DNA of 64,000 nucleotides, from assembly GCA_964106915.2 (NCBI GenBank), contig OZ066917.1; one strand, given 5' to 3'. Within the stretch, counting starts at the first letter, position 1. Each line of letters starts with the position of its first letter. Positions 1 to 64,000 of this stretch are shown here, one piece after another. This stretch comes from Podarcis gaigeae (taxonomy: Eukaryota). The notes beneath the pieces were generated by a model. The model saw only the letters and a list, made by a program, of their open reading frames with translations, was not told the DNA's origin and ran no database searches. A program made the position numbers and the translations under genes.

Positions 1-2545
1 ATTGCAACTTGCTTACAATGAGCTGACGGCCATGTCTCTGTCCCAATCAAGACATCCTCTGAGAAAGACAAGAAGTTGCTGTGCAGCCTATTCTTTATTC
101 CAAGAGCCACCATTATAGAGATTCATGATGTAACTGAAGACTGCAAAAATGTTCTCCAGTCAGAAAGAGCTCCTACAGTAGCTTACAAATAAGCTTGAGG
201 TATCCTGTTGAAGGGTGGTATCCGCATTAACAGGAAGGGCATGGTTACTAGGCTCCTGACACCTCTAGTAACATTCAAATGAGGGAGATCATGACTAAGG
301 GCTGCAGTAAGGGCATATTTATAACACAGCCCCTCCCCACCCCCATGTCTTGTTCACCATTACCAGAGCTGTGTGGGATAGGACCCAAGCGAGCAGCAGA
401 GATGCCACTCCTGGGACACAGGAACTGGCACCAAAATCAGCCAAACACTTTCAAGGGTGGAATTTCATAAGCCCTAGCACATAGCAATAGGCACAAGGAC
501 TGCTCAATACATACAAAAACAGAGGGATATAGTGCATTGGTATCATTTGCTACAAGACATAAGGTGGGGGAATATAAGCTATGTTATTAGAAATATGGCA
601 ATACTTATACTGTACATTCACATTGAACTTACTAAAAAACAAAAGCTTTCCTTTATAATTAGGAATACAACCAACTGTATATTAATAAAGCCTCATCAAT
701 CTTTTCCCCTCCTTCAGAGTTTGTACTATTTCACTGGCCTCAAGGTTGGAAAATCTGATCAACAGCCCTCAAAGGATGTTTTTGGGAGAAGCAGAGAATT
801 CATAAAAGTAAATGGACAGGACAAAGAATTCCTGATGTGTACAAAGACATTTAATTATTTTCAAACCTTGTGAGTCAAAAATTTTATGGGGCATAATGAT
901 TCCCACCACCTCTTCATTCCTCACAACTCAAAAGTAGCTGTTAAGCTTTCCACCCTCAAATTAGAACCGTTGGTCTGTCTTGGGGCTGTAACAGGTCATC
1001 TGAGAACTTTCAGCCCAAAAGGAAGATTTTGGAAGCTTAGTTGCAATGTGTGCAGCGTTCGCAATTACTAATGCCTGGAGACAACTCTTTTCCCATAGAG
1101 ACACTTAGCTCTTTCTTCTTTGGCCTGAAAAATGTTTCTCTAGCAAAGATGTTAGTGATAAGATTTTCACGTTCTCCCAAGAGCTGGCTTGCAAATCCTG
1201 TCCTCAGCCCTGGAAAATCCTATTCAATCGCAAGCTACGCTTTGGGCATTCCACAGGCACCAACCAGTCTGGCTGAAGCGCACAGGGACTGTGACAGGCA
1301 TCTGCAAGCAGCTGCACCAATTTGAAGGGTATTTCAGAGGCCAAATTTCACCATCTTAAACTTGTGCTGCCCGTTAGAAGCTGTGACTGAAATGCGTACA
1401 GACTTAATTTAAGCACTTCAAAGCCACATTATTTCCCTAGTTCTTAGAAATTTCTTTTGTACTTTCATTTTACCTAATTTAAAACGTTACCCTTGTGGGA
1501 AATTGTGTTGCCAGTAAATTCACTGTCAAACTTTCCGCATGGACATCTCACCAGTCAAAATGACTGTGTCCTCACCTTTCCTTCCTATGAACTCTTGAGG
1601 TTAAAATCTTAACCTGAGAAGCCAACCAAGCACCCAAAGCATACAATTATCTCCCATTAACTCACACACATTATCACAACAAACCAATGTGAGTTTGTAA
1701 ACAGAAAGCTGTTTTATAACCCTCCCCCCCTCAAACCCCCCCATTTAAATGCATTAAATCAAAACAAGATGACCTTGTTTTCAAAACATGCCTAAGCTTC
1801 CTTTGCTCTTGTCAAGCTCTGGGGTTTAGGGGCTTAGAGACCTTGCAAAGGGGGTGGGGGGCGCGAGATGACAGATCCTTCCTCAGTACCAGGGAAGAGA
1901 GATGGCAAATTTCAAAATCCTAGTAAAGGATCTCTGTGTTTGGAACACTACTGCATTCCCTGTTTCATATTTAGAACAGAGGTTGTGGAGGGTCCTGAAG
2001 AAGGTAAAATGTGTATTACCAGCTGCATCCTAGTGGCTTAGCTGCAAATGTTAAGGTGTGATGAATCTAGGCAGAAAAAGAAAGGTGAGAGATATTGACC
2101 ATGTCCCTACTCCTATTCCCCAGCTTAAGGGGTGAGTGCCAATATTTATGTAGCCAAAAGAGCACCGCCCATGCACAAGAGGGTGGTAAAAGCATGCTTG
2201 GGGGAAAACCTCAAGATTTGCAGAACAAACGGAAAAATAACTGAGGAGGCAAAAAGCTCCCAAAACCTGGAAGGGGGAGCAAGGACTGTGGGGTAGGGGG
2301 AAAGGGGAGAGGAAAGAAGTAGGGAGAGAACAAAGGTACAGCTGCCCCTAAATACTCAGCCTAGGCAACTTGTCTTTCTCCAAATATTAAGTTGCAGTTC
2401 CTGTCTCTATATGGTGTGCAGTAGGGAGAGACATTCTATATATATAGCAGCTGGATGTTTCTCACAACAAGTTCGTTCACAATAAGCAGTGATTGAGCTT
2501 TTCTTTCTTGGGGGCCCAAAGCCCCGGACCTACAGATAACTTTAC

Positions 2546-2953
2546 CTGGCTGTTTCACCACAATGGTTGTCAGCCCAGACAGGTCCTCTGCCCGTTTGTA
2601 CCATGCGTTTGTGGGACCCAGTATCCACTCCTCCACCCGGCAGTCGTAGGTCCCGCTGTCTTGCACAGTCATGTTCTGGATGGTGAGCAGGTAGAGGCCT
2701 GGAGAGGGGCTTTCCAAGCGCAGCCGGCTCTTCAGATCGTTCAGGGCTGACAGCTCTCCGTATAACAGGGTGGCCTGGCGAGTCAGCTTGAGCACTGCTT
2801 CTTTCTCTGGGTGGCCAGATTTCCACACATACCATTCCACAGACAACTGGGAAGCCTGGCTGCTTCGGTTGGTGACCAGGCACTCTAAGGTCACCCATTC
2901 ATTCTCCAGGATCGTGATGTTCTTCTGAGTCTGGTTCACTTCCAAAAGGTTAT
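2546..2953 (-). CDS. IGSF3: IGSF3 coding exon, Ig-V domain 7 (DNLLEVNQTQKNITILENEWVTLEC...DSGTYDCRVEEWIL...TIVVKQP)
   Basis: Acceptor acccag|ATAAC and donor CCAG|gtaaag. 408 nt, phase 1-1. Has the EWI motif and matches recalled IGSF3 Ig7. Confidence 0.95.
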
Positions 2954-4397
2954 CTGGGTGGGGGGGTGGGGGAGAAGAGGAAAAGCAACAACATAAAATT
3001 AAAAAGAAAACCAGTTGACAACGCAACAAGACTTAAGCAGTAGTCTTTGTTTTATATGCTTCAACTCAGCATTATATATTTGCTTTTAATGGTATTAATC
3101 TAAAGAGATCCCTCCAGGATAAGGTCATTGGGTTCCTTTGTGCTCCGCACATTGTTCAGGGTGGCCCTGAAATTGGAAGAACAATAAGGCATTTTTGTCC
3201 TCCATGCAATCTGCAGACACAATACCTACTAATAAGATTTAGGGATTGCAAATGTACCAAACCAGACTATTTGGAATATCAGCAGCAGGTCATCACCAGG
3301 GATTAGGAACTTCCTTTACAGCTGGCCTTAATTGGACACAACTTCCTCCAGACTGGCTGCCTGGAGCTCTTTTATACCGATTTAGTGTGATTTGCTCTAC
3401 AGTGCCAACCACATCACAATGTGATTTCTTGAATAGCATGGGCTCTGATTTTTCTTGCAGGCTTCTCGCCTCTTTCTACAGAACTGAGATTGAGAGGACT
3501 TTCTTCAACAAATGCAAGGACTGAAATGCAAAATGCCACAATGTACTCCATCGCAGTGAAAGCATTAAACACCACTTGAAGCTCTCCAAATGCAGCGCCA
3601 GCTAGTTACTGAGGACTAACCACACCTTGGGCCAGTTACTGAATCCGCTGGCACACACAGAAACCCTGATATTGTACGGCCTGGAAATTCAGGTCTCAGC
3701 CTAACCTGTGGGAAACTTCCCTATGTGCTTTTGTAATATTGAGGATTATTTTTCAATGCTGAGAAAGCAAACGGCCCTGACTCCTTCCTCTTTGCTTCCT
3801 GTGTCAAAACAGTGACCTGTTGTTCTTTCCTAACTCTGCTGGGCCTGATATGAAAAAGCAGGTTGTCCTTCAAGGACAAATGTTTAGATGTCAACACAAA
3901 GCTTTCTGGAGCAATGCTTAGCTGCTGGGAATTGCCAGCCATCACAGGCTCTGCTCTATAATAGACCTCACCTTTCTGCCTCTCTATTTGTTGGCTGGCG
4001 GTTCATTGATTTATTCAACACTTCCTTACTTCCTTCACTTTCCATTCCTGTCAGGGAAAGGATCGCCCCTTAGCAGCCCACTTCCCTTTTCATTAAACTC
4101 TCATTTCTAAGAGCTCTAAGAGCATTTCTAAGGCAATAAATAAAATTAAAGTGTACAGGAGGGGAGGAATTTGACACAGAGCTTTCCCAAGCAAACAGAT
4201 ACCTCTCCATCTGATCACTATCAATGAGATACCATCTCAGAGGCATAGAAGACCGTCTCCTTCCATTAAAGCCTGTTTGAGCAAACAGGGGGAAACACTT
4301 CCTTGCTCATGCACCAGGACCATGAAAATCTAGACTCCTGTAGTCAGAAACAGAGGCATTCTCAAAGCCAGAGGTTTTATAACAGCCTTCCCCAACC

Positions 4398-4755
4398 TAA
4401 AGGTAAAGGTACCCCTGACCTTTAGGTCCAGTTGCGGACTCTGGGGTTGCATGCGCATCTCGCTCTTTGGGCCGAGGGAGCTGGCGTTTGTCCGCAGACA
4501 GCTTCCGGGTCATGTGGCCAGCATGACTAAGCAGCTTCTGGCGAACCAGAGCAGCATATGGAAACACTGTTTACCTTCCTGTCAGAGCGGTACCTATTTA
4601 TCTACTTGCACTTTGATGTGCTTTCGAACTGCTAGGTTGGCAGGAGCAGGGACTGAGCAACGGGAGCTCACCCCGTCGCGGGGATTCGAACCACCAACCT
4701 TCTGATCGGCAAGCCCTAGGCTCTGTGGTGTAGACCACAGCACCACCCGCGTCCC
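4398..4755 (-). mobile_element. Sauria SINE (Squam1), full length
   Basis: tRNA-like head GGGACGCGGGTGG...GGTTCGAATCC and (ACCTTT)n tail on the minus strand. Near-identical to the other copies in the window. Confidence 0.9.
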
Positions 4756-4847
4756 TGGAGAAGGCCGTTTACAGGCTTTCCCCACGAACCACAGTCTGCA
4801 AACAGTATTATCAGTTGGGTCCTGAAATACTTTCGAATAGCAAAAGC

Positions 4848-5108
4848 AGCAGTCTGGTGCAGGCAGGGCAGGGTGGCGTTGCTCACTTGCCTTCCCCACC
4901 CCAAGCATCAATGTCAGTTCCTGAGTGGGAGAGGGGGGAAGTGTGGGGTATGGTGGTGGGGCTATTCGGATGCTCCTGCTGGCAAACCTGCACTGCACTG
5001 AGCCAACCCATGCCTCACCCTCCTTTCTCTCAGGAACTGGCATGGATGCTTGGCACTGGGAAGGCAAGAGAGCAACGCCACCCTGTCTCTGATGCCCCAC
5101 TGACTGCT
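4848..5108. repeat. Long imperfect inverted repeat (foldback)
   Basis: cagggtggcgttgctcacttgccttccc..ccaagcatc..cagttcctgag (from 4869) pairs with ctcaggaactgg..gatgcttgg..gggaaggcaagagagcaacgccaccctg (to 5085). Confidence 0.85.
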
Positions 5109-5474
5109 ATTGAGAAGCAGGAGATCCTGAGCTATACATAGGTTGCCAGAGTACGAATATGCAGGAGAACATGATTTTGCTGCGAGAATTTACTGAAGGC
5201 ATATTGCCCTTTCTTTCTCTCAGATTTGCTCTCCTAAATTTCCTGCGACGTGCGGAAGAATGGAAATGGGGCTACAGTGACACTCTCGCACGGATGCGTC
5301 CGTACAGTAAACATGCAGTGGGGCCAAGATACATGCTTATGGTGGGAACAGAGGCTTAACTTTCCTTTGGGAATTTGCCAGGCAGAGTGTGCAGACAGGA
5401 AGTTGCTGCGGTTCAGGAAACAGCTATAGACATGAAGTTTTAGGCAAGCTTCAGACATGGCAAGTGAGTTATAC

Positions 5475-5885
5475 CTGGCAACTTGACAGTGACTTCCGTC
5501 CGGCCAGACACTTCCTCAGCCAGCTTATACCAGGCATGGTTGGGATTGAGCAGCCACTCTTCCACGTGGCAGTAATAGCTGCCGCTGTCGCTGACCTGGG
5601 CTCTCTGGACTGTGAGGCTGAAGAGCCCCCCGGACAAGGACCTCTCAAACTGCAGCCTCCACCTCAGCCCCTCTTCCTCAGCATAGGTGCCATACTCAAA
5701 GACAGAGTTGTGGGTGGTCTTCAGGATGAGCTTCCCGTCTGTGTCCGATGGCCTGTGGACATACCACAGGACGGCAAAGTGGGAGTCCGGGCTGGTCTGA
5801 GACTTCACAGAGCAGTTCAGGGGAATGGGCTTGTTCTCCACGAGGGTGATGCTCCGCTTGGATTTGCTGACCTGCAGCTTTGTCA
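5475..5885 (-). CDS. IGSF3: IGSF3 coding exon, Ig-V domain 6 (VTKLQVSKSKRSITLVENKPIPLNC...DSGSYYCHVEEWLL...EVTVKLP)
   Basis: Acceptor ccccag|TGACA and donor CCAG|gtataa. 411 nt, phase 1-1. Very close to recalled IGSF3 Ig6. Confidence 0.97.
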
Positions 5886-6065
5886 CTGGGGGAAGGGGAT
5901 TGGGGGGACACGACACAAAAGGCAGAAAGTTTAAGGCAAACAACAACCACCACCATTCAATTATATTTATTTGTTTACTTTTTCATTCCAACCTATGTAT
6001 ACGATTCCTCTGCACATGTGAAGAGTGCCTTTCTTTCACCAAAATTCACCATGTCTGGGAACTAA

Positions 6066-6107
<42 letters not shown>
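6066..6107. repeat. (TTTC)n microsatellite
   Basis: Direct inspection. Another lies at about 56542-56591. Confidence 0.95.
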
Positions 6108-6108
<1 letters not shown>

Positions 6109-6248
6109 ATTCTATCTGCATCTGTTTATAGAGGTGGGGAACTCCTTTTGGGCCCAAGGTCACCCTTCCAGGGGATACATGCCAGTGTTGGGCAAGGCCA
6201 CAAGCAAAAGTGGGTGAAACTATGGATGTGATTTGCCTTCATACAGAG

Positions 6249-6384
6249 CAGGCATAGGCAAACTCGGCCGTCCAGTTGTTTTGGGACTACAACTCCCATC
6301 ATCCCTAGCTAACAAGACCAGTGGCCAGGGATGATGGGAGTTGTAGTCCCAAAACATCTGGAGGGCCGAGTTTGCCTATGCCTG
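6249..6384. mobile_element. Palindromic hAT MITE
   Basis: Near-perfect 136-bp palindrome with TIR CAGGCATAGGCAAAC and 8-bp TSD ATACAGAG on both sides. Confidence 0.93.
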
Positions 6385-6632
6385 ATACAGAGGGCTACAT
6401 TTCAGCCACAAGGTTTCTACAGGCACACCTGTTCCATGTTCCACCAAAGCAAGCAATAGGTGTTTCTCCCAGTTCAAAGGCACATCCCAGAAAGACAAAA
6501 GCACCCAATAAGGGCACAGAGCTGGGCTGATGAGCCACAGTGCTTGGGGAGAGCCCTGAGTGACAGAGACTTGGGGGACACATTTGCCCCCAGCTTTGAG
6601 ATTCCTCACACCTGGGTTTATACAAATCTACC

Positions 6633-6952
6633 TAAAGGTAAAGGACCCGTGAATGGTTAAGTCTAGTCAAAGGCGACTATGGGGTATGGCGCTCATCTTG
6701 CTTTTCAGGTCGAGAGAGCCAGTGTTTGTCCACAGACAGCTTTCTGGGTCATGTGGCCAGCATGACTAAACCACTTCTGGTGCACAGAGGACTGTGACAA
6801 GGGCCAGAGTGCACTGAAACGCCATTTACCTTCACGCCAGAGAGGTATCTATTTATCTCCTATGCTGGTATGCTTTTGAACTGCTAGGTTGGCAGAAGCT
6901 GGGACAGAGCAACGGGAGCTCACTCCGTCAGGCAGATTTGAACTGCCAACTT
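6633..6952 (-). mobile_element. Sauria SINE, older subfamily, 5'-truncated
   Basis: Same body (gtcatgtggccagcatgact...gaactgctaggttggcag) with diagnostic variants shared with the copy at 61091. Confidence 0.85.
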
Positions 6953-7416
6953 TACATCTACCTATAGAGTGCACATCTTTTATCTTAATTGGGCTGGCCA
7001 GGCCTAGGCTAAGTCTGTTGAGCATCACCTCCATAAACTTCTTGCTGCTTGCTGCATTTAGCTTAGTTATATTTGCCTTGTGCTTTGTTTTCTCACTACT
7101 TTTTCATGTAATTTTTAGACTTGCACATCTGGCATTAGCTCAGCTCTCATTATCTGATCAGCTTTTGTGGATGCGAGTTACCACTATATCATTTTGTAGT
7201 GTTTCTTTCTTAGGACAAAAAGGTGTGTAACTGGATCCTCTTTTTAACACCGTATTTTTCTTCTGTTTAAGATTGCTTCAGCCTTGATTAACTTCTCTGA
7301 ATGTGTCAGCAAACAGAAGATGGAGTTAGCTGAGGATTTAATTATTCCAGGATAACCAATCATGTAAACAAACTCTTAGCAGACTTTACAATTAACTGTG
7401 AGTTTGAAAGGATAAT

Positions 7417-7452
<36 letters not shown>

Positions 7453-7742
7453 GGTGTTTTAGAAACCCCTGTATACTGTACCCATCCATGTCAATATGTA
7501 GATCATCCCAAGTTTTATAAACAGTTCTTCATTGATCATTAAAAAAATATATCAGAGAATCCTACAGTAGTGGCAAAACAGGAAATATAATGCAATTCCC
7601 ATCTCACTTGTGTCTGTTCCTAAACTGTTCCCTGGAGAAACAGACGCTACAAAAAATGGAACTCACAATTCTCTCTAACTGTAGGTCTGGGATTTCATCG
7701 TAAGGAAACCGAAGACAAAAAAACGTTGATATAATATGGAAC

Positions 7743-7744
<2 letters not shown>

Positions 7745-7780
<36 letters not shown>
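7745..7780. repeat. (CA)n microsatellite
   Basis: Direct inspection. (GT)n tracts also lie at about 7418-7443 and 18040-18073. Confidence 0.95.
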
Positions 7781-7787
<7 letters not shown>

Positions 7788-8896
7788 AGTCTGACACCAG
7801 CACATTGCTACAAGTTTCAAAAGGAGAGAGGGCACCCTCCCTGGAGTCTTTCAAAAGCTTCCCAATTCCGTTAACCCTTCCATGCCAGACTGCTTTGGAG
7901 GGAATGGAGATAAGGTGAGGCACAAAACATTCTGATAAAAAAGCACTCTCGTGACAATAGAACTTTGCTTTTCCTAATACGGCATGCAAGGTTTATGCAT
8001 CCTGGCAACACATTAAGAAGTTCCCCTGGAGCCTATATTGCCGCTGGCTTTAATCAGTATGCTAATAAAGACTAGATAGCTGTGCTCTGCAATGACATGA
8101 CATATAGAGGAAAGGAGCCCTCATCTCCTCTCTCTAGGGAGCTCGCTTTAATAGGGAGGCTTAGGCTCATACTGCTGAGTAGATACTTTCCACCTTATTA
8201 ATTTTAGGAGAATAACCTCAGCCACCAAGAGGGGGCAACGTGACCCAGTGCACCTTCCTGGCTGGTGCCAAGAAGAAAAACGTTATTTCATGTGTCTGCC
8301 AGTGCTTGGGAGTCCTTGGGATGAAAAAGCAACAAGGGAAAGGAACCAATTCACAGAAATTCTACTCCTCCTACTGCTGCCCCCCCCCCCTTGCTAACAG
8401 TTTATTTTTAATTGGTACCGGATTATTTTCTGGCACTGTTGCTAAGGAAACCTCAGTTGCTATAGTAACTGTATATGTTAAATGGGCAGCCTATATCTGC
8501 TAATAAAGTACCACACACACACTCCAGCAGAGCCACAGTGTGTGTTCACACACATGTGCACATGCTGAGCATGCTATCTGCCCCTCTGGTTTTTTTTTTT
8601 TTGGGGGGGGGGGGCATTTTGCTGTGGCATTCAAGATTTTTGAAGTCCTCTTCCATTTTATTTCCTCTGAGTTGTAATAAGATGGAAACATGTGGCAGTC
8701 TCTGTTCTGCATTCACATGCTGGGTGTTTGCTTCTCCAGACTGGAATGGTTGAGCTAATGAGCTGTCTGTGCTGGCAAAAGACAGACCTTGCAAGGTTTA
8801 TTGTTCATACCAAGTTGGGGTGGCCCCTTTGTGCCACCATGTGGCCTAACACCATAAGCCCTCCCTCCACTTCTGTCAATTATAGCTGCCCATGTA

Positions 8897-9108
8897 CAGT
8901 GGTACCTAATTTGTTCCAGAGGTCCGTTCTTAACCTGAAACCGTTCTTAACCTGAGGTACCACCTTAGCTAATGGGGCCTCCCGCTGCTGCTGCGCCACC
9001 AGCACGCAATTTCTGTTCTCATCCTGAGGTAAAGTTCTTAACCTGAGGTACAACTTCCGGGTTAGCAGAGTCTATAACCTGAAGTGTCTGTAACCCGAGG
9101 TACCACTG
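8897..9108. mobile_element. Tc1/mariner (Tigger-like) MITE, family A
   Basis: TIR CAGTGGTACCT...AGGTACCACTG with TA TSD. Confidence 0.88.
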
Positions 9109-9517
9109 TATTGGGAACAGCTAAAAACATATCTTGCAAATGGTGGGTAGGGTAGTGGGATCAGACATGTCTCACCGCTTTCAACTTCAGGGGCCCCCAG
9201 GGTCCTTGTCAGAGGACAACCAAAATCCTGGAGCCATGACTCTTATAATTACATATAACTGTAGAACCTCTCTTGGACTTCTTGGATGGAAAGCAATAGG
9301 AATGAGTAAGCACTGCCTGGATTGAAGACTGGGAAAACATCAGCAGAGGGAGGAATAAATGGATATTACTCTAAACTGAACATCGGATTAGGATGAGGAA
9401 CACTTGCTAACACAACCGACAGATGGATAGCTGGAAGTCATTTCTATCGATCTCTCTTTCTCTTAGTATTTTGTTATTATTCTTATCTTTCTGTCTTTCG
9501 GCATTCTATTATTATTT

Positions 9518-9666
9518 CATAGAATCATAGAGTTGGAAAGGACCCTGAGGATTCTCTTGTCCAATCTCTTGCAATGCAGGAATATGAGCTGTCCCATGCG
9601 GGGATTGAACCTGCAACCTTGGTGTTATCAGCACCTTGCTCAAACCAAGTGAGCTATCCAGGCTCA
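9518..9666 (-). mobile_element. SINE with tRNA-Ile-like head and CR1-type 3' tail
   Basis: Minus-strand head tagctcacttggtttgagcaaggtgctgataacaccaaggttgcaggttcaatccc, followed by a CR1-like ctatgattctatg end. Confidence 0.7.
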
Positions 9667-9926
9667 GAATGATTTCTCTTAATATTCCTACTCGTTATAT
9701 TTGCATGCAGATGAAGGTGATTGATAGTCTGCAGGACCTTGAGTGAGAGACAGGAAAGGGGAGAACTGGGAGGGTACATCATTTTCTGTATGGGACAAAA
9801 AATGGGATATACTTGTGATAGAGAATCTTATATTTTTCTATCTTTCTTCTTTTCTTTTTGTTATCTTGGGTGTGAGTTGATGTGTCTTTTATTGTACTGT
9901 GAAAATTGTTTAATGAAACTTTATTT

Positions 9927-9998
9927 AAAACAAACAAACAAACAAACAAACCAACCAACCAACCAACCAACCAACCAACCAACCAACCAACCAACCAA
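9927..9998. repeat. (AAAC)n/(AACC)n compound microsatellite
   Basis: Direct inspection. It sits at the A-tail of an L1-like 3' UTR. Confidence 0.95.
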
Positions 9999-10839
9999 TA
10001 TCCTGGAGCCAGCACTGATTTCCAACCCATGTTAAACTCAGCACTGAGCTGGCTGCGCGTTTAGCTCTGCTTTCTGAGCTTCTGCACTTTTAACACAATA
10101 CCAGTTCTTCCAAGGTTTGAAAGGAGAAACCATGCATACCTATCATAATACTGTGCCAGAAACACATCAGCATTATGGAAAAGGGCATATTCCATGGGGC
10201 AAGTACACTTTGCCACTTAAGTGCTTGCAATTATTACTCACTCCAGACATGCATCAAGGTACGATGCTGAGTTATACACTGACACGTATGGGTGGCAAAT
10301 TTGGGGTTTTATTTCTGCCTGCATCATTGTAGTCAGCGATGGAATCATGACTGAACACCAGCTCTTCTTTAAGAAACATGCCATGCACCAAGAAATAAAG
10401 AACAGGGAGACAACGTGAAGAGCCACTAGCTGCACATTGCTTTGGGCAGATGTATCTGAAAGGCACAGAGACACCAAGCACATCAAAAGCCATAGCTGCT
10501 TCTGTGTTTCAGGTGGCTCAGCTTGTAGCAGCTTCTCCTACACAGCAAACCAATTTCACGTGTGGAGTAACACAGTTAACCAGTGGCTGCTGCTGAGATG
10601 CCAGGAGACCAAAGCCTTTCCGCAACACCTGCTCAATAAGCTCTGGGGAAATAAAGCAAGGACCTGAGAGGAAATCATACTTATGCCCGTTCATTCCTAA
10701 TCCAATTGCTACACCATCACTTGGTAACCTGGAGGAGTTGAGCAAAGAAGTAGTTAAGCAAAAATAGTAAAGGGCATTAGGCACAGCTTATGTGGACATT
10801 AGGTTATTCCCAATGCCACCTGCTACTGCACCATTTATT

Positions 10840-10887
10840 TTTTGTCTAAGCAGCAAGGTTGCTTTTGTCTAAGCAGCAAGGTTGCTT
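10840..10887. repeat. 23-bp tandem duplication
   Basis: ttttgtctaagcagcaaggttgc repeated twice. Confidence 0.9.
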
Positions 10888-11245
10888 AAACTTGGCAAGG
10901 TGTAACAAGTCAAAACATGTTAAATATGGGATTTAAGATTAGCTGTGAGCAGTTATGGTTCCCTTGGCCCTAGGGCAGAATGCAATTGCTATCTCTCTAC
11001 ACACAAAAGAGGCCGTCTGGGGACCAAGAAGTGAAGAATGACCTTATCGGAAGCTACTGAGGGAATTTGGCAAGGAGAAATGTAATTATCTACTGGAATT
11101 TGTCCGCAGGGATTCAGACTCCCTCCTCACACATCCTTGCTCTTGCAACACAGGAGAGGAACTCCGACTTACAAGTGGCCAACACACACAGTTAAGATTT
11201 CTTTGGAATCATCTGCAGTTGGCAAGCAGCTCTGTTATGCCTGTA

Positions 11246-11454
11246 CAGTGGTGCCTCTTGTTACGTACTTAATTCGTTCCGGAGGTCCGTTCTTAACCTG
11301 AAGCACCATTTTAGCTAATGGGGCCTCCTGCTGCTGCCACGCCGCCACAGCACGATTTCCGTTCTCATCCTGAAGCAAACTTCTTATCCCGAGGTAATAT
11401 TTCTGGGTTAGCAGAGTCTGTAACCTGAAGAGTATGTAACCCAAGGTACCACTG
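11246..11454. mobile_element. Tigger-like MITE, family A
   Basis: TA-CAGTGGTGCCT...GGTACCACTG-TA, same internal sequence as the other family A copies. Confidence 0.88.
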
Positions 11455-11579
11455 TACTAGTAGTTTGGGGGCTATATCAGAGTCACCAGAACAGGCTATA
11501 ACAGTATACAGTGTGGGGTTGTTGTTTTTTAAATAGCGCTTTCACTTAGGTGTTCCTTTTTTAAAAAAAAAAAAGTGCA

Positions 11580-11900
11580 GGAGACCAGGGCCCTGTGGGA
11601 CTTGACGTACTTCCGCGGGGCCTGCAAGATGGAGCTGTTCCGCCTGGCCTTCGGTCTGGGCCCAGTTTGACTCGCCCCTCTATGGGACCCTGTACCTCTT
11701 TGGCCCTTTTATTGGCTCATGTGGGACCAACATGGATAGCTGGCCCTGATAAATACTTGAGGTTCCCAACCCCTATGGTTGTAATTCATGGGCAGTCATT
11801 TAATTTTATCCTGATTCTAATTTTTAAGCTGTATTTTAATCAATTGTTTGATTGTGTTTAGCTGGGGAGGGTGGGGTATAAATAAAAATTTACTTACTTA
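11580..11900 (+). mobile_element. L2 LINE 3' end
   Basis: ORF2 terminus FRGACKMELFRLAF, then a T-rich 3' UTR ending ggtataaataaa. Confidence 0.65.
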
Positions 11901-12155
11901 TGAGTTCATGGTCACAAAACAGTGAAAGTTCTGCAGTCACCATTCCTGTTTTTAAACAGGCGGAAAATTTCATTATTTTTCCAGAAGGCACCTAAGCAAG
12001 CCCACTGCTAGCTAAGATCTGCACCCAAGAACAAAGCAATACTCCCACTTTCACTGTATTTTTATAACTGCAGACACATTGTTCAACTTTGCTTCGCCGG
12101 TGTATAGTTTTGGTTGGCATGCCATCTGTCTCCTTTATAGTCCCTATTCTATCAG

Positions 12156-12322
12156 AGAATCACAGAATCGTAGAGTTGGAAGGCTCCCAAGGGTCATCTA
12201 GTCCAACCCTTTGCAATGTACGAATCTCAACTAAAGCATCCATGACAGATGGCCATCCAACCTCTGCTTAAGAAACCTCCAAGGTCCACAACCCCCTCGA
12301 GGGAGTCCGTTCCACTGTCAAA
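12156..12322 (-). mobile_element. CR1 LINE 3' fragment
   Basis: agaatcacagaatcgtagagttggaagg...ggtcatctagtccaaccc. A shorter homolog lies at about 26730-26790. Confidence 0.75.
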
Positions 12323-12542
12323 GAGGAACCAGAGTAAGAGCACTCTATTTTTATTAATTTACAAATTTGAAACTGCATGTTTGTATACTCAGTAGGAAAG
12401 GGCCACACCTCTTTGTCCTGGATCACTTCCACATGGGCTGCAAGGAGCAAATAGGAAGGCTATGCAGTCTTTGGTGCAAATTGCATTTTCCTCAGTCAGC
12501 CATGTAAACAGGCAAGACACTCTGAACGGCAAGGGGCTAAGC

Positions 12543-12678
12543 CAGGCTTCCTCAAACTCAGCCCTCCAGATGTTTTGAGACTGCAATTCCCATCATCCCT
12601 GACCACTGGTCCTGCTAGCTAGGGATCATGGGAGTTGTAGGCTAAAAACATCTGGAGGGCCGAGTTTGAGGAAGCCTG
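12543..12678. mobile_element. Palindromic hAT MITE
   Basis: TIR CAGGCTTCCTCAAAC and 8-bp TSD GGCTAAGC on both sides. Confidence 0.93.
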
Positions 12679-14723
12679 GGCTAAGCAATGACTCCATCTG
12701 TGACCGGATGCATCACCCCTTGGGCAACCAATTCCTAAAATAAGTATGTTGGTGTGGATGCACCTTCAGCTTCCTGCCCCTAGAGTGACCCTGCTCTCAT
12801 AAAATACTTGGATCTGTAGGGCAGAAGTATCAGACACGAAACATCTCATCTTTTAGGCTTAAAAAACAACAACATCCCTCCCATGTTATATTGCAAGATT
12901 AAAGAAAGAGAAAATCAGATCAAATACCGCAAGCTCTCTGCTAGGGATAAACTACAGAGGCAGGACACAGGCTCGCCTCCCATAATTCAACTATTAAGAT
13001 GATTAATCTTGCCAAAGACACCCTTGGCAAAACATTCTATTTAAACAAGAAATGGGAGGGAAGTAGAAGGAACTGGTCAAGAACTGAAGGGGAGCTGGGG
13101 TGGGAGAAGGGGAAAGAGAATGACGATTCGCAGAGCAGCGCCAAAACCAGCAAAGAGTCCCATGGGTTCCCACATCTGAGCTCGAAGGGGAGGCAGTCAA
13201 CGGCTGCTTTGTCCCACTTTGAAGGCACTCTTCCCCAGAGGCTAGCAATCTTCAAAGACAGCCTTCTCCTGGAGAGAACTTATGAAATATTACAAAGTTT
13301 CCCAGAGCTTGCCCTAGTTTTCGGAGCCTCTGACAGAATTTGGCCTTTTTGATGTAGGAGAAGGGAGGGCAACAGGCAAAAATGAAAAAGATACAGAGGG
13401 GTTCTTGCGAATCACAGGACAACCTTGCACATACGTGCACACGTACACCCCCACCCCACCCCCCATGGCTAGTTCAATTAATCTGAAGTGAAGTTACAAG
13501 ATTTGGGCTACAATCCTAGCACCACTTACCGCAATGAACAGGCTAGGTAGACATTCTGTAAGCACTGCACTGTAAGACCACCGAGTTCCACTACAGGTTT
13601 CGCACTCAAAAGGCATTTGAAAATATGCAGTAAAATACAGCTGAGATTTCCAGGAGTATTTATAGCTTGTTTGCAGATGTGAGAATGCCCTTCAAACACT
13701 AAAATGAACCTAAGAGTATAAGACCCCTGTGGGATCGTTGTAGCTTTCTGTTTTCACATTGGCCTAAGGGAAGCCATTGTGCAATAGCCAAACCATCTAG
13801 CTACCTGAAGCAAATGCGCTTCCACACTCAGCTCAAGGTATATAGTACCCAAGGCTAGTCAATTTATTTTGGCACCTGAAGCAGAAAAGTCCCACAAGCG
13901 TTCCTCCATCACAACGGCAGTAAAAATACAACAACCATAATCACCATGACTTAAAATAACTAACCGATACTGCACATCTGCTATCTGAGGCAGCTGTCTA
14001 ACACTAGGGCCGGCCCTAGCAATGGCACTGTCCTGTTCATGTTCCCCAATAGCTGTCATTCAAAGGTATGTAATATTATTTGTGGTGAACTACATTTCCC
14101 ACTTCAATGCCTATTCACCAGTTTGGAGAGATCTTTTTGGAGGTCGCTGGAATCCCTTTTTACCAATCTGGCCAATTAGGCGTCATTCAGCAAACCCAGT
14201 CACCACATTGCTCACACCCAACTCTTTATGAAAGAGTAAAAAAAAGACTAGTCCCAGTACAGTGACTTGACTGCTCCCATGTTCTGCTGTAATGCACAAA
14301 GACAGGCCTTGCAATGCCTAAACCCTTGGTAACTTCCAGGCTAAATTACGGCAACGTGTTATATGTAGGGCTGCCTCTGAAGATGGTTTGGAAACTTCAG
14401 CTGGTGCAGAATTAAGCGCCCAGGTTGCTCACCGGGGCAAGACTGTTTGCACATATTACACTGATCCTGGCTGGACTGCACTGGCTTGCTAATTAGCTTC
14501 TGGGCCCGATTCAAAGTGCTGGTTTGGACCTATGAAGCTTGAAATGGCCCAGGACCACAATACCTCAAAGACCGCCCCTCCCCATACAAACTGACAGGAC
14601 TCTGCGATCATCCTCTTCTTCATGTGCCTTGTCCAAGAGAGTTTTGAGGGTGGCAACATGAGAACAGGCCTTTTCTGCAGTTGCTCCCCATTTGTGGAAG
14701 GTCCATCCAGTGCCTTCGTTATA

Positions 14724-14946
14724 CAGTGGTACCTTGGGTTAAGTACGTAATTCGTTCCAGAGGTCCGTACTTAACCTGAAACTGTTCTTAACCTGAAGCA
14801 CCACTTTAGCTAATGGGGCCTCCCGCTGCTCCACCGCCGGAGCACAATTTCTGTTCTCACCATGAAGCAAAGTTCTTAACCTGAAGCACTATTTCTGGGT
14901 TAGCGGAGTCTGTAACCTGAAGCGTATGTAACCCGAGGTACCACTG
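14724..14946. mobile_element. Tigger-like MITE, family A, nested in L2
   Basis: TIRs and TA TSD, interrupting an L2 3' fragment. Confidence 0.9.
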
Positions 14947-15066
14947 TACTTCTTTTAGGTGCCAGGTAAAAATGCTCCCCTTTAACCAGACTTTTGGCTG
15001 ATTAATATTCTACAGCCTTTTAAATGTGTTTGGGGAAAGGTTGTTGTTTTGTTTTTGTTTTAACTA

Positions 15067-15243
15067 CAGTGGTACCTCGGGTTAAGAACTTAATTCGTTC
15101 TGGAGGTCTGTTCTTAACCTGAAACTGTTCTTAACCTGAAGCACCACTTTAGCTAATGGGGCCTCCCACTGCTGCTGCGCTGCAGCTGCGCGATTTCTGT
15201 TCTCATCCTGAAGCAAAGTTCTTAACCCAAGGTTGTACCACTG
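15067..15243. mobile_element. Tigger-like MITE, family A, internally deleted
   Basis: CAGTGGTACCTC...GTACCACTG, lacking the ttctgggttagc segment. Confidence 0.85.
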
Positions 15244-16429
15244 CATCTCTTTTGTGCTTTTATCCTGTATTCTTATCTTGTGAGCTGCCCTTAGATCTTC
15301 GAATGAAGGGTGGTAGATAATTAACAACAATACTTTGGAAATATATTGGAATTCACACAAAACCTGTGCAAACACACACAGAGATATTGAGAGAGAGAGA
15401 GAGAGTACTAAGTGTTTAAGCCTGTCCTTCCTCAAAATAATATTATTATTACAGCTTCACTTCCTGTGGTTTTGTCCCCACAGGGAAAGGAAAGGTTAGG
15501 AAAATTATGCAGTGGGACTTGACAATGTTGAAGACTTTGTACTAAGCAATGCAGGTGTGCACCTCCAGAATATAATCCATTTTGTGATTACCTGCTTATG
15601 AAATGGCATGAAGTCATTATGGTTTATCTTTTTTACAGAAGGAAGTTGGCACATTTAGTTGTATTAAGGAAGGTGGTACTTGAGAATAATTAAAGAAAAA
15701 CAAGCAGAAGTCACTCTGGGGGCAATCCCTTCTATGAAAGGACTATGGAAAAGAACACGGAGAGGGGGAGTTAATTCACAACAAGGTTAATTTACTCTCT
15801 TGGAGAATCAAGGACAAATAAAAAATAATATAATTACAAGGAAGGGCAGAGTCACAAATAATGTGGCCAGGTCCCTAAGGTACATGGTACCCTGGCTCCT
15901 GCATGTGCTATTCTCTTGCAGAGCAGAATAAAATTCCTACTCAAACTGGATTAACAATACTGGAAATTGCATTAGGCAACATGGGCGGCAGGATGGTGCA
16001 ATGAGAGTATGAGCAAGGGAAACAACATTAGGCTCTGTGACTATTATTACTGCCGTTATTAACTTGTCACTTTGCCGTAGTATTGCCTGAAAGCAGGCCA
16101 ACATGATTGAATTACTGGAGAGGAGAGTGGAGAACTGTTTCTTGGTAAATATGACAACATTAACTCTTTCCTGAGATTCTCACAACTACTCCCTGCTTCC
16201 CCCTGTCCCTATACCCCTTCCCCAACAAGCTGGAGAAAACCACTAGGGCAAGTAATAGCTCTCAAAAGTCCTGTGAGAGCATGGAATGTACATCCCTCAC
16301 TCTGGGAAGCTGAGAGTGTGATTTCTTAAGCCAGTTCAAACAAAATTAATTGTCTTGAGTGTACCATGGAACAGCTTTCAAAAGCTGCAGTTAAAACTCC
16401 CACTTCAACTGCTTGCTGAATTTTCTGCA

Positions 16430-16950
16430 CATCTGTAGTGACAACCTGCTTGGACTACTGTAATGCACTCCATGTGGGGCTGTCCCTGAAGATAGTGGTG
16501 GCAGCTGGTGCAGGTTGCGGTTGACGGATTGGTAGGTGGGGGCAGCCTATAGGACAATGTGACACAGGCCCTGAAAGCCCTGCATTGGCTGCCACTGAGC
16601 TACTGGGCCCAATTCAAGATGCTGGTACAGTGGTACCTTGGTTTACATACGCTTCAGGTTACAGACTCCGCTAACCCAGAAATAGTACCTCGGGATAAGA
16701 ACTTTGCTTCAGGATGAGAACAGAAATCGTGGCAGCGGCAGCGTGGCAGCAGTGGGAGGCCCCATTAGCTAAAGTGGTGCTTCAGGTTAAGAACAGTTTC
16801 AGGTTAAGAACGGACCTCTGGAACGAATTAAGTACGTAACCAGAGGTACCACTGTACTAGCATATAAATCCCTAAATGGTTTGGGGCCCAAGTACCTAAA
16901 GGTGTGCCTGTCCCAATAACAGCCACCTTGGGCCCTATGATTGCCCAGTG
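16430..16950 (+). mobile_element. L2 LINE fragment, interrupted by a MITE
   Basis: LDYCNALHVGLSLK...LKALHWLP...QFKML...NGLGPKYL remnant. Confidence 0.78.
16628..16854. mobile_element. Tigger-like MITE, family A (opposite orientation), nested in L2
   Basis: TIRs and TA TSD, splitting the L2 'FKMLV|LAYKSLNGLGP' coding remnant. Confidence 0.9.
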
Positions 16951-17236
16951 GGGTTTGGGGGGTGGTACTGAAGAAGAATGTCCCATTTCCCTATATTTCT
17001 CTGTTTTGTTAATCACAATAACATATATATTATTTTAGTGATTAACTGAATCCTAAAATGGATTCAGAGCAAGATGACATGCTTAATACTTTCATAACTC
17101 TCTCCTCTCTCTCCACCCACCCACCCCTAATTAGTGTAAGATAAATTATGGTGGCAGGATGGAGAGGAAAGTTCAGGCAGCTAGGTACTACTAGCGAACA
17201 TGCTTTGTGAGATGAGGAAGAAAACGGTCACTGATT

Positions 17237-17488
17237 AGAACATAAGAAAAGCCTGCTGGATCAGGCCAGCATCCTGTTCTCACAGTGGTCAATCAGAGGC
17301 CTGTGGGAAACCAACAAGCAGCCTCTGAGCACAAGAGCACTCTTCTGTGGTTTCCAGCAACTGGTATTTAGAAGGATTACCCAGAGCCATCGATAGCCAT
17401 CGCCTCCAAGATCTTCTCTAATCCTCTTTTAAAGCCACCCAGGTTGGTATCCATCACTGCCTCTTTTGGGAGTTCCATCGTTTAACTT
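17237..17488 (-). mobile_element. CR1 LINE 3' fragment
   Basis: agaacataagaaaagcctgctggatcaggcc...ctaatcctcttttaaagcca. Homologs at about 53336-53535 (-), 39660-39782 (+) and 47380-47480 (+). Confidence 0.72.
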
Positions 17489-18036
17489 GGTGCTGCTAGT
17501 GATTTTGGCCAAAGCAACTTACATCAAAATAATTTCACAAGAAAGAAGCATGAGCAAGAAAACCCATCTGAACTATTAAAATATATAGACACTACCAATG
17601 TTTTAAACACCCATTTCCTTAGTTAGGTCATTTAACTATCACATAGTTATTTGAGACCCTTTCATATAACATCCGAGGCCAGACATACATGGCTGAGTGG
17701 GAAGAATCCAACAGGTTGGGAGGGCCAACCAAGCCACTTAAGAGTCAGTTTAGGGGATGCTGTTATTGGCTACACTAAGAACAGTTAGTAATGGTCCTTA
17801 AACAGATAAGCAGTGCTTTATAAACACTGATGCATCAGAATCTGCCCATGTGGTTAGTGTTGGAGGAACAGCCTGCTGCAAGTACTAGCCACAGGTCACA
17901 CAAGACAATGAGATACTCTAGGCTTGTGTTCAAACCTTGACAGAAATTCATGTTTTGAAATCATCAAGGAGATTTAGGGTCAACTCTGATTTTGAAAAGC
18001 AAAAGCTGATCTGAAATAAACAGGTGCCATATATAT

Positions 18037-18079
<43 letters not shown>

Positions 18080-20540
18080 AAGAAGGCACCTATAAAATTT
18101 GGACGGGAAGAAGAAAAAGAACATCTATAACTTTTTCATATATATACGTCTGTGTCTGTGAAAAATAGAAGACTTCACAGCATGTCAAAATCTGAAGCAC
18201 ACATAAATAAAAAGGCTATGAGGGAAGAATTCCAGTGCAAGATGCATCTGCCGTCAGAAAATGTGTACGCCTCAATGATCGCTGGTGAATTAGAATATGG
18301 AGATGTGAAAAATGGAAAACAGAACTTGCATCAAGCAGCAGATTCAAAGGGCAAAATCACACACTGAGCTGTTTCATCAATGGCTCATCAAAAAGCCTTC
18401 AAAATAAATGGCGCTGGCACAAATAGGAAAACATTTAATTAAACTCTATTCGAATAAGTCATCCTATAAAGAAATATGCTTATTTACTCTGCAGGTTATT
18501 CATTAGGAGTCAACATTTGTAAAAAAAAGTCATTTAAAAAGTAGAAGTAAAGTCTGGGTGCTGCCAAACTTTTCAAAATTATCTGTATGCAAGTTCAGAA
18601 ACAGGTTTTCACTATTTATCACTATACTGTGTACATCTAAACAATAAAGTTTCAAGCTGGAGAAATGACTTTTTGCAAAGTGCACGAGCAACAAAGAGCA
18701 AAAAACCAAAACCCTTCCAATAAGATTGGTAGGAGTAACACACGTGAACCAAGATGAAAGTCAATCACTTTCAGTAAGTCACAGATGAAATCCTAAGTAT
18801 GAAGTCTTGAAAACATCTTTATTTGTCTGTCTCTACTGGAAGCCACTCAAGCAAACTGTCATTCAGAGGTCCATAGTGGGTAGAACAGATGGTAGCAACA
18901 AAACCCAAGGGCCAGTGGGAAAAAGAAAAGCAAGGTATTAATCAAATGAATCACATGATAAAGAAAAAAAAGCCCCTCCCTTCACTGGTATGGAAGAAAA
19001 ATATGTAAACTTTCTCTCTCTCTCTCTTCTTCAGGAAGCTAAGTATGTACTGTGTTTAACAGCTGCATTGGCAACTTAGCTCAATAATAAAACCTTGAGC
19101 TTGTTATGATGCTGGACCGAGTGGTAATCCCTGCTGTGGTGAGCCGTCCTTTCCAACTTACTTGCAAACATACTGCCTTGTTCCGACAAGGTGTTAGAAA
19201 GTGAGAATCAAGCTTCTGACCTCACATGCCCCTTTCATGAAAAGCATTCCCATCACCAGAAGCACCTGGTATCTCTCATTCAGTCAATTTTAAGCAAATA
19301 GAACTATTGGGATTCAAAACACCTCACTAAGGTCATGGCTTATGGTTATCCAAATGGCAGAGGAGGATCTGCAGTAGGTAGATGGACAGTCCTCCTCTGC
19401 TCCAGAGGATTTGACTAGGGAGCCTTCTATTAAACCATTTTGTTAAAATTATGCTTCAGTCTCATCAAAGCTGCCTTTTGATGAGCCGAAACTCTGGCTA
19501 TGATACTGTGCTCTAGCCCCAAACCCTAGAAATCCTTATTCAAAGACGAGTTGGAATAATTGCAATAAACAAAAGCAGGGCATGGACTAAAACGACCCTG
19601 CTTATGCACAAAAGTGCATTTTGCTCTCTCCAGCCAAAACAATTCTAAGTCACACAAATATACCAGAGTATTTCTCAAGGGTTCCTTGCTTCATGCTCCC
19701 CCCGTTGGACTTGTTGAAGTCAGTTGGCCCATAACCTGTTATACTGGGCCCACCATCTGCTGTTGATACTACACTGCACATTGACCAATGTGACCAGCAG
19801 AGTATGCACAGCTCCAGCAGAGTCACCCAGCAAATGTCAGGGTGTTTCTGCTTCCCAGCAGCCAGCTTTTCCCAAGAGTTCCTGGTTGAGAAAACTCCTT
19901 ACCCACTCAGTTCAGTTCAAAGTGTTTAATGTCTCATGGCGATAAGCATAAACACACTATCTGCATAAACTTAAAACATAAACATTAAAAAATGCTAGTA
20001 CATCACAAACTAATCTACCGTGATGCAGTTCTCTGGTCTTAGAAATGAAACCTTGTCCAGATACAAGTTTACAGAGAGATCCACTAGCACTTTACCGTGC
20101 TAGCTTCCCATGTTGTACTATCACCATAAAGCACTGAGAAAAATCTCACTCACGCCAATACTGCGGACTCTTAAACCAACCCCTGCACCTACACCCATTC
20201 CGTAGAGAAAGGGAGGGAGGGTGTGTCATACAAACATGAAATGGGCTAGCGCAGAAATATGGTGGGAGATGACTGGGCTACGGCAAAGTACATTTCACCC
20301 CCTTGACAGGTGTATCGGGAGACAGCTGCCACACTTACCACTAGCTGAACAAGTGTCCCTCTTAAGAGGTAAGGCAAACGACTTTCAAGGGAGAGTTGCA
20401 GTAGCAGCAGCAGCTAATTGTAAAGTATGGATTGCCTTGAGCAATCCTGGATAGAGGGGATATAGCGGTAGCCATACAGAGGTAATCATTTGTCCCTCCC
20501 TTTACTGGTGTCCCCCTTGTGCGGTTCACCCATGTCAGGC

Positions 20541-20607
20541 AGAGAAGAGAAGAGAAGAGAAGAGAAGAGAAGAGAAGAGAAGAGAAGAGAAGAGAAGAGA
20601 AGAGAAG
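20541..20607. repeat. (AGAAG)n microsatellite
   Basis: Direct inspection. It is the source of the spurious 'REEKR' ORF. Confidence 0.95.
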
Positions 20608-21899
20608 GAATACTTTTCTTTCTACTTCCTGAAAGCTGTACCCTTTACACCAGAGAAAGAGAACCTTCCCTTTCTGAATCAACAAGTTTATAGCCCCTCC
20701 TCCTTGTGAATTAAGGGGAAGGACCACTCCTGAAGTAACTGAAATGCCTCCCAGAGTCAGTGGAGAATAGAAAATATCTCAAAAGCTTGTAGGCTTCACT
20801 TTTGGCAAGAAGAAATAAGTCTTTAAGAAAGATCCCGTTGAGAAGCTCCATAAACAAACTTTGAATTCTACACCTTTATGTTTTCTTTCGTGAAACTGGC
20901 TGACAGAGTCAGTGACTGACTGCAGGCTATGCTTTAGTACCCGCTGATTCGCAGGGAGATTATCTTAATTCGGGACAGATTTTGGAATGACTTGCCTTAA
21001 AATAACTATTCTTTTCGGCCCAGTGGAACTAGGAAAAGGGTTTTGGTCCCTGCCAGCCACTCACCGTCAATTAGCGGCTCAACCAGCAAATTGATAGCGA
21101 AGTTGTAGGCCCCACTGCTAAAGTTAAATAATATTTCATAGTCCTTTCCCTTTCCACAGTTGAGCACAGTTATACAAACTTATCATCCCATGACAATAAG
21201 GACTGTACAATGGCAGACTTTGGTACCATCAGGTAATGGCCGCTGGTGCAGGGAAGTGCCTGACTGGCAGGGCTTCTTAAATTAATTGGCCAAAGAGTTG
21301 AACTAACTGAGAAAATGAAATTGCTCTCTGAGCCAGAAGTTCTATGATAGACCACCACCATGCTGCCGACCTTTTCTAACCCTTAGCTTCTGACTGTTCT
21401 GCTCTTTACTGCAGTTCCAATCAATCTGCCTGTTCAGTGGCCCGCAGTTTTCAGAGACACCTTAACAGACTGAACTGTCTTTACATTAACCACAATCCAT
21501 ATCCCTGGCACAGAGGCTGATTTTCGTTAAATGCCACTATTAGCTGCTCCATTATATGGGGCTTCCTTTGATAACCCAATGCCCCTGCCCAGCCAATCTC
21601 TAAACCTGAGAGCCAGCAGGTGTTTGTCCAATCAGAAGTGTTGCCACATCTATACTGACCCTTAAATTTTGATACCAACAGGGCTTTGCAGTAGTTTTTG
21701 TTAAAGCAATTCCAGAAGCACTTAGGTTTTATGGTTTGTAGCAAGAGAAGAGAGTATAAATGATTGCTACAGTTCAAGAGACCCTGAGAAACAGGATGTT
21801 CCATTTTCAACTCTATACTCAAACACACAGTGACAATGGACATTGCTCCAGAGCCAATTCCCCAGTTCACCAAAACATTTTTTAATCCTTACCTATCTC

Positions 21900-24800
21900 A
21901 AAGGTTGAGACAATGGGTCAAAGGAATAAACTTCAAACTCAATACTTAAAGTCAAGAATGGTGGATACGTTTTTATTAAAGGGACAATTGACGGCAATTA
22001 AAAAATAACTGTTAGATTTGCATGTGCACCAAACTCAAAGCTACTTGGCTTTATTCAGAAGGTTTTATGTAAATTCAATAAATTGGCTGAGGGAGAAGCT
22101 AGACTAGGGGGCAACTTCAACTTTAATGTAAAAGCAGTGTCTTTAAAAGCCTTGAGCAAGGGCACCACCTGGAAGAACCTTTTAAAAGATAAAAGACCTC
22201 CTATGACTTACTACAGCTCTTCCAAAAATGGGGCTTATACAAGATACGGAGAAAATACAAAATATTTCAGTTTGACATTTCCTTCACCCCAACATGACTC
22301 CTGATCTGTATTAGACTTTTTATTGCTTAAAAGATAAAGGGAAACCCTGACCATTAAGTCTAGTCGTGGACGACTCTGGGTTGTGGCACTCATCTCACTT
22401 TAGTGGCCGAGGGAGCTGGCGTTTGTCCACAGACAGATTCCGGGTCATGTGGCCAGCATGACTAAGCTGCTTCTGGAGAACCAGAGCAGTGTACGGAAAC
22501 GCCGTTTACCTTCCCGCCGGAGCGGTACCTATTTATCTACTTGCACTTTGACGTGCTTTCGAACTGCTAGGTTGGCAGGAGCTGGGACCTAACAACGGGA
22601 GCTCACCCCATCGCAGGGATTCGAACCGCCAAATTTCTGATCAGCAAGCCCTAGGCTCTGTGGTTTAACCCACAGTGCCACCCACGCCCCTTATTGCTTA
22701 CTCCACAAGTTAATTCCATTCACACAGTGAACATTGATAACATCACTGATCATGCTCCAGTAGAAGTGACCATATGACCAAGCAATGAAATCCAAACTTT
22801 GACATCATGGTCATTTAACCAGCCGACTACCTAAAGGAAAAGATAGCAGAAACCCTACAATTCTATTTCAAGGAAAACGACAATGACAACACCAATTCTA
22901 CCAACCTTTGGGAGGCTATGAAAGCAGTGACAAGAGGTATCTGTATCAAAGAAAAAGCATATATTAAAAAACAAGTCTCTACAACAATAACCAAACTAGA
23001 AATGGAAATTACTGAGCTGCTAACTAAATATAAAAGTTCAGGTTCAAAATACCTCCTTAGAGGAATTGAACAAAAGAGACAAGAAATAGACTCCTTAGAA
23101 ATTAATGACTCTAGACTTTTGGCAGATGTAAAAAGAAAAAATCTAAGTCAGGGGTACACAGTATGCAAAAAAGCAATGGCATTAAAACATTTTCTCCTGA
23201 CTTCTGCTCAGAATTTGCCTTTGATTCTAAATTATGTACCTCACGATGCCCAAATTAAAAAAAGAGATATCCACAAATTCTTAGAAAACTTACCCATACC
23301 ATCATTAACCCATGATGAAAAAACCTTTTTAGATAGCCCCATCTCCATAGAAGAAATTGACAAAAACTGAAACCACATAAAGCCCAAGGACCTGATGAGT
23401 TTTATAAAAGATTCAAAGAAATATTATTACCATATATGGTCTGCCTATTTCATGACCTCTCCCCCAAACAGATATGAAAATGGCAGAAAAATAATTACTC
23501 CTGCAAAAGACCCAGAATAAATGCCAAATGAAGGAGGCTGGGGTATCCCAAACCCTGATCTATATTTTATTGCTAACCAAGTAAGACATGCTGTCCCTTT
23601 TATTTTAGATGACACCTCAATGGCTCCAATTGGAAAAAGAACTTATCAAAGGAATACCAACCTCTGCAAACCACTTCTTAGAACTGGGCTAAATGTTCAA
23701 AATAGATTCACACAAACCATACTTAATGCACAGAAAGAGAAGGCAGGAATCCCAACTCCTTGCCTTCCACCCACTGTTTTCATGACACTTCATGACAATT
23801 TTATGTTGCAAAAGGTCTACACTGGTTATCTGACTTTTATAACAGAAGTATAGCACTATCTGACCAAGAAATATGGACTAAACTAGGAAAATTAAAAACC
23901 CCTTGGCTGCTACTCCACCAAATCCACACTTTTCCTGGCTAACCCAGTTTAACAGTAAGGCAGTCATAAGACCATTAACCCCATCTGAAAGACTTGTAAT
24001 ATCCACAGAAGGACATGGCCCAGGTATAAAATCTGCAATCTATAAAATTCTACTCAGTGCATCGGTGGGTTCACTTGATCCTATTGAACACCAACGGGAA
24101 TGAGATTTCAACTACGAACTTGACCCAGGTCAATGGCTTAGACAAAAACAACAAACCTTTAAATCCATTTTCAGTGAGCAATAGGAAATTAATCCCTAAT
24201 CCCTAGGAACCTTGTAATGGCACCTCACCATGTTGCTAGAGGGGTGCCCCACACCCGGTACATATCTCCACGTGTGGTGGGAATGTACAAAAATCCAGCC
24301 TTTCTGGAATTCCATATTCCAATAAATTAATAAAATATCGAAATAACAATTGGAAGTCAAACCATAATTAGCTTCATTATATATAGTTCAAAAGTATATG
24401 GACTTACATAATAAATAATTAATAGGCCATTTATTACAAGTGGCAAGACAGAACGTAACCCGACACTGGCACAATGGTAGACAATTGGTACAAAACAGTT
24501 TGGGAAATAGCCCTCCCTGAGAGATTAACAAAAAGAAAAACTTCAGTTGATGTGGACAGATTGAGAAAGATGGCTTCACCCCAGTGTGGTTTAATTTCAT
24601 AACATATGCCAGTATCCCAGAAAATGAACAATCTCCCCCATCAGCATTTGGCTCAAACTGGTTGATCTAAATTTAAATTTAAACATAAATTATTACCTTC
24701 ACTTCTACACACATACTCAAAGCGGTTTCATTGATAGCATGATAGGAAAAATGACAGTTACTCATACTTAGCCTAAGCACAATTACAAGGGCTATGTGAT

Positions 24801-25050
24801 GTTGAATGCTATTTGTTATCTCTCTTCTATCGTGTTTCCTCATTGTTGCTCTTATTGTTTAAACCAATTCACAAACCCAGAACTTGAACATTGACCACTC
24901 ATAATGAGGCATATATCATAGATATTACAGCAAATTTATTATGTTATTTTTTGGATATACAAATGAGGAGACTTGGTCTACTTATTTGTATCATTTATCA
25001 TTCCCATGATCCTTGTTTATAACCCCCTCGCCCAAGTTATTTAAAAAAGC
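21900..25050 (+). mobile_element. Decayed L1-clade LINE (ORF2 remnants plus 3' UTR), antisense to IGSF3
   Basis: Frameshifted remnants of the endonuclease (FIKGTIDG, GGNFN, DHAPV), LWEAMKAVTRG, LDSPISIEEI, KAxGPD, EGGWGIPN and the C-terminal C..HVWWECTKIQPFW knuckle. A-rich end near 25045. The 5' boundary is uncertain and may extend to about 20730. Confidence 0.85.
22330..22690 (-). mobile_element. Sauria SINE inserted into the L1 endonuclease region
   Basis: Full-length body with TSD TTATTGCTTA at 22320-22329 and 22691-22700. Confidence 0.92.
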
Positions 25051-25348
25051 AAGCAAGCAAGCAAGCAAGCAGCTACAGCATGATGCTGTGTAGGGATAAA
25101 CCAGGGATTAGGCGATTGGTTAGGTTAATGGGCCATATTGTTCATGGTGCTAAAAGTGCCTGTGGGCATCTTGTTGCACATTACTAGCAAACAAGCCTCC
25201 TGTGAACCCTGTTAGCAGTAGTCTTCAGTGACCTTCAAGATATTTAAAAGCAGCAAACCTGGAAAAGCCAAGCAGGGCAAATTAAGCCACTCAAACCAGA
25301 TCAGAGTTCTAAAAGCTTAAGGGCAAACCCAGGTTTCACTTCTTACAC

Positions 25349-25528
25349 CAGGCAGGTCCAAAGTCCATCTTGGGGGCCTAAAAGAAGCTCAACAACTTTG
25401 GGATAAAATCCTAAAAAAAGCTTAACAACTTCAATCCTAAAAAAGGTTAACAAGTCTGGGTTGGCCCTTTGGTCAGCCCTTCACTTCACCAAATCTGGCC
25501 CTCTTTGAAAAAAGTTTGGACACCACTG
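25349..25528. mobile_element. hAT (Charlie-like) MITE
   Basis: CAGG..GTCCAAA / TTTGGACACCACTG ends, 8-bp TSD TCTTACAC/TCTTACAT. Confidence 0.75.
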
Positions 25529-28361
25529 TCTTACATGAACATGTAATAAATAGTTCTAACATGGGGTTTCGCATTTTCTCCTACACAAATATTATCTGTG
25601 CAGGTAACTCATAAGTATGAAGCAGTCTTGTGGTTTATAGAAAGGAACCAGAGTGCCCTTTTTAGATGAGGCAAAACAGCAGCTTACAGCACTTCTCAAA
25701 TCATTTCCCTTAATTATTCAAGTATAAAAGAAGAGCAACAAAGGTTACTGCCTTTTCCCCTCATGGGGACATTGCTGATTTGCATGTATATGCAGCATCC
25801 TTTCACCCTTGGTCCTTTCTAAGCCTTAATGCTGCTCATGTTTGAAAACTTAAGTGCACTAATGATGATGAGGTCAGCAGCATTTGATACAGGCACAAAT
25901 CATCTGACAAAATTCCCTGTTGGGGGTCATATATAAATATATCTGTTGTCTGCAACACAGCCAGCTGTCATGTGCTCAGTTCCCAAAGTGGGTCTGCTGT
26001 CCTTGTCTGAGTCCCTCAGACGTCTGTGCTTCAGCTTGTGGCAGTGATCACACCTTGAAATGTTTTGCAAGAGGATGAGGTAATCAATAAACATCAAGCA
26101 AAAATGGAATAGGACATTCTACTGGATTCAACCAAAGTCTGAACTCTACTCCAGATCTACACAGCCTAAGTGCAACCATCTTTCACTCCCTCAATCAAAT
26201 TTAGACATTGCAGTCAACTGAAGGAGAATACTTCTGAGATGGCTAATTTGACATGTCCAGTGGGGGCACCATTTGGGGGCAATCAGCCAAGCTTGTAAAG
26301 AAGCCGGTTCTAATTGGAATAACATTAAAAGTTTTATTTCCTTTGCTTTCAACAAATGTTTGCCACCATCTAGGATGGCTTGCATTTGCATGAAGGCAAA
26401 GTTTAGGTCTAGAATGAAAACTAAATTTGGGGAGTTAGTGGTATTCAGAGGCAATGTATTAGTCAATCCTAATTTAATGATTCCCCCCTGCCCCTTATTT
26501 TGTATCTAGCTCTGGTTGGTTGACTTTAGGATTCTGTTGCTACTGCCACTACTGTTTGTTGCATAGTTCAATAGATGTGGACACTAAGCACGGGCCTTTA
26601 AAGGTTTCAGAAGTCTGCAGACTAAAAACCACTGTCTCTGGTTGTGCACTGGATAGGTTACAGTCCTGAACAAGATATGGTGCTGAGTCCTTTTGTCTAG
26701 CTACTATTCACTATTAGCAGTGAAATCTGAGATCACAGAATTGGAAGGGACCCTGAGGGTCATCTAGTCCAATCCCCTGCAATGCAGGGATCTTAACACA
26801 TGGTCCGCCATCCAGTTTGAGATCATACAGGACCCCACTTAGCTTTGCAGATGTGCTAGTAGTTTTATTGCTGCACCACTAGATGTGAGGAAGGAATTGC
26901 TATCTACATTTTAAGAGGCATCAATGTCCCATTCATTTTATATAATTATTTGTAAAGTGATTTCAACATGCAAAACTTGATACTCTTGAGAAGCCTCAAA
27001 TATGTCATCTGTCTGGAGGACAGGAAGCATCAAGAGATCCCACACTTACAAATGCAAAAGGAACACATTTGATAAAGGAGCAGTTGCAAGAATGCAACTG
27101 AAGGGCAAAAACAACATGTCCTAGACACACGTACTTGTCTGATTTGTATGAGACACAGAATGAGACTTGCATAATAGATGCCATACACAAAAATAGTATC
27201 TAGCTGAAATTAGACTGAATGAGTTGGATAAACAGAATTACTGATTGATGTTGGATCAGAGCCACAATATTGTGCCTGACATCATCTCTCCTTTAAACGG
27301 CACTTCCTTGAATCCTTACTGACCACATTCATTAGAAGTCTGTCTTATTGACCATAATAGTACATATCCCTCATCAATGTGACCAGACCACCAATCTCAA
27401 ACCAGAGCTCCTCTTAAAACGTACCTTTCTCAACTGATTAGTTTCATGATTACTCAAATGAGCCAAGACATTTATGGGTTAATCTACACACAGAGAGAAA
27501 GCACTCTGGTGGCAGTGCTTCTTCAGAATGAACATCTGAGGCTGCATGTTTCATTGCCAGCCCCAAACCAGCTGACTGTGGAAATCTAGCTTTGTCTTTT
27601 ATCCAACATGTTGATTTTCATTTTATACATGCAATCCTGCATGTACATTTTGTACTCCAAGAACAGATGCACCATCGTGTTTTCTGGACATGTAAGATTG
27701 GTCATTAATCCTCATAAACCTAATGTGTTAAGCCACAGCACAAACTAGGAAGGCAGCAAACATTTCACAAGTGCTATGAACTGTGATTTGGATGTTTTCT
27801 GGGGGGGGGGGAAAACCCACACAACATAACTAATAGGCAGACAAGCTTTTCAAACCATTATGTAATTCGCATTAGATCCGAAGATAAGACGTGTGGGAGA
27901 GGATGGCTTGTCTAAGCTTAAAACTGAGTCCCTGTCAGGAAATGAGGAATGAAATTGGTCCTGGAGACACATTTCATAGGTACCACAAAGTTGCTCATAC
28001 AACTGTGAGCTAAGAACACATCAAACTCCCTTTTAACAGACGTTTACACCTGCCTCATGGAGTCGGGAATGAGCACAGTGGCCCTACACTTCTCTACAGT
28101 GAAAACTTCAGGGATGTTGAAAGAGATTTCTCTTTTGTTTCTGTGGTTAAAAAAAAAACATCCCGAGAATTCCTGCTCTGAAACCAACACAAAGCAAACA
28201 AAAACCGCATCTCCAAAAAAGGTACCAAAGCAAAAAGCCCTATAACCCTAAACACAATATAAAAAAGGATGAGTAATTCCATGCAGCTGGAACGGCAAGC
28301 TTTCATACTGAAGTCTCTGCACCAGGTAGAGTCTTGGCAGCATTGCCAATAGGATACTTAC

Positions 28362-28766
28362 CAGGCCGTAAGACCCTGATTTCCAGCAGGTTAGAGGTTC
28401 TGTCTGCCAGTCGTGTCCAGCTACTGTTGTAGTTCTTCCGCCAGAGCTCTGCCACACATTGGTACTTTCCCGCCTCTGTGTCACTGGCTCTGCTGATGCT
28501 CAGGCGCACGTTGTTGCTGGATTCCGATTTTTCAATGGCTGTCCTGGTACGAAACCCAACGTACCTATCTCCCCACTGAACACCTCCATCCCGAGTGAAG
28601 GTGACCAGATCGTGAAACTCGGTGCTGCCTGCTGGCTGAAAGCGCCACGTCACAGACACTGGGACCCAGGATGGGTAATGTGGTTTGATGATGCATTGTA
28701 AATCAAACGACTCGTTGTAGGTCACTCCAGGGGTGCGGGAGATGGCTGTAACTGCAAAGCCAGCAT
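28362..28766 (-). CDS. IGSF3: IGSF3 coding exon, Ig-V domain 5 (DAGFAVTAISRTPGVTYNESFDLQC...EAGKYQCVAELW...EIRVLRP)
   Basis: Acceptor tgttag|ATGCT and donor CCTG|gtaagt. 405 nt, phase 1-1. Very close to recalled IGSF3 Ig5. Confidence 0.97.
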
Positions 28767-29441
28767 CTAACAAAAAGCAAAAGACAGACACGCAAAGTGA
28801 ATATTTCCACAGTAACTGTAATACCATTGGCATGCTGCAACTACAGTAAGAAGTGCTTTCCTAACAGCAGCTCACAGGAGGTGGGTCTGGTAAACTCTTA
28901 TTCTCAGTAAATAAACACATACATTAAAGCAGGGACGGAAAAAGCTGCCCCCAGGAATTCTACAAAACAACCCAATCCCTGAATTTTGGAGTTAGAAATT
29001 CAGCAGGCAACATACAAAAATCTACTGACAAACCTCAGTGTTACCAGCAATCCCTTTTTGCGTTCTATATAGGGCAAACAGGACAACCTCCGCACAACAG
29101 AAAAAACGCTTGCAAATCTGGCAATACTAAGAGACATTTCAGCCTCATAGAACACACTGTAAGTGACCTTAAGGTGAGAAATGACAATCACAGGGAGCCC
29201 AAAAAGCAATGAAAATGTGTAAATAGTTATTTTTGAGTTAACAGTTTAAGATTACATGTAAAATGAACATGCATATATTAAAAAGAATCATCAGACATAA
29301 AATTGGATTGTTTCTTGCAGTTGGCAGCTGTAGATCCCCTCTGGTTTGATTTTTCCAAATTGTATCTGATAACGTATTATAATAAATGATATCTATTAAG
29401 TCACCCCACTTGAATGGAACCAAACATTTAAGAGAGAATAA

Positions 29442-29788
29442 GACGCGGGTGGCGCTGTGGTCTAAACTACAGAGCCTAGGGCTTGCCGATCAGAAGGTCA
29501 GCGGTTCGAATCCCCATGATGGGGTGAGCTCCCGTTGCTCGGTCCTTGCTCCTGCCAACCTAGCAGTTTGAAAGCACATCAAAGTGCAAGTAGATAAATA
29601 GGTACCGCTCTGGCGGGAAGGTAAACGGTGTTTCCATGCACTGCTCTGGTTCGTCAGAAGTGGCTTAGTCATGACCCAGAAACTGTCTGCGGACAAATGC
29701 CGGCTCCCTCGGCCAGTAAAGCGAGATGAGCGCCGCAACCCCAGAGTCATCCGCAACTGGACCTAACAGTCAGGTCCCTTTACCTTTA
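29442..29788 (+). mobile_element. Sauria SINE (plus strand)
   Basis: gacgcgggtggcgctgtgg head, B-box ggttcgaatcc, ccctttaccttta tail. Confidence 0.9.
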
Positions 29789-29907
29789 AGATACCATTAT
29801 AAATTAAATACTTGGGATAGTTGCTGCCAAAGACTACAGTGTAACCCCCCCCCCCGCCTTTTTTTTTTTTTAATTCCTATTATGCAGCTCTTGAGAGGGC
29901 AATATTT

Positions 29908-30030
29908 TTGATGAAGCGGGCTTTAGTCCCTGAAACCTCTTGCCATAATAAATGTGTTGAATTGCTAAGGTGCCGCAAAAATCTTTGATGATTTTGCTGC
30001 AAGAGGCGAACATGGCTATCCCTCCTGAAA
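29908..30030 (+). mobile_element. Degenerate Penelope-like terminal fragment
   Basis: tgatgaagcgggctttagtccctgaaa...aataaatgtgttgaattgctaaggtgccgcaa...catggctatccctcctgaaa resembles the reptile Penelope pseudo-LTR. Confidence 0.55.
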
Positions 30031-31951
30031 TAAAAATCCTCTGCAACTTTTGAAATGCTCACACCAGATATATATGCACCAAATGTTGCTGCTGGCTAAC
30101 TTTAATCCACAATGCTATGCAATATGCAACACATGCCTGTGAATTCAATGAAACTTTTAACACCGCTCTCTGAACTAGGTGATAAGCTTGCACAAACCAC
30201 AATTATTACAGTATGACTTTCCAGCCGGAATATGCACTGTTCAGAAGGTTAGCACAGGAAGGTTTTCTATGTGCTCACAAATTCCATTTGTTTGACCATA
30301 CAGGACGGTGTGAAGGCAGTAGCCTTTGGCTCTGTGCTGTTCAGGATGCCTGTACCTCTTGACCCAAAGGCTACAAGATATTAATTAACAATGGCCAGGC
30401 AGCTGGGACATTAATTGCTGCAAGCAGATTAATTTTAGCCTGCCAACCTTTCCCCAGAGCTGCTACAGAGATCTCTGCACACTTTCAGCAAAGGGCTCAG
30501 GGATTCTAATCATCAAAGGACGTCACTATGGCACAGCTCCGGCCCATGTAATTACAGCAAAAACAGGTCAATCTTTCGGATTAAAGCCTTTTGAAAATGT
30601 GTTTAATAGTTATCCAGGAGAAGAGGAAGAGGCTAGGGGAGGGAGAGAGTTAAGCACTCTCTCTCTCACACACACATACACAGTGAACTGCAAGTGAAAT
30701 CCAGGCACCTTGTGGCAATTGTCTCACCTGCCTAGGTATTTCAGACACAGCTGCAAGAGATTGGTAATGCAGAAGACACGAGTATCCTCAGGCAGCACTA
30801 TACTTGACGATTTCAAGCCTAAATTATTTTCTGAAGAACTCTGTGCACGTCATATACACACTGCTCTAGCTGAGGAGTGGCAGTCAGTTTTGCAGGTGCA
30901 TCAGATGAACCACCTGATGTTTAAGCACCGGGGGCCTCCTGACAAAAGATGGACCAAGTGGCAGCCCCTCTCGCTGAGAAAGCTACTCCTGCAATCCTGT
31001 AACAATACTAGCATCTAAAACTTCCCCACTTCTTATTCCAGACTTCTGTCACTAGGCAACTGAACTAACCTTGCTGGTTTTCCTGGGGAACGTGTGGCTG
31101 ACCTAAACAAGCTTTTAGAATTGGTAAACATCTTGCTTCCTTTTTCACCTAATTACACTTACATTCTTGCTCTTCTAGCAAAGAGCTCCGCAAAGGCTAC
31201 ATATGTTTCCAGGTAGCCTTCCAAACAGGTAGTTTTATAGGACCAGAGCTACTTAGAACCGACCTTTTAACTGCATAGCATTTCTTCAGATCATTGTTTC
31301 TGGACCCTGGCTCCATAAACATTTGAAGTGGAGCTCGCTGCAGACTGAACACAACCTCTTAACCTGACTCTTTCATAAACTTTTCTGAAAAGCTCAGCGA
31401 CATACAAACCATTAAATCCTGCCAGCTACTTCTTGCCCCCAACACTTCACTAGAAATTCTTTAAATCTGCACGATGTAGCCTTCCTACACTCCAGCTGCC
31501 CCACTGAGCCTTAGTTCTGCAAATCTCACAAAATTTGATTTTCCTTCTCTGCTCAACCTCCCATTTTCTGTGCTGTTATTTCAAGGGAACTACAAATTAG
31601 TGGATACTACAGATAGTTGATGAGGGGCCCTGTGTGAGAGGCAGGGAAGGGAATTTCTCCTGGGGTAGGAGGATGGGAGAAAAAAGGGAGGCTCCTAGTT
31701 GAGGTTCACCTATCTCTGTGTGGGACAAGTTAAGATTTATCTGTGAAAGAGGACTTTGTATTCTTTTCCTTGTTTTTGTTTAGTTTAGTTTATTAGTTTA
31801 TTATTGCAACATATTATGAAAAGTCTTAATAAAATCTTATTAAATAAACCATGTGTGCTATGATGCCATGGTGCTATGGCTCCCCGCTGCTACATATTGC
31901 CAGGAAGAAGGAAGGTGAGGGGGCAGGCAGAGTATGTTTCAATAACAACTA

Positions 31952-32521
31952 CAGTATTTTTCACTCTATAAGACACACTTTCCCCCTCCTAAAAAGTAAG
32001 GGGAAATGTGTGTGTGTCTTATGGAGCGAATGCAGGCTGCGCAGCTATCCCTGAAGCCAGGAGAGCAAGGGGGATTGGTGCTTCAGAGATAGCCGCCCGA
32101 AGCGTAGTGGGAGCACTCCTCCCGCTGCGCTCCGGAGGCATCGGGCAGCTATCCCTGAAGCCAGGAGAGCAAGAGGGATAGGTGCACACCAATCCCTCTT
32201 GCTCTCCTGGCTTTGCTTCGCTGGAGAGGCGCTGCACAGCTTTCCCTCTCTGCACAGCACTCCTTCAGTGAAGCGGGAGGAGAAATGGAAGGGGCTCCGC
32301 TTCTCCTGCCACTTCGCTGAAGGGGCGGTGCACAGAGAGGGAGAGCTGCGCAGCGCCCCTTCAGCAAAGCGGGAGGATAAACAGAGCCCCTTCCATATCT
32401 CTTCCCGCTTTGCTGGAGAGGTGCTGAGCAGAGAGGGAGAGAATACTTTTTTTCTTGTTCTCCTCCTCTAAAACTAGGTGCGTCTTATGGTCGGGTGCGT
32501 CTTATAGAGCGAAAAATGCAG
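31952..32521. mobile_element. Tc1/mariner-superfamily (Tc2-like) non-autonomous element
   Basis: TIR CAGTATTTTTCACTCTATAAGAC / GTCTTATAGAGCGAAAAATGCAG with TA TSD. GC-rich interior with the repeated block gcagctatccctgaagccaggagagcaag. Confidence 0.85.
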
Positions 32522-32739
32522 TAGTTTCATCCTCGAGTTTCCAGGGGAACACACGAGGAAAGAAGTGTGCAAGCTGTGAATAGGACAACAGGCTCCTTTA
32601 TTTCCAGTCATCAATCAGTGAGCTTAATTTTTTCTCTTACCAGGACATTTGTGGTGTCTAAATAACTGAAAATGGGGAAATGGTGACACAAAACGCTTAA
32701 CCAGCATTGCATATATTTAATAGCACTTTTAATACCCAC

Positions 32740-33141
32740 CCAGGGCAGTGATGGATACTGCAGAGCCATTATGTCGCTCCCCGATCATCTGCCACTCTCC
32801 ATCCAGCCTACGTGTCCACTCTGTGATGCGACACTCATAGTGGCCCTCGTCTGCCTTGAGGCTGTTGAAAATTTCGAGTGTGAAGGATCCAGGACGTATC
32901 TGCTCCATCTGGATCCCACCATAGCTGCTCCGCTCAGCGTAAGACGGGCCAGGGCGTAGGGTGCCATCTCGGTCAAGTTGCACAATGTCACTGCGCCGGT
33001 TCTGCTTGTCCACAAGTTGCCAGGTGACCGAGAGCCGGTTCTGGGGTCTAAATCCTGTGCGGATACTGCAGCCAAATCGCAGGCTCTCTCCTTCTAAAAC
33101 ACTGCTGGCATTGTTGGTCACCTCCACAGAAATATTGGTCT
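32740..33141 (-). CDS. IGSF3: IGSF3 coding exon, Ig-V domain 4 (KTNISVEVTNNASSVLEGESLRFGC...DEGHYECRITEW...SITAL)
   Basis: Acceptor ctgcag|AGACC and donor CTGG|gtgggt. 402 nt, phase 1-1. The junction codon A|AG gives Lys, as in recalled human '...PLK'. Confidence 0.95.
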
Positions 33142-34573
33142 CTGCAGTTAAAGGAGAGTGTATGCAATTATAATTAGGGTTGCCTGGGGCCCGTACATAT
33201 ATTCACTGGCCACTTTTCTGAACAAAACGGCTCCCTAGGGATTGCATGGAAAAATACAACATGTGATCTAGCAGTAAATGGATACACTCAGTAGCTGATT
33301 TCTATGAATGTGGCAGGTCTACAAAGTGCTATTGGTATTGGTAATGCTGGAATTATGTACCTGGAAATGTTCAGAGGCAATCATGTGGACAAATGTAGAA
33401 GGTGATATAAACATCTGAACCACTTTTGTGTCTTCTACAGTTCTGCAATTGGAACAGAACAATGTATGAAAAGCAGCTATGGGGGCCAATTTTGATAGCT
33501 ACCGCAGATTCTAAAGAATCTCTGCTTTCATTTCAGATTCAAACCATGAAACATAAACTTTCATGGCTAAATAGAGATATGTCTGAAAACACAAGTTAAG
33601 CTGCCAGCCCTAGATGAATGCTAGCCAGTGCTAAAAATGGCTGAACAGCACATCTACCATCAGTTCTTGAATGACTTCAGAATCTGCTAGTGAATTCACA
33701 ACTCATAGTGTTGTGATGGCTTACCTTTAAAACCCTATGCAGTCTTAATTTATGTGGGGTGGAAAAATTTTCCGAAATAGAACATTTCCACTTCTATATT
33801 TTTCTTTTTTTCCCACTTCTATATTTTTCTGCAAATAATTTCCTAATTTTCTAATTTTGCATAATATTAATTAGAAATGTAATGAATGTACAAAATGCAA
33901 GTTATATTGGCCAATTGGAATGGATTCAACACCAGTCAAACCTAAAATAAAAATTCTAATTAGCTTCCTTCAGCTAACTATCCTTGGAAACACATATATT
34001 TACATGAACAGCTCTTTAGGGATGCTAAATTTAGTATGCAAAATACTTTTCAGCACCTTTGTTTTTTGTTTCCCTGGGCTGCAAACATAAGCATAGTTAG
34101 TAGACAGTAAGCCCCAATGAGTCTTCATTCTGAATAAACATAAATAGGATTGTGCTGTTAAAATATACATAACATAGGGAAAATATAAGGTATTGCTGTC
34201 ATGCTTTATACATTTGCAAATATTCCAATAAAAATAATTTCCAGGAAAAGGTTGGGGGTTTGTTGTAATATGACATTTACAGCATGGGGAGTACACATTA
34301 CTGATTTCCCCCTTTATCAAAGGGAAATATTGTATTTCTGCTGGCACTGCTTATTTGCATAATGTTAATGAATTTATTATGTGTTGAGCCTTTTGGGGAA
34401 AGTGGCATGGATAACTAACCAGTCAAATGAGCCTGAACTTCCTATGCTTATTATGTTCAACAACAGCCAAGGAGGTCAGCCCCATGAGTTGCTTTGTCTC
34501 ATAACCATGCCTGAGGCCCAGTAACTCCTACAAATGCACACACACAACAGAAACAAGCAACAGCTCTGCTTAC

Positions 34574-34963
34574 TGAGGGGCAGGACGGTGATGGGCGTGT
34601 TCTTTGGTCGTTTGCTCTCCCCATCAATAAATTCACCAGTCGATGTCTTCAAGCGCTCCGTGACCCGACAGTTGTACTTGCCGCTGTCCTCCAGGCGGAG
34701 TCGGTAAATTTTTAAGACGTAGATGCTGTCACTTTCTTTGGCCACTTTCAGTTGCCCCAGAGCTTCTCGCTGGGCAAACTCATTGTTAAGGACCGGCACG
34801 GCATTTGCCCCAAAACTAGCAATCAGGGAACTGTTGAAGGCCCATGAGATGGAAAAGTATCTCTTGGCAACGTTCTGTACCTCCAGAATGCACCTGAACT
34901 CCACTGGTTCCCCCACGGTGTAAGTCCTCTTCTCTGTCTCTAGCCGGACATTGATATCCATAT
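34574..34963 (-). CDS. IGSF3: IGSF3 coding exon, Ig-V domain 3 (DMDINVRLETEKRTYTVGEPVEFRC...DSGKYNCRVTER...KNTPITVLPL)
   Basis: Acceptor ttgtag|ATATG and donor CTCA|gtaagc. 390 nt, phase 1-1. Matches recalled IGSF3 Ig3. Confidence 0.96.
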
Positions 34964-36033
34964 CTACAAAGGAATAGAACACACACACACAAGCAAGCAA
35001 GCAAGCAAGCAAGCACACCCACACATTCCCAATGAAACTGTGTCACAGCACTGAACACACAGAAAAAACCAACGAGAACTTGGAAACGAAGACAGTTCAT
35101 ACTTCACCTAACCACCCTGATTTTATCCACCTCTTTAAATGCTATTCTTCTAACTGTGTCATCTGTATAATGCTCAAGGCGGCACAGGTTAAAAACAATG
35201 CTTAGTAGAAGTTAATTTGGCACGATTGCCTATTAAATATATACCAATTTTCTGCAAAGAAAGAAAAGGCAGGAATAGATCTGATCTTTCTTTCCTAGTA
35301 TCTTACTAGCTGCTGTTTTGAGAGATTATTCCAAACTCTAGGTACACTGTATGTTACAAGCACATGGCGTTCTCCAAAGAATCATTGGAAGCCTCTCAAA
35401 GGGTTACAATTTACAGCACCCTTAACAAACTACAGTTCCTAGGATTATTTGGGGGAAACCATATGCCTTAAATGTATGGTTTTGATGTGCCTCAGTTTAC
35501 ATATTTTGATTCAAAGGTTGAACTGTGTACCAACTTAGCAACAGACCTTTTATGGGTCGTGCACTTTATCAAGAGGTCTTGGTTTGTAAAATGTCAAATA
35601 AGATTTCACCCGCTGAAAGTATCAAGATACAGGAAATAAGTTTTATTTATAAATCAGGAAAACCTACCAGAACTAGAGCGAGTACTGACTGATAGGCCAA
35701 AAGAACACCACCATGAGCACAACAAAGGACGACAACGACAACAACAAAAGGTAAAACACTGCTTAGTAAGACCCTGAGAATAATTATCTCATCTAGATTT
35801 TGCATTAAGGAAAACAGGGTATTAAATTTTCAATATAGATAAATATTATTTGATCATTAATTAATGCTTCATTTACTGGAAATTTCCTTTCTTAATACCT
35901 ATGTGCAAAACCCATGACCTGCTGTAGTGGCTGAGGGTTGCTCGTGGTCCAATATATGCAATGCATCACTTCCAAATATTACCTGTTTTTAATCTCACAA
36001 TAATGACTGTGGACTGTACTAAACTCTTTAAAG

Positions 36034-36169
36034 CAGTATTTCTCAACCTGCTACCCTCCAGATGTTTTAGACTCCAACTCCAATCAGTCCCAGTCAAGTT
36101 GGCCAATGCACAGGGATGATGGGAACTGTAGTCCAAATCAACTGGAGGGGACTAGGTTGGTGAAGGCTG
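36034..36169. mobile_element. Palindromic hAT MITE (diverged)
   Basis: ccctccagatgttttagactccaactcc...gggaactgtagtccaaa core. Confidence 0.75.
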
Positions 36170-37651
36170 TTAAAGCAAAAAGGTACACTTTACAATTGTT
36201 GGAAATCTTGGTTCTGACTTTCAGGAAAATATTATTCCACCCATTCAAGAACACATTCATACTTGAAAGCTGAAGTCTTAATTACCTGGAAGAAAGTCGC
36301 ACTAACCAAATGGGGCTGACTCTTGAGTGAACAAGTATAAGGCTATATTGACAGGCAGAGTTGTACACTGCCAAACCACTTATTTTCACTACGCTTTCCC
36401 CCAAGATCCAAATTTGCTTCTCAAACAGCAACTGAAGTTCCCTGCGAAAACTCCAGGTGATTATTTTAATGCCAACATACCTTTATTTTGCAATGATACA
36501 ATCAGCGTATGTCTGCTTTAAAATACATGTGGGCTGTTCAACAGTTTCCTTTTCCTTGTCCTCTTTTCAAAAGCACTTTCAAAAGCAGACTTTAATACAT
36601 TTTCAGAGTTACTAACATCTGAAATATCTAGGTCATGTCCGGCCAGTGTATCGTTAATTGAGCAGGCCCTTTTGATACATCGAAAATGTAGCGCCACGTC
36701 TTCCATACTGACAGCAACACTCCTTCCTTCCAACCAGAGGGAGGAACAACAATAACATTCAAGTAGAATGTCTCATTCCAAAATCTTTTTCAAAAGCAGT
36801 ATCAGAAAGGAGCCTGAGTTCTGAGTTAATGGGATGAGACTAACAGGCCAGATACAGAGAGAATGAAAAGGTAAATGAAATAAGATAAATTAAAGGAAGG
36901 AAGAAAAATGAGACCAAGGAAAGCGAGAAGAAAGCAATTCTGTAGGGACTGGGAGCGCAAAAACAGTACTTCTGATCTAAGAAATAAGAGATATAACATC
37001 ACCATGCTGAAATATCACTTAGTGTGTGTTAGCTACTCCTCCAGTGCCTTTTAACTAGTGTGATGTACCCACAACCCTGGTGGCTAAATAGCGGTAGTCA
37101 AGTGGATGTTATTAACTCAAGGAAAATATGCTTAGGGTCATGCTATTGTATATGAGAAATTATGATTAGAGGACCAACAGCAGATAAGATGGCTCTTATC
37201 CCACTGTTTCTCTTCTCTTTCACTAATAAAAACAGACTGACTCCTCATACAGCTCCTCAAATATCTTTGTTTGAAAGGAGGGAGAGAAAAGTCATGTGAA
37301 GGTATTGTCCAATAAAATGATTGTGTAAACTCACCCCAGATGGCCTAACTTTGCAAACTCAAACCAACTAGGGCTCAGAAAATGGTAAACGGAGAGAAAG
37401 AGAGATTTTGGTGTGCCAAAGCTTTATCTTACTCATGCATCAGCAGTTTAAAAATAAAAATGAATGATTATGGCTTCAGGGCTCCACTCACATTTCATGG
37501 AGAAATTATTCAGCCAATAATCAAATGCTCTCAGTATCTGTTGGCGGAAAATGATGTCTAGGAATTTAAGTTATTTGCTAGGCAGTCCCATCCTATCAAA
37601 CATTTCCTTGTAAATGAGTCTTTCCCAGAAAATTGCACCCACTAGCTTCAC

Positions 37652-38215
37652 TGTCATGGACTGGCTGGATGCAGAGCAGTGGTAGGACACACCAGCTGGA
37701 GAACCCTCTAGGGAAACCCCAGGGGAAGAAGGCTCAGAGCCAAGGGATTGGTGATGGGATGACGATGAGTGGTCAGAAGGAGAAGACTGGTGATCAGAGG
37801 GAGATGGAGCAAACTGGGAGGAGGAGATGTCAGAAGCAGAAGGCAAGGTTTAGTGAACAAGAAGAGGCTGAGGAAGAACATAGTTCAGACTCTGAGGCAG
37901 AAGTGGGGGCTGGAGAGGAGTGGAGCCAGGAGAGGCAAGATGCTGAAGAAGCCAGGGAGTCTCCCTGGTTGTGTGCAGACACAGCCTGAAACTGTGTGGG
38001 AAAGACCCTAGAGAAGAGAAATCCTATTGGGCTCCTGGGAAGGTGGAGACCTTCAGTCCTCACAACTCTTTCATTGGGGCAAGACCTCCTAGAAAGAGTT
38101 GCTGAGACCACTAGGCTGGAATTGTGGTTTGCTTCCTTGAATAAATAATTAACTTCACTGGCCTCGGGTGAATATTGCTTTTTTTGCTGACCTACGCCGG
38201 ACTCCAGCCCCAACA
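37652..38215 (+). mobile_element. Probable solo LTR, purine-rich
   Basis: TGTCA...CAACA ends and AATAAA at 38140. The GA-rich interior produces the acidic low-complexity ORFs. The TSD is imperfect (TTCAC/TCCAT). Confidence 0.6.
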
Positions 38216-38887
38216 TCCATTCAAACATTAACGCTGAGCCATGGTTTAGTGTAGCCTTCCCTAAACTTGGATCCTCAGCTGTTTTGGACTAGAACTCCCA
38301 TCATCCCTGACCACCAGCTCATGCTTGTTGGGGATGATGGGGGTTGCAATAACTCTGGAACCAAGACCAGGAGAGGCAGGTTTATTGATACATGGATGGG
38401 CCTCCCTCCAAGGTAGAGTGAAGGACTAGGCTGCTGCATCCCCTCCTCCAGCACAGCCAGGAAGACATCTGCAGAGTTAAATTTCAATTTCAAAAAACCA
38501 AGGATCTTGGTTTAAAACCAACAGATCCATTTCACAAGAAGCCAACTTCAAACCACTGAGTTATGAAACTGTGTAGTTTAGCAGTAAATTGTTTTGTTAT
38601 AAACCACAACACCTAGCACATAGGTAATGCTAAACCAAAACTTTTTGAAATCTAAATTCTCAGCAGAAACCCCTCTTCCAACTGCAAAGAAGGTGATGGT
38701 GTGGGAGCCGGATGCTTCACTCATCCACATAGTACTAGACCACAACTCAATATTGCATGTGAACTGGACTACTCTAAGACATAATGATTAGAGCACCTTC
38801 TCCTCTCCTTCCCAACACTGCTGCAAAAACGCAAAGAATATTACAGTCTATGAGAGAGGTAACCAAAAAGAAGCTTGACACACTAAC

Positions 38888-39298
38888 CAGTTCCTTCCAC
38901 ATAGACCATGGTGCCTTCCGAGCGCTTGCGGGTCATTGCGTACCAAGTGCCATCAGGGTCCTGAATCCACTCTGCTGCCTCGCAGTAAAACTCGCCTTCA
39001 TCAGAAGACTGCAGGTTGTAGATTGTAAGCTTGGACTGAGTTTCGCCTACTTTATCCAGGCGGATATCTCCACTGGCGTGCCGCTGGGTGTAATCACTTC
39101 CCGCACGCAATACGAAATCCCGGCTGAGGGAGATCACCTCCACGGCAGGCTCGTCTGCTTTCCGTCGATACCAGGCGATAGAAATATGGCTGTGCTGCAC
39201 GGTACTCTTGGATACCTCACACTTTAGCTCCAGAGAATCATGTTGCACTTTGTTTAGGGTCTGGGCTTCTGAGGTCACTCTCAGGGAGTCAGGAATAA
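38888..39298 (-). CDS. IGSF3: IGSF3 coding exon, Ig-V domain 2 (VIPDSLRVTSEAQ...YCEAAEWIQDPDGTWYAMTRKRSEGTMVYVEGT)
   Basis: Acceptor ctgcag|TTATT and donor ACTG|gttagt on the minus strand. 411 nt, phase 1-1. Has the Cys...Trp...DxGxYxC Ig-V signature and the EWI motif, and closely matches recalled human IGSF3 Ig2. Confidence 0.96.
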
Positions 39299-40263
39299 CT
39301 GCAGTAGAGAGACAGAGAAAGGACAAAAGTTAACATCTGGTGCTTAATGGGTCTTATATAGAGGATTATGCGCAGCAAATAAAAGTTAAGACTTTACAAA
39401 GCAATATGAATATAGTTTCACATTTAGATCTCTAAAGGGAAAGCCCTCAGTGGGACTGTAGCTCAAATAGGAGAGTCCGTTATCACCTCGGATCGAGGAG
39501 GTGGAATCCATGATCATTCAGATGTTGTGGGAGTCCAACTCCCATCACTTCCAGCCACAGATGATGGTAATTGCAGCCAAACAACAACTGAACAGTGAGA
39601 GGCTCCCCATCCCTGGGGAAGTCCTGGGATCGATACCCAACATCTCCGATTACAGGCATCTGTGGCAGGGACAGGAAAGGTTCTCCTTGTAGGTTTTCCA
39701 TGGACATCTGGTTGGCTACTGTGAGAACAGAATACATCCCAAGATGGGTCTTTGACTTGATCCAGGAGGCTCTTATATTCTCAGGTTCTGAATACCAGAG
39801 TTGGCATTGTTGAATATTATGGACAGCTTGTCTGAGACAATCTTATATCAAGCCACATTTAATCCTCAAGTCTTTTTCTCCAAAGCTGTTAGCAAATACA
39901 GAGCACTGTCTGCATATCTCCACTGGCAAATGAATCAAAATACTAAACCAGTGTGTGCACACAGCACCTCATTGCTACTGCAGAACTTAAGAGAGCCCAC
40001 TTACTCTTAGAGATTTATTTTATGATTTTATGAAACTTAACTGTAATCTTTAAAATTCCAATTATGTTCTCAAACCTTCAAAAGGAACTCTTTCCAGAAT
40101 TTTCTTTTTAACATTTATACTACCTTAGCTAGGTTTTCTTTCTTTCATCTTTCTCCAATAAAGCCATGAGATCAAATCTATCTCCTTTTTGCTTATGTCC
40201 TTTCATTATTTAACAATGCCTGTGAGCATAATTAAGATGCTGCACTCACAGGAAACCTATCTA

Positions 40264-40505
40264 CAGTGGTACCTCGGGTTACATATGCTTCAGGTTATAT
40301 ATGCTTCAGGTTACACACTCCACTAACCCAGAAATAGTGCTTCAGGTTAAGAACTTTGCTTCAGGATAAGAACAGAAATCGTGCTCCGGCGGCGCGGCGG
40401 CAGCAGGAGGCCCCATTAGCTAAAGTGGTGCTTCAGATTAAGAACAGTTTCAGGTTAAGAACGGACCTCCGGAATGAATTAAGTACTTAACCCGAGGTAC
40501 CACTG
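40264..40505. mobile_element. Tigger-like MITE, family A
   Basis: TIR CAGTGGTACCTCGGGTT...AACCCGAGGTACCACTG with TA TSD. Confidence 0.92.
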
Positions 40506-41389
40506 TACTGCAAAGAGAGAAAAATACAAAATCAAGTATATATTCCTGCAATTTATGGGATTGGCTGTAGAAGATATGCTAGCACCCTCCAGATGCTGTT
40601 TCTTGCATGCAGGGATTTTGAGGCCATCACTATTTTTTGTTGATATGGCATCAGCAAACATTCGTCTTGTTGGAAGACCTGAGTGACAATTGAGGATTAC
40701 ACTTCTGATGAAGTAAACTGTGGTCACAGAAAGCTTAGGCCATGGGGATACTTTTACACATTCAAAATCCACCTTGAGTCGGTGGAACATTATAGAGTAT
40801 TTTTTAATTTTGTAATTGAACAGCAAACACTAGCAATATGCTGTCTTGGGACTAATTCTGGTGTGCAAAAATATATTTATATTTTCAAACAGAATATAGT
40901 GCATTTGGTTTTCTTTTCTCCCTACACTTTGCAGGATGTGTCATGTGCACCCATTTCCCCTATTTGGATTATTAATAAATTCATCAGGCTGCAACTCAAT
41001 ATTTTACCCATGATTCTCACATAATATTTAAAGCCAACTATGAATAATTTCAAAAGCAGATTAGATCTCTTCTGCCCTGCAGCCATGACACTCGCTTCAA
41101 ACTTAAAGAAAATAAATAAATCAATTAAGTCAGATGCAAAATCTGTACAGCAGCATATGGCATTACTTCACTGATCTCTCGACTGATACATTAAAAGGAC
41201 AGTAAAACTGAACAATATGTGGCTTTCCACAACCCAAGAGACATTTCCATCCTGGAATACAGAACTGCTTTGGACTCAACCCTTTGCTTTGCCTTTGTGA
41301 AGATAACTTATATGCAGAAACGTTCTACTGGAACTTGTGAATGGGTTCCTAGATTCCTGGTGAGTCGTAAACTGCACAGAATCCAAGTA

Positions 41390-41612
41390 CAGTCATACCT
41401 TGGGTTGCGAAGGTGATTCGTGCGAGAGGCACGTTCGCAACCCACAACGCTGCGTCTGCACATGCACGTGACGCGATTTTGTGCTTCTGCACATGACGTC
41501 ATTTTATGCTTCTGCGCATGCGCCGAAACCCGGAAGTAACCTGTTCCGGTACTTCCGGGTTTGGCACAGTCCGCAACCTGAAAACGCACAACCCGCAGCG
41601 TTCGTATGACTG
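41390..41612. mobile_element. Tigger-like MITE, family B
   Basis: TA-CAGTCATAC...GTATGACTG-TA, CpG-rich interior with a ccggaagta/tacttccgg palindrome. Confidence 0.8.
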
Positions 41613-43686
41613 TATTGTTACGTCTAACAGCAAACTCTGATTCTAAGTACCAAGAAGTTTGGATAAAATAAGTAAACAAACAGGATTCCACCAAAAATGG
41701 AGCTACCAAGACAGAGGTATTGGCATGTTCTGGGGAACCACGGCATTTACAGAAAGACATTAAAAAAATAAGAATGAACTTAAGGGGAACCCCTCCCCGA
41801 GCAAAAAACCCCAGCCCAGCGAAAATGGTTGTGGATCAGAGATAAATGGAAAACCAGTGAGAGTGGGGTGACCAGCTCAAAAAGAATGGCAGGCCAGAAG
41901 CCTGAACAGGAACATTCTCATTAGGATTGAAGACACTGCAAACTTTTGGTTTCATGTCTCACTCATACATATCTATATATTTGATGGTATTTAAGGAAGG
42001 CTCAGATCTAGTCCAACAAGTTGTCTACTAAATAGTGATCACCTGATTAGTGTTTAAATGGGTCAAAAGCTACAAACAGGAGGTACATTAGGGATAGCAG
42101 GAGAGGGAAAAGGGAGGTCATCTGCTTTCAATGAAATAAACTGAAAAACCACTAACCGGCTGATAAATCATATGACTAACAAAGGACCTTTCCCATCCAG
42201 AACACAGTATTGTGTGGCCCAATTCTGCAGAACACCCTCAAGGCTGAGATCAGACAGCCTTGTTGAACTTTTAAAGTAAGCTTTTCTGATTCTGTGGTTA
42301 TTGTTAACTGATTTTTTCCTTATGTATTTATTCCATAGCCTCAGAATCTACAGTGTTCGGTGATATGTAAAACGTCGAAATAAATTAATAAACATGACAC
42401 AAGCCCCTCTGAAGTGAATGAGACGGGCAGAGCTGAGGAATCTTTCTGGACAGCTCTCATTCATTTGAATGGGTTTTCAGTGGAAGATGTCCCCACTTTA
42501 CTAAGCTTGTGAGCCACCAGAGAAAGTGGGACATGGGCAGCAAGCAAGCTTTTGATGGGAAAGAGGCAGGAAAGGGAGAGCAGAGCAGATTGGAAGCCCC
42601 CTTTAACCACAAGCTTCAAAAGAGCTAAACCAGACAGCACTTTAACACTTGAGATATTAAGGAAAGCTGAAAATACAGATGCTGCTGCTATTTTCAGTCT
42701 GATTAGGCGAAAGGAGGATTAGTACTTTTGTGGAGACAAGACAAGGGGAGGGAGACGGGCCATGCTGTTCTTCTGTTAAAGACCCGAGTCCACATTAAGA
42801 ATGTTTGACAGCTTTTGTAACGTTTGAGGTTACCAGTAGGTGGAGTCAAGGTAGAAAAGATTGTAATTAAGCAAAGAGATTCAAGTAGAACCGCAAGAAG
42901 GAATTAACACAAATGAGAGAAATGGCCTTTTTTTTAATACAGCTAACCACTTTTATTTTCCTTAGAAAAATCTCTTTTAAAAGTAGCACCCAAGAAAGAA
43001 AACCTGTGTGCACTCTGAAAATACGCTATATGAATTATTAGCCTCATTTTAGAGCCAGATAAATAAAATTATGTCATGGTATATATATTTCCACATTTGC
43101 ATGGAGAAAATGCAGCCCGAATATTGAGAATCATTAAAAAGAATTGAGAATACAGAGGAAGAGGATAAAAAGGGAAGCTGTTATACAAGGAAGAAGTGAC
43201 TCTAAAAGGAGCACAGAGAAGGGCTAAAAGACAGGAATAGCATGCAAGTTAAGTGTGAAAGGAGACGAAAGAATAGAAGGAGGAACAAAATTACTTTGAG
43301 AGGCATGTGTGTGGGGAGAACACTTAAAATAAAAAGGCATCCCCCCAACAGAGAAGCAAATTCTGCCCAAAATGAGGCTTAATTCACAATACCTCCAAGA
43401 GCCAATGTTTATACTTAGCATTAAGAAAGCTGAACTCCCTTGCCAGAAAGAAATTACAAAAGAATCTAGCAATTCTGAAAGAAATATTAGACATCAAAGA
43501 AAATGTAATAATTGCCAGCTGAGTATGCTAACTTCAACCTCTGCTCCCCTTTACAAACATTTTGCAGCTGGAAATTTTAACCATCTCATGTGGGCCCTTG
43601 GATAGGTTTTGAGAACCCCCTGGTTCATGGCTTACTGTTGCACTAGAATTTGGCTGATGAGAAATCAAACTATAAGGTAGGGGGGG

Positions 43687-43933
43687 TGTTATGTACTGAA
43701 GTTCTCACCCTGGGCCAGCAGGGGGATACTGTAGATGGTTATGCAAATAAGGGATCGAAAGTGACGTTCAGTGATTGGATAGTTTTAGAAAATTGTTACA
43801 GTTACATTGTACTGGAGCTCTATATAAGCAGGTTGACTGAACCCTTCAGTTCAGTTCTGTTCTGGCCTGTGAATAAACAAGAGTTGTTTGAAGAATCGCT
43901 GTGTCGTCTGATATGTTCACCCACAACTTAACA
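43687..43933 (+). mobile_element. Solo LTR (Gypsy-like)
   Basis: TG...CA ends (TGTTA...TAACA) with GGGG on both flanks. TATATAA at 43821 and AATAAA at 43872. Confidence 0.85.
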
Positions 43934-46900
43934 GGGGAGGTGATGGATACCTTGCCCCTCTGCATTGTCACCTCTCTGCCAATCATGGCTGAGTCGCAGA
44001 AGAGCAGTGGGAGGGGGGAGGAATGAGATAGATTAGTGAGAAGCACACATTCATGCAAACAAAACAAGAGAAACACCAAATAAGAGCCTAGTGGAATATC
44101 ATCCCAGACAGGTCACATGAAAATCACTCATGGTGCAGAAAGAGGGGGTTAAGAAAGGATTCCTTGCATGCATATGCATACACAGGGGAAGCAAGAGCTA
44201 AAGAAGTAAAGATGTTTCCACCTTAAAAACAATTAAAGGAATTTCCTAGAGTCACTAAACATTAGCAAAGTGCAACTTGTTAAAGGTAATTAACACATAT
44301 TCTCATTAACCTTACATTTCTTTGTGCTCTGATGAATTATAAATGATATGGAAGTTCATTCTGCTTTTAGTTGCAATAAAATACACCTATGAATTCTTTC
44401 AACATATAGATGACTAATGCACTTTTTATACCAGAGATTAAAGCATCCTTTAAATGTCTAAAGAGAGTCAGAGAGACATGAGCGTGTGGGGGCTGAGGGA
44501 GGGGGAGAAATAATTAGTATAAGTTGCTTTAACTTGTTTTTAATCCCCCCAGTGATTAATTTTTTTAAACATCGGTAATCCTGTAATTTTGCTGTATATC
44601 ATTTGCTGACAAGTTTTCCAATTGGAGATTAACCTTTTCTACGGGAATGTTTACTGTTGGGGCTTCTCTTCAGGAACCATGAGAAAACTATAGTTCTATA
44701 CAGGAGAAATGAAATACAATCCTCTACTTGGCTACTCAGAAGTAAGCCTCACTGAATTCAATGGGATTTGCTCTAGCAAAGTGTGTATAGTATTGCAGCC
44801 TTAAATCCCTAACATACATTCTTTTGGGCCATCAATAAAGCCACATTTTTCAGTGCTCTCTGAGGAAGCGTTTAGTTTATATATATGAAACTTTCCCTAC
44901 CCTGCTGGCTTCCAGATGTTTTGCACTGGAAACTCCACAGCCATGCTGGCAGGGGCCAATGGGGTTTGAAATCCAAAACACCTGGAGGGCACCAGATTCC
45001 GGGGGGCTGACTGGATAAGTATATATATTTATGTATAAACACACGCGTAAAACTATAAATTACACAGAAGGGCGCTTCCGGTTACGGAGTTTTCAGGATG
45101 CGGCCAGGCCTCCGGAATGGATCCTGTTCATAACAGGAGGTACCATTGTATTTGTATTTGTCTAAAAACTAATACTAAAACTAAATTTACTAAATACTAA
45201 AACAAAAACTAAATTTGTTTTCGTTTTTAAGAAAACAGTTTATTGTTGTAACTATTTAACGCAAACACTATGGTAATCTTTGCCTCAAGCTATTGAACCC
45301 AAACTTACTACACAGATTATTTTGTAGCACAAATATTTAAATGACATATTTAAGAGCAGTATAGTGCATCTTTCACTTATTAGCAACTGTTTTAGCTCTT
45401 AAAAAGAAAAAGAAAAAACCAAGAACACTATTCTTTTAAGTTTACAGAGTTTACTTCAAACAGAAGAAACTTTGCAGTTTATTATAAATTTCTACTGTCC
45501 TGCTACAGCAGAATACTTTGTAGTTTATTAGATTTACGGAAGGGGATAAAAATTAACTGGCTGCTCCTGTACAGGAGTACTGCTGATAAAGCCTCGATCA
45601 CAACAGCATCTTGTTTGTGTTTTAATGATTGTGTCAAATGATTAGATTGAAATAAATGCATCTGCCAAAGCAACTGGATGTGGTCAAATGGCTGAGGAAA
45701 AGGGGGATGGGCAACTGACTGAACCTTTCTTTTCAGACAGGAAATTAGGTCAGCTTTCTGACTCAAGGCCTTGGAAGGAGTTACTCCTCCCATGATGTTA
45801 CAATCCGTTAGTCATGCACTATACCTGATCCACATGCTCATTTAACACAATTAAATCAACCATATCCAGCATTTACAAGAGTGCATTATAATCTGATGCT
45901 GCTAAAAAACATTACGGCACCAGAATACAGCAGATGCTTGAAGCAGACCCTAATCTGCATAAGACCCTTGTTGGTGGAAGCTTGGGGAAACAGTATGAAC
46001 ACAATAAGAAGGGACTATGGATCAGCATCTGTTGCAAGACTGGCTGGGCTTTGTGGGATTCACCCAGCAAACTTCTGCTTTCTGTATAAGGCACAGGGGA
46101 AGCACTTTCTATGAATAAACACAGCTTATTCAGAAGCTATAAGGCAACTGCTCCACTGGGAAATCGAGGCTCCAAACAAACGGCAAGCAACACCAAGAAA
46201 GCGGACAGTTAGCTTGGCATCAATACCACCAGCAATAAATAATCATCTTTGTAACAAGATTTGGAACTTTTTCACGGCACTGTTTATGGTGAATACAAAT
46301 ATGTGTTTGGAATGCTCCCACTAGAGGAGCAAGATCATGGGCATTATATCTTTCAAGCTAGGCTTGTTTGTGTGCGTACCTGCCTTTGCCAACCTGGCTC
46401 CTTCCAGATGTTTTGGACTACAACTCCTATCAGTGCCAGCCAGCAAATCCATGGGAGTTGTAGCCCAAAACATCTGGAATGTACCAGGATGGCAAAGACG
46501 GGTGTATATACAATGGACAGCACATATTTTGAGATAGCCAGGCCTTCTTGAATAAAATATTAAAAGATAAATTTATAGCTAACATTTCCTATCTCAGTGG
46601 TAGCCACAAATGATATACGTGGGCCAGGACTGGATCATAAACTGGCAACACCTCCTCTGGAGTTAAGATGATTATCTCTGATGGGGACACTCACGAATCA
46701 CACTGGCAACTTGCCAAGAGCCCAAGGGCTCTAGCTAAGCATGTTTAATGAGAAAATAAATGCATGCAGCTTGAATTCTGGCTTTTTTCCAATGCCTACC
46801 TTGATATACAAATAGAAGTCTCTCAACTAGGAAATGCGGGGGGTGGGAGAGAGAGAGAGAATCCTCACAGTTCATTAGTTAATGCTGAAATGAACAGTTA

Positions 46901-48719
46901 CGTGATAAAAGTACCTTGCTAATGATCTATGGCCTAGTTTCTTGTGTAATGTACTGGACATATAGTTAAATGTGCCACACCCAGGAGATTATGTTGTTTT
47001 CCCCCTCATCAGTGTCTGTACCTCTGAGGCACATTAAGATCTCCTGCCATCTGTCAAGCCCATAACCAACATTCTTGGGCCAAAGTCTGCCTATTATCCT
47101 GCTGATGAGCAATATCTGTGCTTCATGCTCCAGCCCATTTTCCAGACAGCTTCTGAAATTTGTGTCAGAAAGCTTTGGGAGGCAGAGTATCAACACTTAC
47201 AATTTTACCTGTTCCCAACTCAATATAACCTTCAATATTGAATCCTAAATAGGGCTGTCAGTCGATTAAAGAAACCTTAGTGGATTAGTTGTATGAACTT
47301 TAGTTGGTTAATCAATCTAATTAATTTAATTACCCCACTGCTGGGGCAGACAAGTTGGAGAGTGATATTGTGCTCATTTTCTGCCTTTGGGCTTCCCATA
47401 TGCCTATGGTTTGTTACCAAGAAAGCAGAATACTGGAGTAGAGAAGCTTTTGGTCTGATCCACCAAAGCTTATCTTTATGGTCTCAAATGTGCATATGAA
47501 ACAACTCTGAAACAAAAAAGCTCGCCTTTGGTTAAGATGATATGTACTGTGATAAACGCGTGCATTTTCTAAAAATAGATATTCCTTCCTACGAAGGAAA
47601 AGGGAATACTACCTCTTTTAAGATAGTGGTCAGCATAGGTAATATTTCTTTCTTTTTTTACATCTGTTATTACTATTTAAAAAAATTAATCAAGGCATTG
47701 TTAATTGACTAAAAGTTAGGAAAAACAACAACAATTGAATAATGCGGTGCTACTCTGAAAACTATCTCCTCAGGGTAAAGGTGTCTGCTTATATGGATAT
47801 GGAATGAGTTTGGTGACCACAGGTTAAGTCCTCAATAACAAAACTGGAGATAAGAGAAATATGTGGGATGGCAGTGGGAATATGTGGGAACTTGGCCCTT
47901 AAATAAAAGTGTCCAAATATTTTTAAATGGACAGGTGTATACCATGAACAAATGGAGACAAAGGCTCTCAAGGGGAAAAAATTAAGCAGCAGCCTAGGAG
48001 CCTACTCCTAGGGGCTGGTCTCTTTGCCCCCCCCCCCAAAGTATTTGACAGGGACAGGCCCCCTAAAAAGGTGATGGGCATTGCTCTTAAAATGGCATGT
48101 ACACGCCACATCTTGTAATCGATTAGGCAGGGTGGTACCTCCCCCCCCTATTTTATTCAAGTAGGCACTCCTGAGCAGCAGGAGATCCCTCCAGAAACAA
48201 CTTAAAGTGTTTTATCCACAGAGGAACATCCCGTTTAACAAGGAAACTGGCTTTCAAACCTACATACACTTTCACAAGATCTGTCCATTCTGAAAGAGGA
48301 AAGATTAGTGCAAATGTGACTCTACAGTATTAAGAAACATAGCAAGCTAGCTAGCTTTACTAGAAGGTGTATGTCCTTGAAGTCTCCTCTGTGTGGGAAA
48401 GAGGAGAAGACAGAGTGAAAATCACGCTGAGAATACTGGGGGTGGGGGAAACTGAAGAGTGCATATACACTTAATGTAAGCTTGTTAAAATATTTTCGTT
48501 CTAATATTTTTGTTTAAAACTTGAATATTTTAACGCAACATATAATGATATGAACATATGTTATCTCAATTACAGTTTTCTGACTCACAAATTCAGCGCT
48601 TGGAGGGTTCTTCCTTCATGCCCACTGCCAATTTTGGCAGCTCAGAAAAAAAAATATTTTCTTTCTATACCGATTACATAATTTGTTATTCTCCTCCTGG
48701 ATGAGGGAATGTGGAACAC

Positions 48720-48765
<46 letters not shown>
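48720..48765. repeat. (ATT)n microsatellite
   Basis: Direct inspection. Confidence 0.95.
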
Positions 48766-48850
48766 TACAAGCTTGCAATCAAAATTTAGAATGTAGCAGG
48801 GCAGAGAGGAATGTAAGAAGCAAAGCTATGAATATGAATCAAGGCTAAGG

Positions 48851-48974
48851 CAGGGATGGAGAACCTGCAGCCGCCTGGATGTTGCTGGAATACAACTCCC
48901 ATCGTGCCTCATGGGTCATGCTGGTGCTAATGGGGCTTGGAGTTCAGCAACGAGCCACAAGCTCCCCATTCCTG
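48851..48974. mobile_element. Palindromic hAT MITE (diverged)
   Basis: CAGGGATGG...CCATTCCTG ends, TSD GGCTAAGG/GACTAAGG. Further degenerate copies near 38250, 39500, 44900, 46380, 50500 and 56800. Confidence 0.75.
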
Positions 48975-49455
48975 GACTAAGGGATTAAGTCAGGGGCTTT
49001 ATGAAATGATTCAGTTTTGGGGGGAAAGGTTGAAGGAGACTGAAAGGTCACATCATATCGTATTCTGGGAAGCAGTTTTAGTGAAAAGGGGCAGGAAATG
49101 AGTGGAGTTGTAAGGCAGTAGGAGACTGAGGCTCCCAAAGTTGGAAAAAACTGAAAATCATAACTGCAGATAGTTCAAGGTACCAGGCTAGGTAGAGTTT
49201 TTTAAGGACAAGACAGTGTTTGTACAGGAGGGAGAGGGAGGAGAAGGCAAGACATGGTAAAGGGTTTTGAAAGGACAAAGGTGAGATCTGAGGGATAAGG
49301 GATAACTGATTTTGGCAACAGAATTATAGAAGTTTTGTAACTTTCACTCCAGGTAGGACCACCTTGCTACTTGTTTAATGGCTTTTTGTTGCATTCTAAA
49401 TAGCTTCCTATGAGCCCAGCTTCAGCTGACAGGTTAAGTTGAACAATGACAGCAC

Positions 49456-49456
49456 C

Positions 49457-49488
<32 letters not shown>

Positions 49489-49571
49489 TTCCAGTAGCAC
49501 CTTAAAGACCAACTAAGTCAGTTCTTGGTATGAGCTTTCGTGTGCATGCACACTTCTTCAGATACACTGTA
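49456..49571 (-). mobile_element. Short Penelope-like element fragment with 11-bp TSD
   Basis: A-tract followed by tccttccagtagcaccttaaagaccaactaag...gagctttcgtgtgcatgcacacttcttcagatac, typical of reptile Penelope termini. Flanked by the direct repeat AATGACAGCAC (49445-49455 and 49572-49582). Confidence 0.8.
49528..49565 (-). ncRNA. Minimal type-I hammerhead ribozyme motif (Penelope-associated)
   Basis: Minus strand reads GUAU-CUGAAGA-A-GUGUG(CAUG)CACAC-GAAA-GC-UC-AUAC. This gives stem I GUAU/AUAC, core CUGANGA...GAAA, a 5-bp stem II, a palindromic AGCU in place of stem III, and a UC cleavage site. Confidence 0.7.
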
Positions 49572-49974
49572 AATGACAGCACATGGGGGAGTGACAGAAT
49601 GGGGAGGAGAAAAACAGCTGTGATCTTGTGATAATGAGGGCAGGGTGTCAACGATGTGGATGGATATTTTCAAGCAAAGGTAGCTAACCCTCCTGGACAG
49701 AAAGAAAAATTACAGAAAACCTGTTTTAGCCTCTATATCAGCTTGCACCTCAAGTCCAAATGCCATTCAACCTGTTGGAGAAATAAAACTACGCTACACA
49801 CATGGCAGCTTCCTTTTTCCTGCTTAAGTATTGCAAGTAAGAAAATGATTCTGAGAGCAAGGAACATAGCATCTTTAACAGCATTCTCTTCTATTACATT
49901 AATCTGCAGTTCTTACTGTAATAGAACCACCAGTAGACTTTACAGCCAGATGAGGTTTGAAGGGCATAGGAGAG

Positions 49975-50440
49975 TTGTCAACATCCATCTGTCTTAAAGA
50001 GACAATGGAGTGCGCTTCCGGGGGTGAAGCCGAACTGCTGCGTTGGCAGCACCGAAGTGACCTTCCCAGGGCACAAGCCTGGGCAGTATGTACAGAGGTC
50101 CTGAGCTGCTCAGATGACAAGACCTCCCCGCTCCGATGGCCTCGCTGATGTGGTCCAAAGGAAAGCAGAGCAATAACTTTTGCAACAGCTTGACTGCAGG
50201 AGTTGGCAGGAGGAGGTGTACAAGGTGCCATCCAACCATTTTAGGGGCTCTATTCTGCTTTTGTGTAGGGTTTACTCCTTAGCCTTTTCTTCTCCCAAAG
50301 ATATCCCACAAGGCAGCAGAGGTTTAATATCAGAATTTTCCTTCTCTTAGATGGGCTACAGTCCCAGGTTGATGAGCCCCTCTGCCCCTCACTTCCCTCT
50401 ACAGCAGGTGCAGAAACTGCCTTCTTGACCGCTGGACATA
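49975..50440 (-). mobile_element. Non-autonomous RTE-related retroelement (5'-UTR-like)
   Basis: Minus-strand motif ggggctcatcaacctggg...cccatctaagagaaggaaaa, recalled as typical of RTE 5' UTRs. The family assignment is unverified. Confidence 0.5.
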
Positions 50441-50666
50441 TCTAACCTGGCCATTTCTTTATTTTATTTTGTCTATATAGATCATCCTTTCACAACTTCT
50501 AGCTGATTTGGACTACAGCTCCTAATACCTGAGACCATTGGCCATGTGGCTGGAGTAGATGCCCAATAAAACAGGAGAGGCATCAAGTTGGGTTGAGGAG
50601 CATCAAATCAATTGTCCATCTTGTGCAGGCAGAAATCTTCCCAGGGACTGAGCCTGGAAATGCCAC

Positions 50667-50716
<50 letters not shown>

Positions 50717-51262
50717 TAATCTTCTAGGTGGAAGAAATATAATCATAGTGACAGCGGATCAACACTGTTGGAGAGGTTGAAACACAGCCACTACCCAATA
50801 TACTCTTCATTTTATAAGCCACCTAGACTATGATTCCTAGAGGATTCATTGCAGTGGCACAGCCCACACTAGCTTTTGTCTACCATAAAATAAAAAGTTT
50901 GGGAAAGGATGCATCGGAAATAGTTATGGTATTGAAAATTAGTTTCTGGAGGTACATGAAATAAAATGAAGCCAATGCCCCTGCCTTTTCTTTCCCTAAT
51001 TGATTGAAAAAAATGTTCTTGAAAAAAACAGCAGCATACACAAGCCTTTTACAATAGCTAGTTATAGAGCTTTCTCAGCCTCCACAAACATTTTTATTTT
51101 ATTGTGTTAACAGTGAGATTCCTTCATTCTCATTATTTTTGTTGAACCACCAGGACGGGTAAAAAAATTCCATGGTGAGTACGAGGATTCTATTATTTTC
51201 TGCTATGATTTTTAAATAAGCACAGATGAGTATTCTAAACTCTTTCCTGCTTCTCCCACCTT

Positions 51263-51512
51263 AGAAGAAGAAGAGTTTGGATTTGATATCCCGCCTTTCA
51301 CTCCCCTTAAGGAGTCTCAAAGCGGCTAACATTCTCCTTTCCCTTCCTCCCCCACAACAAACACTCTGTGAGTTGAGTGGGGCTGAGAGACTTCAAAGAA
51401 GTGTGACTGGCCCAAGGCCACCCAGCAGCTGCATGTGGAGGAGCGGAGACGCGAACCCGGTTCCCCAGATTACGAGACTACCGCTCTTAACCACTACACC
51501 ATACTGGCTCTC
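51263..51512 (-). mobile_element. Squam3-type tRNA-derived SINE
   Basis: Minus-strand head GAGAGCCAGTATGGTGTAGTGGTTAAGAGCGG...GGGTTCGCGTCTCC, CORE-like body, (CTT)n tail. Confidence 0.8.
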
Positions 51513-51896
51513 TTAGGCAGTCAACCTTTGTTGATAATAGTTCCTACATTTATCTCGAGCTGTACCACTCAACCAATCTTAGAAGCGAAGATGAAAAGTT
51601 CTATTAATTTAAAAACAAAGGAGGAAGTTAGCCTTATCAGGCAAATTGTCCTAAGCTTCATAATGAGCCTTAGTCCTGCAATGCCACAAAGGGGGGGGGG
51701 ACCATTTTTGTACACAGTCTACAATTTTATTCCTGTGCAATACCAATTAATGCTAGTATTCTGCAGATCTGCAGCTTAGCAATTACCTGGTCTAAGTGTA
51801 AATTTCTGCCCCCCTTGCAGTAAGTTATAAAAGCCTTCTTGCACATGAGTCTAATGAGATTTTTCGGTTATGTTTTTTAAGCACCTCTTCTACAGC

Positions 51897-52056
51897 AACA
51901 TAGTAAGCTGCCTTATACCAAGTCAGTTCACTAGTCCATCCAGCTCTGCATTGTCTACACTAATTGGCAATGGGGACATTCCCAGCCCTACTTGGAGATG
52001 CTGAACCTGGAACCTTCTGAATGCAAAGCAAATGATCTACCATTGAGCTATGGTCC
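51897..52056 (-). mobile_element. tRNA-derived SINE with CR1-like tail (second copy)
   Basis: Homologous to the 58817 copy: atagctcaatggtag head and ataaggcagcttactatgtt tail. Confidence 0.6.
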
Positions 52057-52761
52057 TTCCACATATACTTTCTTTGGATGTACTGCCTGAAGGTTGCAAT
52101 TCCCATTCTTGACAGTGCAAGCAAAGAATGGAATCAGGGCACACCAGGTTGTGCACGGCCCATAATAATAGTGCAACTCAACTGTCAGAGAGTACAGATT
52201 TATCTGTTCCAGAATGTTGTTTTTGACTTGGAACATCTGCAACCATGTAGAAATAATTTGTGAAGGTATCGTTCGTCATCCTTCCAGAATTCGATACACA
52301 GAATTTCAGCCCTCCCCATTGCCCCTGCGTGCAAGTTAAAAATGAAATGCCACGCTTTTGTGCAAAACACAGTAGGCCTTTGTTTTATATAATCTGTCCA
52401 CCAGCTACTTCAATCTGATACAAAACATGTGGCTGAGGAGATCATTCACGCAGCTACTCATTTCACTGGAATTTCTAGAGCTCCTTCCTTAAAAGGTAGT
52501 GCAGCATATATTAACCCAAAATGGTCTGGCAGGCTAAGAGATGACAGAGGCAAATTCCCACTGAAACTACTCTGTGAAGAGCTTCATCTGCTGTTTCTCC
52601 CACACCCCTTCCCCCACATGAACATCACATTCCAGAAACTTACTAACCAAGGCATACAGTCAACAAGACAACAATTTCTATTTTTTTCTCCTGCCAGGAT
52701 AATGCAAGCCAGATATTCTGGCAAGCTTCTTTAGCATTTATACCTAGGTTCCCTAAGATAT

Positions 52762-53102
52762 AGGTAAAGGTAAAGGTAAAGGGACCCCTGACCATTAGGT
52801 CCAGTCGTGGACGACTCTGGGGTTGTGGCGCTCATCTCGCTTTATTGGCCAAGGGAGCCGGCGTACAGCTTCCGGGTCATGTGGTCAGCATGACTAAGCC
52901 ATTTCTGGCGAACCAGAGCAGCGCATGGAAACGCCGTTTACCTTTCTGCTGGAGTGGTACCTATTTATCTACTTGCACTTTGACGTGCTTTCGAACTGCT
53001 AGGTTGGCAGGAGCAGGGACTGAGCAACGGGAGGGATTCAAACTGCCGACCTTCTGATCGGCAAGCCCTAGGCTCTGTGGTTTAACCCACAGCGCCACCT
53101 GG
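52762..53102 (-). mobile_element. Sauria SINE with small internal deletion
   Basis: (aggtaa)n tail and conserved body, missing the ctcaccccgtcgcg segment. Confidence 0.9.
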
Positions 53103-54416
53103 CTTACTTATTTAAAGAATGAACTGATGACAGAGTACTGTTGCTGCTTTTGACTAAGACTTAGGGGCCAACTAAACTCAGTGTTGTGGAGTATTGATGC
53201 CTGTATCTACCCACTCATGCATACAGCAAGGTCTTTATATATTATTTAATATAGATGAGGGTGTGGAGATGGACCTGCTTTATTGGATAAGGAGGGGCTA
53301 TATACCCTGGACCTGACCTCCATTGTAGCACCTAAGAATATAAAAACAGCATGCTGGATCAGGCGAGGGGCCCATCTAATCCAGCATCCTGTTCTCAGAG
53401 TGGCAAACCAAACATCTATGTGAAGTCCATAAAGCAGGACCAGAATGCAACAGCTCCTCCCTCTCTTGCAGTTTCCCGCAAGCATACTGCCTCCAACAGT
53501 GAAGGTACTTCTCTCAGTCCAGCATGGCTACTAGAAGTGAATCAGGATGCAGAGAATAGGGAGAAAGGTGGGAGTTTAGCTCTCCTCATCCATTTGCTCC
53601 TTTTTATGTAAGAAGTGCATCCCCTTGTTTTATCTGTGAATGGGTCAGTCATGGGCAGAAATACTTGTGGGTCCCCGTCCCCCCACAAATCTCATATTTC
53701 TTGGAACTTGCCTACAGTCCGCTTTGCTGGCTTGGCTCCTAAATAACACAGTCTTAACTCTTGCCTGTTTGCAATCTGCTCTCTTGCTTTTACTGCTGGC
53801 TACCTGAGGCCTGCCATCCATCTGTTGCCCTGTAGACTTCAGACCTGAGTCAGAGCAGGACATGTGCCAAGTCTTAGCATGCTTAATGGGTGTCACTCTC
53901 GCAACCACTCAATCACTCTTGATTAGGGATGACTGACTTTCCAGGGGAAATCACATTGTGGCTATTTGAAGCAGAAAGTCAGTCAAGAGAACAAGAAGCC
54001 CAAACAAAAGGAATGCTGTCAGCTTTGTGATTAATTAAAGAACTTGAGTGATTATCTCATTACAGAAAGCAGGGAATGCCAGACTTGTAAAAGGTGCAAC
54101 ATTAACAAATAGCTTAAGAAGATTAATTACAACACATAGTAAATACTGTGACATTTTGTCTTACCTTACTACACATGCACAGTCAGCGCAAAAAAACACT
54201 TGCTGCACATGGAGCACACCAAATAATACTTCTGCACAGAATGTTCCAAATTCATAATATGGTGTCACTTCTTTCTCTCTTACTTCATACCCTTGTCGTA
54301 TCTGACTTCTTTCATGAAGGCTTTGACTTTAAAAATATTACTATTTGGTTAGAACAAGCAAGTTCTTGGTTTGAAAATTATCAGGTGTTTAGCAGAATTG
54401 TGTGTGTGTGTGTGTG

Positions 54417-54745
54417 TAAACGTAAAGGACCCCTGACAGTTAAGTCCAGTCGCAAATGACTCTGGGGAAGCCGGCGTTTGTCCACAAACAGTTTTTCCGG
54501 GTCATGTGGCCAGCATGACTAAGCTGCTTCTGGCGAAACCAGAGCAGCGCACCAAAACGCCGTTTACCTTCCCGCCGGAGCGGTACCTATTTATTTACTT
54601 GCACTTTGACATGCTTTCGAACTGATAGGTTGGCAGGAGCTGGGACCGAACAACGGGAGCTCACCCCATCGCGGGGATTCGAACCACCGACCTTCCGACT
54701 GGCAAGCCCAAGGCTCAGTGGTTTACACCACAACATCACCCATGT
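54417..54745 (-). mobile_element. Sauria SINE flanked by microsatellites
   Basis: Conserved body between (GT)n and (CT)/(CA)/(GA)n tracts. Confidence 0.88.
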
Positions 54746-54746
54746 G

Positions 54747-54819
<73 letters not shown>
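54746..54819. repeat. (CT)n(CA)n(GA)n compound microsatellite
   Basis: Direct inspection. Confidence 0.95.
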
Positions 54820-54829
54820 TCCACAGAAC

Positions 54830-55110
54830 AGTTTCAAAACAAGTTACAGTTAAGACAACCAAACAACAGCCAAAAGAGACCGAGGTAGTCATTTTGTTAT
54901 GTCTAGGAGCATGATGGTCTTTTTTTCTTGTAACCTCCGAAAGAAACTTTGCCAAGGTCAGTGTAATATCATTTGACCTATCCTCCAGAAGATATTTAAT
55001 ATGGGAGGTTTCAGATTTTCTCGGCAAATTTGCTAGTAAGGGTATGATCAGTTGATCCCTTGCTTGCTCGTACTGCCCACAATGCAGACATGGTTCATGC
55101 AATCAATGTC
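54830..55110 (-). mobile_element. LINE (RTE-X-like) ORF2 C-terminal fragment
   Basis: LHCGQYEQARDQLIIPLL...YLLEDRSNDITLTLAKFL, a Cys/His C-terminal remnant followed by a T-rich tail. Confidence 0.5.
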
Positions 55111-55309
55111 CTGAGAACATAAATAAAGCCTATGCTGGTAAGGGATGCCTCTCAGTCTGCCATTTAAAATTTCTGAAGGAAATACATTTAATCAAGCTTT
55201 GGAAAATAAATGCCAATAGGTGGGTACAGGCAAATTCCTAAGAAAAAAAAAATCCATTAGCGGAATTGTTGATCTTCTAAGAAAACTACTAAAATGAGGC
55301 TCCCTAAAA

Positions 55310-55413
55310 GCGGACAAATGCTGGTTCCCTCGGCCTGTAAAGCGAGATGAGCGCTGCAACCTCAGAGTTGTTCACAATTGGACTTAACTGTCAGGGGTAC
55401 CTTTACCTTTACC
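55310..55413 (+). mobile_element. Sauria SINE 3' fragment
   Basis: gcggacaaa...agcgagatgagcgc...ggggtacctttacctttacc. Confidence 0.8.
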
Positions 55414-55523
55414 AGAGAATAGAATGATAGCTTTTTAAAAAGAGGGATCTAGAGGAGATCCAGGTAATTATAATCACATTGGCTTCAAGTTTGTCCAAGT
55501 TAAATGGCTATATAACTGGTATA

Positions 55524-55879
55524 CAGTGGTGCCTCGCTAGACGAAATTAATCCGTTCCGCGATTCTCTTCGTCTAGCGGTTTTTTCGTCTTGCGAAGCAA
55601 GCCCATTGACAGCTTAGCGGATTAGTGCTAGAGCTGTCAAGCGGCTTCCAGCGATCAGCTGTTAAGCGGCTTATCAGCGGAACAGCTGATAAGCGGCTTA
55701 GCGGCTTAGGAAAAGGGCAAAAAAAGCAAAAAAAAACCGCTGGGGGACGCAAGATTTTTTCGTCTTGTGAAGCAACCCCATAGGGAAATTCGTTTTGCGA
55801 AGCGCCTCCAAAACAGAAAAACCCTTTCGTCTAGCGGGTTTTTCGTCTTGCGAGGCGTTCGTCTTGCGGGGCACCACTG
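55524..55879. mobile_element. Tigger-like MITE, family C
   Basis: TA-CAGTGGTGCCTCGC...GCGGGGCACCACTG-TA with internal AGCGG(CTT) repeats. Confidence 0.88.
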
Positions 55880-55889
55880 TATATAATAA

Positions 55890-56015
55890 TACTATGCCAG
55901 CACTGAACCATATGCACTGGTTATTCAATTTGTTTCTGAGCTGAATTCAACACGCTGGTTTTAGTGTTTGAAGTGCCAAACAGCTTGGGGCCAGGCTATC
56001 TGAAGGAGCACCTTC
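55890..56015 (+). mobile_element. L2 fragment
   Basis: HWL...QF..LVL...NSLGPGYLKE remnant. Confidence 0.55.
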
Positions 56016-56059
56016 TAAATATACCACTGTTTAATCATTGATGATTAGCGTTCAGGAAT

Positions 56060-56330
56060 TAGGAGTTTGCAGATGACCTCAAATAATTCTAGTGAAACTG
56101 CAGCAGGAGCTCCCCAAATTGGGTGAGTGGGCAACCAAATGGAAAATGTGGCTCAATATAAGTAACTTCTCATGCATACTGATGTGATCTCAACTGGCAG
56201 TGACTAACGAAGAAAACTATATTGGTGATTGCGTGGGATAGCTCGGAAATAAAACAGTCAGTATCTTGATGCCTTAATATAAATTTATAATGGAACACTG
56301 TATACAGTCCTGGGCACCAAAACACTAGAA
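56060..56330 (+). mobile_element. CR1 LINE RT-region fragment
   Basis: KLGEWATKWKMWLNISN-like remnant of CR1 ORF2. Confidence 0.55.
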
Positions 56331-56539
56331 AATGTAAAGGCAAAGGCATTCAAAACATTTGGGTTAAGAAAGGCTAAACTCCGTTGGAGTGGGTATGCAG
56401 CACAACCCTTTACATGTTTGTCACTGGAATGTGCTACATGAGGTTTATACCTAGTAAGTGTGCTTAGGATTGCAAGTTGAAGGGCATCATTAGAGACCCT
56501 TATAAAATTTGCATGGTATGTACTATGGTACTATGGATA

Positions 56540-56591
<52 letters not shown>

Positions 56592-58816
56592 CTTATGATA
56601 CTGAAACTTAGGATCAATCTATCTTCTCGAACTCTTAAGGCATCATTTTGAAAGAAAGATACTATTTAAAGAAGTACCCCCCCCCCACAAAAAATTGTTG
56701 ACATGAAACAAGTGCTTCTATGAAAATTCTCCCAAGCTTGTTTGCAAAGACAGCATAATTTTAGCTGAGATTTCCACCTTCCAAATATGATTATATAACA
56801 GGGGTCAAGACCCTGTAGCCTTCTAAGATGTTTGCTATATCATGACTCTCATCATCCCTTAACGTTGGCCATACTTGTGGAATAATGGGATCTGGAGTCC
56901 AGCAGCGTCTGGATGGTCATGGGTTTCACACTCTTGGCACTACAGAAAACGCAACCACCAAAAACTACAATATGTTGAGGAATCAAAGGACAAAAGTTAA
57001 GACAGAGATGATCAAGCTTAGCTGTGGGATATTTAAAGTCTGAGTTTTCATAGCTAGCAGCCAGTTCTGGCACCTGAAGCACAGAAAGGGAAAGCTAAAC
57101 TTGCACCATAATTAAGTGTCTTCTAGTGATCTATATCCAGCTAAACAAATTGGCTCTGTTTCCTCCTCCTCACTTTGCATGACCAAATTTAGCAACACAC
57201 AGGAGGACCTCTAACACAGATTTCAACAGAAAAGCCATCAAAGTATGAATTGGGTAGGGAGGGAATCTTTCACATACACATCCTGTTCTTCCTTTAAAGG
57301 ATCTCATTATACCTTAATATATGGATTCTAGGAGCAAGGCTGAATATGTCCAAAAGGACAGCACAGGGATACAGGTTGCTTTTAAAGGGACAGCAACTAC
57401 TAATAAGCGTGTTATTATATACCAAGTCAAAGCAAATGTCCAAACCAAAAGAAAAAGGCCAAGTAAGAAATGGACCATCATTTTCAAATGGAACGCTAGC
57501 ACCCGTTCAGTGGAATGAGAGTATCAGTGATCACTCCAGGGCCCACAACTGCTTGTCTTTAGGCTGCCTAGAACAACTAAATTTTCTCATTAGTCTTTCT
57601 TTTGCAATGTAGGAACACAGATTTGCATCGAATGCTGCACAGGTAGACTCCCTTTTCCTGTCCTTTTCCTACTTTTAGAAAAAAATGGGAGAATGTGGGT
57701 GGCTTCAGGGATGAGAAGAGGAAGGGGATGTCCCACTACATGAGCCAAAATCTGTTCCAATCACACAACAACTGTGTTGTGTATAACCATAGAAACCAAG
57801 TACAGAAGGCTGGGGCGGTGGGTGGCGAGAGAGAGGAAACGAGGGCAGGAGAAAATTCCAGGTATTGGTCATCTAAGATATTGATGTGGACTTTCAGGAC
57901 TCTTGAAATATTGTTGAGGTTTCAGGATGGCAATCATTGAACGTGCTTTCAATAAAAACACACACAAAACCACCCACATATGAGGATTGTTTACAAGAAC
58001 TGCAACAGTAGTTGCCATTCCTTTATAGAACAACCTGTATTACCCAACACTATTATTTTAGACATTTCCTGGAAGGAACCAGTGCTATGTGACCACATCA
58101 ATTAGGATTCAGCCTGAAAAGAATCTAAGCTGGCAGGTGGCACAAGAATATCTGTAGCTTGCAGAATATCTGTAGCATGCCAACGGAAGAAAAGGAAAAA
58201 AGGTACCACCAATGTAATATAGCCTCATAGCCAGTAAAAGCTAGAGTGATTTGAAAGGATATTCATGCTCTTCATAGCTTTATCCGCCCCCACTATCGTT
58301 TCTCCATAGAGTCACTTCTTTAAAATTAGTTTGCTGAAACATATGAACTGAGACACTGGAAACTTCTTCAAAATATTCCTGTCTGCACTCCTAGAAATAT
58401 GAAGTGTCCAAAGCAAACATGCTGCCTTCACCAATATGTTTCCGGTTCCGCCACTGTCTGCCACTAATGTCCATGGTAAAGGAGGAAATCACAAGGGGGG
58501 GGGGAGAGACTGAAGAAACACAGATGGTCATGACAGTGAAGGACTTCTGGCACATAGACTTCCTTGCTCTCTCAAGCCATCGGAGGCCACTCTTAATTTT
58601 AGTCATTTATTTCATTTTTGCTTTTTACTTCTCACCTTTCCTCCAAGGAACTCAAGGTGGCATACATGTCTCCGTTAGGATCATCCTACTCGCTTGTAGG
58701 ACCCCGGCAGAGATCTTACATAGGACACAATTCTCCAGATCTTTAGAAGAATTCTCCTTTTCAAAATTCTAGTATTCTGTGGAATACTATATTGCCTCAA
58801 ATGCTAGCTGATGAAA

Positions 58817-58985
58817 GAACATAGGAAGCTGTCATATATCAAGTCAAACCATTTATTTCACTGACTTGCAGTGGCTTCTCCAGGGTTTCAAAAGGGCTCT
58901 CTCCCAGACCAACCTGGAGACGTCAGGGACTGAACCTGGGGCCTTCTGCTTGCAAAGCAGGGGCACTACCACTGAGATATGGCCT
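58817..58985 (-). mobile_element. tRNA-derived SINE with CR1-like tail (Squam2-like)
   Basis: Minus-strand head ggccatatctcagtggtag...gcagaaggccccaggttcagtccc and tail cagcttcctatgttc. Confidence 0.65.
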
Positions 58986-59551
58986 TTCCAGTGAGAAAGA
59001 GGGAAGAATTATTTTTGAAAGACCCTTCCTAGACAAGACAACTAAGAACCAGAAGTACAAGCTGACAGCACCCCTGTTTGAACATACAGATCACGTCACC
59101 AACTATGAGAATGTTAGAGGGGAAAGAGTGCATCTTATTCTTTTTCTAACCAACTGGTCAAGTTGGGTCCCAGTCTTCTAATTCAGGAGACAGAGAAAAT
59201 GCCTATCTCCAACAGACAAATGTATTTTACTTACAGTGTACACAATGACAAACCCTATTTAACGCTATGGTTGTAGTGGGAATGGCTTCTAGTGAAATGG
59301 CCTGCAGCAACATTGCTGTAGGCTGCTATCCTGTCGGATCTGATAAGCTTTTAGGTCGGGAACTGCACTCTAGGTTTTCTTGCAGATCCATTACCAACGT
59401 ATTCTAGAAAGTAAGATAGCCGGGTCAAGAAAGCAGTCATCTAATAACTATGCTTATCTGGCTATTCCAGCTGAAAAAAGCATGAAAAACTGGTTGGCTT
59501 ATTAGAAGCATTGGTTAAAAGCTACATTCTCCTTGGCTTATTTTTATTGGA

Positions 59552-59903
59552 TAAAGGTAAAGAGACCCCTGACCATTAGGCCCAGTTGTTACCGACTCTG
59601 GGGTTGCAGTGCTTATCTCGCTTTATTAGCCGAGGGAGCCGGCGTACAGCTTCCGGGTCATGTGGCCAGCATGACTAGGCCGCTTCTGGCGAACCAGAGC
59701 AGCGCATGGAAACGCCGTTTACCTTCCTGACAGAGCGGTACCTATTTATCTACTTGCACTTTGAGGTGCTTTCGAACTGCTAGGATGGCAGGAGCTGGGA
59801 CCGAGTAACAGGAGCTCACCCTGTTGCGAGGATTCGAACCGCCGACCTTCTGATCGGCAAGTCCTAGGCTCTGTGGTTTAACCCACAGCACCACCTGTGT
59901 CCC
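59552..59903 (-). mobile_element. Sauria SINE, full length
   Basis: Conserved body with TSD TTTTATTGG at 59542-59550 and 59905-59913. Confidence 0.92.
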
Positions 59904-61090
59904 ATTTTATTGGGTAGGCAGGCATAATTACAAACAGTATTAATTGCTAATATTTCAAACCGATGAGCAAAGATGTCAAAGCCTAACACTGGGGGATTAG
60001 ATCCCTTGCAGGGAAGTTGTTCAAAAAGTTCTCTTCTTGTGTGTTTCCACGCTGCAAGCAAATAACTCTCGTCATATTCTCAGACACTGGAGAGTCATGC
60101 TGCCTATTCACCGGGCGGGGGGCAAGGAGAGCTTCACCAGCTGTGCACCTTTGTCTGCATCCTCCCCTTCACTCTGACTCCTAGATCAGTCATAACCTTA
60201 GCATTTTCATCAACCACTGTATGAAGGCTTGGACTCTTGTTCATCGTTGCCACCAGTTGTTGTTTTAACACTGCATCTACCTAGAACCTGTATTTTGAAT
60301 ATATATTTGTTTCATTCCACAGGTTGTTCACCTTAAGACAGGGTAGTCTGAGAAACAAAGAATGACTCTGAGAGATTCCGACATTATTGCTACGGCATCT
60401 GCTAATCTTTATTTCCAAAAATTGCTGAGTTAGAGAAACCTTTTGAATTCGCTTGCAACTGCTGAAAACCAACTTGTGTCGCATCTGTAAAGAACTATAC
60501 ACCACCAATCCCCTTTTAGCACACACTCTCTCAAACATACCCAAACTTCTAGAGGTTATATATGGTGTATTGAACCTGTATTCAAAATTCCCCAGGCACC
60601 AGGCACATTTTGTGATTGGCGCAGGTCCAGTTGAGACCAAGTGAAGATATTTTGTCACCAGGTATGGTGATTGACATCTCCACCATCTGGCTGGTGCAAC
60701 AGCGTTTTTCTGTTGTTGTGCGTCCCCCCACCCCATGTGTCCCAGCATCAAAAGATGCTGCTGTGTGCCAGCCAGGTAATTTGTGGGGGTGTCTTATCAC
60801 TGTTTTATTCTGGATTGTTTTATTTGATATTTTAATGTGTTGTTTACACTTTGAGACTCGTTTCTTTAAAATATAAAGTGATGTATAAATGAAATGAATA
60901 ACAATAATCATCATCCTCTTCTAACAAAACCCAACAACCTGTAACCTAGGTTTAAGGTGCCATTTGACTTATATATCTGAGTTTCTAACACTGTACCCAA
61001 CAAAGGCAGCAACAGAGAAAACCAATTTAGTCAAGCTTCCCTCACTGTAGGACAGATTCTTACTTACTGCTAGTAATCAGCCAAGTGAAC

Positions 61091-61422
61091 AAAGGTAAAA
61101 AAGGTAAAGGACCCCTGGATGGTTAAGTGCAGTTGAAATTGATTATGGAGTGCAGTGTTCATCTCTGTTTTCAGGCTGAGGAAGCTGCCGTTTGTCTGCA
61201 GACAGCTTTCCAGGTTATGTAGTCAGCATGACTAAACCACTTCTGGCACAACAGGACACCGTGATGGAAGGCAGAGTGCACAGAAATGCCATTTACCATC
61301 CCGCAGCAGCAGTAGCTATTTATCTACTTGCACTGGCATGCTTTTGAACTGCTAGGTTGGCAGAAGTTGGGACAAAGCGGCAGGAGCTCACCCCACCGTG
61401 CGGTTTCGAACTGCCGACCTTA
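61091..61422 (-). mobile_element. Sauria SINE, older subfamily, 5'-truncated
   Basis: aaaggtaaaggacccctggatggttaag tail variant, similar to the 6633 copy. Confidence 0.85.
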
Positions 61423-64000
61423 CCACAAAACATTAGAGAGAACAAATTAATATTATCACTGAATGCTTATGGCGCACAAAGCTAGACAAAGAAATCTAGA
61501 CAAAAACTTAACTGACTCTCTCAAACAAGAAAAGAACAGTACCAGGAAACATCTGACACCATCCAGATATGTACAACAAAGTCCACTGCCACCTAAGGAA
61601 TAAACTATATAATGACACTATCCACATCTGATAATAGGATTCATTCTATTGCAGTCATATTTCAAGCACTCCCTTAAAAGCAAATTTGAAGCACATTTAC
61701 AGACAACAATAATCTATCTTCCATACACCCCAACTTAAAACCCTGTCTTCCTGAAGCTGTTTGAAGGAGAATTTAGTCCAAAGAACATGTTGCATCCTGG
61801 TAACCCTGGTCTCCAAGCAACAAGAAACCTACCACAGATGGTATGTCCTGCTACTGAGTTTTCCATCTCTAAATCTGAGATTTTAACTGTTTCCCTGGGT
61901 CCCTTTGCAGCACAACATTTTTGTATTACATGCACTGTTTCTATGGCTATCCATCTGTTATAGGTAAAATTATGAGATTCTTCTGGCCATTTATTCCCCA
62001 TATCATACCAATCACAGTCCTTCAGAATTGCAGCCCCCAGAAATTATCTGCCTTTTTCTATTGCTCTTTCTCCAAGGATTTTGGGATGGGATATCTAGTC
62101 CTTCCTTTACCTTCACATCCACTTTGGGAAGTAGGTTGGGCTAATGACAGAAAGCAACTGAACCAATGTGATGCAATAAGCAGAGCTGCAGAATAGAAGT
62201 GGCTTCAAAAATAGGGTTGGGAAGGTGAAAGGAGCCTTAGTGGTTGCATGAGATAGAAAGGCAAAGCTCTAGGGACTTAATACTGGGGGAGTAGTGGGGA
62301 GTTGGTAGGGGAACAACCAGGGGGATAGAGCTCCCCCAATAGCAATAACCATAAGAACCTCTGTGCCATTCTTTTTATAGACAAAAACAAGAGAATTAAC
62401 CAACTAATTCTCTGTTACATCTCTGTGTGAAAGCCTCCTAGGTAGACTATTTCCAGTTCATTGTATGCAAATAGCTATACTTTTTACCACAGAGGATAGT
62501 TAAAGGGCCACATTGCAAATATGTGAAGCTCAATCACGCATGAAGATCCAGCTGCAAGCAATGAGGCCACAGAGAACCAGGAAGGGAGTATAGAAGTCTT
62601 TCAGTCTCCTCTGGACCCTCGTTTGGTTAGCAGCTCCTCTTCAAGCTCATCGTGTCTTAGCTCTGAAACTCCCTGGCTCAACTCCTCCTCCAGCTCTGAC
62701 TCCAATGCCAGCACCAAGTCATAGAAACTAAAGCTGTCTGCAGAAGGAACAGCTGTGAAGTGTCCAGCATGTTAATGCATTACAGAAGTCCAACTCCCAA
62801 TAGAATGTGATCTACTCACAGTATAAAAAGACTGGCAGTGATCTACCCATTGTCATTGGATGGACCAAAGTTGTTGGGAAGCCAAAACTGTTGAGCATTT
62901 TGGGGAAAGTCAAAGAAGTTGTTGAGCTTTTTTAGGAAGCCACAGTAGTTATCCCCCTTTTTGGGGGACGGGGAAGAACACCCCACGATCTACCAGTGGA
63001 TCACAATCTACCTTATGGACATGCCTGCATTACAGGAATGTTTGGACTGGCTGACCACAAAGTTTGCAAACAAGAATTAGCAAATTTCCCCTTTGGACTT
63101 AGGGAGACTATTGGCTGTATTGTTCTTGTTCAAACCAACTCCTTATGCAATTATTTCTACATGGGCAATTGCTGTACAGTACTGGCTTGTAGAATTGTGG
63201 TTAACTTTCATACTTCTGGAGGTCTTGTTGGAGCAAAGCCTTGCAGGACTCATACAGACAAAACTTGCACAACACACAAAGCAACCCACCACGCACAGAA
63301 GCAGGCCTTCATCCCTCTATTAATACACACCACTGTGGCTGTTTCTAGTGGTGGCCATTTTTCTTTATGGTAGCAAGTTCTATGAGTTAAGCATCATTCT
63401 GCCACACACACAAGCTGCAATACAGCCCTTGATAAAATGACTTATTACAATAATAACTCTGAGATATAACTTTAGGAATTCATAATGGATTCTCCCTAAC
63501 TAGCTAGAAGCCACCTTGTAATATTGAATTTTTGATATAAATCTGAAATGCCAGAAGGAAAACATTAAGATGTGTTTTAAGGGACTATAAAAGTTGTTGA
63601 AAACATGGCATCCATGCCTTCCATTACAGAATAGTTAAATTGCTATAACCCAGTCATTTCCTGAAATTTGACCCAATAGTGCATAGGTACAAACTGAACA
63701 TATTACTCCAAAAAAAGTCTGAATGAGCTCATACTTTAATACATGTGCTGCAACACTCTACCTGAGTATTGCTTCATATGTAACCTTTACCACCCATGCG
63801 CAACAGAAAGGACTGTTAGCCAGACATTAGCCAGACTAATGTTTACCTGTAATGTGAAAATGGAACGATGAAGGCTATTGTGGTAATGCATGTACATAAG
63901 GCTCTGAACATTTATCAGACAGTAATTCCGTATTTTAAAAAACTTTTCTTTGCAACTATTAATTCTACAAACGTATCTCTGAGATATTCAACAGCATGAG

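Follow-up and report, generated by a model that had tools for sequence, protein, structure and literature searches.

The presence of a seemingly complete hammerhead ribozyme in a very small insert on the sense strand of IGSF3 raises the question of which kind of element left it there and whether it acts on the host transcript. The sequence-only reading that drew attention to the locus proposed either cleavage of the nascent pre-mRNA, through pairing in trans with another copy, or a tiny retrozyme-like mobile unit made of little more than the ribozyme and a U-tract. The analysis reported here, extended to the copies of the motif genome-wide and to other samples, points to another origin: with a probability of roughly 0.7, the insert is a young stub, devoid of a promoter, that derives from an abundant Penelope-like element (PLE) and was primed inside the 5′ end of an uncleaved element RNA and ended by run-off at a likely capped start.

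Within the window (the whole 64,000-nucleotide stretch of DNA analysed), the insert spans positions 49456 to 49571, i.e., 116 bp, and is bounded by two identical 11-bp TSD copies, at 49445-49455 and 49572-49582, exactly as first described. On the minus strand it comprises a pLTR arm at 49486-49569, corresponding to parent positions -1 to +83 and identical in 84 of 84 positions to the pLTR of a complete PLE (locus L218), followed by the pLTR T-run at 49456-49485, in which 29 T and one G make up the 3′ end of a "short-type" arm. The assignment of the hammerhead to the Penelope type is borne out. The U-tract is indeed present, but it is not a separate component: it is the parent element's own T-run, expanded in this copy to 29 from the ~8-10 T found in most others. 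At the opposite end, on the plus strand, 49567-49571 can be read as the 5′ junction, with five bases that match the end of the element's tail.

Direct reading of the letters on the minus strand places a putative minimal type-I hammerhead motif at 49528-49565 (+4 to +41), with the features described in PMC4209133. Stem I pairs 49565-49562 with 49531-49528 (4 bp); the core CUGAnGA lies at 49561-49555 and is followed by one additional A at 49554; stem II, with 5 bp and a loop of 4 nt, covers 49553-49540; then come GAA at 49539-49537, a palindromic AGCU at 49536-49533 and C17 at 49532, which predicts a cut at 49532|49531, the position already proposed. The motif thus contains everything that defines the minimal type-I form, namely the core CUGAnGA/GAAA/UH, stems I and II, an extra base past A9 and a palindromic remnant of stem III, and each feature listed in the original description was recovered. 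The hammerhead pattern matched once in the window and never in 100 shuffles. A generic minimal-hammerhead scan of the window and the next 100 kb (164 kb) detected no second hammerhead, and no tandem array is found at the insert site. A search of Rfam gave no confirmation, with no hammerhead match at the gathering score or at E ≤ 10; two other Rfam hits, both with E > 0.3, were dismissed as chance. The 116-mer folds no better than its shuffles (z -0.03). Stem II plus its loop (49540-49553) forms a perfect 14-nt palindrome, through which two copies are predicted to dimerise, and several doublets are joined at this point (start +16).

The exact 43-nt motif occurs in 3,446 copies genome-wide, equally common on the plus and minus strands, and the 31-nt piece downstream of it, on the 3′ side, in 15,051; the reversed-pattern control was 0 for each. 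The complete element L218 (G000:C17:77540000-77546000, minus strand) is ~3 kb long and consists of a pLTR, an open 921-aa frame and a second pLTR, with hammerhead-bearing direct repeats 3,010 bp apart that share 171 nt of exact identity upstream of +1. Its frame matches RVT_1 (E 9.7e-12) and GIY-YIG (E 8e-06), above the Pfam cut-offs. RT and GIY-YIG sequence is present in long copies too, where it stops ~180 nt short of the motif on its upstream side. By eye, L056, L059, L061 and L062 show a CCHH motif in which two Cys are placed within the GIY-YIG core; in L218 the second Cys of this motif is substituted. The RT-EN linker carries CX4CxxC, also by eye, and fits the CX2-5CxxC motif that marks the Neptune and Nematis clades (PMC8557442). 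Judging by these domains and motifs, the parent is an EN+ Penelope-like element with a Neptune/Nematis-type linker. When the parent is numbered from the A of its initiator-like word (+1, window position 49568), the start of a TATA-like box is at -30; the hammerhead occupies +4 to +41, and the T-run, near +85 to +97, is followed by an ATG at +101 and by a 38-nt tail that ends near +135. The TATA-like box stands upstream of the open frame in L218; the window copy is single-armed and without this box.

Concerning the host gene, six Ig exons lie on the window's minus strand; of the best 120 of 658 protein matches, those relatives that carry a name are IGSF3. A 1,185-aa relative aligned with residues 27-150 at window-equivalent 82132-81761 and with residues 147-287 at 39311-38889; the Ig1 and Ig2 exons are contiguous in the protein and both on the minus strand, Ig1 being outside the window. 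Since these exons flank the insert on the minus strand, the motif is intronic and in sense orientation, as had been supposed for an intron upstream of Ig2. This Ig1-Ig2 intron (minus strand) measures ~42 kb, covering 39312-64000 in the window and extending to window-equivalent 81760, and the Ig2 exon (38889-39311, minus strand) is the nearest coding exon downstream. A CpG island at window-equivalent 106000-108000 (L073), ~25 kb upstream of the Ig1 exon, is a candidate IGSF3 promoter. Other repeat-like sequences were also noted: long open frames resembling, by eye, Copia-type and Gypsy-type LTR retrotransposon pol/gag at L070:1187-4786, in the same intron, and at L074:3418-8201; a tRNA-like match of 30.5 bits at 9598-9656 (minus strand), probably the head of a tRNA-derived SINE; and broken LINE-like ORF fragments at 22000-23850 (plus strand), one piece of which was scanned and gave no Pfam match.

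In organisms C and D, single contigs span 49445-49597 with 21 bases against 151 in the window, the insert and one TSD copy being missing at the left TSD site to within 3 bases of a local indel. The perfect TSD, the identity to the complete element over all 84 positions and the empty sites in two relatives together indicate that the insertion is young. A contig from a second individual of organism A extends 28 nt into the insert, which falls below the 31-letter rule and is taken only as a hint; in organism B no contig covered the flanks. To the right of the TSD, at 49584-49596, the window is 3 bases longer than the contig of another individual and differs from it by several substitutions, either an allele difference or an assembly error.

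The initial DNA search retrieved only copies with the full core and was biased in this respect, and the boundaries were therefore re-sampled through the 3′ pattern, yielding 100 arms in 72 insertions from the first 5.4 Mb of contig C1, a single stretch and not a random draw. Genomic copies, which the sequence-only reading had proposed to examine for shared boundaries and TSDs, showed both TSDs and non-random boundaries in this sample. A TSD of at least 7 was present in 57 of the 72 insertions (mode 12), and 28 of the 100 5′ ends fell at +2 to +4, with 36 in +1 to +8, 3 in +37 to +40 and 21 beyond -31, the last being read-through arms, whose ends are spread over -31 to -670. Expressed per base at risk, the rate of 5′ ends was 0.197 at +2 to +4, compared to 0.011 at +9 to +39 and 0.0045 upstream of -31. 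Genome-wide, exact-pattern breaks numbered 3,131 before +4, 2,341 before +2 and 829 before +6, and 3,126 copies read through to -11. Starts at +38, the cleavage site, amounted to 160 genome-wide against the 3,131 before +4, and this rarity indicates that the templates were uncleaved. All these counts derive from patterns of unequal length, and read-through copies with point mutations are among them.

The same boundary was found in arms extending into the ORF, 9 of 24 measurable ones starting at +3 to +5, and in the contigs of organisms A-D, four samples from one study. Here the commonest loose end was 49565 (+4), with 62, 51, 58 and 58 contigs, followed by 49567 (+2), with 29, 25, 28 and 28; the consensus beyond the former begins with the complement of G and beyond the latter with the complement of T. 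Contigs of four putative RNA runs from other organisms, compared to the L218 5′ pLTR, showed +4 ends with an extra base in three of four, and these could be host transcripts or stub-bearing DNA and do not bear on RNA starts. The hotspot at +2 to +4 (49565-49567, minus strand), the presumed RNA start, sits ~30 nt downstream of the TATA-like box, and the distance from a TATA box to the RNA start follows a canonical rule. It coincides as well with a good splice-acceptor-like sequence, whose AG has its last base at +2, and it falls at the edge of stem I. The window copy matches the parent up to -1 and so lies at the fringe of the hotspot.

The base preceding the boundary was also informative. In the parent, +4 is preceded by T. 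A hand count of the first 100 of the +4 breaks listed gave G in 72, A in 17 and C in 11, and the same count for the +6 breaks, used as a control, gave G in 21, A in 31 and C in 48; C at +6 is inflated by transitions, but G against A alone is 72:17 at +4 and 21:31 at +6 (G enrichment, Fisher p 4e-13). The sequence upstream of the extra G varies from copy to copy, and G was found in 13 of 13 +4 arms lying behind ORF sequence. Forty-six +4/G junctions were examined: 12 break a clear element word, one comes directly after the TSD, 10 are possibly templated by neighbouring element sequence and 23 stand behind short filler, the last two groups weighing against the cap reading. A second master or a spliced exon upstream of +2 or +4 was rejected, the 100 upstream contexts listed for each class being heterogeneous. 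An added G is a known sign of m7G cap copying by RTs (PMC4038843). We infer that +4 is a capped Pol II RNA start, with the G arising either through copying of the cap or from a C that was added at run-off, and the extra G likely marks the capped start of the element RNA. At the breaks before +2, the preceding base is T in 77 of the first 100 listed and G in 11 (hand count), the T often as part of CT or GT; cap copying does not explain this T, which weakens the cap model, and the +2/T class might reflect slippage or re-priming on a GU repeat. The window copy carries no extra G.

Sampled insertions were inverted in 49 of 72 cases, and their 3′ ends lay at two preferred places, the T-run or the end of the 38-nt tail. 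In all 25 two-arm pairs one arm was tailed and the other untailed. Thirteen of these pairs were reciprocal, each arm containing sequence missing from the other, and the remaining 12 fit twin priming and fold-back alike; because reciprocal arms cannot come from a simple fold-back, two separate primings are favoured over folding back of a single cDNA. Five of the 72 insertions resemble the window copy in being a single short-type arm, ≤100 bp long and flanked by a TSD. The window's junction word has eight genomic matches, comprising two read-through variants, two with target-derived bases, three joined at the tail word and the window itself. Positions 49567-49571 are possibly the stub of a second, inverted arm attached via microhomology, although only 2 of the bases are informative. 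Biochemical work on a lizard PLE describes a protein that nicks and extends both target strands, RT starts at two internal RNA sites bracketing the tail, and products whose length tracks the template 5′ end, hammerhead cleavage being unnecessary (PMC11167929).

Two further arrangements were observed in the family. At many loci of L188-L217 and L221-L229 (e.g., G000:C1:3476931-3477154), all found with a query that selected for such an arrangement, an ORF-start arm extends as far as +189 to +871, with ends clustered at +189 to +226, and is directly followed by an arm from +4/G or +2/T, as though the RT had jumped from the RNA 5′ end to internal sites. At G000:C1:9792059-9792237, three tandem hammerhead starts 75 bp apart would form a retrozyme-like array out of this Penelope-like family.

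In the model that we prefer, the element's enzyme would cut the target and reverse transcription would be primed within the 5′ end of an uncleaved RNA, either in the T-run of the 5′ pLTR or where its tail ends, so that only ~90-130 nt could be copied before the RNA ends. The RT would run off at the capped RNA start and the cDNA would be joined to the other cut end. Usually both cut DNA ends would be primed, one per 3′ site, and joining of the two cDNAs would give the head-to-head doublets; the window copy would be an untailed arm whose partner is absent or reduced to a 5-base stub. On this view, the stub contains the hammerhead because the ribozyme occupies the first 38 nt of the RNA.

The proposal of an independent retrozyme-like unit, in a wider form a self-propagating non-autonomous mini-element (retrozyme- or SINE-like) consisting of the ribozyme and a U-tract and derived from short transcripts, possibly circles, draws on the fixed boundaries and TSDs, on the 5 of 72 single short arms, and on the thousands of truncated copies that retain the upstream TATA-like box and could provide short RNAs in trans; animal retrozymes have also been proposed as derivatives of PLE pLTRs (bioRxiv 2026.07.22.740005). 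We consider it improbable. The insert is an exact piece of the parent pLTR and a stub without the upstream box; 5′ junctions are heterogeneous between copies, just eight sharing the window's junction word and these with mixed origins; on the 3′ side the copies end at either of two places, and most of them have an inverted partner arm; and units cut by the ribozyme would begin at +38, a rare start. Retrozymes, moreover, have at least two tandem hammerhead units and a canonical type-I motif with a 6-bp helix I and tertiary loops, and here neither array nor canonical motif is found at the site, the hammerhead being single in 164 kb and its helix I 4 bp long. Still further from likely is cleavage of the IGSF3 pre-mRNA by trans pairing of the intronic ribozyme with another copy, with an effect on the gene, even if the orientation is sense, the core is intact, thousands of exact copies could serve as partners and the hammerhead of the lizard PLE PAc cleaves in the presence of the element protein (PMC11167929). 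No second copy lies within 164 kb, stem I has a predicted pairing probability of ~0.06 in a 300 nt context, and two copies are predicted to pair via the 14-nt stem II palindrome and not via AGCU; single minimal motifs are reported as inactive and dimers as weak in vitro (PMC4209133). The insertion is also young and absent from two relatives, and plus and minus copies are equally frequent, as for any scattered repeat. The predicted hammerhead is likely a passenger of the IGSF3 intron, the single insert is probably inert, one of thousands of copies, and cleavage of the pre-mRNA by it is unlikely.

The remaining alternatives accept a Penelope origin and differ on the 5′ end. Ordinary random truncation, with no preferred end, would suit the scattered ends of the read-through arms (21 of 100), but it is contradicted by the boundary counts, in which the rate per base at +2 to +4 is ~17 to 40 times that of the flanking intervals, a peak seen also genome-wide and in other samples, and we give it almost no credence. 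More serious, while still unlikely, is an explanation that keeps the same parent and the same stub but attributes the hotspot to a splice acceptor at +2|+3, to an RNA end trimmed at the base of stem I, or to template switching induced by structure. Just before +3 stand a polypyrimidine tract and AG, stem I begins exactly with +4, the +2/T class is large (2,341), and in Drosophila Penelope the intron ends where helix I has its 5′ end (PMC4209133). Splicing is opposed by the lack of a shared upstream exon among the 100 listed contexts of each class, trimming or stalling by the extra G, which neither predicts, and all three by the TATA-like box at the canonical distance. Run-off of an internally primed cDNA at a likely capped RNA start accordingly remains our preferred account of the stub.

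A broader version of the run-off model is put forward only tentatively, as a possibility that we would not yet favour. In this "strong-stop"-like replication, the mRNA would be capped at the hammerhead's first base, and the RT would start ~90 or 130 nt downstream on each cut end, copy the cap and then jump. A jump to the other end would give stubs and doublets, one to internal RNA sites partial tandems, and one to the 3′ pLTR full copies. If true, it would amount to a retrovirus-like strand transfer in a telomerase relative, and the ribozyme would be a 5′-leader switch: its cut would take off a capped fragment of 34 nt and, in the 3′ pLTR, could set the limits of the terminal repeat. The family statistics outweigh the single insert in importance: a young family with thousands of near-identical junctions leads to a base-precise prediction, namely RNA start at +4, cap copying and two-ended priming. 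A cap-like G at the ribozyme's first base, or a strong-stop account for PLEs, was not found in the openly readable literature that was searched.

PLE hammerheads and their copies, solo or on opposite strands, are already published, and so are the inverted pLTRs, tails and TSDs; the way in which PLEs assemble their pLTRs, tails and inverted ends is called unresolved in PMC8557442, PMC2377424 and PMC11167929. The family shares with EN+ PLEs (PMC8557442, PMC3846280) an ORF that encodes RT and, at its C-terminus, GIY-YIG, as well as direct pLTRs, inverted arms placed head to head, a one-ended tail of 30-40 bp and a variable TSD near 12 bp. In the available text of these two sources 5′ truncation is frequent and no fixed 5′ end is given, whereas here there is a hotspot; PMC3846280 ascribes inversions to self-priming on an antisense template, whereas the reciprocal arms seen here favour two primings. 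Poseidon_Ac (PAc) of Anolis carolinensis (PMC11167929) is likewise a reptile PLE with a minimal hammerhead in its pLTR, and has in common with our model two RT start sites bracketing the tail, an uncleaved RNA template and extension of both strands; compared by its description, it belongs to the Penelope/Poseidon clade and has its ORF from stem II, while the present family has an ATG at +101 and a CX4CxxC linker.

With the minimal type-I hammerheads of metazoan PLEs (PMC4209133), which are reported also in turtle and snakes, the motif shares a short helix I, an extra base between 9 and 10.1, G10.1-C11.1, a palindromic 15.2-16.2 and thousands of solo or opposite-strand copies; it differs in a stem II of 5 bp with a palindromic loop and in the great uniformity of its copies (3,446 exact). 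Animal non-LTR retrozymes (PMC7229834, bioRxiv 2026.07.22.740005) are similar in being non-coding, with a type-I hammerhead, a link to PLE pLTRs and long TSDs, but they are tandem repeats of 150-450 bp with canonical motifs and circular RNAs, in contrast to one isolated 116-bp stretch of pLTR that carries a minimal motif. Finally, LINE-1 twin priming and cap copying by RTs (PMC11702581, PMC4038843) offer the parallel of inverted arms with a clean TSD from two-ended priming and of a cap-copy G; compared to LINE-1 twin priming (PMC11702581), priming here would be internal, near the RNA 5′ end, with the same segment copied by both arms.
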